Assembly (NCBI GenBank): GCA_963805085.1
Contig: CAWDTA010000004.1
Span: forward strand, 320,001 to 384,000
Source: an uncultured Veillonellaceae bacterium
Lineage (GTDB): Bacteria > Bacillota > Negativicutes > JARBTT01
Length of the DNA: 64,000 nucleotides
Direction: 5' to 3'
Shown here: positions 1 through 64,000 of the stretch, piece after piece
Layout: each line of letters starts with the position of its first letter
Numbering within the stretch: the first letter of the stretch is position 1
Notes under the pieces: generated by a model
The model's input: the letters and a program-made list of their open reading frames with translations, nothing else
Told to the model about the DNA's origin: nothing
Database searches by the model: none
Program-made: the position numbers and the translations under genes

Positions 1-605
1 ACCAGCCATTGCCAATCTGGTGATCGGAGCTTCGGTTCCACCTGCAATCATAACATCTGCAGCATCTCTTTGAATGATTTTAAAAGCATCACCAATTGCA
101 TTGGTAGAAGAAGCACATGCAGAAACTATGCATTCGACGAATCCTTTTATCCCAAATTTGATAGCAATCGTTCCGGCTGCCATATTCGGTAACATCATAG
201 GAATAAGAAATGGGCTCACACGATTTGTTCCTTTTTGCAAAAGTGTATTATGCTGAGTTTCTAATGTTTCAAGCCCCCAATACCAGAACCAATCATGATA
301 CCAGTTCTACCACTTTGTTAACGTTATCTAGAATCTATTTCGGAATTCTCAACTGCCATTTGGGATGCAGCCATCGCATATTGTGAAAACCTATCCAATC
401 TTTTTATTTCTTTTTTTTCAATAAAATCATTAGGATTAAAATTTTTTATTTCAGCTGCAACTTTAGTCGGTAAATCACTTACATCTACTCTTTCAACAAG
501 ACTAATTCCTGATTTACCAGCTTTAATTGACTGCCAAAAGGTATCTATATCTAACCCTAAAGATGTAACTGCCCCCATACCAGTAATAACAACACGTCGT
601 TTCAT
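1..605 (-). pseudogene. fabF: beta-ketoacyl-ACP synthase II, frameshifted, runs off window start
   Basis: N-terminus MKRRVVITGMGAVTSLG...RLDRFSQYAMAA. After indels near 270-335 the sequence continues in other frames as [12 protein letters not shown] / [15 protein letters not shown] / [13 protein letters not shown] / AGGTEA. Real decay or sequencing error cannot be distinguished. Confidence 0.85.
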
Positions 606-756
606 TTATTTTTCCTCCAATATTCGGCATCATTGCCGTTAACTTTCTAAATCATCTTTATTGACGAATCTTTTCTAAGGTTAACATATATTACAGAGCA
701 AAAATGAACAACTATTGCTTTTCTCAGAAACAATGCATTCCAATTATAATAAATAA

Positions 757-838
757 AATAAGCCTAAAAAACTACTGATATGTAATATGCTCCCCCTAAA
801 GTGGCAGTTTTTATTATTTCAACTGTCTTCTTTAAGGA
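757..838. repeat. Left half of a palindromic target element split by the composite transposon (right half 12396-12437)
   Basis: TAATATGCTCCCCCTAAAGTGGCAGTT (783-809) pairs imperfectly with AACTGTCTTCTTTAAGGA|GAGCATATCA. AATAAGCCTAAAAAACTAC (757-775) pairs with GTAGCTTTTCGGACTTATT (12419-12437). Confidence 0.75.
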
Positions 839-2438
839 CAATGTCATTAAGTTAAGCAAAATAGAATGTTTACATCGATAAAAGTAGATGTAAACATTCT
901 ATTTTTATATTTGCTAGTCATATAAAAAAACACTTGACAAATAGTCGAAAATTTGCGGCTCCGCCCTTGAAATATAAAGTTTCTAGGGAGGAACACATAT
1001 GAAACCAACTGAAGTAAAAGAAATACTTTCACACATAATAAGTACTATATCAGATGATCCATCTGATTTTTTGCAAAATCCATCAAAGGACTTTACAAGG
1101 AATCGAAAACTATCATTTGAAACAATTATTAAAATGATGATTGGCATGGGCGGAAATAGCTTATGTAAAGAAATATATGATTGGTTCAATTATGCAGAAG
1201 ATACCGCATCTGTTTCTGCCTTTGTTCAACAAAGGCAGAAAATTTCATCTAAAGCTATGGAATATATTTTTAGAGAAATGGTTAAACAATGTGACGAGCG
1301 GATTTTATTTAAAGGATATCGTCTTCTTGCTGTAGATGGGTCTGATATAAGATTACCTAAAAATAAAAATGACGATAATTCTCATATCAAAAATGATGAT
1401 AATACTAAAGGATATAATCTTCTTCATCTTGATGCTATGTATGATTTGATGCGACATAATTATGTTGACGCTTCAATACAAAGTAAAAAAGGTATGAATG
1501 AACATAAGGCTCTGGTATCAATGATTGAAAAATCTGAAGCAACTGGAAGTGTTATTGTTATAGCTGATAGAGGATACGAATCTTTTAATAATATTGCTCA
1601 TTTTCAAGAAAAGAATTGGAATTATATTATACGTTCGAAAGAATCCTACGGTATTAAATATGAAAATCCTGATAGTGATGAATTCGATAAAGAAACCACC
1701 ATCACCCTTACTCGGAGAAAAACGAAAGATACAATAGCATTGATTAAAGAAAATCCTGATAGATATCGTTGGATTCAACCTCATACAACGTTTGATTACT
1801 TACTGTCTAGAGAAAATGAGATGTATGATTTGAAATTTAGAATTGTTCGATTTAAAATTTCAGATACCACTTATGAAACGTTATTCACAAATTTACCTGC
1901 GAATGAATTTCCTGCTGAAGTTTTGAAAGAACTATATAAAATGCGATGGGGTATCGAAACTTCATTCAAAGAATTAAAATATGATGTTGGATTAGCCAGC
2001 ATTCATAGTAAAAAGCAAGATTTTGTACTTCAAGAAATTTTTTCAAAGTTAATTATGTACAATTTTGCAGCTTTAATATCTTATCAAGTAGAACATCCAA
2101 AAGATAAAAGAATCAATTTCGCTAGAGCGATACATTTTTGTTATCAGTATTTTAAAGGCAAAATTTCTGAAAGAAGTCTTTTGAAAATTGTGCAAAAATT
2201 TATGTCTCCAATACGTCCTGGCAGAGTATTTGAAAGATATCAAAATATTAAAAAGGCTGTCGGGTTTGCATATAGAATTTCTTAACAACAACTCTTCATA
2301 TCTGCATGTTGTACAGATGGCTTATAACGTCATCTGCTTTTGGTATGTTTAAATCATAAAAATGGTGAACACTTATCATAGCGTTCACCATTTTTTGATA
2401 CATTAACCTGCTCTTAATTACTTAACTTAATGACATTG
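839..2438 (+). mobile_element. IS4-family insertion sequence (element A)
   Basis: Perfect 18-bp terminal IRs CAATGTCATTAAGTTAAG (839-856) and CTTAACTTAATGACATTG (2421-2438) around a DDE transposase. Confidence 0.92.
999..2285 (+). CDS. IS4-family DDE transposase
   Basis: Motifs LLAVDGS, IADRGY and the YREK signature Y-x2-R-W-x-IE-x2-F-x2-LK (YKMRWGIETSFKELK). RBS GGGAGG. Confidence 0.93.
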   Translation: MKPTEVKEILSHIISTISDDPSDFLQNPSKDFTRNRKLSFETIIKMMIGMGGNSLCKEIYDWFNYAEDTASVSAFVQQRQKISSKAMEYIFREMVKQCDERILFKGYRLLAVDGSDIRLPKNKNDDNSHIKNDDNTKGYNLLHLDAMYDLMRHNYVDASIQSKKGMNEHKALVSMIEKSEATGSVIVIADRGYESFNNIAHFQEKNWNYIIRSKESYGIKYENPDSDEFDKETTITLTRRKTKDTIALIKENPDRYRWIQPHTTFDYLLSRENEMYDLKFRIVRFKISDTTYETLFTNLPANEFPAEVLKELYKMRWGIETSFKELKYDVGLASIHSKKQDFVLQEIFSKLIMYNFAALISYQVEHPKDKRINFARAIHFCYQYFKGKISERSLLKIVQKFMSPIRPGRVFERYQNIKKAVGFAYRIS

Positions 2439-2645
2439 ACTTCCTGGTGCACACCAAAAGCCATCATAATTACCAATATTTCTAATTTGCAACTGCTCTT
2501 CTAGAGATTCCGTAGATAACCATTGTATTTCTACATTAACACCTAAATTATCTGCACAATGCTGTAACGCATCATTTGTCGCCTTGTGTGATGGCCGTTT
2601 CAAATCGAGATCGCCAATTACTCCTATTCTTATTAAACTACTCAT
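2439..2645 (-). pseudogene. CTP-synthase-like class I glutamine amidotransferase, truncated by IS element A
   Basis: IRIGVIGD...SHKATNDAL...QWLST...YDGFWCAPGS, broken exactly at the IS right IR (2438). Confidence 0.75.
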
Positions 2646-2894
2646 TTCAATCTTCCCCCAGTTTTATTCTCAAATTTCAAGGACGGGTAGGGACGTCAGA
2701 CTGTACAAAAACGCTGTACCCAATAAATCAAAAACTAAAAAGTGGCGGATAAATATTAGTTTTAAGTTCATATTGGGGCTATTTATCCCAAAATATAGGC
2801 CATTTATGTAGTAAAGTGGGAGAATTAAAAATAAAAAAATAGTTTTCGCACACCCCGACGCCCCTTCTTAACCAAAAACCTACACTAATCTAGA

Positions 2895-3064
2895 AGACAA
2901 GGTGACGGTTCTTCCTGTCTTGTTTTTTTATACCGTACTTACCTCGTAGCACCTTTTCCGAAGACAGTACCTCCACCACTTCGCCCTCCTCAACCTGCCA
3001 TCGCTTTTTGATATTAAATTTACATATTCTCATAAAAGCTCAAAATTCCTGCCAAATTCATACA
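2895..3064. repeat. 170-bp direct repeat, copy 1 (copy 2 at 9541-9710), beginning with a REP-like palindrome
   Basis: AGACAAGGTGACGGTTCTTCCTGTCT...AAATTCATACA; 3 mismatches between copies by eye. Confidence 0.92.
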
Positions 3065-3452
3065 GAATTCTACAGGAGTTTCCTTTTTAGTATTTATACG
3101 ATAACCCCCATATATTTCATGGTTTCGCTACCTCGTAAATTCACTCATACTATAAAATCCACGCAATTTCTATAATTTTAGTCCCCAGATTGTTCCCCAA
3201 AGACTAGTATAGTTCCACTTTTTTCTTCCAGTACATGCCATTAAAAAACACAATTTTTAGCTTCTGATCCCATACGTTATATGCCTTCAGGCCTCTTTCA
3301 CTTTTCTCCCATGTCATGCTACACTGTATAATCGAACGTCAAGGTAGGCATTAATCAATAATTTACTGAATGTCTATTTTAAACGTCAATCAAAATCACC
3401 CCGAACCCCTAGAAACACTTGTTTGGGCACTATACCTTCTGCTACATTTTCA

Positions 3453-3492
3453 CTGTACAATTAATTAATATGATTATTATTTAATTGTACAG
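3453..3492. terminator. 12-bp inverted repeat downstream of the YczE-like gene
   Basis: CTGTACAATTAA ... TTAATTGTACAG. Confidence 0.4.
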
Positions 3493-3548
3493 GTTGAATT
3501 AGACTATGATTTTACTTATTTGATGATATTTCACTCACTACATGACAA

Positions 3549-4190
3549 TTAAATTTCAATAATTTGCTTTAGCGGTTCCATTTTCTTGAACCATTTGACC
3601 AACATACCGACAAACAGCGCAGCGGCTATTGTTCCGGTTCCTATGTCGGTCAATGTATGGTATAAGGTAATTGAGCCAATAACTGCAATCACAACCATTG
3701 TACAGTCCATAATAATTTTGATGCAGCTGTATTCTAAATCGCTGACTTTGGTTATAGCAACTAACATGGCATCCGGTGCAAGCATTAATAAATCAGCTTC
3801 CAAAAGTAAGTAGATTCCGAAAGCAAGACAAACAATACCTAATACACACAAGGCTACTTGCAGCCATAAGATATTGTCCGGGATACCGCTCAATAAGGAA
3901 AGTGTAAAATCTGTGAGTTTGCCATAGATAAAACCGACAACCAGCTGCAGCAACTGTAACAACTGAAAATCTTTACGTAAAATGATGATCTGTACAACCA
4001 CACAGGCAGACAACATAATCCACATAACAGTTCCTATCGAAACGCCAAGTGAATCACTGAAAACTGCTGGACAGACTCCAAGTGGCGATGTACCTAACTT
4101 TGCCTTTAAGGAAAGACTTACTCCTAAAGCAGCAAAAAATAAACCTACAAGCATAACAAAATTTTTCAATATCATTGTTTTCTTAAGCAC
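3549..4190 (-). CDS. YczE/YyaS/YitT-family membrane protein
   Basis: Duplicated hydrophobic halves with motifs ALGVSLSLKAKLGTSP and IGTGTIAAALFVG. Confidence 0.8.
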   Translation of the reverse strand: MLKKTMILKNFVMLVGLFFAALGVSLSLKAKLGTSPLGVCPAVFSDSLGVSIGTVMWIMLSACVVVQIIILRKDFQLLQLLQLVVGFIYGKLTDFTLSLLSGIPDNILWLQVALCVLGIVCLAFGIYLLLEADLLMLAPDAMLVAITKVSDLEYSCIKIIMDCTMVVIAVIGSITLYHTLTDIGTGTIAAALFVGMLVKWFKKMEPLKQIIEI

Positions 4191-4259
4191 ACACTACATC
4201 CTTTCACATACTATTTTTTCTTAGTTTCTCACTTTCTGCGCATTGACATTATTATACTA

Positions 4260-4308
4260 CCAGTCTTTGGAATAAATTTCAATTATTTAAATTTATTCCA
4301 AAGACTGG
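4260..4308. promoter_or_regulatory. Perfect 20-bp inverted repeat in a divergent promoter region
   Basis: CCAGTCTTTGGAATAAATTT-N9-AAATTTATTCCAAAGACTGG. Confidence 0.6.
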
Positions 4309-4320
4309 CGAAAACGATAG

Positions 4321-5249
4321 CTGTATATGATAATGAACGTTTGATTATTAAAATTTGTAAACTTTTTTTACGAGGAACACAAAACGTAGAAAGAAATCTC
4401 CGATATATTGAAAATCTCGAAATCACAGATTTCCCATATGATAAATTATGCAAAAAATAAAGGAATTGTCACTTTTAAATTTACAATCCTTATAAAAAAA
4501 GAATTCACGCTGGAAAAAATGTTGGCGGATAAATATCATTTAAAAGAAGTTTCCGTATATGATCTGGACTATTCCGCGGAGGAAGACGGACAAAATAGAT
4601 TTGGCGCTTATTGTGCCGAGCAACTCGAAAAATATATTTCTGACAACATGGACATTGGCATCATGAGTGGGAAATCATCTCGTCCATTGCCATGCATATT
4701 ACGAAACAGCCAAAAGAAGGACTGCATTTTATACCTCTAGTCGGCAGCTTCAAAAGCAATGGAGCCGATTATCATGCAAATATGATTGCGCGGCAGTTTG
4801 CTGAAAACGCCACCGGTTCGTATAGCATTCTGAATGTGACAGCTACTATTGGAATCTGAAGAAACATACCAATAGAGCCATCCATTCAACAAATTCTTTC
4901 TTTGGGTAACGCTTGCGATGTTTCCATCATCGGAATTGGTGAAATCAGTCTGGACTCGCAAGAATATACCAGTGAAGCCTATGCATCAGCTGATTAAAAA
5001 AAATTAAAACAGTTGGAAGTGGCATGTATTATGTGCACTTCTTATCTTGCGAAAGACGGAACGATTATGCCCACACCTCTCGATCAACGTACGATTGGCA
5101 TCCGAACAAATGAACTTCATCATGGAACGGTTATTGCCTGTTCGGGCAGTACAGCTAAAATATTAGAAATCAATGCAGCTTTACAAAGTGGTTATATTGA
5201 TGTGTTTATGACATCTCAAGAGATTGCAGAAGAACTTGTATCCCTTTAA
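4321..5249 (+). pseudogene. SorC/DeoR-type sugar-binding transcriptional regulator, fragmented
   Basis: HTH region (LIIKICKL..YEEHKT*KEISDILKISKSQISHMINYAKNKGIV) and C-terminal sugar-binding segment (RTIGI...AALQSGYIDVFMT) split by stops and frameshifts. Confidence 0.75.
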
Positions 5250-5520
5250 AGCCCTTACATCGCTCTTTTTATAACTGCTTCTGTCACGAAACGACTATTT
5301 GCAATAAATAATCTACTCAAAAGTGTTACTTTAGTGTACATGGCACCAATGGCACGTACTATAACCGACGGAACCAGTTAAAAAGATTGTATACCAGCAT
5401 ACAAATATGTAAGTAATTTACATTAACAATGCATAGAATGACTACTCATCGCAGCAAAACCGAATTCATGTACCTTTACTCTTTTATATAGGAGCTGCAA
5501 TAATCCGAAAATTATGCTGT

Positions 5521-7716
5521 TCACTTTTGCGGAATAATAGGAAGCTGCAGATAGGATGGATGCATTGCCCCAGTAAAAATTGTATTGAGAGCTTCTTTTT
5601 GATATGTCGCATCTAGAGAATCAAAGCTGGGCTGCAGATCCAGCCGGATACGCCATCCTTTTTTGATGACGGCCGTAGTAGGCCAAATTTCCACCTCGCA
5701 TTCCACAATTTCTCCGGATGTAAGCGGCTGATAGTCTTCTTTCAAATGAGTATAGTAAGGACGATAAATTGTGGTTTTTTCAATATCCTGCTTTCTATGG
5801 GAAACTTTAAGTGCCCCTTGAGCCATTGGATACACATTACCTCCAGCAAAAGCCCTACTTGTACTCGATTCAATCGCATACGGAACTTCTTTATTATTTT
5901 CGTCCATTACCCGAATGACTGCCTGAATCGCCATGTCGTAGGAAGTAGACGCCACCCATAATCCTAACTTTGCATACCCGGCAATAAGGATATCTTCCGA
6001 CATGAAATCTGTCAGAAAACTAACCCCCTTTGTCTCGCCAGCCGCATAAGTTGCACTTTCCTCACTAGTCGGAATGGATTTTCCCATATGCAAACCAGCT
6101 GTAGCTACATTCAGATAATACTTCTCATATTGAGTTCTTTGGAGCGGCCATTCCGCTTCATTCTGCCAATAATAGCTTCCCCAGCCAGTACGCACCATCA
6201 TCCGGACTGTGGGTCGATCCATAATGCCGTTGTCTACTCCTTTGAGCCAATAGTCAAAGAATGCAATATGCTCTCGCACAAACTCAGGAGCATACATCCA
6301 AAAATGGATACCTGTTTCAGACAAAATAGTGAGCTTTTTATTTTGTGAAGCACTATGAATAAAGGCTTCGCTGCTTCCCCGAGTGTGCACAGGCATTTCC
6401 AGATTCATAACATCCCAAAAAGGAACAATGATCTTGTCAGGGTCAGGACTGATGCAAATACTGCCGTTCGGACCATATACAGCAGGATCGTAAAATTGAT
6501 TAGCTTTAGCAATGTTTAGCCAGTCAATCCCCTGCCACTCGTCGCAGCAAATTTTGGCAATAAACCCAAATTCATTGTACAGCCCCCCACCGCTATAAAC
6601 ATAATCACGATACGAATCTATATCCCCGGCTATTGGCATCATGGCCTTCAAACTCGGCGGCTGAAGCGAAGCTACATTGAGTGCATTCATCGCGTAATAG
6701 GAAGCACCATATAGTCCCACATTGCCATTTGACCAAGATGTCTGCGCCGCCCACTCAATGGCATCATAGTAATCCTGCGCCTCTTGCAGGCTAAACTGCT
6801 CGAACATCCCGGGCGTTTTACCCGTTCCACGGCCATCTATCCGAATGACCACATAACCGTTGGGAACCCAATCTGCCGTATTGGCCAATTCAAAATGTTC
6901 GCTTACATGGGGCAGTGCAGGATTTTGTGGGCTACCGGAGGGTGGTAACTGCGAAGGAGGAATTTTTCCAGCAATTTGACAATGAAATTGAATAAAGGGA
7001 GTTTCTACTTTTATTCCTTCAAAATAAGCATCTTCCATTTCTTCATGTTTCAGTAAATCTTTTTGAGAGCCGATGCATCCAAACCAAAAAGCTTTTCCAT
7101 ACCCGCCAAAGCTCATAATAACGGGATATTTCCCCTTTTTCGCGGGACGGTATACGTCAGCCAGAACATACGCCCCATCCCGTGTCGGAACTTTGACATC
7201 AGTCATCTTTCGGATGCCTAAAAGAGCTCGCCGCAGATGATTTCTCGCCTCCGCACCTGAGCGAAGTCTGGTTCCAATTTCGGCAAATAGCGCTTCGGCA
7301 CTGAGACCAAAAGTTTCCTCACTTTGGTCGAAACATACGTCATAACGATACTTCCCGATACAGTTTCTAATGACATCAGTGATTATAATACTTCTCTCAA
7401 TATTAGTAGCTGAATTCAAACTCTGAACAAACCTCGCCAAATTGGTTACTTTACGGTTGGAGATTTTTTTGATATCTCCGCCTACCTCGATCACGAGATG
7501 AGCGGGAGTAAGCAAGGCAGTGCCAAGCGCGGACCCCAGCACTAGTCCACGAATCGAAAAGGTAACCGTTTCACCACAGCGATAGTGGAATGCTCCATGC
7601 TCGTCGGTCATACCTGAAAAAGTCTGTGTTTGATACTCCAGTCCTTGCACAGGAGTGGAGTCAAAGATACCCGTGCGGATTTCTGTAGCTTTTTCCATAA
7701 TCATCATATCTCCCAT
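5521..7716 (-). CDS. CocE/NonD (peptidase S15) family serine hydrolase with extra ~165-aa N-terminal domain
   Basis: VPTRDGAYVLADVYRP, IDGRGTGKTPG, WSNGNVGLYGASYYA nucleophile elbow, and a C-terminal PepX-like jelly-roll (EVEIWPT...GWRIRLD...HPSYLQLP). Confidence 0.85.
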   Translation of the reverse strand: MGDMMIMEKATEIRTGIFDSTPVQGLEYQTQTFSGMTDEHGAFHYRCGETVTFSIRGLVLGSALGTALLTPAHLVIEVGGDIKKISNRKVTNLARFVQSLNSATNIERSIIITDVIRNCIGKYRYDVCFDQSEETFGLSAEALFAEIGTRLRSGAEARNHLRRALLGIRKMTDVKVPTRDGAYVLADVYRPAKKGKYPVIMSFGGYGKAFWFGCIGSQKDLLKHEEMEDAYFEGIKVETPFIQFHCQIAGKIPPSQLPPSGSPQNPALPHVSEHFELANTADWVPNGYVVIRIDGRGTGKTPGMFEQFSLQEAQDYYDAIEWAAQTSWSNGNVGLYGASYYAMNALNVASLQPPSLKAMMPIAGDIDSYRDYVYSGGGLYNEFGFIAKICCDEWQGIDWLNIAKANQFYDPAVYGPNGSICISPDPDKIIVPFWDVMNLEMPVHTRGSSEAFIHSASQNKKLTILSETGIHFWMYAPEFVREHIAFFDYWLKGVDNGIMDRPTVRMMVRTGWGSYYWQNEAEWPLQRTQYEKYYLNVATAGLHMGKSIPTSEESATYAAGETKGVSFLTDFMSEDILIAGYAKLGLWVASTSYDMAIQAVIRVMDENNKEVPYAIESSTSRAFAGGNVYPMAQGALKVSHRKQDIEKTTIYRPYYTHLKEDYQPLTSGEIVECEVEIWPTTAVIKKGWRIRLDLQPSFDSLDATYQKEALNTIFTGAMHPSYLQLPIIPQK

Positions 7717-7764
7717 AAATTTTCGAAACTAATTTGTTTTTTCCACATTTAATTCCAATACTTC

Positions 7765-8742
7765 TTAGATTCCAATATTAGGTGGATTTCCAAGAAGTTT
7801 CTGACCTTCCTTGATAATTGATGAAATAATGTCTTTTACCGGCCTTATTTCATCAACTAAAGCAACAATCTGACCAGCCATAACAGCGCCTTCGTTTTCC
7901 ACATCGCCTTCAATCATTGCTTTTTTCAATGAACTTTCCGCCACTGTTTTTAATTTTTCCGCGGCTTCAATTTTAGGGTATTTTGCTTCAATATCTAAAA
8001 TACACTCAGAAAGTTTATTCGCCAACTGTCGACACGCTTCTCCGGTTGTGTTACCGGTAATTACCGTACTCATATCTTCGGCGTCAATCACCGCTTGCTT
8101 AACATTCGGATGAATATTAGCCTCTTTGGCCGCCATAAATATGGTTCCCATCTCAATACCTGATGCACCAAGCATAACCGCTGCTGCCAGTCCTCGACCG
8201 TCAGCAATGCCACCTGAAGCCACGAGCGGAGCCTTTATTTTATCGGCCGCCTGAGGCATAAGAACCATTGTTGACTCAAACGTGACATGACCGCCCCCTT
8301 CCCATCCTTTGACGATTACAACATCAGCACCCGCCGCGTCCGCAACCAATGCATCTGCCATATGACTGGCCTTGATCACGACTTTAATGCCATATTGATG
8401 CCAAATATCCACATATTTCTTGGTAAACTTTATTTCCATTCCTGACAACGTATCCGCATAAATCACCGGCGTCTGTGTTTCAATCGCGATTTGGGTAATT
8501 TGGTCAATCGTCCCCAGACCTGGAACCATGAAGATATTGATTGCGAAAGGTTTACTTGTTAACTTCTTAGTTTCGTAAATTTGATTCTTTACGAATTCGA
8601 GCGGTGCAAAGCCGACCCCTAACACTCCAAGCCCACCGGCCTCACTAACAGCGGCGACTAAGGACGCTGTGGCAATCCATGCCATTGGCCCCTGAATAAC
8701 TGGATATGAAATGCCTAGTGCTTTACATACTGGATTGTTCAT
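7765..8742 (-). CDS. Nitronate monooxygenase / FabK-like FMN-dependent oxidoreductase
   Basis: YPVIQGPMAW, LVAAVSEAGGLG, GWEGGGH, PLVASGGIADGRGLAAA..LGA.G..MGT.F, MAGQ. Confidence 0.87.
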   Translation of the reverse strand: MNNPVCKALGISYPVIQGPMAWIATASLVAAVSEAGGLGVLGVGFAPLEFVKNQIYETKKLTSKPFAINIFMVPGLGTIDQITQIAIETQTPVIYADTLSGMEIKFTKKYVDIWHQYGIKVVIKASHMADALVADAAGADVVIVKGWEGGGHVTFESTMVLMPQAADKIKAPLVASGGIADGRGLAAAVMLGASGIEMGTIFMAAKEANIHPNVKQAVIDAEDMSTVITGNTTGEACRQLANKLSECILDIEAKYPKIEAAEKLKTVAESSLKKAMIEGDVENEGAVMAGQIVALVDEIRPVKDIISSIIKEGQKLLGNPPNIGI

Positions 8743-8944
8743 TAAATACTCCTCCTTAAAAATAAACTTTTGAATTTTTTTGAATACTGTTATACTTAAA
8801 ATATTGAGTTTAATCCTCGATCCTCTTAAAATATTATATTTCAGCAGCTTATTTCGTACAATTAGTGATTTTTATGCCACCTAGTTACCTTTTTGACACT
8901 ATTAAATTGATTTGACTGGCGTACCGCAGAGGAGGGAATTATAT

Positions 8945-9316
8945 ATGAAAATCCTATATGATCCTGGTGATCGCCCATACGACTACTTTCATCGAGTGAT
9001 GGGCGGGAAATGGAAAATGTTTATTATCCGCGGGATTCACCAAAATGGATTTATTCGTTTTAATGAAGCGAAGCGAATATTAGGCGTATCCGGTAAATTT
9101 TTGCAACAACAGCTCCGCGACCTTGAACGAGACGGCATAATTGATCGCATTGTTTATCCTGTTATGCCCCCTCATGTTGAATATGTATTTACACCTGCCG
9201 GCAAAGAATTAGTACCAGTCCTTGACAGTATTTACGAATGGAGTACGAAAAGAATGCAGGAATTGCAGATACCTATTGCTCTCCTATCTCCCGTATACCA
9301 CAAAAAAACTGACTAA
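8945..9316 (+). CDS. HxlR-family winged-helix regulator
   Basis: GGKWK, RFNE, SGKFLQQQLRDLERDGII.R.VYPVMPPHVEY. ATG at 8945 follows GGAGG. Divergent from the NMO gene. Confidence 0.87.
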   Translation: MKILYDPGDRPYDYFHRVMGGKWKMFIIRGIHQNGFIRFNEAKRILGVSGKFLQQQLRDLERDGIIDRIVYPVMPPHVEYVFTPAGKELVPVLDSIYEWSTKRMQELQIPIALLSPVYHKKTD

Positions 9317-9409
9317 GCCTGATCTTCCGGCCGTCCTTCAAACAAATTCTATGCTAAATATAAATTGGTCATAATCAGCAGCATCGATCTAAATCGTAAG
9401 CGTCAAAAA

Positions 9410-9540
9410 GGCCGTTACCTTGACAACACCTGTTATAACTGGCACCCAGTCCTGGCCGTCATAGGGCTTGGTCAGATTTTTATCATTTTGCAGCCATTTG
9501 TGCAACGTACCTAGGCCAATGCCGTTTTCTCAACGCCACG
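9410..9540 (-). pseudogene. Possible IS66 TnpA (OrfA) remnant
   Basis: Minus strand reads ENGIGLGTLHKWLQ...QDWVPV, resembling the IS66 TnpA HTH and W-x-P-V motif. Confidence 0.35.
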
Positions 9541-9710
9541 AGACAAGGTGACGGTTCTTTCTGTCTTGTTTTTTTATACCGCACTTACCTCGTAGCACCT
9601 TTTCCGAAGACAGTACCTCCACCACTTCGCCCTCCTCAACCTGCCATCGCTTTTTGATATTAAATTTACATATTCTCATAAAAGCTCAAAACTCCTGCCA
9701 AATTCATACA
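9541..9710. repeat. 170-bp direct repeat, copy 2
   Basis: Near-identical to 2895-3064. Confidence 0.92.
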
Positions 9711-9890
9711 TTTTCCCAAAAAGTCATGTGTTTATATGGAACGTTTCAAAATACTGATTTACGACATTTTGGAACTATAAAATTATAAGTATTAAAATGT
9801 ATACATTTTAGTACTTATAATATAAATATTTAGCCCTCTGATTTAGAGGGCTTGAGTAATTTCACTATTTCAAATCTACTTTACTTTTTA

Positions 9891-10178
9891 TTAGGACACC
9901 TCTTCATTTGAAAAAGAAAAGACTTTTTTTGTTTCATTTTTTCCAGTGAATTCATTTTGTGCTATATCAGTTGCTTTTCTAATCTCAGCAATCTGTTTAT
10001 CAGTGTATTCATAACTTGATTTATTCGACAATTTACCAATCAAATTAATCTGGTTTAAAACCGCTGAAACTCTGCGTACTGAAATTCTTACAAAATCTCC
10101 TGCCTTATCTTTTACTTTTGGCGTTGCTGTCTCGTCGCCAAGGATCTCTCCATTATTTAAATTTGTTTCATCACTCAT
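9891..10178 (-). CDS. Small conserved hypothetical protein of a type seen in mobile/defence regions
   Basis: Motif FVRIS.RRV..VL..I.LIGKLSNKSSYEYT...I; RBS AAGGAG. Confidence 0.6.
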   Translation of the reverse strand: MSDETNLNNGEILGDETATPKVKDKAGDFVRISVRRVSAVLNQINLIGKLSNKSSYEYTDKQIAEIRKATDIAQNEFTGKNETKKVFSFSNEEVS

Positions 10179-10348
10179 AATTAAAAACTCCTTATCTTAT
10201 TATACATTTTAAAATTCTTTTATTTACTACCTAGAATGGTATTTGTGTCTACTAAGTTACCTTTAATACCTCAATAGCACTCTTATTACTTGGCTTCATA
10301 CAAATTGCAGGTATGAAAAACATATAATACGTATGTTTATATATTTAT

Positions 10349-10687
10349 TCATCTAGTTTGAATACCTCGAATTCTACTACCATCGTTTTTATTTATTTCA
10401 TAAGAGATCCCATTCCAATTTCCAACAACAATTTCATCAGACAAATCATCAAAATTTGTATATGGACTATCCTCATAGATTAAATCAGGTTCTTGAATTC
10501 TCCAGCGAATATCCTTATCTTTGATGTTTACCGCATAGACGTTCTGGTTATTTATTTCCCCTTTAGGAACAGTAATTAAAACCAAAACCAATTCTTCATA
10601 TAATTTAATACTTTTAATAGAATGTGAGAAATTGATAGAGTCCCCAGCTATAAATAACTGGTTATTAACATAATGTATATCCATCAT
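10349..10687 (-). CDS. Hypothetical beta-rich protein, possibly an orphan polymorphic-toxin immunity protein
   Basis: Acidic, 112 aa, with NVYAVN...IRWRIQ...PY...NWNG..YEIN..DG pattern. Confidence 0.45.
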   Translation of the reverse strand: MMDIHYVNNQLFIAGDSINFSHSIKSIKLYEELVLVLITVPKGEINNQNVYAVNIKDKDIRWRIQEPDLIYEDSPYTNFDDLSDEIVVGNWNGISYEINKNDGSRIRGIQTR

Positions 10688-10782
10688 TTGTCACCTAACT
10701 TCCTTGTATTTTGCAAGCGGCAGGATCATCGAGGCGTTCTAATAATTCATATCCGGTTAGCAAAAAAGGCTAACATTTCTGC

Positions 10783-12395
10783 CAATGTCATTAAGTTAAA
10801 ACATAGAAGATCAATCCCCAAAAGAATCGAGTACAAAAAAGCGTACCCGGTTCTTTTTTTGTAGAAAAAGGTTGACAAACAGACGAAAATATGTGATGAA
10901 GCTCCTTGAATGAATACATTTTGGGAGGTTTCGCTTATGAATTTCTCTGAAAGCGTGAAACAAGTATTGTTGGGAAAAATACAGGAGATGGCAACTTGTC
11001 CTGGATTGTTTGTACGCAATCCAGACAGTGATTTTACAAGAAAGCGAAAGCTTGATTTTGAAACAACAATTCGGTGTCTGATTGCCATGGAAAGCGGTAG
11101 CCTGAAGAAAGAACTGCTGGAGCTTTTCCATTACAATCTTGACACCGCGACGGCATCGGCTTTTAATCAGCAACGTGAAAAGATACTCCCGGAAGCATTG
11201 GAATTTCTCTTCCGAGAATTCAGCAAAGCCTTTGCACAATATCAAACATACCGTGGGTATCGATTACTTGCCTGTGATGGCACTGCCTTGAACATAGCTC
11301 AAAATCCAAGTGATCAGGAAACTTATTTTCAGTCAATTCCCGGAGATAAAGGGTTTAATCAACTCCATCTAAATTCCCCCCTATACGATTTATGTAGCAG
11401 ACGGTATGTGGATGCTGTAATCCAACCTGGAAGAAAAAAGAATGAGTGCCGCGCCATGACAGACATGATCGACCAGTGCGTTTCCGGACACAAGACAATA
11501 TTTATTGCAGATCGCGGCTATGAAGCTTACAACACCTTTGCTCACGCAGAACAACGAGATATGTATTATCTTATACGTGTAAGGGAATCTGGACATAGTA
11601 TGGTAACTAGCTTTGGTTTGCCGCTAACGGACTCATTCGATACACATGTGCATCTTACACTGACCCATAAACAGTCAGCTCTGGCAAGAGCATGTCCCGG
11701 TTATAAATTTCTTCCATCAAACAGTACATTCGATTATTTGGATCAAAGTGATTTCTATCCTATCACTTTACGCATTGTACGTTTTCTAGTCACGGAAGAT
11801 ACCTATGAATGCGTTATTACCAATCTGCCCAAAGATACGTTTCCACCGGATGAACTCAAGAAACTCTACGCAATGCGTTGGGGAATCGAAACGTCCTTCC
11901 GGGAATTGAAATATGCAATTGGTCTCAGTTGTTTCCATGCCAAAAAGGTGGAGTATATCAAGCAGGAAATCTTTGCCCGTCTGCTTCTTTATAATTTCTG
12001 TGAGATCATCACGACCCATGTGGTGATCCAGCAAAAAGATACGAAGCACATATACCAAGTGAACTATACTCTGGCAATCCACTTATGTCGGCATTTTCTG
12101 CGATTTCCTACGGATATATCTCCACCCGATGTTGAGATGCTGATACAGAAAAATCTTCTTCCTGTCAGACCCGGACGCAGTGACCCTCGCAAAGTCAAGC
12201 CCAAGGCAGCAGTGAGTTTTCTATATCGTGTAGCATAATCTCCTATTTACTATATCCCTTTTATTGGCAGATAGCAATCTGCCTTTTTGTGGCGCTCAAA
12301 AATAGACAAAAAAGACAGGGAGACCATTATTTCTCAATCTCGCTGTCTTTTCCGTTGTTTCTTTGTCGTTTTGTTTTCTTAACTTAATGACATTG
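10783..12395 (+). mobile_element. IS4-family insertion sequence (element B)
   Basis: 17-bp terminal IRs CAATGTCATTAAGTTAA (10783-10799) and TTAACTTAATGACATTG (12379-12395), the same IR as element A. Confidence 0.92.
10937..12238 (+). CDS. IS4-family DDE transposase
   Basis: LLACDGT, IADRGY, YAMRWGIETSFRELK. Start at 10937 after GGGAGG. Homologous to 999-2285 but clearly divergent and more GC-rich. Confidence 0.93.
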   Translation: MNFSESVKQVLLGKIQEMATCPGLFVRNPDSDFTRKRKLDFETTIRCLIAMESGSLKKELLELFHYNLDTATASAFNQQREKILPEALEFLFREFSKAFAQYQTYRGYRLLACDGTALNIAQNPSDQETYFQSIPGDKGFNQLHLNSPLYDLCSRRYVDAVIQPGRKKNECRAMTDMIDQCVSGHKTIFIADRGYEAYNTFAHAEQRDMYYLIRVRESGHSMVTSFGLPLTDSFDTHVHLTLTHKQSALARACPGYKFLPSNSTFDYLDQSDFYPITLRIVRFLVTEDTYECVITNLPKDTFPPDELKKLYAMRWGIETSFRELKYAIGLSCFHAKKVEYIKQEIFARLLLYNFCEIITTHVVIQQKDTKHIYQVNYTLAIHLCRHFLRFPTDISPPDVEMLIQKNLLPVRPGRSDPRKVKPKAAVSFLYRVA

Positions 12396-12461
12396 TCTTT
12401 AAGGAGAGCATATCAATGGTAGCTTTTCGGACTTATTCTAATCTTTTTCTTTCTTTATCTA

Positions 12462-14423
12462 CTAACCCTTGAACTTACTAACCGCTTCTTGTAAATTCTG
12501 TGCCATTTGTGCTAGACTTTGACTCGAAGATGCGATTTCTTCCATAGAAGCAGCCTGTTCTTCTGTTGCTGCCGAAACATTTTGCACCTCACCACTTGTA
12601 TTCTTCGTTAGTTCATCAATCTGCTGCACTGAGACAACAATTTGCTGACTATCATTCGCCAGATGTTGAATAACAGCTGATGTATCCCCAACTTGACCAG
12701 CCAAGTTTGTTACCATCTCAATAATTTTTTTAAAGCTTTCACCAGCTTCATTTACAACACCTGTACCAACCTTCACTTCTTTTGTACCTTCTTGCATAGC
12801 CACTACAGCCTTATCTGTTTCACCTTGAATTTCCGCAATCAGGTTGGCAATTTGTTTTGCCGCTTCCTGCGATTGCTCCGCTAATTTGCGAACTTCCTCG
12901 GCAACAACAGCAAAGCCTCGTCCTTGTTCACCTGCCCTGGCCGCCTCGATCGCAGCGTTAAGAGCTAGAAGATTCGTTTGCCCTGCAATTCCAGAAATAG
13001 TATCGACGATCTGCCCTATTTCTTTTGAGCGTTCACCAAGCTGCGCAACTACCGTGGCTGAAGTACTAACTGTATGCTCAATATCTAGCATCTGCTGAAC
13101 AGCAGATTGTACTGCCCTACCGCCTTCCTTAGCTGTATCAACAGCTTTCATAGACTGCTCCGACACTGCATTCGCATTATCCGCTGCTTGATAAATATTT
13201 TGTGACATCTGTTCTATTACTTTGGTTACGTCATTCACTACTCGATATTGCTTATCAGTTCCTTCTGCTACTTCAGTTATCGATGAAGCTACTTGATTCG
13301 CAGCGATTGCAGATTGTTCAGCGCTCGACGTTAGTTGTTCTGACGATGCTGCTAATTGATGGGAATTTTCTTGTACTTGTCCGACTAGCTTTTTTAAATT
13401 AACTACCATTGTAGCAAAGGCAGCCGCTAACATTCCAATTTCATCTTTTGAAGTTATCTCTATTTTTTGATTAAGATCCCCCTGTGCAATTTTACTTGCT
13501 AACTGCTGCATTTTTAAGATTGGTTCTGAAAAACCTTTCGCAATATAAAAAGCTAGAATTCCTACTAAAATTAAAACGACTAATGTTACCAAACTAACCA
13601 TGAGTAATAAAGCGTGCGTTTTTTCTGTTATCACACTATAAGGTGTCTCTAAACAAATCAACCACCCTGTTTTATCATCATAAACATATGTAATGATTTT
13701 CTTTCCACTATTTTTATCCTCAACAATGGCAAAGCCACTCTTTTTACTGGATAAACCTTCTTTTACAAAGCTTACTTCATTCATATCAGCACGATCTTTT
13801 ACAAGATTTTGCTCTGGATGCGCTAGTATTTTCCCTTCACTATCAATAACATAGGCCAGTCTACCGTCATTGGACAACTTTTCTACAAACTCACTAATTT
13901 TTGTAAGTGTAAGCGAGCCCTGCATTACCCCAATAACATTGGTTCCATTTAAATCACGTACAGGTGTCATCAGATTTACCACGGCACGATTTGAGTTCTT
14001 ACTAAACACAACGCCTGATATTGCCTCATCCTGCCCCTTAAGTGCAGCTTGATAAAAGGGCCTTTCCCAAATATTTGCCAATGAGATATTGTCTCCGCGT
14101 ACAACCTGATTGCCTTTTGCATCATCAAGTGAAAAAGAACTTTCCGGATAAACCTTCTGCATTTGCAGTAGATAGGTCTTTACCTTAGGTAAATCATATT
14201 CTTTTACCGTCGGATTAGCAGCAATCGTTTTAAGTGCCATGAAAGATTTATCAATATAACCATCCATCTGCATATCAACTTCCATAGCAAGTTCCTTACA
14301 TTGATTGATTGCTTCTTTTTCTAGTTCCGTACTTAAATACCTTACTGAAATCACCGACAATATGATGAGTGGAATAAAACTTATGGATATCATAATCAAT
14401 AATAATTTCTTTTTTACGCTCAT
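12462..14423 (-). CDS. Methyl-accepting chemotaxis protein with dCache sensor
   Basis: TM-dCache ([13 protein letters not shown])-TM-HAMP-signalling domain ([38 protein letters not shown]). Start MSVKKK after GGGGAG. Confidence 0.95.
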
Positions 14424-14610
14424 TTCGATAGCTCCCCCTATTAATTTCAATAGTAAATACTGCTATATATAACACACTAAACTTTCTATCAATCTTTAGT
14501 GCTTTCTATATAGTACAAGCAACAAATTTTACTGCTATAAATTTTCATCTTTCATATCAACAGTAATAAACTCTAAATTCACCATTTTTTCGTACCGTTG
14601 GATATATTTA

Positions 14611-14627
14611 TGCAATTTTTATGCCAA
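14611..14627 (-). promoter_or_regulatory. sigma54 (-24/-12) promoter for the MCP gene
   Basis: Minus strand TTGGCATAAAAATTGCA matches TGGCA-N6-TTGC; TGCA-rich dyads at ~14685-14713 may be an activator site. Confidence 0.8.
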
Positions 14628-14866
14628 TTCATTCCACCTTGATAACACTGGGTTTGTGATTTTACACTAGAAATGATCGTTTCATAATGCAATATATTCA
14701 ATGCATTATGCATCATTTATTTTTGAGTTGCAAATATTCTTCATAATTATTATTTATTTTTTTTAATGCTTACATACAGTATTTAAAAGTGCTAAATTGA
14801 ATGATACTACCTTTATTTCCATAAAAATAGCCCTTGTCCATTTTGCTTTTGGATAAGGGCTATCTT

Positions 14867-15286
14867 CTATTTCAATGTAGGTAAACTTCCCGTTAAGTGA
14901 TTGATTTCTTTTTTGTTGCCATAAAGGCAAATTCCAAGGTAGTTAAGACTATTCGCGAAAGCACCTGCCATTTTCGTTGTATAATCTTCATACGAGTTAC
15001 AACGCTGCGCCAAATCACTAAAACCTACTAACATCATACTTTCTTCATATTCTGCATTAGCTGTTTGATAAATTTCTTTAATTTGATCTTTACTAGCGGC
15101 TAAAATAGGAAGAGGCGTATTGATAATACCAAGGTGCTGATGCTGGTCTTGATCGACTACATCCTCACCGACAATTTCCTGTATCTGTTTTCCAAGCGTA
15201 CAACCTAATATTGCCGCTGTATTGGCAATCAATCCTATCGGTAGATTTTGATCAATCACTGCTACACATTTTTTCGAAGAGTCCAT
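14867..15286 (-). CDS. DUF2000 family protein
   Basis: KCVAVIDQNLPIGLIANTAAILG...H.GI...P.PIL...YLGICLYG.KK.IN.LTGSLP. Confidence 0.8.
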   Translation of the reverse strand: MDSSKKCVAVIDQNLPIGLIANTAAILGCTLGKQIQEIVGEDVVDQDQHQHLGIINTPLPILAASKDQIKEIYQTANAEYEESMMLVGFSDLAQRCNSYEDYTTKMAGAFANSLNYLGICLYGNKKEINHLTGSLPTLK

Positions 15287-15365
15287 GTAAAATACCTTCC
15301 TTCTATTGGTGTTTCATCTAGTATAGCAATTATATTAGAAGGTATATTGTAAAAAATTGCTCTAT

Positions 15366-16157
15366 TTAATGTAACTTCTGATAAAGGTAAGGGGTTACTC
15401 CACAATACTCTTTAAACGATTTAGAAAAATGACTTTGATCATAAAAACCTGCTTCATGAGCTACGTATGCAATATCATTTCCTTTTTTTAACATCATTTT
15501 AGCATGATTTAGCCGCAATTGCATTAAATAGGCGTGCGGCGTCATCGCATAATTTTTATGAAACAAGCGAATCAGATGATATTTGGTAACGCCTAATAGA
15601 GCTGTCATTTCATCTAATGTTATAGCTTCAAGGTAATGTCTCTCTATATAATTGCGTAAAAAGCAAACAGCAGTATTATGATTGTTGTTGATTGTTGGAT
15701 AAAGGGCGCTATTCTTAAACGAAAGAATTTCTGCTAGGGTAGTAATCAGCTCAGTTTCTTTTTCTAGTTGTGATGCCTTGGATTCGAGGAAAGAAAAAAA
15801 TGCTTTTATTTTATTGCAATTGGTCGCATGCAACTTTTTTATCGCTACTGAGATTACGGCATCTTGGTTAAATACAGATTGCAGCCAATTGTTATCAACA
15901 TAAAGCATTTTAAATTTCCACGATTTGATATCTTGAGGCGCACATTGATGCATAATCTTCGGTGGAAAAATAACCAAATGATTATGACCAACGGCAAAAT
16001 TAGTCCCCTGGCAACTTACCAGGCTCGTACCGCTTTCAACGATTCCAATAGACAGTTCACTATGACAATGGCATTTAGACGCAGGAATATTATATTGTCC
16101 CGTTTTAATTTCATAATAAGGAACTTGTTCATCCCGATAAAAATGTAATTTCTTCAT
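15366..16157 (-). CDS. AraC-family transcriptional regulator
   Basis: N-terminal cupin (HCHSE...H) and C-terminal HTH pair with GFYDQSHFSKSFK..GVTP. Confidence 0.9.
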   Translation of the reverse strand: MKKLHFYRDEQVPYYEIKTGQYNIPASKCHCHSELSIGIVESGTSLVSCQGTNFAVGHNHLVIFPPKIMHQCAPQDIKSWKFKMLYVDNNWLQSVFNQDAVISVAIKKLHATNCNKIKAFFSFLESKASQLEKETELITTLAEILSFKNSALYPTINNNHNTAVCFLRNYIERHYLEAITLDEMTALLGVTKYHLIRLFHKNYAMTPHAYLMQLRLNHAKMMLKKGNDIAYVAHEAGFYDQSHFSKSFKEYCGVTPYLYQKLH

Positions 16158-16273
16158 CTTCATTCTCCTAAATACCATTGTAATTAAAAACATTATACCG
16201 AATTACAGCTATAAAAAACAACTGATAAAACCATAGTATTCTGCATAAACTTCCTAGTAGTAACTATATTTTT

Positions 16274-17209
16274 CTAGATAGTTTTGAGCATATCAATATG
16301 CTCAATTCCAGCCTCTAGATATATTTCGCCTTTTGCTTCAAACCCAAGCCGTTCATAAAAATTTCTTGCATGTACTTGCGCTGATAATTTCATTGACTGG
16401 TAGCCTATTTTTCTAGCCTCAGCTTCAATTGCTTTCATAATCATTTTACCCGAACCATTGCCACGCTCTTTAGCCAATACAGCTACGCGTTCAATTTTTA
16501 GCACTCCATCACTATACGGACGAAAACGAGCGGTTCCCACTGCATTTTGCTCTTGGTCTACTAGAAGCACATGCTTGGTAGATTCTTGCTTATCATATGT
16601 ATCAAGCTCCAATTCTTCTGGCACATTTTGTTCTTTAACAAAAACTGCACGCCTGATCCCATACGCTTTTTCCTGATCTTTAGGATCAGTTATAATCATA
16701 ATTTTAAAACTACTTTCTTTTTCAATATGCAATTTATAAAATATTGTATCAACTTTCATTACAGGAAAAGTCACTGGTAGATTTTCTTTCGGTAGTTGAA
16801 TGAATTGATTCTTTTCATAGAAGCGATGTGCAGCCAAAAATTTCTCAGTAGTTCCGAGATAAATCTCTTGCATACTGTGTTTTTCTGCCCATTCAATTGT
16901 TTCTTTCAGCAATAACTTTGCTGCATTATATATTTTTCCTCTATAAGAGGATTTTACAAACATTTTTCGCAAAGCCCCTTGTTCATTACCAATGTCAATC
17001 AGTGCAATCGTCCCTACAACACACTCTTGGCTCATAGCTACCCAAAAGTTACTGCTACCGGATTGATAAAAATTTTCTATATCATTTAAATCTGGCTGCT
17101 CTTCTTTTTTTATAGGAATCTGAAATTCATTTTGTTGTATATCAAGAATTAAATTAATAATTTGCTCTTTATATGCTTCAGTATATTCTTTTATGATGAT
17201 TTCTTCCAT
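16274..17209 (-). CDS. Tandem two-domain GNAT acetyltransferase
   Basis: Domain 1: LRKMFVKSSYRG...IYLGT...AHRFYEKN. Domain 2 (ElaA/YjcF-like): IRRAVFVKEQ...IERVAVL...RGNGSG...LSAQ..ARNFYERLGF...EAGIEHIDM. Confidence 0.88.
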   Translation of the reverse strand: MEEIIIKEYTEAYKEQIINLILDIQQNEFQIPIKKEEQPDLNDIENFYQSGSSNFWVAMSQECVVGTIALIDIGNEQGALRKMFVKSSYRGKIYNAAKLLLKETIEWAEKHSMQEIYLGTTEKFLAAHRFYEKNQFIQLPKENLPVTFPVMKVDTIFYKLHIEKESSFKIMIITDPKDQEKAYGIRRAVFVKEQNVPEELELDTYDKQESTKHVLLVDQEQNAVGTARFRPYSDGVLKIERVAVLAKERGNGSGKMIMKAIEAEARKIGYQSMKLSAQVHARNFYERLGFEAKGEIYLEAGIEHIDMLKTI

Positions 17210-17252
17210 TCGTGATAGCCCCCTCTTATAAGTGAACTTGTTATAAAATTCT

Positions 17253-17717
17253 TTACTTTTCTTCGTCTTTCAATGACTTTGTTGTTTTCCAATCCTGTTC
17301 AATATTTTGACCCATTCGTTTTATCAAATGCTCCGCTATTTTTTTTTCTTCATCACTGAAATCAGAGAAACAGCTGGCAATCCTTCGATTTTCTTCTTGA
17401 ATAATGTAATCATAAATTTTTTCAGCCTTTACTAAAGGAAAGAGATGCCACATCCTTTTATCTTCGAGATCACGTCTTCTTAGTACATAATCTTCTACTA
17501 TTAACTTTTGTACTGCCTTGGTCGTTGTTGCCTTATCTACTTTTAGAATATTGGAAAGCTCGATAAAATTAATTCCTGGACACTCGCAAATACGAGTTAG
17601 AAAGATGAATTGTCCTCTTTGTAAATTAAATTCACGAAATTTTATATCGCTAATGGATTGAACACAACGTGCCAAAGTGCCAACGTCCCTTAGAATTTCA
17701 TTTTTAAGTCTCCTAAT
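17253..17717 (-). CDS. MarR-family regulator (start uncertain)
   Basis: LQRGQFIFLTRICE.PGI...LKVDKATTTKAVQKL...Y..R..D..DKR; frame is open upstream to ~17717 near a GGAGG. Confidence 0.85.
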   Translation of the reverse strand: MRRLKNEILRDVGTLARCVQSISDIKFREFNLQRGQFIFLTRICECPGINFIELSNILKVDKATTTKAVQKLIVEDYVLRRRDLEDKRMWHLFPLVKAEKIYDYIIQEENRRIASCFSDFSDEEKKIAEHLIKRMGQNIEQDWKTTKSLKDEEK

Positions 17718-17772
17718 AAAAATTCCTCCATATTCAAACTAGTTTAAAGTTCAACTAACTATACCATATGTA

Positions 17773-17798
17773 ATTTAAGTTGAAATGTCAACTTAAAT
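17773..17798. promoter_or_regulatory. Likely MarR operator palindrome
   Basis: ATTTAAGTTGA-AATG-TCAACTTAAAT directly upstream of marR. Confidence 0.65.
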
Positions 17799-18108
17799 GT
17801 CGTAAATATTTTTTGATCCTTCTACCTAACAGGCACTGCTTATAAGTTTTCAGATACCCACCTTTAATAATTGCAAATTATGTTTAATTATGTTAAATTT
17901 CTTGACTTTCATATTGAAATATCTATAATAATTAGTATAGTAGTTAAATAAAAGTAAGTAATATGTAATCATCCCATATTACTTTTTCTTCAAGTGACGG
18001 TAAATAATGTTTTCGAAAGATGGTTAAATAATAAAATTATCAATATTGATTCTGGCTGATTAACGATCAATTATATACATATAAATTATCTATAGGGAGG
18101 ATTTTATT

Positions 18109-18774
18109 ATGATAATTCAAGCAACCAATGGAGAAAATACGAAGTTTCAAACACCCTCAGCTACACAAGCTCAGGCAAAACAAACTACAACGGCTAGCGT
18201 AACCACCGATACTGCGACACAAGACTTATCAGCACAAAAAGATATTGTAGAATTAAGTGCAGATGGTTTACAAAAATCCAAAGAAGCAGGAACTTCCACT
18301 GTAAAAACACTATCTTCTTCAGAAGATACGTCGACTACAAGTGCGTTAGTTATAACCTCTTCTGAAGGAGACACCGCAGAGTTAAGCGTATCAGGCATGC
18401 ACGCCTCGCAAAGTTCTCAAAAGGCCTCTATATCAACAACAAATTTATCTAGTTCCACATCCTCCACTTCCTCATCAGACGGAGATGATTCAACTGTCGA
18501 TACAAACAATCTTTCACAGTACAATAAATCTCAATTGAAAGATATGGTATCCGATGGAACGATTACTAAAGCCGAATATAACCACGAAATCAGCAAGCGT
18601 GAATCAAGTAGTGATACAAGCAATCTTTCACAGGATACTGAATCCCAATTGAAAGATACGGCATCTAATGGAACAGCTACAAAATCCGAATATACCCGCG
18701 AAATCAGCAAGCGTGAATCAAGTACTGATACAAACAGTTCCATAGGAAACGCTGTAGCAACTCTTCTTAACTAA
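18109..18774 (+). CDS. Ser/Thr-rich low-complexity protein with two 38-aa SHOCT-like repeats
   Basis: RBS GGGAGG; repeat DTNNLSQY..SQLKDMVSDGTITKAEYN.EISKRESS. Confidence 0.7.
   Translation: MIIQATNGENTKFQTPSATQAQAKQTTTASVTTDTATQDLSAQKDIVELSADGLQKSKEAGTSTVKTLSSSEDTSTTSALVITSSEGDTAELSVSGMHASQSSQKASISTTNLSSSTSSTSSSDGDDSTVDTNNLSQYNKSQLKDMVSDGTITKAEYNHEISKRESSSDTSNLSQDTESQLKDTASNGTATKSEYTREISKRESSTDTNSSIGNAVATLLN
18499..18735 (+). repeat. 114-bp in-frame tandem repeat (2 copies plus start of a third)
   Basis: Units start at 18499, 18613 and 18727. Confidence 0.85.
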
Positions 18775-18818
18775 CCATCAAACTGTGTATAAATAACGCA
18801 AAGATTAAACTTCTTTAT

Positions 18819-18889
18819 AATAAAAATAAGGTCTAAAAATCAGCTAAATGGACAGTACCCGACCGCTGATTTTAGACCTTATTTTTATT
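18819..18889. terminator. Bidirectional terminator-like hairpin between convergent genes
   Basis: AATAAAAATAAGGTCTAAAA..TCAGC / GCTGA.TTTTAGACCTTATTTTTATT. Confidence 0.7.
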
Positions 18890-18987
18890 TCATAATCATA
18901 AAAGTTCTTTTTTAAAATTAACATTATATTATTGATTATATAGTCTCATATTTATTTTATACCACCCCTACGACTGGGGGGATCTTG

Positions 18988-19566
18988 CTATATTCGAACT
19001 TCAAAATTCTTTTTAACTTTATTGTTTGTTGTCTGCGTGGACACAGCGATATCTATTCCTTCTTTACTCATTACAGTACTGGTTCTCGCTGAATAGTCAA
19101 TCAGTGTCCTCGGCTCTTTTGTTTTATTTTTAAATAAACGTAATCCTACTAAAATTAGGGCAACAACTACAACAATCCCAACAAACGGTGCATAACTCAA
19201 GCTGATTGGCTTGCTATTGACCGCTGGCGCTTTCAGTGAAGTAGTAGTCTGCGTGGCAACTGCATCCTGAGAATCAGTTGATGCAACAGGAATGGCTTGC
19301 TTACTGCTTGCTTTGGCTGCTGTGTCAGAAGCTTCCTTTGCACCATCCTTAGGTTGCACTTGATTCCCTTGTATAGCCTTGCCTATTTCTCCAACTTTCT
19401 TAGCTGCCCCCGCCACTTCTGGGCTTACCAAACTATTCGAGTTTTGCGTTGAATTAGCAGGAGCGGTTGTCGTAGAACTATCACTATCTGATGCCGGATG
19501 AGAGCCCGTCGGCGTAAGCACAGGCGGCGTTGGTTTTGTTGGTGGATTAGGCGCAACTACTGTCAT
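18988..19566 (-). CDS. Pro/Ser/Thr-rich hypothetical protein with a single C-proximal TM helix
   Basis: Disordered N-terminus, TM FVGIVVVVALILVGL, basic tail; RBS AGAAAGG. Confidence 0.6.
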   Translation of the reverse strand: MTVVAPNPPTKPTPPVLTPTGSHPASDSDSSTTTAPANSTQNSNSLVSPEVAGAAKKVGEIGKAIQGNQVQPKDGAKEASDTAAKASSKQAIPVASTDSQDAVATQTTTSLKAPAVNSKPISLSYAPFVGIVVVVALILVGLRLFKNKTKEPRTLIDYSARTSTVMSKEGIDIAVSTQTTNNKVKKNFEVRI

Positions 19567-19744
19567 AACAAAACGTCCTTTCTAATTCATATCTTTAACC
19601 CGTTCTACTCAAACCGTGGCAAGTAAACCCAAAATTCAATAGAACTGTTTTCTTTATCTAAATACATATTATTATTTATACTATATCATAGGAACACACA
19701 GTCCGCAAAGGCATCCATTAACAGCATGCTTTAAGATATTTCAA

Positions 19745-20509
19745 TTAATATACTGGAATATTTTGTCTGAACATCTCGGCAATGATCGTTTCCATTGTAT
19801 AACTTCCTGGGGGTTTTCCTATCAGAAATTTCACTGCGAAAATTGCGCCCTGACCAAAGGCCGCCCTGTTGATGCTTTGATGTGATAACCGTATGATCTG
19901 ATTAGGCAACCCAAAAATAATTTCATGATGACCTACGATTCCACCGACTCGAATTGAATTTACGTGCTCTGCTTCAAGGTTTAGCACTTTTGCAATTTTC
20001 TGAGCTGTACCTGATATTTCTGTTTTCCCTTTAAAATGTTCCTCGACAATTTCAATATCTGCATGAGGAGCTATTTTCTGCAAAATCTGAGCCGCTACCA
20101 TAAGAACATTAATCCCCAAGGTGATGTTCGGAGAATAAAGGACTGCCGTAGACTCGGCAAACGATTCTAATAGCTTCAGATCTTCTTGTTCATATTTTGA
20201 AATTGCAGATATAATAGGAATTCTTATTTTTGCTGCCTTTTCGTATAAACGAACGCCTGTAGAGTCAGAAAAATCCACAATAATATCTACTGGTTTTTCT
20301 AAAAAGAAGGTATCGTTGATGTCCTCACCAGAAAAAATTTCCCCTGCATCAAATTCATATCCCAACATCCGGCTAGCATATTTATGATGATCTTCATTAC
20401 CTCTACGCACTACCCAGCTTAACGTAAATAAACTATTACCTAAAAATTCGTTGACAACAACTTTACCTGTTTTGCCAAAGCCAAAAAATCCAACTTTAAT
20501 TTTTTCCAT
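19745..20509 (-). CDS. dapB: DapB-family (4-hydroxy-tetrahydrodipicolinate reductase-like) oxidoreductase, atypical
   Basis: GFGKTG Rossmann loop, VDFS, SPNITLG, EEHFKGK..SGTA, SIRVGGIVGHHEIIF, R.AF.QGA. Confidence 0.7.
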   Translation of the reverse strand: MEKIKVGFFGFGKTGKVVVNEFLGNSLFTLSWVVRRGNEDHHKYASRMLGYEFDAGEIFSGEDINDTFFLEKPVDIIVDFSDSTGVRLYEKAAKIRIPIISAISKYEQEDLKLLESFAESTAVLYSPNITLGINVLMVAAQILQKIAPHADIEIVEEHFKGKTEISGTAQKIAKVLNLEAEHVNSIRVGGIVGHHEIIFGLPNQIIRLSHQSINRAAFGQGAIFAVKFLIGKPPGSYTMETIIAEMFRQNIPVY

Positions 20510-20663
20510 TATAAATGATAAACCTCCTTCAAACTGTAATTTGTCAGCTCCTTGTTACCCTCACTCTGCATGAAGATGGGAAACCTTACAAAATCAGTCT
20601 TCGAGAAGGAACATTATTCAATAACCGCTCAACTGGTTCTTGAATGTTTGGCAGAACAAAACC

Positions 20664-20785
20664 CCTTCTCTTTCAACGCCTACGATGTTAGCTCACGATT
20701 TCAGGCAAAAAGCCCCCCCGCTCGCACAAGATTCATCCCCAAAACGGGTCCCCGCTTCCACTAAATAATTTTGGCGATTGTCTTT
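20664..20785 (-). ncRNA. c-di-AMP (ydaO/yuaA) riboswitch
   Basis: Minus strand AATCGCC...AGCGGGACCC...TTTTGGGGATGAATC...GCCTGAAATCGTGAGCTAACATCGTAGGCGTTGAAAGAG follows the ydaO consensus order. Confidence 0.85.
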
Positions 20786-21168
20786 TGATGATAGGAATTG
20801 AACTACCGATGTTTATATTATACCATTGTTTCTATAATTATGATTTATTTTAATAAACTATAATACCTTGTTCCAAGTACAACAGTATAAAATTGAAGAC
20901 TTTTTCCCATAAAAAAATATATTGTATGTTGTCCTTAATATTTTATACTAACGCAATTAAATTATACAAAATTAACCAATGAAGGTCTATACTTTTTATC
21001 TTACATATTTCTCACTAAAATTTATTGCACAAAAAATACCTGTTTCTCAGTATCTCACTGAAAAGCAGGTATCTTACGGTCTTATTTTATACTGAATTGA
21101 TACTGATATTTCTTTCATTTAAGATTATCTTAGAAAGACCTTGCTTGAATTATAATCTCATTTACCAA

Positions 21169-22053
21169 TTATGTAGTTTTCCGTAATTCTTTTTCTGCAA
21201 GTTGTGTGAACTTTCTTAGCAAAGGAGAAAACCACTTATTCTTATGATAGATAAGTTGCGTACTAATTTTATCTTCCATAGATAGATCAAGCTCAAAAAA
21301 TCTCATTTTTTCAGACTCAACTTCATGTTTAACAGTACTATACGGTAAAATACCAACTCCAGAGTTTATTAATATGCTTTGTTTTATGGCCTCAATACTC
21401 AACGCTTCAATAACATTTCTACTATTATCTAAATAATTTTCCAAGTATTTGTCAAATATATTCCGGTAACTGCAATCATTTTTAGGATATACAAACACCA
21501 AATTATTGTTTTGCAAATCCTCTAATGATTGTAGCTCTTGATACTTTCCTACGATCCCCATTTTTTCTTCAACCAAGTCTATCGCTACTAAATGATCATT
21601 TTCGTACTGTCTTTGCATAAGAAACAGCAAATCAATTTCTGCTGTTGATAGCTTGTCGATTAACTCTGATTTTTGACCTAACACTTGAACTATCTTTGTT
21701 TGAGGGCAATCTAGTTGAAACTGTTGAATAATCGGCTGCAGGCGATAGAATGCCACAGATTCTTGAGCACCTAACTTAATGGTACTTTCATTGCAGCTCT
21801 TCCCATTTTTCAATCTTTCAATTTTTTCATTTGCTTTTAATATAACATCAGCAATTGAAATCAAATCCTTACCTAAATTAGTTATTACGATATTCTTGCC
21901 TATTCTGTCAAACACTTTTCCATTCAATTCTTTTTCAATCGCTTGAATATGTATAGTTATCGTTGACTGAGAGTAGCTCAATTCATCACTAGCTTTTGTA
22001 AAGCTTCCCAAACGCGCAACCGCCTTAAACGTAACCAAGTGCCTAATATCCAT
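21169..22053 (-). CDS. LysR-family regulator
   Basis: LVTFKAVARLGSFTKASDELSYSQSTITIHIQAIEKEL; divergent from the PhzF gene. Confidence 0.92.
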   Translation of the reverse strand: MDIRHLVTFKAVARLGSFTKASDELSYSQSTITIHIQAIEKELNGKVFDRIGKNIVITNLGKDLISIADVILKANEKIERLKNGKSCNESTIKLGAQESVAFYRLQPIIQQFQLDCPQTKIVQVLGQKSELIDKLSTAEIDLLFLMQRQYENDHLVAIDLVEEKMGIVGKYQELQSLEDLQNNNLVFVYPKNDCSYRNIFDKYLENYLDNSRNVIEALSIEAIKQSILINSGVGILPYSTVKHEVESEKMRFFELDLSMEDKISTQLIYHKNKWFSPLLRKFTQLAEKELRKTT

Positions 22054-22225
22054 GATACACCTCATAAAATCACTGCAGAATTCTAACTCAATTATTCTCA
22101 CTAAATATTATTCTATTAGTATTTTCAATATTTATATTTAGTAAATTGAATTTTACTTATACCAATTTTAACACTAATATAACAAGTGAGAAAAGTAAAA
22201 TTACTAGTTTAAGGAGACGTCCATA

Positions 22226-23125
22226 ATGAAAACCTATAAAGTTTATCAAGTAGATGCATTTACGTCCAAAAAATTTAAAGGAAATCCCGCTGGCGTAGTC
22301 ACAAATGCGGAGGGATTATCAGATGGTGATATGCAGTGTGTCGCACGTGAACTTAACAATTCTGAAACTGCCTTTATTTTCCCGCCTGATGATACAACTC
22401 ACGATGTCAAGCTTAGATATTTTACACCGACTACTGAAGTACCATCATGTGGGCATGCCACAATTGCAGCTCATTACGTTCGAGCTATAGAAAATCAACT
22501 CCAATCTAGCAGAGTAATTCAAAAAATTGGTATTGGCACTTTGCCAGTAGATATTGTAAAAAATAATGATTATACAATATGGATGACACAAGGAAACATT
22601 GAATTTTCTAAGCCTTTTCTAGATAAAAATCGTGACTATCTGTTAGCATCTCTCGGTTTAGCAGAACAGGAAGTAGATGAACGTTGCCCTATTCAGATAG
22701 TTTCTACGGGACATTCCAAAGTAATGATTGGGATTAACTCCATGGCCAAGCTCAATAGTTTATCTCCCGATATGAGCATGCTATGTAGCTTAAGTAAATT
22801 GATTGGCTGTAATGGCTATTATGTTTTTACTTTTGCATCCGATCCCAATAAGATTTTAACTCATGGTAGAATGTTTGCACCCGCCATTGGTATTTTAGAA
22901 GATCCTGTAACAGGAAATGCCAACGGTCCGCTTGGAGCATATCTAGTTAAGCACGGGTTAGTTGAACATGACAACTCCTTATTTTCCTTCACGGGGGCTC
23001 AGGGAGAGGCTATCGGACGTAGTGGAACAGTAGATGTGAGGGTAAAAATAGAAAATGGTGAACCATCACAGGTTCAAATAGGCGGAACAGCCGTTATTGT
23101 ATTTAAAACACAGATAGAAATATAA
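22226..23125 (+). CDS. PhzF/YddE-family isomerase
   Basis: QVDAFT...GNPAGVV, ELNNSETAF, EVPSCGHAT, EDPVTGNANG. Confidence 0.92.
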   Translation: MKTYKVYQVDAFTSKKFKGNPAGVVTNAEGLSDGDMQCVARELNNSETAFIFPPDDTTHDVKLRYFTPTTEVPSCGHATIAAHYVRAIENQLQSSRVIQKIGIGTLPVDIVKNNDYTIWMTQGNIEFSKPFLDKNRDYLLASLGLAEQEVDERCPIQIVSTGHSKVMIGINSMAKLNSLSPDMSMLCSLSKLIGCNGYYVFTFASDPNKILTHGRMFAPAIGILEDPVTGNANGPLGAYLVKHGLVEHDNSLFSFTGAQGEAIGRSGTVDVRVKIENGEPSQVQIGGTAVIVFKTQIEI

Positions 23126-23484
23126 AGCCCCCTAAGTTAGCATGCCTAGTAAAATAGTATAAGTTTCTTTATACAACTAGAGACTAAGTCAAACACCCCT
23201 AAATAGGATTGATAACTTAACCTCTAGTTTTAATACTTCATAAATATAAATTTTATTTTCTACACCATATGACCATTTTTATCTACATAAGCAGTTCTTT
23301 CTAATGCTTTCTCCCAATTGGTGTATGAATATTTAATGCGTGTCAACAATTCATGTAGTATTTTTGTTATATTCTCGACTGTGATTTAATCACTGAGCAT
23401 ACTTGATTAATTTGGTATAATAAATCATTAAGTATCATTGATTTTTCAGGTCTACTTTTACATAATCAAAGAAAGGATTACCGT

Positions 23485-24156
23485 ATGGATTATCTAATAT
23501 CATTTTTAGAAGGGATTATCACCTTCATCTCCCCCTGTCTACTGCCAATGCTACCTGTCTACATTTCGTACTTTGCTGGGCAAAATAGCGATGGTAACAA
23601 GAAAACAACGGTTATCAATGCGATAGGATTTGTCCTAGGCTTTACCATTATATTTGTATTGCTTGGTGCTTTTGCCGGAGCAGTTGGAAGTTTTTTAAAG
23701 GAATATAGCACAGTGGTAAATATTGTATCCGGTATGATTATCATACTGTTTGGCCTAAACTTTATGGAAGTTATCCGAATTCCTTTTATCAATGCAAATC
23801 ATCAATTGAACATGCAAACTGCGAATGTAGGTTTCTTCTCTTCCGTGTTATTCGGTATAATATTTTCGATTGGCTGGACTCCCTGTGTAGGCACATTTTT
23901 AGGCTCAGCTTTAATGCTCGCCGCGTCCAGTGGCGAGAGCCTAAAAGGAATCCTTATGCTTTTCAGCTTTTCACTTGGACTTGGAATTCCTTTTATTACA
24001 AGTGCAATTTTAATTGACCAATTAAAATCAACATTTGCTTTTGTAAAGAAAAACTACCGAGTTATTAATTTGATTTCTGGTAGTTTACTCATTATCGTCG
24101 GACTTCTTATGGCAACTGGCCTTATGGGATATTTTTTATCTCTACTTACATTTTAG
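23485..24156 (+). CDS. ccdA: CcdA / DsbD-beta thiol-disulfide transporter
   Basis: FISPCLLPMLP and GWTPCVG motifs, 6 TM segments. Confidence 0.9.
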   Translation: MDYLISFLEGIITFISPCLLPMLPVYISYFAGQNSDGNKKTTVINAIGFVLGFTIIFVLLGAFAGAVGSFLKEYSTVVNIVSGMIIILFGLNFMEVIRIPFINANHQLNMQTANVGFFSSVLFGIIFSIGWTPCVGTFLGSALMLAASSGESLKGILMLFSFSLGLGIPFITSAILIDQLKSTFAFVKKNYRVINLISGSLLIIVGLLMATGLMGYFLSLLTF

Positions 24157-24165
24157 GAGGAAGTT

Positions 24166-24753
24166 ATGAATACAAAAAGAAAAACTATTTTAGGGATACT
24201 CATCTTTGCGGCCTTTCTTGGTATTGCATCTTTTGCCTATTCTACTTTAACAACTAACTATAAACAAACGAAGGATATACAAATTACAAAGAATTCCGAC
24301 GAGCAGGATGAGTATGAAGATAATGAAAATAAAAAGTATCCAGCTCCAAATTTCACAGTCTTTGACAAGCAGGGAAATAAGGTCAAATTATCTGACTTTG
24401 CTGGTAAGCCTATTATCTTGAACTTTTGGGCATCTTGGTGTCCACCATGTAGAAGTGAAATGCCACATTTTAACAAAGCATATGCAACCGAGAAAGAAAA
24501 TATTGTTTTTATGATGGTAGACTTAGTTGATGGTCAGCGCGAAACGCAGGCAAAGGGACAAAAATACGTCCAAGATCAAGGGTATGATTTCCCTGTATAT
24601 TTTGATAATGAGCAACAAGGCCTCAATACCTATAGAATTTCATCCATTCCAACTACACTTATCATTGATTCTGCTGGCAATGTTGTCGCCGAATATCAAG
24701 GTGCATTTGATGAAAAAAAACTAGCAAAGGCAATTAATTTGATAAAGCGCTAG
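24166..24753 (+). CDS. TlpA/ResA-like membrane-anchored thioredoxin
   Basis: N-terminal TM, LNFWASWCPPCRSEMP, IPTT. Confidence 0.92.
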   Translation: MNTKRKTILGILIFAAFLGIASFAYSTLTTNYKQTKDIQITKNSDEQDEYEDNENKKYPAPNFTVFDKQGNKVKLSDFAGKPIILNFWASWCPPCRSEMPHFNKAYATEKENIVFMMVDLVDGQRETQAKGQKYVQDQGYDFPVYFDNEQQGLNTYRISSIPTTLIIDSAGNVVAEYQGAFDEKKLAKAINLIKR

Positions 24754-24996
24754 AAAACTAGTCCATAAATCAACCAGACTTATATATCAAAAGCTCGGTG
24801 TATCAATTTCAATTAGCTACTTGTTAATTGGTTGGCTCAAAAATATAGAATCAATTTAATAAGAACGAAACAAAGAAGTGGTATAAGTTAGCACTAGAAG
24901 CTAATTTTATACCACTTTTACTTTCTTAACGTTTATTTTCTAGGTTTTTCATCCATCATTTGAAAAATTATTCTGACATAACCCCTTTATTTGTGA

Positions 24997-25947
24997 CTAT
25001 TCAAAGTCAACATTATGTATTTTGAATTGTTCCGTAACCATTTCAATGAACAAACAGGCAGCTTTAGAAACATAGGCATTCTTAGGAACTAAGATTCCCA
25101 TTGTCCAATAAGCGGCATATTTCTCGTCAATATAGTAATACTCGGGAAAATAGTCTTCCTGAAAGATCTTTAAATATTGCATCGGAACAAAAGTTACACC
25201 GATTCCCACGCCAGCTAGTCGTCTTGCTGTTTCATAACTTTTACTCGTCAAAACAATATGGGGATCAATATTGGCCTTATCTAAAATCAAATCAGAAACC
25301 TGTCTGATCTTCTGTCCTTTATTTAACAAAATAAAGGGTTCTTCAGCGAACAAGGTAATGTCTATTTTCGGATACTCAATATTTTCAACCGGTACAGCAA
25401 ATTCCTTTAGCGGATGATCTTTACACGTTGCTAAAAGCAGTGGATCTTTAAATAAAGGATAAAAAATAAACTTTAGGTTATTAGAATTTTGTAAAAATGG
25501 CAGGACATGCATAATTGCAAAATCTATTTCGCCCGCGGTCAATGCCTTATCCAATTCTGTCGAATTTTTCTCAACAATATGTATTTCTATGTGAGGACAC
25601 TTTTGCTTAAATACAGGCAAGATAACGGGTAAAATATACGTTGCTAAATACACGGTAATCCCAATCGTAATCCTACCTTTTTTCAGGTTATTGATGTCAC
25701 TGATCTCAATCTCAAAATCACTGTATATCTTTAAAATATTGGTAGCAATTTGATAATATCTTTCTCCTGCAAAAGTTAAAGTCAGTCCCGTACTCATTCG
25801 TGTAAACAATTTAGTAGCAAGGTTTGCTTCTAGTTTATGAATGCAATTACTAAGTGAAGGCTGGGTCAAAAACAATTTTTTTGCCGCTTTCGAAATGCTG
25901 CGTTCATCAGCAATTGTTTTTACATACAATAGCTCTCGTTCTGTCAT
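24997..25947 (-). CDS. LysR-family regulator
   Basis: SISKAAKKLFLTQPSLS HTH; divergent from the ybhJ-like operon. Confidence 0.92.
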   Translation of the reverse strand: MTERELLYVKTIADERSISKAAKKLFLTQPSLSNCIHKLEANLATKLFTRMSTGLTLTFAGERYYQIATNILKIYSDFEIEISDINNLKKGRITIGITVYLATYILPVILPVFKQKCPHIEIHIVEKNSTELDKALTAGEIDFAIMHVLPFLQNSNNLKFIFYPLFKDPLLLATCKDHPLKEFAVPVENIEYPKIDITLFAEEPFILLNKGQKIRQVSDLILDKANIDPHIVLTSKSYETARRLAGVGIGVTFVPMQYLKIFQEDYFPEYYYIDEKYAAYWTMGILVPKNAYVSKAACLFIEMVTEQFKIHNVDFE

Positions 25948-26161
25948 AGTATAATCTGCCTCTTCTTTTTTAATATTTATTTAATATAGAAAAAATCTAT
26001 AGGGTATATAAAACATTAAGAATTTGATTATATCGCATCTCAATTATATAATAAAACCAACTATTAGTAATCATATTTATCCAAATATACAAAAAATTTA
26101 TATAAAAATCCAATAACGCTCTTGCATTACATTATTTTACAATTGGAAAGGAAGAACTAGA

Positions 26162-28450
26162 ATGGTCAATTTGTACGATACTGGTGTCTATCTTTTAGAA
26201 GGATCAGAAATTATCATTGATGATGAAAACGCTGCAACAAAAATTCAATGTAAAACTGGGAAAGTTATAAACAAAGCAGAAGCAAAAAAAGGAACCATTG
26301 CTTCTGCTATTTTACAAAATCATACGATCATACAAACTAACAATACCTTAAAGCTAAAATTCGATAGTTTAACTGCCCATGATATTACGTATGTCGGAAT
26401 CATCCAGACAGCCAGAGCTAGTGGTTTAGAGGAATTTCCTATTCCTTTTGTTATGACAAACTGCCATAACAGTCTTTGCGCTGTCGGCGGTACGATTAAC
26501 GAAGATGATCATATGTTTTCTCTATCCGCTGCAAAAAAATATGGTGGTATTTATGTACCGACAAATATGGCTGTTATCCATTCTTATAATAGAGAGATGA
26601 TGGCTAAATGCGGGAATATGATTCTCGGTTCAGATAGTCATACCAGATATGGTGCCTTGGGTACATTAGGTGTAGGTGAAGGTGGTGGTGAACTAGCCAA
26701 ACAATTATTAGGTAAAACCTATGACCTTACCCCACCTGAAGTGGTTGGCATCTATCTTACTGGCAAACCACAAAAAGGTGTAGGGCCTCACGACATCGCT
26801 TTAACAATCATCGGTAATGTATACAAGAAGGGCTATGTAAAAAACAAAGTAATGGAATTCATTGGTGATGGCATAGGCAATTTGGATATCGATTATAGAA
26901 ATGGCATTGACGTCATGACCACAGAAACAACTTGTTGGAGCTCTATTTGGTGTACTGATGAAAAAGTAGAACAATATTATACAATCCATGGCAGACCAAA
27001 AGATTATAAAAAATTAGAACCAAAAGATATTGCCTATTATGATGGCCTCGTCTACGTTGATCTCTCTATCATCAAACCAACAATTGCAATGCCATTCCAT
27101 CCTAGCAATATTTATACAATCGAAGAACTCAAAGCCAATGCTATTGATATCCTGCAAAAAATACAAAACGATAGCATGAAACAATTTGCGCAAAGTAAAA
27201 TAAACTTTGACCTTACTAGCAAAGTAAAAAATGGTGAAATTTACGTTGATCAAGGTATCGTTGCCGGCTGCTCTGGTGGAACCTTTGATAATGTCGTTGC
27301 CGTAGCTAACATAATGAACGAAAACTCTACTGGCAATGGTACATTTTCTATGAGCGTCTATCCTGATAGTCAACCCAATCACCTTGAATTAGTAAGAAAT
27401 GGTTCAATCGAAAAGTTAATCAGTGCTGGCGTTATTGTCCGTTCTGCCTTTTGCGGACCTTGCTTTGGCGCTGGCGATACTCCAGCAAATCAAGAATTTT
27501 CTATTCGCCATACGACTAGAAACTTTCCAAATCGCGAAGGCTCAAAACCAACTGAAGGACAACTTTCTTATGTAGCACTTATGGATGCTCGTTCCATTGC
27601 TGCAACTGCAATCAACGGCGGGAAATTGACCGCGGCGACAGAAATAGAATTCAATAACAAAAAACGGCCTTATTACTTCAATCGAGAAATTTATGACAAA
27701 CGCGTTTTTAATGGAATCGGTAAAAATGATCCTGACTTGGAATTGAAATTTGGCCCTAATATCAAAGATTGGCCGACCATTCCAAAACTAACCGAGCATT
27801 TATTGCTCAAAGTTATAAGCTATATTGCCGATCCAGTTACAACGACTGATGAACTCATTCCTTCTGGGGAAACTTCCTCCTACCGGTCTAATCCCCTCCG
27901 CCTTGCCGAATTTACCCTTAGCAGAAAAGACCCCCATTATGTAGAAAAAGCGAAAGAAGTTCAAGTATATGAACAACAAAGAGAAGATGGTATCGCACCA
28001 AACTTAGGTTCAGAAGAATTAGATTGTGTTTATCAAAAAATTAAAAGTATTATTGGCTTTTCAAACATTGATTTTCAAAACATCGGCATTGGCAGTACGC
28101 TCTTTGCCAACAAACCTGGTGATGGTTCAGCAAGAGAACAGGCCGCCTCTTGCCAACGAGTTCTGGGTGCGTGGGCAAATTTGGCGAAAGAATATGCGAC
28201 CAAACGATATCGTTCCAACCTGATTAATTGGGGGATGATTCCGTTTATTGTTGATGAGCCACTCTTTAATGAAAATGATTTTATATTTATCCCGAACTTG
28301 AAAACTAGTATTATACAAAGAAATTCCAAAATCAAAGCTTACGTTTTAGGTGAAAAGATCTCGGAAATTTTTCTTTCTGTTAGCAATTTAACTATGGATG
28401 AGCAGAAAATTCTTATCGCTGGCTGTTTGATTAATTATTATAAGGAATAA
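26162..28450 (+). CDS. ybhJ: YbhJ-type aconitase-family Fe-S hydratase
   Basis: HDITYVGIIQTA, NCHNSLCAVGGTINEDDH, GSDSHTRYG, AGCSGG, FCGPCFG, TTRNFPNREG, TTTDELIP, GDGSAREQAAS. Confidence 0.9.
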   Translation: MVNLYDTGVYLLEGSEIIIDDENAATKIQCKTGKVINKAEAKKGTIASAILQNHTIIQTNNTLKLKFDSLTAHDITYVGIIQTARASGLEEFPIPFVMTNCHNSLCAVGGTINEDDHMFSLSAAKKYGGIYVPTNMAVIHSYNREMMAKCGNMILGSDSHTRYGALGTLGVGEGGGELAKQLLGKTYDLTPPEVVGIYLTGKPQKGVGPHDIALTIIGNVYKKGYVKNKVMEFIGDGIGNLDIDYRNGIDVMTTETTCWSSIWCTDEKVEQYYTIHGRPKDYKKLEPKDIAYYDGLVYVDLSIIKPTIAMPFHPSNIYTIEELKANAIDILQKIQNDSMKQFAQSKINFDLTSKVKNGEIYVDQGIVAGCSGGTFDNVVAVANIMNENSTGNGTFSMSVYPDSQPNHLELVRNGSIEKLISAGVIVRSAFCGPCFGAGDTPANQEFSIRHTTRNFPNREGSKPTEGQLSYVALMDARSIAATAINGGKLTAATEIEFNNKKRPYYFNREIYDKRVFNGIGKNDPDLELKFGPNIKDWPTIPKLTEHLLLKVISYIADPVTTTDELIPSGETSSYRSNPLRLAEFTLSRKDPHYVEKAKEVQVYEQQREDGIAPNLGSEELDCVYQKIKSIIGFSNIDFQNIGIGSTLFANKPGDGSAREQAASCQRVLGAWANLAKEYATKRYRSNLINWGMIPFIVDEPLFNENDFIFIPNLKTSIIQRNSKIKAYVLGEKISEIFLSVSNLTMDEQKILIAGCLINYYKE

Positions 28451-28521
28451 TGATACGCCCCCATATTCACGAAACATTTTATATTGATAAAGTTCTATTA
28501 AATTGACGATAAAAATAAGAA

Positions 28522-29394
28522 ATGAGGATGATTATCATGGGAAAAGTTTCATTACACGGCGTTATTGATATGCATGTTCATTCATCACCAGATATCCGCG
28601 AGCGTGCCTACAGTGATTTCGAGCTAATGGAAGCTGGAATCAAAGTAGGTGCAAGGGCAATTGTAATAAAATCGCATCATGGAACAACAATGAACCGTGC
28701 TTACTTAGTCAATGAACATAATAAAATTTTGCATCAAAATGATAATAATTTTACGATGTTTGGCAGCATCACATTAAACGCTGCAATTGGTGGTTTAAAT
28801 CCTATTGCTGTAGAAACCGGACTAAAAATGGGCGCAAAGATTGTCTGGCTGCCAACAACCAGTGCTCAAAATCATTTGAAAAAATACGGTAAGACGGGCG
28901 GAATTGCTTGCCTAACCAACGGAAAAATCGTCGAACCACTGAAAGAAATCTTTAAACTGGTGAAAGATTACGATGCTGTTTTAGGCACAGGACATCTAGC
29001 ACCAGAAGAAATATTTCCCATAGTAGACCAGGCAAAAAGTATGGGTTTAGAAAAAATCGTTATTACTCATCCAGAATTCTGGGTTGTTGGAATGTCGCAT
29101 GAAGACCAAATAAAAATAACCAAAGACTACAATGTCTATCTCGAAAGATGTTATGCACAGCCTATGGGCGGCGGTGTTTATCAGAGCAACCTTGAAGACA
29201 ATCTGGCAATCATAAACAAAGTAGGTTATAAAAACATCATTGTCGACACCGACGGTGGTCAAGTAGAAAATCCTCATTGGGAAATTGCTTTAGAAACCTA
29301 TATGCAATATCTCGCCGACCATGGCATTACCGACGAGCAAATTGATGTAATGACGAAAAAAATCCCAGCTAGATTACTAGGATTAGCGAACTAA
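28522..29394 (+). CDS. DUF6282-like amidohydrolase-fold (TIM barrel) metalloprotein
   Basis: DMHVHSSPD, IKSHH, VWLPT, GTGHL, ITHP, DTDGGQ, P.RLLG metal-ligand pattern. Confidence 0.75.
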   Translation: MRMIIMGKVSLHGVIDMHVHSSPDIRERAYSDFELMEAGIKVGARAIVIKSHHGTTMNRAYLVNEHNKILHQNDNNFTMFGSITLNAAIGGLNPIAVETGLKMGAKIVWLPTTSAQNHLKKYGKTGGIACLTNGKIVEPLKEIFKLVKDYDAVLGTGHLAPEEIFPIVDQAKSMGLEKIVITHPEFWVVGMSHEDQIKITKDYNVYLERCYAQPMGGGVYQSNLEDNLAIINKVGYKNIIVDTDGGQVENPHWEIALETYMQYLADHGITDEQIDVMTKKIPARLLGLAN

Positions 29395-29441
29395 ATTTAT
29401 ATTAAAAACAACGTAATACTACGAGCAATAGGAGGCTTATT

Positions 29442-30737
29442 ATGATTAGTTTTATTGTCGTACTCTCAATCGCCATTTCTATTTTTCTGGGGTATCGAAC
29501 AAAAATCAATACTGGTTTTTTTGCTATTTTCTTTGCCTACCTAATCGGTTGTTTCTTTTTAAACTTAAAATCAACTGAAGTTATACAAATGTGGCCAATT
29601 AGCATTTTCTTTGTTATTTTTGCAGTTTCACTCTTCTATAATTTCGCCCTGGTAAATGGTACTTTGGAAAAATTATCTGCGCACCTTTTATATGCTTGCC
29701 GTAGTTTCCCGCAGTTACTTCCTTTTGCTATTTTCTTTGCCGCTACACTGATTGCTGGATTGGGCGCGGGATTTTTTACTGTAATGGCTTTCATGGCTCC
29801 AATCACCCTTCTCCTTTGCGAAAAAACAGGTCTTAGTAAAACGATCGGCGCAATCTCCGTAAACTATGGTGCCCTTGCTGGAGCCAATTTTATGACTAGC
29901 CAAAGTGGTATTATTTTTAAAACTCTAATTGATGCTGCTGGTTTTGCTGAAAACGATTTTGCTTACACCACGACAATTTTTATTACAACCTTACTCATTC
30001 CCCTATTTGTAATTTCAGGCTTTTTATTCTTTACTAAAAACGGAAAATCATTTAATAAAATGATCACCATAGAGAAACCGACCGCTTTTGATTCTAAGCA
30101 AAAAACAACCTTGTATCTTATTCTTTTCATGATGACTATGGTTCTGGCAGCACCACTCTTACATATGCTACTACCTCACAGTAAAATGGTGACTTTTATC
30201 AATTCAAAAATGGATATCGGACTAATTGCAATTTCACTTTCGGTTGTGGCACTTATGTTAAAACTTGCTGACGAAAAGCAAGTGATTGCAAAAGTTCCTT
30301 GGAATACTTTGATTATGATTTGTGGCGTTGGTATGCTCATTTCCGTCGCAATCAAAGCGGGAACAATTAATATTTTAGCTAGCTGGATTGGTGCAAACAT
30401 ACCAGCTTTCTTAGTGCCAATTGCATTATGCATCGTTGGTGGAATTATGTCATTTTTCAGTAGCACCTTGGGTGTTGTGTGTCCAGCCCTCTTCCCGATT
30501 ATTCCATCTATTGTAGAGACGACAGGTCTCAATCCTATGCTACTCTTTACTTGCGTCGTAATTGGTGCACAAGCAACAGCGATATCACCATTTTCTTCCG
30601 GTGGCAGTCTGGTATTAGGTTCTTGTAATAAAGAGGAAGATCGCGATACTCTATTTTCTCAATTATTACTCCACGCAGTGCCAACCTGCCTTATCGCCGC
30701 TACGATTACCAGTATCCTTCTATTTTTTATCATATAA
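29442..30737 (+). CDS. Ion-transporter superfamily (MatC/SLC13-like) carboxylate carrier
   Basis: INTG, NGTLEKL, VPWNTLIMICGVGML, SFFSST, ISPFSSGG; ~11-12 TM. Confidence 0.8.
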   Translation: MISFIVVLSIAISIFLGYRTKINTGFFAIFFAYLIGCFFLNLKSTEVIQMWPISIFFVIFAVSLFYNFALVNGTLEKLSAHLLYACRSFPQLLPFAIFFAATLIAGLGAGFFTVMAFMAPITLLLCEKTGLSKTIGAISVNYGALAGANFMTSQSGIIFKTLIDAAGFAENDFAYTTTIFITTLLIPLFVISGFLFFTKNGKSFNKMITIEKPTAFDSKQKTTLYLILFMMTMVLAAPLLHMLLPHSKMVTFINSKMDIGLIAISLSVVALMLKLADEKQVIAKVPWNTLIMICGVGMLISVAIKAGTINILASWIGANIPAFLVPIALCIVGGIMSFFSSTLGVVCPALFPIIPSIVETTGLNPMLLFTCVVIGAQATAISPFSSGGSLVLGSCNKEEDRDTLFSQLLLHAVPTCLIAATITSILLFFII

Positions 30738-30754
30738 CTTCAAAAAGAATTCTA

Positions 30755-30842
30755 TATTGATTAGCAAAACTGTTGAAAAGCAGTGACGCAAAGCTATGGA
30801 TCTACCGTCATCGATTGACCACGATTGCCAGGCCGCCATGTA
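30755..30842 (+). ncRNA. GEMM-I (c-di-GMP-I class) riboswitch, A20 variant
   Basis: AGCAAAACTGTTGAAAAGCAGTGACGCAAAGCTATGGATCTA...GATTGCCAGGCCGCCA contains the GCAAA, GAAA loop, GACGCAAAGC and GxTCTA elements. Confidence 0.82.
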
Positions 30843-30850
30843 AACACATG

Positions 30851-30880
30851 AAAACGGTCAGAATATTTCTGGCCGTTTTT
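30851..30880 (+). terminator. Intrinsic terminator (riboswitch expression platform)
   Basis: AAAACGGTCAGAA-TAT-TTCTGGCCGTTTTT. Confidence 0.8.
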
Positions 30881-30925
30881 AACTTTTACTTAACAATTAT
30901 TTAACATTTACTACAAGTCAATTCA

Positions 30926-30954
30926 TTGTTAAGCTAAGTTAATAATGTTAGAAT
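30926..30954 (+). promoter_or_regulatory. Putative sigma70 promoter for the MCP gene
   Basis: TTGTTA-N17-TAGAAT with extended TG. Confidence 0.45.
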
Positions 30955-31007
30955 GATACTTAAATAGTATCATTTATATATTTTTTTATTATAAAAGGAG
31001 AAAAAAA

Positions 31008-32723
31008 TTGAAATTTATAGAAAATATGAAAGTAAGTTTTAAATTAGGCACATTACTCTTTATTAGCATTTTCTTTATGGGAATTATCGGCTACACGGGG
31101 TATCACTATCTTGCGCAATCAGATAAAAATATGAATTCGATGTATAAAGAAAGATTGATTCCCGTCAAAATCGTAAATGAATGCGCTACAAACGTTAGAG
31201 GTTCATTAGGCTCGATCATGGAGTTAATGGTTACAAATGACGAGAAAAAAAGCGAGCAGCTAAAGAGTGATGTTGAGAAACGGTCAACACTCATTAAGCA
31301 AGCACTTACTGAAATCGGAGAAGTCACTTCGGATCCTCAGGGAAAAGAATTGATTGCTAACGTACAGGTAGCTTTTGAAAAGCAGTCACAAGCACGCGAT
31401 AAAGTAATCCAATTAGCATTGCAAAAGAAAGATGCTGAAGCGTATGCACTCTATATTAATGACGTCGAACCGTTAACAAAAACTCTTACTGGTAATTTAC
31501 GTATTTTAATGGATTATTACACCGACTTATCAGAAAAAATGAATACCAACAACCACCAACAATTTGAACTTGCGATGAAAATCACGCTTGGTACTTTATT
31601 TATTTCTTTCCTTATTCTAGCTTGCATTGGTTGGTTCATTGCCAAAGGAATAACCTCTCCATTACGCACTATGGTATTATTTTGCGAAAAATTATCCGCT
31701 GGCGATTTTCGCAATCATCCAACCGGATTAGTTCGTAAGGATGAATTTGGCCAACTAGCTGAGGCTTTGGTAAACACCCGCACTAGTATTCGCACATTAA
31801 TGACAAGTGTAAATGAATCTGCCGAACAAGTCGCAGCCTCTTCCGAAGAACTTACTGCCAGTGCAGAACAGTCCGCTTTAGCTTCAAACCAAGTTGCTGA
31901 ATCCATTACTGATGTAGCTCATGGCACGGAAAAACAATTGGCTGCAGCACATTCTACAGCCAATGTTGTGGAACAAATATCAACTACGATCCAACGGATT
32001 TCTGCTAACGCCAATAAAATCGTTGAGCAATCCTCACAAACATCCGAAAAAGCCACCGAAGGCAATCAATCCGTAAATAAAGCAGTAAATCAAATGACTT
32101 CTATCGAAGAAACGGTTACTTCCTCCGCCGTGGTAGTAGCGAAATTAGGAGAACGTTCCAAAGAGATCGGTCAAATTGTCGATACTATTTCCGGTATTGC
32201 TGGACAAACAAACTTATTAGCGTTAAATGCCGCAATTGAAGCTGCGCGCGCTGGTGAACAAGGGCGCGGTTTCGCTGTAGTCGCTGAAGAGGTAAGAAAA
32301 CTTGCTGAACAATCCCAAGATGCAGCCAAACAAATCGCTGAATTGATTAGTGAAATTCAACAAGATACCGATAAAGCCGTCAGTGCCATGAGTGATGGTA
32401 CTAGAGAGGTTAAACTCGGAACTGAAGTTGTGAATTCATCAGGGAAAGCTTTCCAAGAAATATCAATTGAAATCAAGGAAGTATCCGAACAAATAAGAAA
32501 AATATCCGATGAAATCGATCAAGTTGCTACTGGAAGTCAGAAAATCGTTCAATCTGTGACTCAAATTGACGAACTTAGCAAGCAAACCTCAGGAGAAACA
32601 CAAACAGTGTCCGCAGCAACAGAGGAGCAATCAGCCTCGATGGAAGAAATCGCTTCCTCTAGCCAAGCACTCGCTAATTTAGCGATGAAACTTAGAGAAG
32701 CAGTTGCCAAATTCCAAATGTAA
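31008..32723 (+). CDS. Methyl-accepting chemotaxis protein with four-helix-bundle sensor
   Basis: [13 protein letters not shown] (4HB_MCP_1-like), TM, HAMP, conserved signalling hairpin; TTG start after AAGGAG. Confidence 0.95.
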
Positions 32724-32793
32724 TAAAAAAAATATGAAGCATCTTCAAAGCAATATTATACCTTGTACTTTACAACGCCATTAAAACAAAACC

Positions 32794-32826
32794 AGCCGTT
32801 GACTACTTTTTTAGTAGTCAACGGCT
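32794..32826. terminator. Perfect 14-bp hairpin between convergent genes; member of a repeated palindrome family
   Basis: AGCCGTTGACTACT-TTTTT-AGTAGTCAACGGCT. Confidence 0.75.
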
Positions 32827-32903
32827 TAAATTTTTAACCCATATTTGCTTTTCTATAATAACACGATGGTATAGTTACGATATTGCCTATCCAATCACAA
32901 CAA

Positions 32904-34202
32904 TTAATCTTCCAACATAATTTTGATAATCTCCGAATCTGTAGTTCTCATACCATTACATGCAATTCGACCAACAGCGGTAATAGTTTCTTCGATATCA
33001 TTTTTTAAAATACCATTGCCAGGTTGATAATATCTTCCATTCACAGCTAACACATGTGACATATATGCAGCATCTAGAGCAGAAGCAATTTTAGCGGCAC
33101 AAGATGGTTTGGCCCCATCGCATATAATTCCTGATACATTGGCTAGTGTATTACTAATCGTTAAATTAACTTCTTCCAAGCTACCACCTGCAAGATAAGT
33201 TATCGCTGCTCCGCTGGAGCAAGAGGCGCTAACACCCCCACAGAAAGCCGATAATCGACCTATCAATGTTTTCTGGTGAATTGTCAATAAGTTAGAAAAC
33301 ACTAGTCCCCTATATAGTTTTTCTTCCGATAATTTATGTCCTCTGGCATAAACAATAACAGGAATTGATGTCGCAATTCCTTGATTACCACTACCAGAAT
33401 TCGTTATAACCGGCAATGCACAACCACTCATTCTAGCCTCTGAGGCAGCAGCAGTATAAGCTTTCATCTTGACTCGTAATGGCTCATCATTGCACCCTAT
33501 ATCTAATAATGTCTGACCGATATTTACTCCGTAGTCTCCTGCTAAGCCTTCCTCCGCAATTTTGATATTATAATCAATTTGTTTTGTAATAAGCTCACCC
33601 AATGCTTCCAAAGGAACAGTATTAGCAAATTCATAAATATCTTTTACGCTAAGTACACTTCGATCAGTAAAACTACCTAGATATTTGCTAGAATCGTCAT
33701 CATTTTGATAAATAATTTTACCATTTTTTTCAATTTTACATATATTGGTATGATCATACTTAATTTCTACTATAACAGAGTCTTGCCCAGCTTTTACTAT
33801 CATAATTAGATGCAGGTTGATTTCAGTTTCCAATAATTCTAAATCACCAAAATTTCGATCCAATAATTTCTTTACCACAACCAAATCTTCTTTCGTCAAT
33901 TGTGATAAAACTTCCATTTTTTTATTTACTTTACCACCAACTAAGCCTGCCAACATACTAGCCCTAATACCTGTCAATCCATCTGTATTAGGTACGGTGA
34001 CACTTTTAACATTTTTTAAAATATTCCCACTGCATTTCAACAAAACTTTCTCGGGAAAATGACCTAACATTTCTCTTGCTTTAGCGGCAATATATGCAAT
34101 AGCAATTGGCTCTGTACAGCCTAATGCCGGAACAAGTTCTTCCTTTAAGATCTCAATATAATTGTTGCTGATTTTAGTATCCATCTTTACTGCCACCTCC
34201 AT
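32904..34202 (-). CDS. YhaM/CdsB-like L-cysteine desulfidase (serine dehydratase alpha family)
   Basis: PALGCTEPIAIA, ARMSGC..PV..NSGSGNQG, GRLSAFCG, ICDGAKPSCA.K. Confidence 0.88.
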   Translation of the reverse strand: MEVAVKMDTKISNNYIEILKEELVPALGCTEPIAIAYIAAKAREMLGHFPEKVLLKCSGNILKNVKSVTVPNTDGLTGIRASMLAGLVGGKVNKKMEVLSQLTKEDLVVVKKLLDRNFGDLELLETEINLHLIMIVKAGQDSVIVEIKYDHTNICKIEKNGKIIYQNDDDSSKYLGSFTDRSVLSVKDIYEFANTVPLEALGELITKQIDYNIKIAEEGLAGDYGVNIGQTLLDIGCNDEPLRVKMKAYTAAASEARMSGCALPVITNSGSGNQGIATSIPVIVYARGHKLSEEKLYRGLVFSNLLTIHQKTLIGRLSAFCGGVSASCSSGAAITYLAGGSLEEVNLTISNTLANVSGIICDGAKPSCAAKIASALDAAYMSHVLAVNGRYYQPGNGILKNDIEETITAVGRIACNGMRTTDSEIIKIMLED

Positions 34203-34300
34203 TTACTTTTACTCTTACAAAAAAAAAAGAGATTTATAAACTACATAAACATATATTCTACAATAGCAGTTAAAAGATATCAGTAAAGCTATCTTACTTA

Positions 34301-34627
34301 CTATTTACTTTTCTTTAATTCATTAATTTCATTTTGCATACAAATCATTTTTTCAATGATATCTTTTGCCAGAATAGAAGTCATTAAATGATCTTGCGCA
34401 TGTATCATTAATAAACTAAGTTCAGTCTTATCTCCACTAGATTCTTTCTGAATTAATTCTGTTTGAATTTTATGTGCTTCTAATAGCCCTTCCTTTGCCA
34501 TACATACAAAACTATTCGCTTTATCCATATTGCCATTTTGCGCTGCCGCTAAAGCTTCAAAAACAGTACTTCTTGCATCGCCCGAATTGGTGATTAATTG
34601 AAAAATTCTCAATGTTAATTCGTCCAT
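34301..34627 (-). CDS. PTS lactose/cellobiose-family EIIA
   Basis: SGDARS, AHKIQT, LLMIHAQDHLM. Confidence 0.93.
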   Translation of the reverse strand: MDELTLRIFQLITNSGDARSTVFEALAAAQNGNMDKANSFVCMAKEGLLEAHKIQTELIQKESSGDKTELSLLMIHAQDHLMTSILAKDIIEKMICMQNEINELKKSK

Positions 34628-34782
34628 AATAACCTCCTATTAAAAATCGTTGCCATAATATAAACAATCTTCCTTTCTGATCTAAATAGTTTTATTACCA
34701 TTCTTGCAGTAAGGAAGATTGTTATCCTATCCTATCTACATAACTATATCATTTCTAACAATGCCCAAATATCCTTTTTGCT

Positions 34783-36129
34783 TTATAATGAATTATTTTT
34801 TTCTATTTCTTCTATTACTTTTGTAAATTGTGGCAAATGATCCTTATGTGCTAATAACATTTCATTTAGTATCGTTTTAGCAATTTTGCCAGACGGAATT
34901 AACGGATTAAGAATAAATGCTTGTAAAGCTTTCGCATAACTGCCAGTAACAGCAGCTTCAACCGTTACTTCTTCCATAGCTTTCATCAATTGCACCATAC
35001 CACGCATAGCAGGTTTAAATTTTCCAAAAGTGATCGGTCTAGGTCCAATACCTGTTATAATACTACTTACTTCTACAACACATCCATAGGGTAAGTCTGT
35101 TAATGCTCCATTATTACGAGTGCTTACAACCATCTCAGTCTTTTTATTGTTAAAAATCGAACAAATAAGTTCACATGCAGCATCCGAATAATGAGCTCCA
35201 CCACGCTTACTTAATTGTTCTGGTTTTTCTTTTAGATTTGGATCTTTGTATAATTCAAATAACCCATCTTCTAATTTTTTTACTACCTCTGCACGTGTAG
35301 TGTTTTTTTCATATTCTTCCAATTCTTTATTTACCATATCATCAGTCAAATAATAATACTGATGATAGCTGCATGGTAACATTCCTAAATCACGAATCTG
35401 TTCTTCAAAGAAAGGAACAAAATCAATATTTTCCATCGTACTTTCTTTCGCTTCAAACAATTTTTCCATGACTAATGCTGTTAAATCCTCACCAGATTTG
35501 TCATATATTTTGTGCCAATGATGATGATTCAAGCCTGCATATTGGAATATTAATTCATCCGGTGATTTTTCAATTAGTTTAGACTCACGAACATTATGAT
35601 TTATTGGGACATTGCACAAACCAACCACTTTTTCAAAATTCCCATAATTAAGTACTGCTTCTGTTATCATCCCAGATGGATTTGTGAAATTAACAAGCCA
35701 TGCATTAGGACATAATTTTTTCATATCATTAACAATATCTAGAATTACAGGTATTGTCCTCAAAGCCTTAAAAATTCCTCCAGCTCCATTTGTCTCTTGT
35801 CCTAATACACCATATTTTAATGGTATTCGCTCATCTTTAATTCTAGCCTCTAATAATCCAACCCGAAATTGAGTAGATACAAAATCAGCATCTTTTAATG
35901 CTTCTTTTCTATCCAAAGATAAATGAATCTCCCAATCCAATCCAGCTTTTTCGACCATGCGTTTTGCTAGATTACCGACAATTTCTAATTTTTCTTTTCC
36001 AGCTTCAATATCAACCAACCAAATTTCCTTTATTGGCAACTGATCTTTTCTAACGATAAATCCTTCTATCAACTCTGGAGTATAGCTTGATCCTCCTCCA
36101 ATAGTAACAATTTTAATTTTTTTCATCAT
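34783..36129 (-). CDS. licH: GH4 6-phospho-beta-glucosidase
   Basis: IGGGSSYTPE, GQETNGAGG, NFTNPSG, GLCNVP, GLNH, RGGAHYS. Confidence 0.92.
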   Translation of the reverse strand: MMKKIKIVTIGGGSSYTPELIEGFIVRKDQLPIKEIWLVDIEAGKEKLEIVGNLAKRMVEKAGLDWEIHLSLDRKEALKDADFVSTQFRVGLLEARIKDERIPLKYGVLGQETNGAGGIFKALRTIPVILDIVNDMKKLCPNAWLVNFTNPSGMITEAVLNYGNFEKVVGLCNVPINHNVRESKLIEKSPDELIFQYAGLNHHHWHKIYDKSGEDLTALVMEKLFEAKESTMENIDFVPFFEEQIRDLGMLPCSYHQYYYLTDDMVNKELEEYEKNTTRAEVVKKLEDGLFELYKDPNLKEKPEQLSKRGGAHYSDAACELICSIFNNKKTEMVVSTRNNGALTDLPYGCVVEVSSIITGIGPRPITFGKFKPAMRGMVQLMKAMEEVTVEAAVTGSYAKALQAFILNPLIPSGKIAKTILNEMLLAHKDHLPQFTKVIEEIEKNNSL

Positions 36130-36176
36130 ATTTTCCTCACCTTATTAATTTTTCTGGATCATCCATTATAGAAATC

Positions 36177-37568
36177 TTATTTAACCACGTCATTAGAATC
36201 CTCAGTTTCTTGTTTTATACATTGTTTCTCATAAATTTTAAAGAATGGATAATATATTGCAAAATCGATTACAATTAAAAACAATATCAATACGGCTGCA
36301 CGCCAATCCATGGTAGCAAGGAAGGCACCTATAGGTGCAGGCGTTGTCCATGGCGCAGTAACAAAAGTAGCACCGACCATTCCCATCTTAGTAACAGTAT
36401 AGGCAATAACACCATTAATCCCCTGAATAAATACAAAAGGTAAACATAAGATAGGATTAAAAACCAATGGCAGACCAAAAATAATCGGTTCATTAATATT
36501 AAATAAACCAGGCAATAATCCGATACTGCCTATTCCCTTAAGTTGCTTTGATTTACTCCACAATAACATAAAGACTAATGCTAAAGTAGCACCAGAGCCA
36601 CCTAATTGCATATAGAAATCTTGAAATGGCGTAGTATAAATATGTTCTAAAGGCAATCCTGCAATTTTATCAGAAGCATTCACCAACAGATTACTATCTA
36701 AGAACGGTCTACTTACTCCACCTATAATTGCAGGCCCATGTAATCCTATAAACCACAATACATTCATCATAGTCGCTATTATAAATGTCCCCCCCGCACT
36801 ATCTACAGCCCCGACAAATGGCGCTAGAGCTTTCATAATAGCTTCTGGTACAAGCATTCCAAAACTTAATTTACATAATAAACCAATTACATGAAAACCA
36901 AATACACAAATAATTAATGGAATTAGTAATTCAAAAGAAGAAGCAACTGCTGGAGGTACACCTTTTGGCATTTTTATTACAATGTTTTTCTTTTTTAACC
37001 ACCGAGCAATCTCAACAACTAACAGTCCTACCAGAATTGCAGTAAACATCCCTTTAGCATCCATAAACTTTAAAGGTAAAGCATCTTGCCCTAATTTTGT
37101 TATTAAGGGATAGCCCATACTATCATTTATTTTAGAAAGAACTACTACAGTTTCAGAAGGTGCCGCAATCAACAAAAAAGTTGCAGCTGCAGTCATCGCA
37201 CCAGAAAGTGGATTCATCTTGTAAGAAATTGATAAATTATACCCTACTGCCATAGCAACAAATAAAGACATAATTCCCATAGTCATATTAAATGGTGCCA
37301 GAATCGCTGCCATATTAGCATTTGCCCAGCTATGCCACATTAAAAGCATTTGAATAAAAATATTCGTACTATCATTTACTCGAGCAGGATCAATTGGTGG
37401 AAAAGCCATGATCAAGCTTATCCCGCCAACAATCGTCAATGGAACAGAAGCTATAACGCCATTACGTACGGCTAAAATATGCTTTTGGTTAGCGAAAGAA
37501 GCAGCCAATGGTCCAATTTTTACTTCTAAAAATTGACTAAACTTTTCAAAAATACTCATTTGATTCAT
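36177..37568 (-). CDS. PTS cellobiose-family EIIC
   Basis: LWFIGLHG, GGSGATL, PGLFNINEPIIFGLPLVFNP, PWTTPAPIG. Confidence 0.93.
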   Translation of the reverse strand: MNQMSIFEKFSQFLEVKIGPLAASFANQKHILAVRNGVIASVPLTIVGGISLIMAFPPIDPARVNDSTNIFIQMLLMWHSWANANMAAILAPFNMTMGIMSLFVAMAVGYNLSISYKMNPLSGAMTAAATFLLIAAPSETVVVLSKINDSMGYPLITKLGQDALPLKFMDAKGMFTAILVGLLVVEIARWLKKKNIVIKMPKGVPPAVASSFELLIPLIICVFGFHVIGLLCKLSFGMLVPEAIMKALAPFVGAVDSAGGTFIIATMMNVLWFIGLHGPAIIGGVSRPFLDSNLLVNASDKIAGLPLEHIYTTPFQDFYMQLGGSGATLALVFMLLWSKSKQLKGIGSIGLLPGLFNINEPIIFGLPLVFNPILCLPFVFIQGINGVIAYTVTKMGMVGATFVTAPWTTPAPIGAFLATMDWRAAVLILFLIVIDFAIYYPFFKIYEKQCIKQETEDSNDVVK

Positions 37569-37579
37569 CTTCTTACTCC

Positions 37580-37888
37580 TTACATCTTATTTTTATATAA
37601 CTCTTTAGCAGCCTGCAAAATTTTATCGCCTCTACAACGCCCATAATCCATGGTGTCAATTACCCCCACAGGAATATTTGCCCCTGCAACCTCTTGAAAC
37701 TCATCCTTTTTAAATCGAACTTGCGGGCCTAATAATACAACATCATATTCACTTACCACATCATGAAATTGCTCAGATGGCTCAGCGGAAATTACCCAAT
37801 CTTTTTCTTCTTCACTTAAAGCATCTTGCATGCTTTCTGCAACTAAACTAGTAGACATCCCGGCAGCGCAAACTAATAATATTTTCAT
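37580..37888 (-). CDS. PTS cellobiose-family EIIB
   Basis: LLVCAAGMSTS, LLGPQVRF, DYG. Confidence 0.93.
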   Translation of the reverse strand: MKILLVCAAGMSTSLVAESMQDALSEEEKDWVISAEPSEQFHDVVSEYDVVLLGPQVRFKKDEFQEVAGANIPVGVIDTMDYGRCRGDKILQAAKELYKNKM

Positions 37889-37935
37889 ATCTATATTCCT
37901 CTTTTCTATATAAATTTCTCTCCACTATATACTTA

Positions 37936-37952
37936 TGCAAATATCATGCCAA
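37936..37952 (-). promoter_or_regulatory. sigma54 (-24/-12) promoter of the PTS operon
   Basis: Minus strand TTGGCATGATATTTGCA. Confidence 0.88.
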
Positions 37953-38072
37953 CTTTTAAAATAAAAAAAAGTGAGAGTTTTCCTAAAGAAAGCACCTCAC
38001 TTTTTCACAGTTAAACATACGCTATTAATACACTATTGTTTTTTTCACTATTAATCATACACTATCAATACA

Positions 38073-40829
38073 CTAAGACTGTTTTATAATTTGTAAAATA
38101 AAACAAATCTCATCAATATTAATGTCAATCGAATATATTTTTTCAATAGTAGATAGCATCTGCTTTATTTTATCAATATCTACAATATATTTTTGCAACA
38201 TATCTTTTTTATTTTTACACTCACGGGTTTTTTTACCATCCAACAAAGCATCAATCGCACAAGTTACATGAAAAATCAATCCTACCATGGTATCTTTATC
38301 TAAAAAAACATGCAAATCATCTTCCAAACTTTTCATAAATAAATCAAAATATTGTTTAAATTCATCCACATCAATGTGTCTTAATTTTTCTTTAATTGCA
38401 TCAAAGACTTGATTTTTAATTTTAATCATGTCCACTGTACTAACCTCTGTAATAACTTGTGCATTTTTCACTAAATTCCGAATTTTATCATAACGATTTA
38501 ACATAATCAAATCCGATAACGAAATAAATGGAATCCCATAAAAATGTGGGTTTATTGTGCCTACAATTGCAACAATTGTACGATCATTTGCAACTTTTTG
38601 TAATCTCTTTTCTAGCTCATGAGGATCACTAATGGACATAGGTAAAATTTCTACATGATCATCTTTAAAATCCACATTATCTTCAATTAAGTTTTTAATT
38701 TTCACAGCACTACCTTCGCCAGTCACACAAAGGGTAATAATCACAAATTCACTATTTATTTTAAAATCCTTAAATAATTCTGTACCATAACTTAATGACA
38801 TTGGAACTTTATCACGAATTGATTGACATATAATATCAATGTTATTTTCTACCTCTACTTGCCGTGCAACCTCTAATGCCATAACAGTAGTAACTAAATC
38901 AATGACTCGCAAATCAATTTTTAATTCTTCACTAATTAACTCACCAAAGGTTCCAAGAGATCCCATATCAACAAGTAAAATCACACTGCTAGGATTATTA
39001 ACTTTTATTAATTGTTTAAGTTCCTCATAACAAACTTTTGAGCTTTTATCTAGATTCATATCATAAGCTAGCACAGACTGAATTCCCAACAAGCAATTAA
39101 CCACTTCAGCCATTGAACTTGCTGTACTTCTACCATGCATAGCAATAACTAACAATGGATGATTTTTCTGGTATTCGCCCTCTATTTTATCAATACTTAA
39201 GAACATTGCAATAAAGGCAACTTCCTCGACAGGTATTTTCACATCATATTCGTGCTCTAACTTACGACAATAATCATGTACAACTTTAAATTCTTCCGGA
39301 TACTTTTCTAGAATTTCTCCAAATTTATGGTTAATGATTGGTTTTCCAATTCGCATCCTTTCTAAGCTAGCCTGCATATGTAAACACAAGCTATGGAAAA
39401 CTTTCACAGGAAAAACTTTATGCAATTCTTTTCCAGCATAACCTAACAAACCATCAACAAATTTAATCGTATTTTCATTTACAATTTTAGAAATTTCAAT
39501 TGTATAGTCTTCAAAATTTCTGATATATTTGTTAAAATAACCTTCAATTTCCGTAACCATTATAAGTCGAATATCTTCTTCACTATATTGACGTCTATGC
39601 AACTCTTCCAATTTTTTTTCAATCTGCCCATAAAAGTTATTTTTATATTTATCTATATGTTTTTCATTAAAAGATCCTAATTCTTTATCAGTAAAAGAAA
39701 ACAATTGCTTATCCTGAAGGATTTCTTCTATCTTTTCAGAATGATCTTTCAGGTACAACATTCCTTGTTTAACATAATCAGGGAGGTGATGTAATTCAAT
39801 TGTAACTTTTTTTTGCATCTCACTAATACAATCTAGAAAGGCATTTGCACAGGTTAATTTAATATCACTTTTTAATTGGCCTACATTTCCTATACACGGA
39901 TATAATAATAAGCTTTTTATCACTTCATCATTTACAATGATTCGCCTATTTACCTGTCGCGACTCTTTCTGAAAAAAATCACTTATTAACAAAAATCGTT
40001 CTTTCAAAGTCCGCTCTTTCAATGATGAAATATAAATCGTCATAGGAATTCTGCGTTTAAATGTTTGCAATAAAGACGTATCTACTTGTTCTGTAGTCGC
40101 ACACAACAACAGTACGTTGACTTTCTTTTTTACTGTATCTCCCAACGGACAAAATTCACCTTTATCTATTAAATAAAATAAAAGTTCTTGCCCCTCGGCT
40201 GGCAAACGATGAATTTCATCTAAAAATAGTACTCCTCCATCAGCTTTTTCAACTATACCGCGATGTTCTCTATCCGCACCAGTATATGCACCTTTTTTAT
40301 ATCCAAATAATTGTCCTATGAGTAATTGTGGATTATTTGAATAATCTGCACAATTAAATTCAATAAACGGAGAATTCAAAGGCATCACACCATTTTCAAT
40401 AGCAAATTTATGCATTAAGCTAGCAAACATGGTTTTTCCAACACCTGTCGGTCCTAAAATTAAAGTGTGAATTCCATTAGGGGGATAAAGCACAGCAGCC
40501 TTTGCCTGACGAATTGGCTTTTTTAAACTTTCACTACTCCCAATCAATGTAGAAAAACTAGTCTCATTACCAGTCATATATATTGTTTTTTCTACTTTCC
40601 CAGAAACACCATATTTAACTGGACGACCATCCATTTTTATAAGTCGCCCTTTTCGATAGAGCTTATTTAGTATAGCACTCACATTACTCCGAAGTACTCC
40701 TATTTGCTCAGCAATCTCCTTAGTTGTATGCCCTATTATCACTTGTTCGTTTTTATTTTTTGCACTCTCGGCCACTAGAAATCCAAATACCTTTTCTTCT
40801 AAATTTTGCTCCCCCATAAAATCCTCCAT
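38073..40829 (-). CDS. LevR-type sigma54 activator with HTH, AAA+, PRD, EIIA-Man and EIIB-Gat-like domains
   Basis: GPTGVGKT, FNCADY, GAYTGA, LFLDEIHRLP, PRD (LHMQ), AMHG, CVTGEG, second PRD (FHV). Confidence 0.92.
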   Translation of the reverse strand: MEDFMGEQNLEEKVFGFLVAESAKNKNEQVIIGHTTKEIAEQIGVLRSNVSAILNKLYRKGRLIKMDGRPVKYGVSGKVEKTIYMTGNETSFSTLIGSSESLKKPIRQAKAAVLYPPNGIHTLILGPTGVGKTMFASLMHKFAIENGVMPLNSPFIEFNCADYSNNPQLLIGQLFGYKKGAYTGADREHRGIVEKADGGVLFLDEIHRLPAEGQELLFYLIDKGEFCPLGDTVKKKVNVLLLCATTEQVDTSLLQTFKRRIPMTIYISSLKERTLKERFLLISDFFQKESRQVNRRIIVNDEVIKSLLLYPCIGNVGQLKSDIKLTCANAFLDCISEMQKKVTIELHHLPDYVKQGMLYLKDHSEKIEEILQDKQLFSFTDKELGSFNEKHIDKYKNNFYGQIEKKLEELHRRQYSEEDIRLIMVTEIEGYFNKYIRNFEDYTIEISKIVNENTIKFVDGLLGYAGKELHKVFPVKVFHSLCLHMQASLERMRIGKPIINHKFGEILEKYPEEFKVVHDYCRKLEHEYDVKIPVEEVAFIAMFLSIDKIEGEYQKNHPLLVIAMHGRSTASSMAEVVNCLLGIQSVLAYDMNLDKSSKVCYEELKQLIKVNNPSSVILLVDMGSLGTFGELISEELKIDLRVIDLVTTVMALEVARQVEVENNIDIICQSIRDKVPMSLSYGTELFKDFKINSEFVIITLCVTGEGSAVKIKNLIEDNVDFKDDHVEILPMSISDPHELEKRLQKVANDRTIVAIVGTINPHFYGIPFISLSDLIMLNRYDKIRNLVKNAQVITEVSTVDMIKIKNQVFDAIKEKLRHIDVDEFKQYFDLFMKSLEDDLHVFLDKDTMVGLIFHVTCAIDALLDGKKTRECKNKKDMLQKYIVDIDKIKQMLSTIEKIYSIDINIDEICFILQIIKQS

Positions 40830-41013
40830 ACTACCGAAAAAACTATCTAATTATTTTCATTATATCATTCTTTTCTTCACCATTCTTTAGTTTTAACAGT
40901 ATCTTTATAAAATAACCGCCAGTTTCAGACCTTAGATAACGAAATAGCTACTTCCCCACAGTAACTGCTTCTTTTATATCTGAATACAAAATCATTCATC
41001 AAATTAACTTAAG

Positions 41014-41340
41014 CCTGAATTCTTCATTGAGAAAGCCATCATAACAAACCAGTGGATGATAGCCATCTGCTGAGTAATGATAGTTAAAAGCTTCGCCTTT
41101 CTGCTTTCCATAGATTAGAAGAAGCGTTGAATCAAAATCCAGAAGAAGGCCTGATGGATAGGCAATAGAATAAATCCGTTTGCGTAAATTACCTGTAATT
41201 CCATGAAGTTGCTCCAATGTAAATTCGTCTAAACGAGATCCAAAGCGTGAAATAGTAGGCTGAGAAGCAGTCGACTTTTTCTAAGACAAGTTGTGAAAAC
41301 AGGATCACTAGAAAGTTCATCAGATACATCGTCGCTAAAT
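41014..41340 (-). mobile_element. IS1380-family transposase remnant (internally deleted)
   Basis: Fragments ASQPTISRF and LLDFDST...YGKQKG.AFNYHY...GYHPLVCYDG joined to an IS1380-type end (CCTGAAT at 41014). Confidence 0.75.
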
Positions 41341-41346
41341 TAAATA

Positions 41347-41379
41347 AGCAATTGACAACTTTTTTAGTAGTCAATGGCT
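41347..41379. repeat. Degenerate copy of the 32794-32826 palindrome
   Basis: AGCAATTGACAACTTTTTTAGTAGTCAATGGCT; 4 differences in 33 nt. Confidence 0.65.
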
Positions 41380-41499
41380 TATTTTTTACCCATCTCCGAT
41401 TTCCCCTTGCTCTATAGCATAATTCGCCTAGAAACTCTGAGAAAATGGAACATATTTTTACATAATTGAGCAAAGACTACATTAATCGCTTAAATAACA

Positions 41500-42852
41500 T
41501 TGCAGACAGGAGATGACTACAAATTGAGCTCATTTAGTAAGACAGATTTTATAGTCATGGCATTCGGAAACATTATCGGTTCTGGCATTTTTCTTGCCAG
41601 TAGTCTTGTAATTACCATTGCTGGTTCTTTAACACCACTAGCCTATTTACTGGGCGGGCTTGTCATGATGATGGAAGTTGCCTTCATTATTGAGATGGCA
41701 ATCGCAAATCCAGTACCAGGTTCATTCAAAGTATGCGCGCAAGAAGTATTCGGTGACTGGTGGGGATTTGTTAATGGTTGGATGTTTTGGGCTAGTGGCG
41801 TTCTCGGGATGGCCAGCGAAGTTACCGCTTGTGCAATTTTCACCCGTTTTTGGATCCCTAATATTCCACTATGGATTCTCAGCCTTTTATTTTCTGTAGC
41901 AATTACAATAATAAATTTTAATGATTTAAAAGGGCTAAGTAAAATTGAACTTGGATTATCGTTGACAAAGATACTTACGCTCATACTATTTATTTTCATT
42001 GGAACTTTATTGGCTATTGGAGTCCCAATTGGACATGCGAGCGAAAATTTACTTTTATTACCACCACTTGATCAATCCCCTTATCAAAGCATAATGGGGC
42101 TTTTAGGTTCCATGTTACTAATTTTTTTCGCCTATACCGGTACAGGCATTATTGCAATGGCGGCAATAGAAACCGAAAATCCAGAAAAAACAGTGCCACC
42201 AGCAGCTAAAATAATTACGTTGACAATAATTTTATTATATACGCTAGCCGCTTTTTTCATGGTGATTTTACTCCCAACTGAGCTTGTTGATTCAAAAGTC
42301 AGTCCCTTTGTGCAGTTGTTTACAATGTTTCAAATACCATATGCTGGCGATATCATAAATTTTATTTTACTGACATCTGCATTATCCGCACTAAATTCAC
42401 AAGTATACTCTGCTTCCCGTATGCTTTTTTCTCTCGCAAAACACGCTCAAGCACCAAAGGTTGTTGGATACCAGAATCGTGAAAATATACCTGTTATCGC
42501 AATCGCTATTAGCGGAACTGTTCTTCTTCTTACCGCGATGTTATCTTATATTTTGCCGGAGCAAATCTTCATATACACGGTCAGCGCAAGTGGTTTTCTA
42601 GCGCTCGTAAATTGGCTGAGTGTATCAGCGACCCATTACTATTATCGCAAAAAACTACTTATAACCTCACCGGAAAAACTAAAATACAAAGCCCCGGGAT
42701 ATCCTTATCTTTCCTGGCTATGCTTTGGCTCTGTACTTATCGCAATCCTTTCAATTCCTTTATATCCAGACCAGCTACCTGGTTTATATTCGGGTTGTAT
42801 ATTGCTCTTTATTATCAGTACCTGTTATTTTATCGTTCATGCAATAAAATAA
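41500..42852 (+). CDS. APC-family amino acid permease
   Basis: GNIIGSGIF, GSF, FAYTGT, ETENPEKTVP, SALNSQVYSASRMLFSLA. Confidence 0.92.
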   Translation: MQTGDDYKLSSFSKTDFIVMAFGNIIGSGIFLASSLVITIAGSLTPLAYLLGGLVMMMEVAFIIEMAIANPVPGSFKVCAQEVFGDWWGFVNGWMFWASGVLGMASEVTACAIFTRFWIPNIPLWILSLLFSVAITIINFNDLKGLSKIELGLSLTKILTLILFIFIGTLLAIGVPIGHASENLLLLPPLDQSPYQSIMGLLGSMLLIFFAYTGTGIIAMAAIETENPEKTVPPAAKIITLTIILLYTLAAFFMVILLPTELVDSKVSPFVQLFTMFQIPYAGDIINFILLTSALSALNSQVYSASRMLFSLAKHAQAPKVVGYQNRENIPVIAIAISGTVLLLTAMLSYILPEQIFIYTVSASGFLALVNWLSVSATHYYYRKKLLITSPEKLKYKAPGYPYLSWLCFGSVLIAILSIPLYPDQLPGLYSGCILLFIISTCYFIVHAIK

Positions 42853-42946
42853 CAAACTTTTCACTATGTAGACTTCATCTATTTCCAAAAACAAAAAAAT
42901 TTAAGAGGCTGTTATGAAACAGCCCCTTGTCTATTATTATTTCTAT

Positions 42947-44020
42947 CTATTTGCACATCTGAGAAAGTACAGCAACAACCTCGTCGCCAACTTCATTTGT
43001 TTTTGCCTGTCCATCCATATCTGGTGTAAGCGCTTTCTTTTCTACCATAACTTGCTCAATCGCTTTTAAAACCTGACTGCCCCACTCTTCATGACCAAAG
43101 AAATCAAGCATCTGGCTAACGGACCAAATCGAAGCTAACGGATCGGCAATGCCCTTTCCAGCAATATCAGGTGCCGAGCCATGAATAGGTTCAAACATCG
43201 ATGGATATTTTCTTTCTGGATTTACATTTGCCCCAGCAGCAAGTCCCATACCGCCTGAGATCGCAGCGCCTAAATCCGTAAGAATATCACCAAATAAATT
43301 TGATGTTACGACAACTTGGAACCGCCCTGGATCTTTCACAAAGAACATACTAGCAGCATCAACCAAATAAGAATACGTCTTCACATCTGGGTATTCCTTG
43401 CCAACTTCAGCAAATATTTGATCCCAGAAAACCATCGAATAAATCAAAGCATTTCCTTTACTGATGCTAGTTAATGTTTTACCAGTCTTACGCGCCTCTT
43501 CATAAGCATAACGGATAATACGCTCCGTACCTTTACGAGAAAATACGCCTGTTTGCAAAACAACTTCCTCGGGTTTGCCTTTAAATAACCACTCGCCAGC
43601 CCCTGCATACTCGCCTTCGCTATTTTCTCTGATCACAAGCATATCAATCTGATCCCGCGTGATATCCTTCAAAGGACATGGCGCACCATCAAGCAATTGA
43701 ACTGGACGTATATTCACATACTGATCAAAGCCTTTTCTAATTTTAAGTAATAAATCACAAAGAGAAATGTGATCGGGAACACCAGGATACCCCACTGCGC
43801 CTAAATATATCGCATCAAAAGCTTTTAGCTTTTCTAATCCATCATCATCCATCATTTTGCCATTTTTTAAATAATACTGGCAACCCCAAGGAAAATAAGT
43901 AAAATCAAATTTAAAAGCTCCAGATAATTCAGATACTTTATTTAAAATTTTTATACCTTCAGCCAATACTTCGGGACCAATTCCATCTCCAGCAATCACT
44001 GCAACTTTATATTCTTTCAT
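42947..44020 (-). CDS. Tartrate / D-malate dehydrogenase (decarboxylating)
   Basis: GDGIGPEV, RKGFDQYVNIRP, RENSEGEY, SNLFGDILTDL, SMFEPIHGSAPDIAGKGIA. Confidence 0.85.
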   Translation of the reverse strand: MKEYKVAVIAGDGIGPEVLAEGIKILNKVSELSGAFKFDFTYFPWGCQYYLKNGKMMDDDGLEKLKAFDAIYLGAVGYPGVPDHISLCDLLLKIRKGFDQYVNIRPVQLLDGAPCPLKDITRDQIDMLVIRENSEGEYAGAGEWLFKGKPEEVVLQTGVFSRKGTERIIRYAYEEARKTGKTLTSISKGNALIYSMVFWDQIFAEVGKEYPDVKTYSYLVDAASMFFVKDPGRFQVVVTSNLFGDILTDLGAAISGGMGLAAGANVNPERKYPSMFEPIHGSAPDIAGKGIADPLASIWSVSQMLDFFGHEEWGSQVLKAIEQVMVEKKALTPDMDGQAKTNEVGDEVVAVLSQMCK

Positions 44021-44184
44021 CTAAGTATCCCTCTCTCTTATGAACTATCGATTGTCTCTTTTTTAGAGTACCATGACTCGCTTTTTTATTCAAGCCAAAC
44101 TCCCCTTCACTTCGTCTATTTTATCCATGATTTCAGGACAACTCTAATTTGCTGAGCTCGTAGTCTTGACGAAGTCAATATGCA

Positions 44185-44226
44185 TAAAATGAAAGTGAGC
44201 CAAATCATCTGGCCACTTTCATTTTA
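44185..44226 (-). terminator. Terminator downstream of the alcohol dehydrogenase
   Basis: TAAAATGAAAGTG..CCA / TGG.CACTTTCATTTTA. Confidence 0.65.
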
Positions 44227-44230
44227 AGAC

Positions 44231-45412
44231 TTATATTGCAAGTCGGTAAATCGCTTCAACATCTTTTGGACCAAGTGGCATGAATCCACCAATCTTATTA
44301 TGCTCAGTAACCCCGAGATGTTTTACTAAAGCAGGAATATCTTCTTCTTTTGCACCTAACTCTTCAAAATTAGCCGGCATCCCAATAGAACCTAAGAAAT
44401 TACGGAAACGCTTAATCCCTTCAGTTGCAGTAAGCCCTGGATTGGCAAAATTTATATCACAGCCCCATACCCGCACTGCAAATTGCGCAAAACGATTGAT
44501 GTCATGGTTCATCACATAGGTCATCCAAGCAGGCATAATTACTGCTAACCCCGCACCATGCGCCACGTCGTATAAAGAAGAAAGTTCATGTTCAATATCG
44601 TGACTGCTCCAATCCTGCTGCCGACCAACACCACATAAATTGTTGTGCGCGACCATCCCCGCCCACATAATGTTGGCACGTGCCTGATAATCCTGTAAGT
44701 TTGCCATAACTTTTGGTGCTTCTTCAATCATCGTTTGCAAAATTCCCTCACATAGACGATCCGTTACTTCTACATCTTTAGTCTTCGTGAAATAGCGTTC
44801 GCATACATGCGCCATAATATCAGTAATACCACAAGCGGTCTGATAAGCGGACAAAGTACAGGTTGACTCTGGATTCAAGATGGAGAATTTCGGACGCAAA
44901 GCTTCCCCTGTGGTGGCACGTTTCAACATACCATTTTCATGGGTAATCACGGAATCTGCCGAACCTTCACTACCTGCGGCAGCAATCGTCAAAACTGTGC
45001 CTATCATTAAAGCTTTGTCTACCGTTTTTCCAGTTCCATAATACTCCCAGAAATCGCCGTCATAAACAGCACCAGCAGCAATTGCTTTTGCCGAATCAAT
45101 AGAACTTCCGCCACCGACTGCTAGTACAAAGTCAACACTTTCTTTACGGCAAAGTTCAATTCCTTCATAGACTAAGCCACTTCTTGGGTTTGGCATAACC
45201 CCGCCCTGCTCGACGTAAGAAATCTTTGCTTCTTTTAAGGATGCAGCCACTTTATCAAAAACACCATTTCGCTTAATAGAACCTCCACCATAGTGGATTA
45301 AAACTTTCGTTCCACCAAAACGTTTTACCAATTCTCCGATATTACTTTCACTGTCTTTACCAAAGCAGAAATACGTTGGAGCATAAAATCTAAAATTATC
45401 CATACCTATCAT
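44231..45412 (-). CDS. Iron-containing alcohol dehydrogenase (BdhA/YugJ-like)
   Basis: YGGGSIKRNG, AVGGGSSIDSAK, AAGSE, DIMAH, HDIEHELS..YDVAHGAGLA. Confidence 0.9.
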   Translation of the reverse strand: MIGMDNFRFYAPTYFCFGKDSESNIGELVKRFGGTKVLIHYGGGSIKRNGVFDKVAASLKEAKISYVEQGGVMPNPRSGLVYEGIELCRKESVDFVLAVGGGSSIDSAKAIAAGAVYDGDFWEYYGTGKTVDKALMIGTVLTIAAAGSEGSADSVITHENGMLKRATTGEALRPKFSILNPESTCTLSAYQTACGITDIMAHVCERYFTKTKDVEVTDRLCEGILQTMIEEAPKVMANLQDYQARANIMWAGMVAHNNLCGVGRQQDWSSHDIEHELSSLYDVAHGAGLAVIMPAWMTYVMNHDINRFAQFAVRVWGCDINFANPGLTATEGIKRFRNFLGSIGMPANFEELGAKEEDIPALVKHLGVTEHNKIGGFMPLGPKDVEAIYRLAI

Positions 45413-45686
45413 CTCCTTCCCCTATTCTACTTTATAGTATACATGTTAAAATTCACCAACGCTACCTTAGAAAAAACACAATACTGCCTTGCTAGAAATA
45501 TCTAGAGAAAACAGTATCTGTATCCCCACTAGCATAGTCAAAAGACCTGCATATAATAATAAACGCTAAAAATACCTTTCCACAGAAAAATGGTTACATT
45601 GATAATTGTCTGCTTGAACATCGTTATGATAATATCCCTGGGCGCTATTGCTAATCAAAATGCCTATAACAATATCCTTTAGTTTC

Positions 45687-45717
45687 AAAAAAAGCGTAGG
45701 CGATACAATCGCCTACG
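45687..45717 (-). terminator. Intrinsic terminator of the uxu/uxa operon
   Basis: Minus strand CGTAGGCGAT-TGT-ATCGCCTACG followed by a T-tract. Confidence 0.75.
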
Positions 45718-45792
45718 TTCCGTGCTTTGCTTTCGCGCACTTTTAAATTTTTTGAATTCATTACATTCAGCAAACCCAAGGGGATTTTATTA

Positions 45793-47196
45793 TTAAAATT
45801 CAAAATATTTTTTTACATTATGATATGAAATGTTTTCTACCAAGTTTCCTAAAAATTTCATATCAGCGGGATATTCCCCTTTTTCTACCCACGTACCAAT
45901 CATATTACAAAGAATACGCCGAAAATATTCATGCCTTGTATAGGACAAAAACGATCTTGAATCTGTTAGCATGCCAATAAAATTTCCTAAAATAGATAAA
46001 CTTGCTAAACTTGTAAGCTGATCCAGCATCCCTGTTTTACTATCATTAAACCACCAAGCAGCTCCATGTTGAATTTTCCCAGCAATCTCACTTCCCTGGA
46101 AAGATCCAATTATAGAACCAATTAATTCATTATCATTTGGATTTAGTGAATAAAGTATTGTTTTTGGTAACTTATTCTTTTTATTAAGTGCATCTAATAA
46201 TTTTACAATTGCATCCCCACAATGATGAGCTGCAATGCAATCAAATCCTGTATCTGCTCCCAACATTTTTAATGCCAATGAATTTCCGTTGCGCTGTGCC
46301 GAATAATGAATCTGCATCCCCCAATTTTTTTTGCTGTATTCCTGCCCTAAAAACAGTAGAATTCCTGTTTTATAAGCTTCAATCTCCTCTGCTGTTAATT
46401 TCTCTCTGTGAAGCGCTTTCTGAAATATCTTATTAAGCTCGGTATCTTTTACTTCCCGAAAAAACACATAATCCAATCCGTGGTCTGAGGCTCTACAACC
46501 CATTTTATGAAAAAATTCTATACGATTTTCCAATGCTTGATAAACATCTTCTATAGTCTGTATTTTTATCTTAGATGCTTTATTAAGGCGTTCAATATAC
46601 GATATAAACCCTTCTTTTTCAATCGCCATTATTCCATCAGGGCGCATTGTCGGTAAGACCTCAGCCAAACATTTTCCATCTTCCTTTATCTTTTTATGCC
46701 AATGTAAATCATCTGCCGGATCATCTGTTGTACAAATCACTTTCACATTAGAAGCTTTAATAATCCCCAACACGGACATTTCTTTTTCTTGTAATTTTTT
46801 ATTGCAAAGATTCCAAATCTCTTCCGACGTCTCTCCATTCAAGGGTATTGAACAATTAAAATACCGCTGTAGTTCCATGTGTGTCCAGTGATAAAGCGGA
46901 TTTCCTATTGCTCTTGGTAACGCTTCGGCAAATTTTTGAAATTTTTCACGATCCGTCGATTCTGTACCCGTAATATATTTTTCTTCGACCCCATTAGAAC
47001 GAATCATGCGCCATTTATAATGATCCCCCCCCAACCATGCTTCCGTAATGTTTCTAAAAACATGATTTTCAGCAATTTGCTGCGGATTTATATGACAATG
47101 ATAATCAATAATCGGCATTCTAGTGGCATGCTGATGAAACAAAATCTGCGCGGTTTCATTTTCTAACAAAAAGTTTTTACCCATGAATTCTTCCAT
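45793..47196 (-). CDS. uxaC: Uronate isomerase
   Basis: PIIDYHCH, GGDHYKWR, GNPLYHW, CTTDDP, GAAWWFND, GMLTDSRSFLSYTRHEYFRR. Confidence 0.96.
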   Translation of the reverse strand: MEEFMGKNFLLENETAQILFHQHATRMPIIDYHCHINPQQIAENHVFRNITEAWLGGDHYKWRMIRSNGVEEKYITGTESTDREKFQKFAEALPRAIGNPLYHWTHMELQRYFNCSIPLNGETSEEIWNLCNKKLQEKEMSVLGIIKASNVKVICTTDDPADDLHWHKKIKEDGKCLAEVLPTMRPDGIMAIEKEGFISYIERLNKASKIKIQTIEDVYQALENRIEFFHKMGCRASDHGLDYVFFREVKDTELNKIFQKALHREKLTAEEIEAYKTGILLFLGQEYSKKNWGMQIHYSAQRNGNSLALKMLGADTGFDCIAAHHCGDAIVKLLDALNKKNKLPKTILYSLNPNDNELIGSIIGSFQGSEIAGKIQHGAAWWFNDSKTGMLDQLTSLASLSILGNFIGMLTDSRSFLSYTRHEYFRRILCNMIGTWVEKGEYPADMKFLGNLVENISYHNVKKYFEF

Positions 47197-47208
47197 TAAA
47201 AATCATCC

Positions 47209-49005
47209 TCATATATTATTTTCTTTTGATTTTTTTCCAATTACACTTTGTAACGCCTGATAAACATTGCTAACTTTTTGCCCCAATGCCACCTGAAGCT
47301 GTTCTCCAACTATAATAGCATCTTTGACACCATCTAAATTCTTTAAAACTTCGCAATTTGCCGCCGTATTATCTGATAATGTAATTCTAATCCGCGTAGC
47401 GCAATACGTATAATAATCAATATTATACGCTCCGCCGACATTTGCCAAAATTGCATTTGCTAAAATTAATTGATCATCTTCTGCATCTTTTAGATTGTCT
47501 ATTTTAATTGAATGACTCCAAATCTCTTGGTATTTGTATCCTGTTAGTTCTTCAACAATTGCCTTAGTTTCAGCACTAACATCATCCTTACTTCCACCAG
47601 CTTTTAAACGATCAATTTCTTGAATCAAGACAGCATGTGTCTGTTTGTTCAGCTTAAAATGCCATGCGAAATACAACGCAATTGCAATTAGGCCACCGGT
47701 GCCTATGAACAATGTATTAGCGATTGTATGAATAGCTTCTGGGGTCTGTATTAATTGTCCTTTAATAAATCCACCTTCCTGTAAGACAAAACCTACAATT
47801 ATCGTAGCAACTGCGACTGTAGTTTTCCTCGCAAAAGTCATAACTGCAGCAAACAACCCTTCTCTTCTTTTCTGCGATATAATTTCATCTACATCTGGAA
47901 TAAAAGGAAAAACATTCCATGGTGTGAATTCAAGAAGCTGACGCCCTACTTGATAAAAAAGGCCTAATGCATATAAAACAACCAATTTAGAACCAGGATC
48001 ATAAAGATATACTACAAAAAATCCTATTAAACAAACAAGCATTGTTATATAAGAAGTTTTAAACAAATTACTCGGCCCAATTTTAATCAATAAGAATCCT
48101 CCAGCAATCGTTGCTGGTATTCCAATAATACTTAACGAAAGTATATCAGCAGCATTTGACGATGGAATGTTTAAACAGAATACCGCAAAGAAAACAAATA
48201 CCGTATTAAAAACGTCTTTTCCCGTAAAAGAGCAAATATAGATCAATAAATGCTGACGAAAAGCTTTAACTTTCAAAGTAGACCAGTATTCTTTAGTGAT
48301 ATGAACAAAACTTTGGCACTTCTCAGCAAAACTTTTAGGCTGTTCGGTCTGAAGAAGTTCTTCTTTCATTTTTGCTGTAAGTTCTCTTTCCCAGGTTACT
48401 TTGTAACTAATAAAAATGCAAATAGCAAACAGTACCGCAAAAATTGTACCATTTAAGGAATATGCATACGCATTATTTTCCCCAAAGTGACGAATTAAAA
48501 TTGCTGGGACAAATGTAGCTAAAAAAGTGCCCGTAGATGATATAAACATACGGCAGGTAGAAAGTTTTGTCCTCGCATTAAAGTCCGTTGTCATTTCCGA
48601 TGGCAAAGTTTCCCAAGGAATCAATACCATTGCTGCAATAATTTCAAATGCTAGATAGCAAGTTAAGTAATACCAATAACTCATTCCTGTAAGCCAAAGC
48701 ATAGCATAAACAGCCATCAACGGTGATCCAATCAGTAAGAAAAATCGACGACGGCCAAAACGTTTTCCAAGCTTATTCTTGAAAAAATTATCTGATACGC
48801 TACCAATAGATAAACTGACGATTGCATCAACTATTCTGGCAATTCCGACAATTGAAGCTGCTTCTAGCGGTGTTAAGCCAGCATATGTTGTATAAAAGAA
48901 AAGTAGCCACGCCCCTATAATTGTAAATGCACCACCACCCATCAAGTCTGTTAAACCAAAACCTATACCAATCGGAATTGTAATTTTTCTATTTTTCTCA
49001 GCCAT
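47209..49005 (-). CDS. GPH/MFS oligosaccharide symporter (TogT/RhiT-like) fused to a C-terminal glucose-family PTS EIIB domain
   Basis: MFS part: GRRRFFLLIG, PWETLPSEMT, PDVDE...RREG.FA. C-terminal part: ILANVGGAYNI....CATRIRITL.D...QLQVALG..V..VY. Confidence 0.85.
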   Translation of the reverse strand: MAEKNRKITIPIGIGFGLTDLMGGGAFTIIGAWLLFFYTTYAGLTPLEAASIVGIARIVDAIVSLSIGSVSDNFFKNKLGKRFGRRRFFLLIGSPLMAVYAMLWLTGMSYWYYLTCYLAFEIIAAMVLIPWETLPSEMTTDFNARTKLSTCRMFISSTGTFLATFVPAILIRHFGENNAYAYSLNGTIFAVLFAICIFISYKVTWERELTAKMKEELLQTEQPKSFAEKCQSFVHITKEYWSTLKVKAFRQHLLIYICSFTGKDVFNTVFVFFAVFCLNIPSSNAADILSLSIIGIPATIAGGFLLIKIGPSNLFKTSYITMLVCLIGFFVVYLYDPGSKLVVLYALGLFYQVGRQLLEFTPWNVFPFIPDVDEIISQKRREGLFAAVMTFARKTTVAVATIIVGFVLQEGGFIKGQLIQTPEAIHTIANTLFIGTGGLIAIALYFAWHFKLNKQTHAVLIQEIDRLKAGGSKDDVSAETKAIVEELTGYKYQEIWSHSIKIDNLKDAEDDQLILANAILANVGGAYNIDYYTYCATRIRITLSDNTAANCEVLKNLDGVKDAIIVGEQLQVALGQKVSNVYQALQSVIGKKSKENNI

Positions 49006-49085
49006 ATTAATTCCCCCTACATTTTTATTCGTATTGTTATATTAAAGCTGTAAAATCTGAAATGGTAACTTTCCAATTTTTATAT

Positions 49086-50693
49086 TTATCCTACATATTT
49101 CCTTAATGTATTCTTAACAGACTCCGGTCCAACGCTCATTTCTTTAAAATAATCTTCAATCAAGACTCCTAACTCAACTTTATACAAATCTGAACCAAAA
49201 ATAGTGATATCGCTAAGAATTGGCTTTAATACAGCATGAACATCAAAGCTTTTACCTAAATGTACATCTGCCAATTTTTTCTGTAAATCTGGCAATAATG
49301 GATCAGGACTCACCGTAAATCGCTTACCAGAATCATCAACTCCTAATAAATAACGACACCAGCCAGCAATAACCAGAGGAATATACTTAAGAGTTCTCAC
49401 ATCTAATTCCGATGAGTCCTGATAAGCCTTAATCGTTTCACCGAAACGCACACCAAGTTTTTGTGACGTGTCACAAGCAATACGCTGAGGCGTATCTGGT
49501 ATTGCTGGATTAGGAAAACGCTCGGTCAAGCATTCTCGTAAAAAATCTCGTGGATTCAGTACCCCTGGATCTGCGACAACCTTCATCCCTTCTTGATAGC
49601 CGATTTTTTCAACAAATTGCTGCAGCAACGGATTTTTCATTTCATCGGCAATCAATGTATAACCTAACAAGCAACCAAAAATCGCCAATGCTGTATGCAG
49701 TGGATTCAAACAAGTGCAAACTTTCATTTTTTCCACACAATCAACCGTCTGACGGTTGGTAAAAATTACACCTGTTTTTTCTAAAGGAGGTCTGCCATTT
49801 AGAAAATTATCTTCGACTACCAAATATTCTGTCTTTTCCGCATTCACAAAGGGAGCATAACAGCCGCCACGATTACTAGAAATAAACTCCATATCCGTAA
49901 GTCCATCTTTTAGAAGCTCTTTTTGTATTTTTTCTGATGGACGCGGTGTTATTTTATCAATCATGCTGCATGGATAGGCAACTTTCTGCAGTAAATACTC
50001 TATAAAACCTTTTTCTACCAGGTCTTTTTTCTCCCAAGCATAAGCAATCTCTCTAATCGCATTTTGTAATACAATTCCATTATGTGAACAATTATCCATA
50101 CTCAAAAGAGTTAACGGAAAAGCACCTGCTAAATAACGTTCATGTAATAAAGAAACCAATCTTGCCAAAAAACTTTGCGGTGCTTTTGGTCCGTTCATCA
50201 GATCAGTAGCAATATCGGCCAAATATGCACCATCATTATCCTTGGTTTTATACCCCTTTTCTGTAATAGTAAAACTGATAATCTGCAGCGATGGGTTACG
50301 CAAAATTTCTTGTAAATGCTGCCAATCTTTCTTTTCTTCCGTATGGCAGGTTAAACTTTCAGCGATACTGCCAATTACTTTTTTACGAGTACTCTGATCT
50401 GGATACAGCGTAACCAATAAGCTTAAATTATCATGTGGCTGATAAATTTTATCAATTACTTCGCAATTATTAGTTGCTACTGCTATGATTCCCGTTTTCA
50501 CAAAACCTTGGTTCAGTAAGCTCTGCTGCAACGAAGCCACAAAAGCGCGAAATATATTTCCCGGGCCAAAATGCAACCATTCTGGACGTTTCGCTGTTTC
50601 CTGCAGCATTTTACTACGATCAAACCTTGGTAATTCTATCCCCTTACCTTGCCAAGCTAGTACATTTTGCAGGTTCTTCGCATTAAGTTTCAT
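49086..50693 (-). CDS. uxuB: Mannitol-dehydrogenase-family D-mannonate oxidoreductase
   Basis: WLHFGPGNIFRAF, SFTITEKGY, SMDNCSHNG, MIDKITPRP, KVCTCLNPLHT, DTPQRIA.DTSQK; lies between uxuA and uxaC. Confidence 0.85.
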   Translation of the reverse strand: MKLNAKNLQNVLAWQGKGIELPRFDRSKMLQETAKRPEWLHFGPGNIFRAFVASLQQSLLNQGFVKTGIIAVATNNCEVIDKIYQPHDNLSLLVTLYPDQSTRKKVIGSIAESLTCHTEEKKDWQHLQEILRNPSLQIISFTITEKGYKTKDNDGAYLADIATDLMNGPKAPQSFLARLVSLLHERYLAGAFPLTLLSMDNCSHNGIVLQNAIREIAYAWEKKDLVEKGFIEYLLQKVAYPCSMIDKITPRPSEKIQKELLKDGLTDMEFISSNRGGCYAPFVNAEKTEYLVVEDNFLNGRPPLEKTGVIFTNRQTVDCVEKMKVCTCLNPLHTALAIFGCLLGYTLIADEMKNPLLQQFVEKIGYQEGMKVVADPGVLNPRDFLRECLTERFPNPAIPDTPQRIACDTSQKLGVRFGETIKAYQDSSELDVRTLKYIPLVIAGWCRYLLGVDDSGKRFTVSPDPLLPDLQKKLADVHLGKSFDVHAVLKPILSDITIFGSDLYKVELGVLIEDYFKEMSVGPESVKNTLRKYVG

Positions 50694-50712
50694 CTTATAT
50701 CACATCCTTTTA

Positions 50713-51792
50713 TTATTTTCTGCTGTTTTCACGGCAAATTGCATCCCATAAACCGCACAAATAATTTGCCCCTAACGCTCTATCATATAATCCATATCCA
50801 GGACGTCCTTTTTCATTCCAGATCATTCTTCCATGATCTGGTCGAATTGGGCCAGTAAAACCAATATCATGTAAAGCCTTCATTATCGCATAAATATCTA
50901 AAGAACCATATTGGGATTTATGAGCAACTTCATTGAATACCCATGGTTCATGTACCTGGACGTTTCTAATATGAGCAAAAGCTACACGTCCCATTTTGCC
51001 GAAATGCCGAATAATATCGGGGATATCATTATTTAAATTGGCTCCTAATGAACCACTACAAATTGTCAAACCATTACTTGGGCTATCAACCATACCGACA
51101 ATCCGCTCCAAATTATTTTTTGAAATAACAATACGTGGTAAACCAAACACCTTGCAAGGTGGATCGTCCGGATGAATTGCCATTTTTATGCCTACTTCTT
51201 CGGCAACTGGTACAACTGCTTTCAAAAAGTATTCCAAGTTTTTAAATAATTCTTCTTCATCAATATCTTTGTATAAATCAAACAACTTCGTTAACTCTTT
51301 TAATCTCTCTGGCTCCCAGCCTGGAAGCGAAAAACCATTGGCATTCTTTTGCACTTCTTCAACCATTACTTGTGGATCTTTCCCAGCAATCAAATGATAA
51401 TCATAAGCGAGTGCTGTGGAACCATCAAATAATACTTTAGCTAAGTCCGTTCTCGTCCAATCAAATACTGGCATAAAATTATAACAAACAACATTTACAC
51501 CAACCTTACCAAGATTTCTCAAAGAAATAATATAATTTTCTATATAGCGGTCGCGACTTGGTAAACCTAGTTTAATATCCTCATGTACATTTACACTTTC
51601 TACTGTTTCAAAAGCTAAACCATAGTCTTCAATTTCATTTTTTAACTGCATAATTTTTTCCATTGGCCATGCTTCACCAACGGGCACATCAAATAAAGCG
51701 CCTACAACTCCTTGCATTCCTGGGATTTGCCGAATATTTTGAAGTGTAATTTTATCTTCATCTTTTCCATACCATCGAAATGTCATCTTCAT
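50713..51792 (-). CDS. uxuA: Mannonate dehydratase
   Basis: [58 protein letters not shown]. Confidence 0.96.
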
Positions 51793-51832
51793 TATCAAAT
51801 TCCCCCATATCATTTATAGTGCTCAAGTTCTT

Positions 51833-51864
51833 TACTGATATACTACCATACTAGTATATCAGTA
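51833..51864. promoter_or_regulatory. Likely GntR/UxuR-type operator
   Basis: TACTGATATACTA-CCATAC-TAGTATATCAGTA (13-bp perfect IR). A related ATACTACCATA lies at ~52808 upstream of the gntR gene. Confidence 0.7.
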
Positions 51865-52089
51865 TCAAATTCTATTTATAATAGAAAAACAGTCGATTTT
51901 ATGCTTTTTTCACATCAATCCTTTAAATATTAGCCTTTTTCTTCTTATTCTGAAATTTTTAAATTATTTGATATTTAAATAAACACACAAAAAAAGCACT
52001 TTAATCAACTTGTCAAAGCACTTCCTTTTATGTTTTTAATTTTCATATTCAAAATTTAATACACAGATAAATTTTGACAGTAAAATATT

Positions 52090-52776
52090 TTACTTAAAAT
52101 AACCTTTATATGTTTGTTTTAATTCCTCAATATCAGTAATTACTTTATTAATATGCAACCCAATTATTTTTTCACATAATCCTTGATCTTTCTGAATAAT
52201 CGCTTCTACAATCTGTCGATGCTGCCCAAATAATTTTGGCAGTTCATAATAGCCTTTCGTTAAAGTGAGCATTCGCACGCGATTATAATTTAAACTCATC
52301 TGTTTAATCATTTTCCAGATGCGCTCCTTATTACAAGCTTTAAATATAAGGCCATGCATGGTATCATCTAGCTCAAAAAACTTCATATAATCTTCTTTAT
52401 TTACACATAATTCTTGTAAATCTAAACAAGCTTGCACTTGTAATAATGATTCCCTAGGAAACCCATGACAAACCAGTTTGATTATAGCATTTTCCATCGT
52501 TGCCCGCAAAAATCGTGATTCGGCAACCTGCTCTAAATCTATCTTTGCCACATAGGTGCCCTTTTGCGGTAGAATATCCAATAAATTTTCTTGAGCTAAG
52601 CGAATAAAGGCTTCTCTGACTGGCGTACGACTAATTTGCAGTAATTCAGCGATGTCTTTCTCCGACAATGCAGTTCCTGGCACTAGATTCAAGCTGAGAA
52701 TATTTTTAATCAACAATCTATAGGCATACTCTCCTATTGAATCTTGTGGTAATTTATCAGAAATGTTAAAGTTCAT
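52090..52776 (-). CDS. GntR (FadR/FCD) family regulator of the hexuronate operon
   Basis: LSEKDIAELLQISRTPVREAF..L...PQKGTYV; FCD domain DDTMH. Confidence 0.92.
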   Translation of the reverse strand: MNFNISDKLPQDSIGEYAYRLLIKNILSLNLVPGTALSEKDIAELLQISRTPVREAFIRLAQENLLDILPQKGTYVAKIDLEQVAESRFLRATMENAIIKLVCHGFPRESLLQVQACLDLQELCVNKEDYMKFFELDDTMHGLIFKACNKERIWKMIKQMSLNYNRVRMLTLTKGYYELPKLFGQHRQIVEAIIQKDQGLCEKIIGLHINKVITDIEELKQTYKGYFK

Positions 52777-53054
52777 TTTATAGCTCCCATCTTCTTCACT
52801 ATCTTATTATACTACCATATTAAGATCAAATTCGTCACTAGCTCAAACGAAATTGAGTTAATAGACGCTCTTCCTCTTTACGGTCGCAATTTATTTGATT
52901 CGCCATACTGTATAAAAAAGCCTTTCAACATCACTGCTGCTATCTTTCATAGTCTATATTTACACTATTCAGCACCTCAAATTTATATAGCTAGGAAAAA
53001 AGTTGAATTTTCATTGTAAATAAACTAAAATAAAGGTTCAAAGGAGGTAATAAA

Positions 53055-53480
53055 ATGAAAACTAACGCCGAAAATCATGTGGGCTATTTAATACAACAAA
53101 TTTCACATTTATTAGAGCAATTATTCAATAAAAATCTAGCAAATGAAGATTTATCTGTTTCACATGCAAGGTTAATTTATCTGTTATATAAAAATGATGG
53201 TATGACACAATCAGAACTTCAGCAAGATTTGCTGATTAAACCGTCTTCTATTACAAAATTAATTGATGTATTAGAAAAAAAAGGTTTGGTTAAAAGAGAA
53301 GCTTCTAATGAAGATGCACGAATTAAGAGAATTTATTTAACCAATGAAGGTAAGAAAAAAGAAGAAATATTATGTAATATTAAAGAAAAAACAGAAGTCA
53401 ATTTATTGATAACTATTTCCGAAAGTGAGCATCAAGACCTTATCCGAATTTTGAAATCAATTAAGCAAACATTGCAATAA
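53055..53480 (+). CDS. MarR-family regulator
   Basis: MTQSEL...IKPSSITKLIDVLEKKGLVKR...DARIKRIYLT.EG. Confidence 0.93.
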   Translation: MKTNAENHVGYLIQQISHLLEQLFNKNLANEDLSVSHARLIYLLYKNDGMTQSELQQDLLIKPSSITKLIDVLEKKGLVKREASNEDARIKRIYLTNEGKKKEEILCNIKEKTEVNLLITISESEHQDLIRILKSIKQTLQ

Positions 53481-53569
53481 AATATTCTGATAAATAGTTT
53501 AGTTTCCTAACTAAATAAATTATGCTATGATAATTACATGACATAATTTATTCTACGGAGGCGTATTCT

Positions 53570-54769
53570 ATGAATTCCACAACTCACAACTCGGTACCAC
53601 ATAATCGTTTATGGACGGCGATTATATTAGGCTGTTTAGCCGGTATTGGCCCGCTTTGTACAGATTTATATTTACCTGCATTACCTCAAATTGCAACTAA
53701 TTTGAACACGAGTGCATCGTTAGTACAATTCAGTTTAACAGCTACGCTACTCGGTGTAGCCATCGGACAGATTTTTATTGGCCCTAACAGTGATATTAAC
53801 GGTCGAAAAAAACCATTGATACTATCATTGATCATTTTCATTATTTCATCCTTTATGTGTTCTTTCGCGACTTCGATTTGGGAACTCATTGCTTTTCGTT
53901 TTATTCAAGGTCTTGCGGGTTCAGGAGGTATCGTATTATCAAGGGCAATTGCTTGTGATCTTTATTCCGGCTCAGAATTAACAAAGTTTTTTTCATTGTT
54001 AATGTTAATTAACGGAATCGCACCTATTTTTTCACCAGTTATTGGTGGGCAAATTCTGGCATTGAGTGACTGGAAAGGGATATTTTTTATACTCGGCCTA
54101 TTTAGTATTGTATTAACTTTGGCTGTTATTTTTGGTATGAAAGAAACTTTACCATTGGAGCAACGTAAGGTTGGAGGCTTGAAAGCAACTTTTGTTACTT
54201 TTAGACAACTGTTATCTGATAAGAGTTTTGTTGGCTATGTTTTAGTGCAAGCCTTTATCATTGCCGGTTTGTTTGCCTACATTGCAGGTTCACCATTCGT
54301 ATTACAGACGATTTACGGCTTATCAGCAGAAAAATTTAGTCTATGTTTTGCGATTAACGGAATCGGCATTATGCTATTTGCTCAACTAACAGGACATTTC
54401 ACAGGCAAGTTTAATGAAAAACAAATACTCGTCTTTGGACTAAATCTAGCCCTATTGTGCAGTATACTATTACTTGCTATGAGTATAATGAAGGCATCTA
54501 TCATTTTTATCTTGATTCAACTATTTATCATCGTATCATGTATCGGAATCACAACCACGGCCAGCTTTTCTCTAGCTATTCAGCGTCAACCAAATTCAGC
54601 TGGCAGTGCGGCTGGATTAATCGGTGTCGTAACATTTATATTTGGCGCTATCGCTTCTCCCCTTGTTGGTTTAGGTGACGGAACAAACGCTATCCCTATG
54701 GGTCTGGTAGTAACACTTGCCAATTTATCGGCATTTATAAGTTATTTCAAATTGGCGAAGACAGAATAA
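53570..54769 (+). CDS. Bcr/CflA-family MFS drug efflux transporter
   Basis: DLYLPALP, GQIFIGP.SD..GRKKP, RFIQG, APIFSPVIGG, ETLP, AGSAAGL.G. Confidence 0.93.
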   Translation: MNSTTHNSVPHNRLWTAIILGCLAGIGPLCTDLYLPALPQIATNLNTSASLVQFSLTATLLGVAIGQIFIGPNSDINGRKKPLILSLIIFIISSFMCSFATSIWELIAFRFIQGLAGSGGIVLSRAIACDLYSGSELTKFFSLLMLINGIAPIFSPVIGGQILALSDWKGIFFILGLFSIVLTLAVIFGMKETLPLEQRKVGGLKATFVTFRQLLSDKSFVGYVLVQAFIIAGLFAYIAGSPFVLQTIYGLSAEKFSLCFAINGIGIMLFAQLTGHFTGKFNEKQILVFGLNLALLCSILLLAMSIMKASIIFILIQLFIIVSCIGITTTASFSLAIQRQPNSAGSAAGLIGVVTFIFGAIASPLVGLGDGTNAIPMGLVVTLANLSAFISYFKLAKTE

Positions 54770-54874
54770 ATACACTTGACGAAACACGACTCATCTTTTG
54801 CATATTTTATCATTCAATACGTATTTTCTTATCTGCAATTTGCATGCATTAATATTGTAATCAAGCTAAAGCAA

Positions 54875-54923
54875 AAGATGTCTATCACTAAGAAAGTTAA
54901 ACTTTCTTAGTGATAGGCATCTT
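54875..54923. terminator. Strong hairpin between convergent genes
   Basis: AAGATGTCTATCACTAAGAAAGTT / AACTTTCTTAGTGATAGGCATCTT; a second hairpin AAGCCGTTACTA...TAGTAACGGCTT lies at ~54936-54976. Confidence 0.75.
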
Positions 54924-55038
54924 TCTTAATAATTTAAGCCGTTACTAAGTACATTTTTGCACCTAGTAACGGCTTAACATTTATGTAAGCACTATTTTTT
55001 GTGAGACTATTTATCAAAATATAATATTAAGATTAATA

Positions 55039-56901
55039 CTATTCTTGAATATACAGTTCTACATCATCAAACGAACCCCAGTTTCCTGCGTTTGCTTGAT
55101 TATCGACACCAATTGTGATCTGACCATTCGTAACATTAATGTCCTTAATCGTCCATTGATGCCACTTGCTCCAGCCATCATTTGTAATTGTAACTGTCAC
55201 TTCACTACCACCATAGTCACTAGCAAACAGTTGAATTGCTTTTTCACCGCCACCGCCTTGTGTCCATACGGATAGTGTATATTTACCATCTTTTAATCCA
55301 GTAATCGTTTGCGTTGCATTAAAGGCGAATGCTTTATCAGACCAATAGTGCATAGCACTCTTACCGCGCACATCGCCGGCAGAGCCTGAAATATTAACTG
55401 CACTAACATCACCTTTGACTGCCCATTGATCTAAAGTACCAGTTTCAAAGTTACCATTTTTCACAAGATTGACTTTATTGATCACATTGATTTTAGCAAT
55501 CGCTGCTTCGTCAGTACCAACAACTGTACCAGTAACTCGATAGTTACCTACCGTATCATAAACTGGTGTTTCTGTATTCCAAGAAACAGGAAGTTCTTTT
55601 GTTGAATCATCTGTATAAACAGCACTGATTACCTTTGGTAATTCTGTTGATATGCCAACATTACCAAGAACATCAACTGGTTCTAATTCTTTCACCGTTG
55701 CTTGTACAAATTGATTATTTTTATCGGATACAAGGTTGAACACATTTAGAGATTCTAATGCATTGCCTTTGAAATCAAACATTGCAAGGTTTTCCCATTC
55801 GTTACCTTCTCCATGTTTCCAACCAACTCCTGGAGTTGGAATCCAATCTGGTTCCCAATAGAATACACCCATACCACGTTTATTATTTACCTTGCTGACA
55901 GCTTCCATGATGTCTCTCATTCCAGTTGCCTGACCTTGTACGGAGCTCTTATATCCACCGATTTTTTCTTCGTTTGGACCATAGCAGTTTTTCTGAGCAT
56001 CAAAGCCATCATTGGTAAAGCCCATTGCTGTTTCTACAACAACAACATCTTTATTATACCGTGCACTAACATCGTTCATGTTGTTTTCTAGTTGTTCCAA
56101 CTTGCCATGCCAGAATGGATAGTACGAAAGCCCAATGATATCAAAATCATTTACTTTATTTTCTACAATCAAGGAATCAAAGAAACTACGGTATAACGCA
56201 TTGTCGCCACCATTTGCTAAATGAACCATAAGTTTGATGCTTTTCTCTGGATCATTATCACGAACAGCCTTCAAGCCTTGGCCAATCATATTTGCAAGAT
56301 TTTTATAACCTTCTGGACTCGTAGTTTTACCTTCTGGCCATAACATCCCGTTATTAAGTTCGTTACCGATTTGTACCATGTCAGGTTTAATACCTTTGGC
56401 TGCAAAATCTTTGATCACTTTGCTGGTATATGTATAAACATCTTTTCCAAGTTGTTTTGTATTATGATTTGCCCATGCTGCTGGTTTATTTTGTTTGCCT
56501 GGATCAGCCCAGAAATCACTGTAATGGAAGTCAATTAGTACTTTCATACCTTTTGATTTTGCCCGCGTTGCGATTTCCAATGCTTTTGCTTCATCGGTAT
56601 TACCGCCGCCAACTTCTACACCATTTACAATTGGATTATTCCATATTCTAAGGCGAACCCAGTTGATCCCATGTTCTTGTAAAATATCTAAACAATCTTT
56701 TTCTATACCTTGATCGTAGAATTTGCCACCTTTTAATTCGAGTTCTTTTAACATCGAAATATCGGCGCCTTTCATGAAATCAGAGCGAATCCCATCGATT
56801 GGATTCACCTGAATTGCAGCTTCTGCATTTGGTACACTAAACATAATGCTACTCGCCATCAATGCTGACAGTACAAGCGAAGTTAATTTACTTTTTTTCA
56901 T
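55039..56901 (-). CDS. Secreted GH53 endo-beta-1,4-galactanase with Ig-like (Big_4) and CBM61-like domains
   Basis: Signal peptide (..PNAEA|), KGADIS, NWVRLRIW, DFHYSDFWADPGKQ, MVQIGNE, GLSYYPFWHG, VVET, FYWEP; C-terminal NGNFETG...WGSFDD. Confidence 0.92.
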   Translation of the reverse strand: MKKSKLTSLVLSALMASSIMFSVPNAEAAIQVNPIDGIRSDFMKGADISMLKELELKGGKFYDQGIEKDCLDILQEHGINWVRLRIWNNPIVNGVEVGGGNTDEAKALEIATRAKSKGMKVLIDFHYSDFWADPGKQNKPAAWANHNTKQLGKDVYTYTSKVIKDFAAKGIKPDMVQIGNELNNGMLWPEGKTTSPEGYKNLANMIGQGLKAVRDNDPEKSIKLMVHLANGGDNALYRSFFDSLIVENKVNDFDIIGLSYYPFWHGKLEQLENNMNDVSARYNKDVVVVETAMGFTNDGFDAQKNCYGPNEEKIGGYKSSVQGQATGMRDIMEAVSKVNNKRGMGVFYWEPDWIPTPGVGWKHGEGNEWENLAMFDFKGNALESLNVFNLVSDKNNQFVQATVKELEPVDVLGNVGISTELPKVISAVYTDDSTKELPVSWNTETPVYDTVGNYRVTGTVVGTDEAAIAKINVINKVNLVKNGNFETGTLDQWAVKGDVSAVNISGSAGDVRGKSAMHYWSDKAFAFNATQTITGLKDGKYTLSVWTQGGGGEKAIQLFASDYGGSEVTVTITNDGWSKWHQWTIKDINVTNGQITIGVDNQANAGNWGSFDDVELYIQE

Positions 56902-57124
56902 ATCTTCACCCCATATATTTATTTAAACTATACCATTTTTATTTTCGTAAATTCTCTTACTTTATGCGAGAGGATTTCCAGTATCTATCAAGAATATCTC
57001 TGATAAGAGACTTGTTTATAACGCATCTATAGGTTAGCCTGGCCGCTGTCTATCAAAACGCGTTTCGTAACAAGTTTCTTTTTTTGTCCACTTATCATAA
57101 AATTCTCTCCTTGTTTATTTTTGA

Positions 57125-58552
57125 TTAGAAGCTAACGGTTAAAGCCGCATAAGCTGTATCTTCATATTTGCTGAAACCGGATTTAGCTTCATCATATGGT
57201 TTAAGCTTATAGTAAGTAACTTCAAAATTTGTATTACTAGCTAACATATAACTTGCACCAAGCCCCCAACCTTTATCACCATCGCCATTAAATCCATTAC
57301 CACCAGCTATATTCAATCTATGTCCCCAGTACGTAGAATCTACTGCTGCGTTACCAAGGCTGAAATATTCCGCATATACCTTCCATGTATTGGCTTTATT
57401 CCATACTTGATTACCATAAGTTAACCTTGTCCAATAACCATGATCTTGATCTGCTGCATCGGCATTATTTTTTACATATTCCGCAAGCAAATTCACTTTA
57501 TCACTTATTTGCGAATTAAAACCAACTGCATATTGATCAAATGCATATGGTTGTTCATTCCAGACTGTCGTAGCTACAGGTGTTTGTATCCAACTACCAT
57601 CAGTTAATTGCACCCACTTATTTTCATATGCTGTACTAGCCGTCTTTAATTTATCATTTGTCTTTAAATGGGCAACTGTAACATGCGTAGCAGGACTCGT
57701 CGCTACATCAACATTTGCTAGGAACGCTCCCATATTCGTATTATGCCAACCTTCAGCTGCTAAATCTCCCCAACCGGCTGATACTTTTACCTTGTCACCA
57801 AATTGGTGCGTAGCATAGATACCATCAATTTGGTTTTCCCACCAAAGAAGACCTTGTCCAAGATTTAATTCCAGCCGCCCAACAGAAATGTTTGTATTTG
57901 CATGATTCCAATCAACACTAAACTTGTCAAGTCTAAAAGAGTTCTGATCTCTGGTGCTATTATCCCAAGAATTGAAATTCTGATTTTTATTACCCCAACC
58001 ATCATTTACTTTAATTTCATTTTCATATTTAATACGGCCATTTATGGATATATTCTCTGCTGGTTCGCCATAAAAGCCAAGGCGTACACGTTCTTCAAAT
58101 TGGCTGGAATTTTCTTTATGTCCATCGTTGGTATCTTTCATCTTATTTGCTTTATTTTCAAAATACCGCATACGAGCATCACCATACCATTTAAATGAAG
58201 ACATTTTATCTTCTACTTTTTTTAGACGTACACCCATATTGGCTAATTCATCAGAGTATTCTTTTGATAAACGATCTAAAGCTGCTTTATTGGCATCATC
58301 TGCTTTATCAACGTTAGACATTGCTTTGGCAACTAGCTCTGCCATTTCATAGCGGCTAATCGCTTTTTCACCGCGGAAATCTGCATCACCATAGCCATCT
58401 ACGAGACCTGCTTGTACTAGTTTTTCTACTGCACCATATGCCCAATGGTCTTTTGGTACACTCGTAAATGGATTTGCTGTTGCTGCCATAGCAACACTAG
58501 AAAAGCTAAGAGCACCTAGAGCTACTGCAGATACAAGAAACTGTTTTTTCAT
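57125..58552 (-). CDS. OmpM-like SLH-domain outer-membrane beta-barrel protein
   Basis: Signal peptide, SLH (NPFTSVPKDHWAYGAV..L...GLVDGY...ISRYEMA), coiled coil (LSKEYSDEL..MGVR), amphipathic strands and C-terminal Phe. Start at 58552 after GGAGG. Confidence 0.88.
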   Translation of the reverse strand: MKKQFLVSAVALGALSFSSVAMAATANPFTSVPKDHWAYGAVEKLVQAGLVDGYGDADFRGEKAISRYEMAELVAKAMSNVDKADDANKAALDRLSKEYSDELANMGVRLKKVEDKMSSFKWYGDARMRYFENKANKMKDTNDGHKENSSQFEERVRLGFYGEPAENISINGRIKYENEIKVNDGWGNKNQNFNSWDNSTRDQNSFRLDKFSVDWNHANTNISVGRLELNLGQGLLWWENQIDGIYATHQFGDKVKVSAGWGDLAAEGWHNTNMGAFLANVDVATSPATHVTVAHLKTNDKLKTASTAYENKWVQLTDGSWIQTPVATTVWNEQPYAFDQYAVGFNSQISDKVNLLAEYVKNNADAADQDHGYWTRLTYGNQVWNKANTWKVYAEYFSLGNAAVDSTYWGHRLNIAGGNGFNGDGDKGWGLGASYMLASNTNFEVTYYKLKPYDEAKSGFSKYEDTAYAALTVSF

Positions 58553-58666
58553 TTGAATTCCTCCTAAAATAATAAATAAATTCTTTTTGAGCCAACTATT
58601 AGGAGCACGAACATTGTTGTCCATGTTGCCAATATTCTGACTTCTTCTAGTCACCTCTTATTTAGA

Positions 58667-58734
58667 CACCAATGGAGCAGCCAAGTTTTTTCAACAGTGG
58701 ATACTGTTTTATTTACTTGGCTGATCCAATGGTG
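58667..58734. other. Long intergenic stem-loop between lacG and the porin gene, without a U-tract
   Basis: CACCAATGGA.CAGCCAAGT ... ACTTGGCTGATCCAATGGTG. Confidence 0.55.
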
Positions 58735-58741
58735 AGAAAAA

Positions 58742-60169
58742 CTAAATTTCTACATCGTTGACATCGACCAGCTGTTTCGTTTTGGAAATTTTCTTAAACC
58801 AATATGCACTTTTTTTCGGATACCGCTTTTGTGTTTCAAAGTTTACATAAAATAGACCATAGCGCTTGTTATAGCCATTTGACCAAGATAATACATCCAT
58901 CAACGACCATACATAGTATCCTTTTACATTTACGCCTTCTTGAATTGCTTTCAATATGTAATTGAAATGTTTTCTAATATATTCAATACGCGGCGTATCA
59001 TCAATCTTTCCATTAATGAAATCATCTTTATATCCCATGCCATTTTCAGCAATATAAATCTTTTTGTAATTTGGATAGTCTCTTTTGATTCTAACGAGCA
59101 TATCATACATGCCCTGCGGATAAATCGGCCAATCCCAATCCGTCGTTTCAACATCTGGCTTGCTTACGCGTGCGCCAATTCCCTTTAAAGCAAATACACT
59201 TGTACCTTTTTCGCCAGTTCCGTTATGATGCATTTTACTTTCGCCATCATAGCCTTGTAGAAAATGACTGGAATAATAATTCATGCCTAAGAAATCAATA
59301 TCTTTAGCCGCAGCTTCGATAGCATCCATATCGCCATCATACACAGTAAATGTTCCATGATTCTTTTTGAGAATTTCATGAATCGTTTCTAACGTGTCTT
59401 TAGCGTATTCACCTTTAAAGCATGCATCCAGCATAAATTTATTGGCAATGGTATCATCTAAATAAGCCGCTCTTTTGTCCTCTGGCTTATCGCTGATCGG
59501 GCACTTGCCTTCTAGCGTATGAACGATACCAATTTCACCTGGCAGATTCATACTTTTATATACGTTGAGAGCTTGTGCATGCGCAGCCATCATATTGTGC
59601 ATGATCTGAACAGCTTTCGGGATATCAAATTTTATACTAGGTGGGAAGTTCCCAATGATATAGCCATTTTGTGCAATTGACCAAGGTTCATTAAATGTAG
59701 CCCATTTTTTTACACGATCGCCGAAGTTTTCAAAACAAACCTTAGCAAACCTAACAAAGTGTTTAATATTCTCTCTATTTAACCAATCGCCATTTTGAAA
59801 AAGTGTTAGCGGCGTATCGAAATGATGTAAGGTAACAAATGGATCTACACCATTTTTGATACATTCATCAATTAGATTATTATAAAACGCAATTCCTTTT
59901 GGATTGATCTCACCAAAACCATCCGGAATAATCCGACTCCAAGAGATCGAAATACGAATGCCATTAATGCCAAATTCATTCGATAACTCAAGATCATCTT
60001 TGTATGTATGATAAAAATCACTTGCTTTATCACCATTGAAACGGCTGCCTGGTCTATTCAAATATTCATCCCAACAACACGGCCCCCTGCCGTCTTCCCT
60101 CGTTGCACCTTCTACTTGAAAAGCCGCCGTTGCACCACCAAATATAAAATCATCTGCAAATTGCTTCAT
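58742..60169 (-). CDS. lacG: GH1 6-phospho-beta-galactosidase
   Basis: FIFGGATAAFQVEG, RISISWSRI, TFNEP, HHNGTGEKGTS, IYIAENGMG, WSLMDVLSWSNGYNKRYG. Confidence 0.92.
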   Translation of the reverse strand: MKQFADDFIFGGATAAFQVEGATREDGRGPCCWDEYLNRPGSRFNGDKASDFYHTYKDDLELSNEFGINGIRISISWSRIIPDGFGEINPKGIAFYNNLIDECIKNGVDPFVTLHHFDTPLTLFQNGDWLNRENIKHFVRFAKVCFENFGDRVKKWATFNEPWSIAQNGYIIGNFPPSIKFDIPKAVQIMHNMMAAHAQALNVYKSMNLPGEIGIVHTLEGKCPISDKPEDKRAAYLDDTIANKFMLDACFKGEYAKDTLETIHEILKKNHGTFTVYDGDMDAIEAAAKDIDFLGMNYYSSHFLQGYDGESKMHHNGTGEKGTSVFALKGIGARVSKPDVETTDWDWPIYPQGMYDMLVRIKRDYPNYKKIYIAENGMGYKDDFINGKIDDTPRIEYIRKHFNYILKAIQEGVNVKGYYVWSLMDVLSWSNGYNKRYGLFYVNFETQKRYPKKSAYWFKKISKTKQLVDVNDVEI

Positions 60170-60198
60170 GTTATTGACCGCCTTTTATCTATATTGAT

Positions 60199-61884
60199 TT
60201 AATTTTGATGAATTAAATCTAATGCAAAGTTGAATGCAGCTTCAGATTCTCTAGTTAATTTAACGTATTCTTTACCAGAAGTTGTCGCTGATTTTACACC
60301 TTTTGCATCACAATCACGTTTCAATTCATCGTACATAGATGCCATTTGTGGTGCTAATACAATCAAATCAAAATCAGTAATTTTTTCTTTATGCTGACCA
60401 TATGCCATAGCAATAGAATCCATGTTAAATTTCTTTTCCTTTGCCCCTTTAGCGATTGATTTTGCAAGCATACTACTCGTTGCACCACTTGCACAAAGTA
60501 CCAATACTGCTAATTGTTCTTCAGGGCTTTGACTAGCTACTGTCTGCTGAGCAGATTCCTTTATTGAAGTAGTTGGGACTTGCACTATTTTACGGTCTTC
60601 TTCGACTTCACCATTATTTTCAGATTCTCTAATTACCAATTGTTTGTCATAGACTTTAAAGAATGGATAATACATTACAAAATCAATAATCAATAATAGT
60701 GGAGCTAAGATAAACGACAATTTCGCAAAGCCAGTACCTAAAATCAAACCGATTGTCCCTGGAGTTGTCCATGGTAAAATATAGACAAAACCATTCATGC
60801 CCAAATTATCAATGAAGAATTTAAACAACCAAACATTTAGAATTGGTGTCAAAATAAATGGTACAAAGAACACTGGATTTAATACGATTGGAGCACCGAA
60901 TAAAATTGGTTCATTAACAGCAAATAATACTGGAACAATCGAAGTTTTTCCGACTGCCTTTAGCTGTTTTGATTTTGCAATAAATGCACACATTGCAGCA
61001 AACATTAGAGTTGCACCTGTACCACCTAATGTCGCGACGAAATAAGAAGTACCATGTGTCAATACATTCGTCGCATGCTCGCCCGCTTGAAATAAATTTA
61101 AGTTTGCTTCAATATTTGCAATATAGATTGCTGTTACTGCTGGTTCGACAATGGAAGGGCCATGAATCCCGATAAACCAGAACATTGCCATTGCTCCATA
61201 AATGATCGCAACACCGATGTATCCATCTGCCGCCGAAAACAACGGTTTGAATACTTCCAAAATCCATGCACTAAATCCCATGCCAACAAGATATTTAAAA
61301 AATATACTAAATATCCAAAAGATTAAAACCGATACTGCTAACGGAATTAAATCTGCAAAAGTTTGTGAAATATTATGCGGTACTTCATCCGGCATTTTGA
61401 TGGTAATATTGTTTTTCACGCAAAATTTATAAATATTAGGTATGATAAATGCTACAACAAATGCGGATAACAAGCCTTTTGTTCCCATGTATTCACTAGA
61501 AAATCCACCTTTAACAGACTCAACACTTAATAAAAGGAAACAAATAATAGCTACAATCATGACAGATACCGGATTGATTTGTCTCAATTTCGGTAGTAAA
61601 TTATTAAAATTATCAGTTAAACTTTTTGAAATGGTTGCTACCATGAGCACTGCCAAAATCCCCATGGAATAGTTATAAGCTTTCCATAGTACCGCACTGA
61701 TACTATCTGGCCAAATATAACCGAAAATATTCGGAACACAGGCAACCAAAATAAACATACTAGAAAATAGAACTACTGGAATACAACTGATAAAGCCATC
61801 TCTGATTGCTCTAAGATACGGATTATTTGAAACTTTTTCAAACGTCGGTTTCATCGTTTCAATCAAACTTATTAATTTTTCCAT
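60199..61884 (-). CDS. lacE: PTS lactose-specific EIICB
   Basis: YLRAIRDGF, AYNYSMG, FWFIGIHGPSIVEPA, VNEPILFGAP, C-terminal VLVLCASGATSSMLA. Confidence 0.93.
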   Translation of the reverse strand: MEKLISLIETMKPTFEKVSNNPYLRAIRDGFISCIPVVLFSSMFILVACVPNIFGYIWPDSISAVLWKAYNYSMGILAVLMVATISKSLTDNFNNLLPKLRQINPVSVMIVAIICFLLLSVESVKGGFSSEYMGTKGLLSAFVVAFIIPNIYKFCVKNNITIKMPDEVPHNISQTFADLIPLAVSVLIFWIFSIFFKYLVGMGFSAWILEVFKPLFSAADGYIGVAIIYGAMAMFWFIGIHGPSIVEPAVTAIYIANIEANLNLFQAGEHATNVLTHGTSYFVATLGGTGATLMFAAMCAFIAKSKQLKAVGKTSIVPVLFAVNEPILFGAPIVLNPVFFVPFILTPILNVWLFKFFIDNLGMNGFVYILPWTTPGTIGLILGTGFAKLSFILAPLLLIIDFVMYYPFFKVYDKQLVIRESENNGEVEEDRKIVQVPTTSIKESAQQTVASQSPEEQLAVLVLCASGATSSMLAKSIAKGAKEKKFNMDSIAMAYGQHKEKITDFDLIVLAPQMASMYDELKRDCDAKGVKSATTSGKEYVKLTRESEAAFNFALDLIHQN

Positions 61885-61917
61885 ACAAAATCCCCCATCT
61901 TATTTTATTGTAGTAAC

Positions 61918-62232
61918 TTAATTTACTTTTTTATATAAATCAACAAAATTTTTCACGAGATCTCGTAGTAGCATCACTGTCATTAGATGATCTTGTGCAT
62001 GTACTGTTAAAAAGTTTACCTTGATGTTTTCACCGGAAGATTCCATTTGCAAAATTCTAGTTTGCGTATTATGTGCTTCTGTAATCAAATCATTGCCTTC
62101 TTGAATCATTTCTTCAGCCTTAGCATAATCGCCATCATTCGCTGCTGTTAAAGCTCCCACGTATTTTGATCTTGCATCTCCCGCATAAGCAATAATCTCA
62201 ACTGTAGTCATTTCAATTTCTTCATTTGTCAT
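61918..62232 (-). CDS. lacF: PTS lactose-specific EIIA
   Basis: IIAYAGDARS, EAHNTQT, VHAQDHLMT. Confidence 0.9.
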   Translation of the reverse strand: MTNEEIEMTTVEIIAYAGDARSKYVGALTAANDGDYAKAEEMIQEGNDLITEAHNTQTRILQMESSGENIKVNFLTVHAQDHLMTVMLLRDLVKNFVDLYKKVN

Positions 62233-62418
62233 CTTATTCTTCCTCCAAAATTTAATTCATCATGATATTCTCTTTTTTCTAATTTTTCAGTTAATTTATC
62301 AAGTAGATATCATTCAAGCATTTATTATACTATCTATTCATCCGCAATTTCAGTCTTTCCAAACACGTTTTGATATATTTTGTCGAAACCGTAACATTAT
62401 TTTATTTATTTCAAAATC

Positions 62419-62457
62419 GACAGCTAAGGTTTTTATCTACCTGGTGACTTAGCTGTC
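62419..62457 (-). terminator. Hairpin terminator after the lacC-like gene
   Basis: GACAGCTAAG ... CTTAGCTGTC. Confidence 0.6.
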
Positions 62458-62463
62458 AATTCA

Positions 62464-63391
62464 CTATTTTATATTGACGTAAGGAATTACCGTTACTTGC
62501 TTTGAAAACTCATCTATCTGCTAGGATCAATCTGTCCTATACCTTCCATTGGAACTTCCGCAACCATTTGCAAATTTCAACATATCAAGGATGTTGTAAT
62601 CTTCGTGTAATGCGTACGCTAAACCAGCAACTAGAGAATCTCCACAACCAACTGTATTTACTGCTTCCACTGTTGGAATGTTGATGATAAATCTTCCCAA
62701 ACTTCCATTTAACATCATGCCCCGCTTACCTAACGATACGCGAACATTCTCAGCGCCCATTTCCAGCACCTTTTATGAAGCTAAAAATACATCTATCCGT
62801 TTTAACTGAAACACCAGCAAGATATTCGAGCTCTTCCTCATTTGGTTTGATCAAATATGGTCTGTCTTTGATAGCTAAACGTAAGCTTTCACCAGAAGAA
62901 TCCAAGATAAATTTTATATTATTTTTCATGCAAATTTTTGCAATTTTCCCATAATAGCCTTCGGGAAGACCTTGCGCCAAACTACCAGAAGCAACTAAAA
63001 TTTTTGTATCTTTTATCACTCTCTGCAATTCTTGCTCAAATTGTTCTATTTCCTGAGGCATAATTTCTGGCCCGCCTTCAAGGACTTCAGTAGATATACC
63101 ACTTTTATCTCTAAAATTCATACAAATTTAGGCTGTTCCTTGAATCGAGGTAAAGCGATTGATTTAACCTTCTACCTCAATTTCTCTCTTGATAAAGCCG
63201 CCGGTAAAATCACCGAGAAAACCTAGACAGCAAATTTTTCCACCGATATAATGAGCAACTCTAGAGACATTAAGACCTTTGCCTCCTGCTGTGGCGATGA
63301 CACTTTTGGCTCGTTGAACTTTTCCAGTTATAAAATCATTAAGCACATAGGAACGGTCGATAGATGGATTCATTGTAAGTACCGTAATCAT
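62464..63391 (-). pseudogene. lacC: PfkB-family tagatose-6-phosphate kinase / 1-phosphofructokinase, multiply frameshifted
   Basis: MITVLTMNPSIDR..AGGKGLNV, SGSL, LDSSG, IKPNEEEL, VSLG..G and NTVGCGDS.VAG are spread over three or more frames, with an extra in-frame stop near the end. Confidence 0.8.
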
Positions 63392-63393
63392 AG

Positions 63394-64000
<607 letters not shown>

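Follow-up and report, generated by a model that had tools for sequence, protein, structure and literature searches.

A probable hybrid composite transposon bounded by two divergent elements of IS4 subgroup IS4

Tn5/IS50 and Tn10/IS10 are IS4-family systems that move by cut-and-paste, a single transposase working on both outer ends, as we propose for the locus described here, in which two insertion sequences, A and B, flank a stretch of passenger DNA. Unlike this locus, both have near-identical flanking copies and belong to other subgroups with other end sequences. A mixed pair has been published in Tn1213, reported as ISPa12-blaPER-1-truncated gst-ISPa13 with an 8-bp duplication around the unit (PMC3934969; PMC9330008). 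As described in those accounts, it resembles our locus in its two different IS4-family elements, its duplication of the whole unit and the remnant of a truncated gene within it. The supplement that lists ISPa12 and ISPa13 is headed by ISH8C (subgroup ISH8), and the two are termed close relatives, whereas A and B fall in subgroup IS4, form a 41% identical pair, and enclose 8.3 kb of metabolic cargo within a 10-bp duplication. The ISPa12 and ISPa13 transposases are ~63% identical, and a transposition study of Tn1213 was reportedly positive at very low frequency. Tn1213 is widespread, while the A-cargo-B block is a single instance known here from sequence alone. Compared with Tn1213 by description, our locus has the same ingredients, namely a pair of distinct IS from a single subgroup whose ends match, with a duplication around the outside. 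The hybrid unit is unusual, but it has a published precedent, contrary to the earlier note's view that a mixed-IS composite departs from known biology. Relative to Tn1213, the novelty lies in the subgroup, in how widely the two elements diverge, and in one end sequence shared by transposases down to 23% identity.

The lacticin 481 composite of IS1675 (L001 in our survey), which we take to be Tn5721, is of the same subgroup as A and B, with identical 17-bp ends, elements of ~1.6 kb, and two direct copies flanking ~8 kb of cargo, as here. The IS1675 transposase is 39% identical to that of A (TnpA) and 41% to that of B (TnpB). Unlike A and B, the two IS1675 copies have one protein product in common (a single accession); their outer flanks show mismatches at 2/10 positions, and all four flanks resemble a single palindromic target. 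In IS231/MIC231, as in other IR-sharing non-autonomous elements, an IS4-family transposase is described as working in trans on related inverted repeats (PMC6199540); there, unlike here, both ends lie on one non-autonomous cassette and no second autonomous IS takes part. The IS26 family is like this locus in having different IS with identical terminal repeats and unlike it in using cointegrate chemistry. IS26, IS1006 and IS1008 have common 14-bp ends and 84–93% identical transposases, but they did not react with one another by the targeted route; in this family a mixed pair reacted only if the transposase was the same and the DNA was identical at the end taking part (PMC7885326). Common ends are therefore no guarantee of cooperation. 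No IS6 model was among the matches of A or B, and the locus is not a pseudo-compound transposon of the IS26 type.

The window is the whole stretch analysed, 64,000 nucleotides. The boundaries of the block within it are as follows.
829..838, no strand: 10-bp target duplication, left copy
839..2438, plus strand: IS element A, IS4 family, subgroup IS4 (IS1675-like), 1600 bp, 30.1% GC
839..856, plus strand: IRL of A, outer left end, same as IRR of B at 21/22 nt
999..2285, plus strand: tnpA, 428 aa, with DDE residues D113, D190 and E320 and the YREK motif (from A313) intact
2421..2438, minus strand: IRR of A, inner end, adjoining the cut GATase gene
2439..2645, minus strand: GATase 5' part, 69 codons, a CTP-synthase C-terminal-related glutamine amidotransferase, PRK06186-like
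10783..12395, plus strand: IS element B, subgroup and orientation as A, 1613 bp, 41.2% GC
10783..10799, plus strand: IRL of B, inner end
10937..12238, plus strand: tnpB, 433 aa from a conserved Met (the ORF opens at 10910), YREK motif (from B311) intact
12378..12395, minus strand: IRR of B, outer right end
12396..12405, no strand: 10-bp target duplication, right copy

Both transposases belong to the IS4 family. Against the model NF033592 (IS4), TnpA scored 195.6 bits and TnpB 171.9 (cutoff 115). Each is a single ORF with the D(60-110)D(100-150)E spacing and the Y(2)R(3)E(6)K motif, and the DDE residues of TnpB are intact (D114, D192, E318). The ends begin with CAATG, in keeping with the -AATR... 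ends of subgroup IS4, and the lengths of 1600 and 1613 bp lie within its 1400–1650 bp. The named plasmid matches shown were IS1675, ISPa1635, IS4 and ISVvu2, all in the subgroup IS4 supplement list, and by sequence similarity A and B are placed with members of this subgroup. A fold search with the TnpB model returned Tn5 transposase, the closest solved fold, as all five best matches; this match came from the fold search only, as a sequence search of the PDB found no relative. A phage search with TnpB gave no match. The two transposases are 41% identical (177/434) and the DNA of A and B has short matches only, so that the flanking IS are not near-identical copies as in a classical Tn5/Tn10-type composite. 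Divergence in transposase and GC content was thus borne out, and the description of A and B as unrelated copies was not, since they are divergent members of one subgroup.

The earlier note had also described a terminal repeat common to the two elements, and the same 17 bp are present at all four ends: CAATGTCATTAAGTTAA occurs exactly at 839-855 (+), 2422-2438 (-), 10783-10799 (+) and 12379-12395 (-). Allowing ≤3 mismatches, the window has five such sites, against a shuffle mean of 0.79 and with ≥5 sites in 0/100 shuffles. The fifth, at 38787-38803 with 1 mismatch, falls within a coding gene and was dismissed as chance. Compared end to end, the outer pair IRL(A)/IRR(B) matches at 21/22 positions, the two ends of A at 20/22 and those of B at 19/22. 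IRL(A) and IRR(B) are fully identical over 18 bp, no two of the four ends share a longer exact match, and the IRRs of A and B form direct repeats identical at 20/21. At position 18, IRL of B has A, where G is found in 146/167 related ends among the matches listed.

A perfect 10-bp duplication encloses the whole unit, as had been claimed. The 10-mer TCTTTAAGGA occurs exactly at two sites in 64 kb, 829-838 and 12396-12405. The outer flanks therefore agree at 10/10 positions, while the flanks of A alone differ at 5, those of B alone at 6 and the inner (reciprocal) pair at 6, leaving neither IS with a duplication of its own. The chance of one 10-mer at two window positions is 3.2e-6, and 2.2e-4 after allowing for 4 pairings and lengths 8-13. 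A duplication length of 10-13 bp is given for subgroup IS4 (PMC2266710 Table 1), and 13/21 perfect duplications in relatives were 10 bp (range 8-12, mode 10, among the matches listed), in agreement with the length having been called typical.

The inner end of A interrupts the GATase gene, leaving the first 69 of about 245 codons. The remnant corresponds to residues 1-69 of a 245-aa CTP-synthase-C-terminal-like GATase (97% match), and four full-length homologues found no match to the remaining part in the window, upholding the report of a missing 3' portion. The two IS bracket 8.3 kb of passenger DNA, as expected of a composite transposon, with the following content.
2895..3064, no strand: 170-bp direct repeat, copy 1, 98% identical to copy 2
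3549..4190, minus strand: YczE/DUF6198-like membrane protein
4408..5249, plus strand: DeoR/SorC-type regulator, frameshifted, in pieces
5521..7716, minus strand: CocE/NonD family hydrolase
7765..8742, minus strand: nitronate monooxygenase / FabK-like flavoprotein
8912..9316, plus strand: HxlR-type regulator
9541..9710, no strand: 170-bp direct repeat, copy 2
9891..10178, minus strand: 95-aa ORF with no family match
10349..10687, minus strand: 112-aa protein, a candidate DUF7957-like protein by language-model features (a lead only)
Plasmid searches with the cargo gave no match, and neither plasmids nor phages contained a match to the 170-bp repeat. Rfam gave a single weak match, under the cutoff.

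We surveyed related elements with an end-sequence scan that returned at least 129 stretches from at least 127 loci, with long flanks from 80 loci; no genome titled Sporomusaceae, and with it no further host copy of A or B, was among the matches listed. In the IS1675-like clade the 17-18 bp end is almost invariant, while across phyla the transposases are as little as 23-27% identical. Fresh duplications flanked 16/42 short non-coding elements that have these ends (among the matches listed), and the ends therefore work in trans. Large units are mobile in the subgroup as well: one locus (L134) is a single 6457-bp element with a 10-bp duplication, and another (L130) is a 9264-bp composite whose copies are 98% identical, also with a 10-bp duplication. 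Among the matches listed, 180 end pairs included no further mixed pair, a test with almost no power because merely two loci contained two full elements; eight plasmid records had none either.

The best explanation is that the ~11.6-kb block probably moved as a unit by cut-and-paste, a Tn5-like transposase having paired IRL(A) with IRR(B). Beforehand, A would have entered the GATase gene at a donor locus, and B would have landed 8.3 kb away in the same orientation, both by ordinary transposition. A single transposase species would then have bound IRL(A) and IRR(B) and paired both in a Tn5-like complex. The excised 11,567-bp block would have landed at a site flanked by an MCP gene and a fabF pseudogene, producing the 10-bp duplication. 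The outer halves of the elements' own duplications and the GATase 3' part would have stayed at the donor, which would explain why inner duplications and half of the gene are missing here. Tn5 transposase is described as recognizing ~19 bp of end and tolerating unlike ends (PMC2632911). The acting enzyme may, tentatively, have been TnpA rather than TnpB, because TnpB has an additional proline, P148, inserted in a core strand and absent from 80/80 homologues. Neither a donor locus nor a second copy of the block was found. The empty-site junction had 0 exact matches among GTDB representatives, which is uninformative because that collection has a single genome per species. Movement of a hybrid transposon, as first put forward, thus stands as the best explanation; we infer cross-recognition, and multi-step routes without it, which together carry a minor share of the probability, would give the identical sequence.

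The better of these routes, though unlikely, is that a solo A made the duplication and a circle of cargo plus one B, formed elsewhere by recombination of two direct B copies flanking the cargo, integrated by crossover between IRRs over 18-21 bp. Both this and a mirror form that begins with a solo B would end in the identical sequence, without the hybrid ever having moved as a unit. The 20/21-identical direct IRRs would provide the substrate, and flank exchange is frequent: 13/49 family elements had ≥3 flank mismatches (among the matches listed), so that a missing duplication of their own is common in any case, which weakens the hybrid reading, and IS1675-type copies in L001 and L130/L131 show mismatched or exchanged flanks. 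However, recombination across just 18 exact bases is generally inefficient, more steps are required, and we know of no end-targeted integration route for Tn5-like enzymes. In the IS26 family such integration, as described, needed extended identity and the same transposase.

Slightly less probable again is a conventional B-cargo-B composite that made the duplication. A would then have hit the left 10-mer copy without a shift in register, and a deletion starting at the inner end of A would have taken out the left B together with the GATase 3' part; this could be an adjacent deletion or the product of recombination between A and another copy of A lying in the GATase gene. Every step is a known type of event, the cut gene is also explained, the subgroup has conventional composites (L001, L130), and IS1675-type members have strong target arms. 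Nevertheless, one site must be re-used exactly, 5/10 positions differ between A's two flanks, target preference over the surveyed ends is weak (≤0.19 bit per position), and no IRR-to-IRL tandem of <60 bp was among the matches listed (129 loci).

Independent insertion of A and B at two copies of a preferred 10-mer, with later deletions removing the inner copies, is very improbable. Fixed-target behaviour does occur in the family, in the palindromic arms of IS1675-type elements and at L034, where several short elements sit at one repeated 12-mer and outer duplications come from repeated targets with the same or nearly the same sequence at the inner flanks. The 10-mer here has no further copies in the window, and sites with ≤1 mismatch are at chance level (8 versus 7.7 expected). 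Among the matches listed, 0/182 related flanks came within 2 mismatches of it, two independent targets would agree with probability 3.7e-6 (matrix from 170 flanks), and 3/8209 cross-locus flank pairs were identical, of which one probably represents both ends of a single element. The fixed target that the earlier note named as its refutation therefore failed, and this route requires two deletions as well. An assembly artefact joining contigs via the common end is equally remote: multi-copy IS often break assemblies and several neighbouring genes are frameshifted, but the ends are identical over 18 bp at most, usual assembly word sizes exceed this, and a mis-join should not leave a duplication in register. 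We also rejected two independent insertions followed by reciprocal exchange, as the inner flanks differ at 6/10 positions and the GATase gene is not continued left of B.

The cargo genes belong to ordinary metabolism, and none is recognised as a resistance or virulence determinant; the practical importance of this block is therefore low. Composite-transposon finders usually seek two near-identical IS copies; mixed units would therefore be missed and IS-driven gene movement undercounted. The A/B pair is a clean natural substrate, with 41% identical enzymes and identical 18-bp ends, for studying to what extent transposase and end specificity can diverge. It is conceivable, though we consider it doubtful, that in the IS1675-like clade any transposase pairs any two ends of a common pool of autonomous, MITE and cargo-carrying elements. 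If so, a low-GC newcomer, A, could at once move host DNA by using the end of B, already resident and possibly crippled, and the clade would form mixed composites routinely.

The 11,567-bp block formed by IS element A, its cargo and IS element B is a real feature and is probably a mixed composite transposon. All four 17-bp ends reported in the earlier note were confirmed, as was its claim that only the outer ends (IRL of A and IRR of B) are flanked by a duplication: the 64-kb window has just two exact copies of the 10-mer, one adjoining each outer end. Compared in register, the outer flanks matched at 10/10 positions; A alone had 5 flank mismatches, B alone 6 and the inner pair 6, leaving neither IS with a duplication of its own. 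The chance of the outer match is 3.2e-6 for that one pair and 2.2e-4 over four pairings and lengths of 8–13. An end-like sequence at 38787-38803 (-), with 1 mismatch and within a 918-aa regulator ORF, was judged a chance match.

1-605, fabF, frameshifted
829-838, left copy of the 10-mer
839-2438, element A, encoding TnpA
858-905, perfect 19-bp inverted repeat just within A's left end; more hairpins lie close to A's right end and inside both B ends
2895-3064 and 9541-9710, 170-bp direct repeat
4408-5249, DeoR-type regulator, frameshifted
9389-9545 (-), short frame by the second repeat copy
10697-10769 (-), 24-codon open stretch
10783-12395, element B, encoding TnpB
12396-12405, right copy of the 10-mer
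Cargo, 8.3 kb: membrane protein, broken DeoR-type regulator, CocE/NonD hydrolase, NMO/FabK-like enzyme, HxlR regulator, two small ORFs

The divergence and GC contrast of A and B also held. Their aligned transposases were 41% identical, with only short matches at the DNA level, and GC was 30% in A vs 41% in B (GC3 0.19 vs 0.40). The two genes were the sole ones of their kind in the 64-kb window; both proteins passed the NCBIfam IS4 model and contained the DDE spacing and YREK motif, and both elements had the length and the end signature that PMC2266710 gives for subgroup IS4. Their nearest named element, IS1675, has an identical 17-bp end and was placed in the same subgroup (PMC2266710 supplement S4). 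The top five fold matches of the TnpB model (mean pLDDT 86.5) were all Tn5 transposase (E 6e-11 to 5e-9). Named close relatives of TnpB came from Sporomusaceae and Megasphaera (80–91%), the few of TnpA from Roseburia and Anaerocolumna (57–58%), and one of the glutamine amidotransferase (GATase) gene cut by A from Pelosinus, which suggests a Sporomusaceae-like host as B's native background and a lower-GC donor as the source of A.

The GATase gene is cut by A's inner end as previously described: it stops after codon 69, the remnant is 97% identical to the matching part of a 245-aa homologue, and the remainder is absent from the 64-kb window. The insertion site is intergenic and upstream of fabF, with an MCP gene stopping 57 bp before it. 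The frameshifts in fabF and the DeoR-type regulator reflect local decay or sequence error. The 170-bp repeats (98% identical) enclose 6.5 kb of higher-GC cargo, matched nothing in plasmids, phages or Rfam, and may mark an earlier, nested acquisition; the short frame by the second copy may resemble the last part of a small helix-turn-helix transposase ORF. The 24-codon stretch ends directly before a DUF7957-like gene; B's inner end may have interrupted a gene there, of which the stretch would be the 3' end.

In a one-step model, a single enzyme would pair IRL(A) with IRR(B) and move the intervening block, and this one event would account for the outer duplication, for the absence of both inner ones and for the lost GATase portion. 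Pairing by one enzyme is plausible since the two ends share 18 identical bp and agree at 21/22 positions overall. Tn5 transposase binds roughly the outermost 19 bp of each end, brings two ends together and can use unlike outside and inside ends (PMC2632911). TnpB has a proline insertion that was missing in 80/80 aligned homologues and falls within strand 140-151 of its model. TnpB may thereby have lost its activity, in which case TnpA would have moved the block; the insertion could also be later than the move, or a sequence error. Long units can be moved by this subgroup. A 6457-bp element in Butyrivibrio proteoclasticus pCY360 (L134:15047-21503) had a perfect 10-bp duplication and passenger genes over ~4.9 kb between IRL and transposase, with inner ends absent, a modular form that the 2008 review (PMC2266710) reports for subgroup IS231 only. 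Locus L130 is a 9264-bp composite with two copies 98% identical, and its duplication is less telling because the target is palindromic.

Scanning for the end sequence gave at least 129 stretches at 127 loci, and removing 3 duplicates left 124 loci surveyed among the matches listed. These listed matches held 49 two-ended elements (7 full-length, 42 short), with perfect duplications in 5/7 and 16/42 (10 bp, n = 13; 9 bp, n = 5; 12 bp, n = 2; 8 bp, n = 1) and three or more flank mismatches in 13/49. Position 18, beyond the search word, was G in 146/167 ends among the matches listed, and B's inner end alone among the window's four lacked it. Transposases of 13 full-length elements with the same end, a set partly chosen by the end itself and including partial ORFs at L001 and L059, were 24–44% identical to TnpA and 23–53% to TnpB. 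As an unselected check, 8/8 plasmid records chosen by protein similarity had both ends with ≤2 mismatches. Many elements in records L003-L129 were 70–350 bp and non-coding, with the same ends, often in stem-loop targets; hosts by record title were Bacteroidota, Bacillota, Pseudomonadota, Chloroflexota and one archaeal MAG. At L074:2402-4078 and at L014:10001-10248, the element's own two flanks were inverted copies of each other with no direct duplication, either because insertions in opposite orientation recombined or through an assembly effect. Record L034 had several short elements in copies of one repeat with an identical 12-bp target, a pattern that creates false outer duplications over 6–14 kb and calls for caution in automated mixed-composite searches.

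Two multi-step routes yield the same final sequence as the one-step model: integration of a circle of cargo plus IS at a resident solo IS via the shared end, and re-insertion at the same site followed by deletion. We ranked both lower because each requires a rare extra step. The fixed target raised in the earlier note was not borne out, as all 182 flanks among the matches listed differed from the window's 10-mer at more than 2 positions; 3/8209 cross-locus flank pairs were identical among those matches, and no close tandem insertions were seen in the 124 loci listed. The one-step model also has evidence against it. The proposed empty site was not found in GTDB representatives (one genome per species), and 180 tested end pairs, of which 23 had a perfect duplication, included no further mixed pair, with just 2 loci carrying two full elements. 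Common ends by themselves do not guarantee cooperation, according to an IS26 study (PMC7885326).

Mixed IS composites are a known kind, seldom reported. Tn1213 has the same anatomy as the A-cargo-B block, so the kind was already known; its ISPa12 and ISPa13 are reportedly 63% identical, and Tn5721 is presumably the name of the lacticin 481 unit. Tn1213 consists of ISPa12 and the related ISPa13, has a duplication of 8 bp and contains what is left of a truncated gst gene (PMC3934969), and both elements belong to the IS4 family (PMC2266710, PMC9330008). Our literature search, which covered few subscription journals and did not pick up Tn1213 either, gave no report of a mixed composite among IS1675-like elements. 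What sets the A-cargo-B block apart is the wide divergence of its IS pair.
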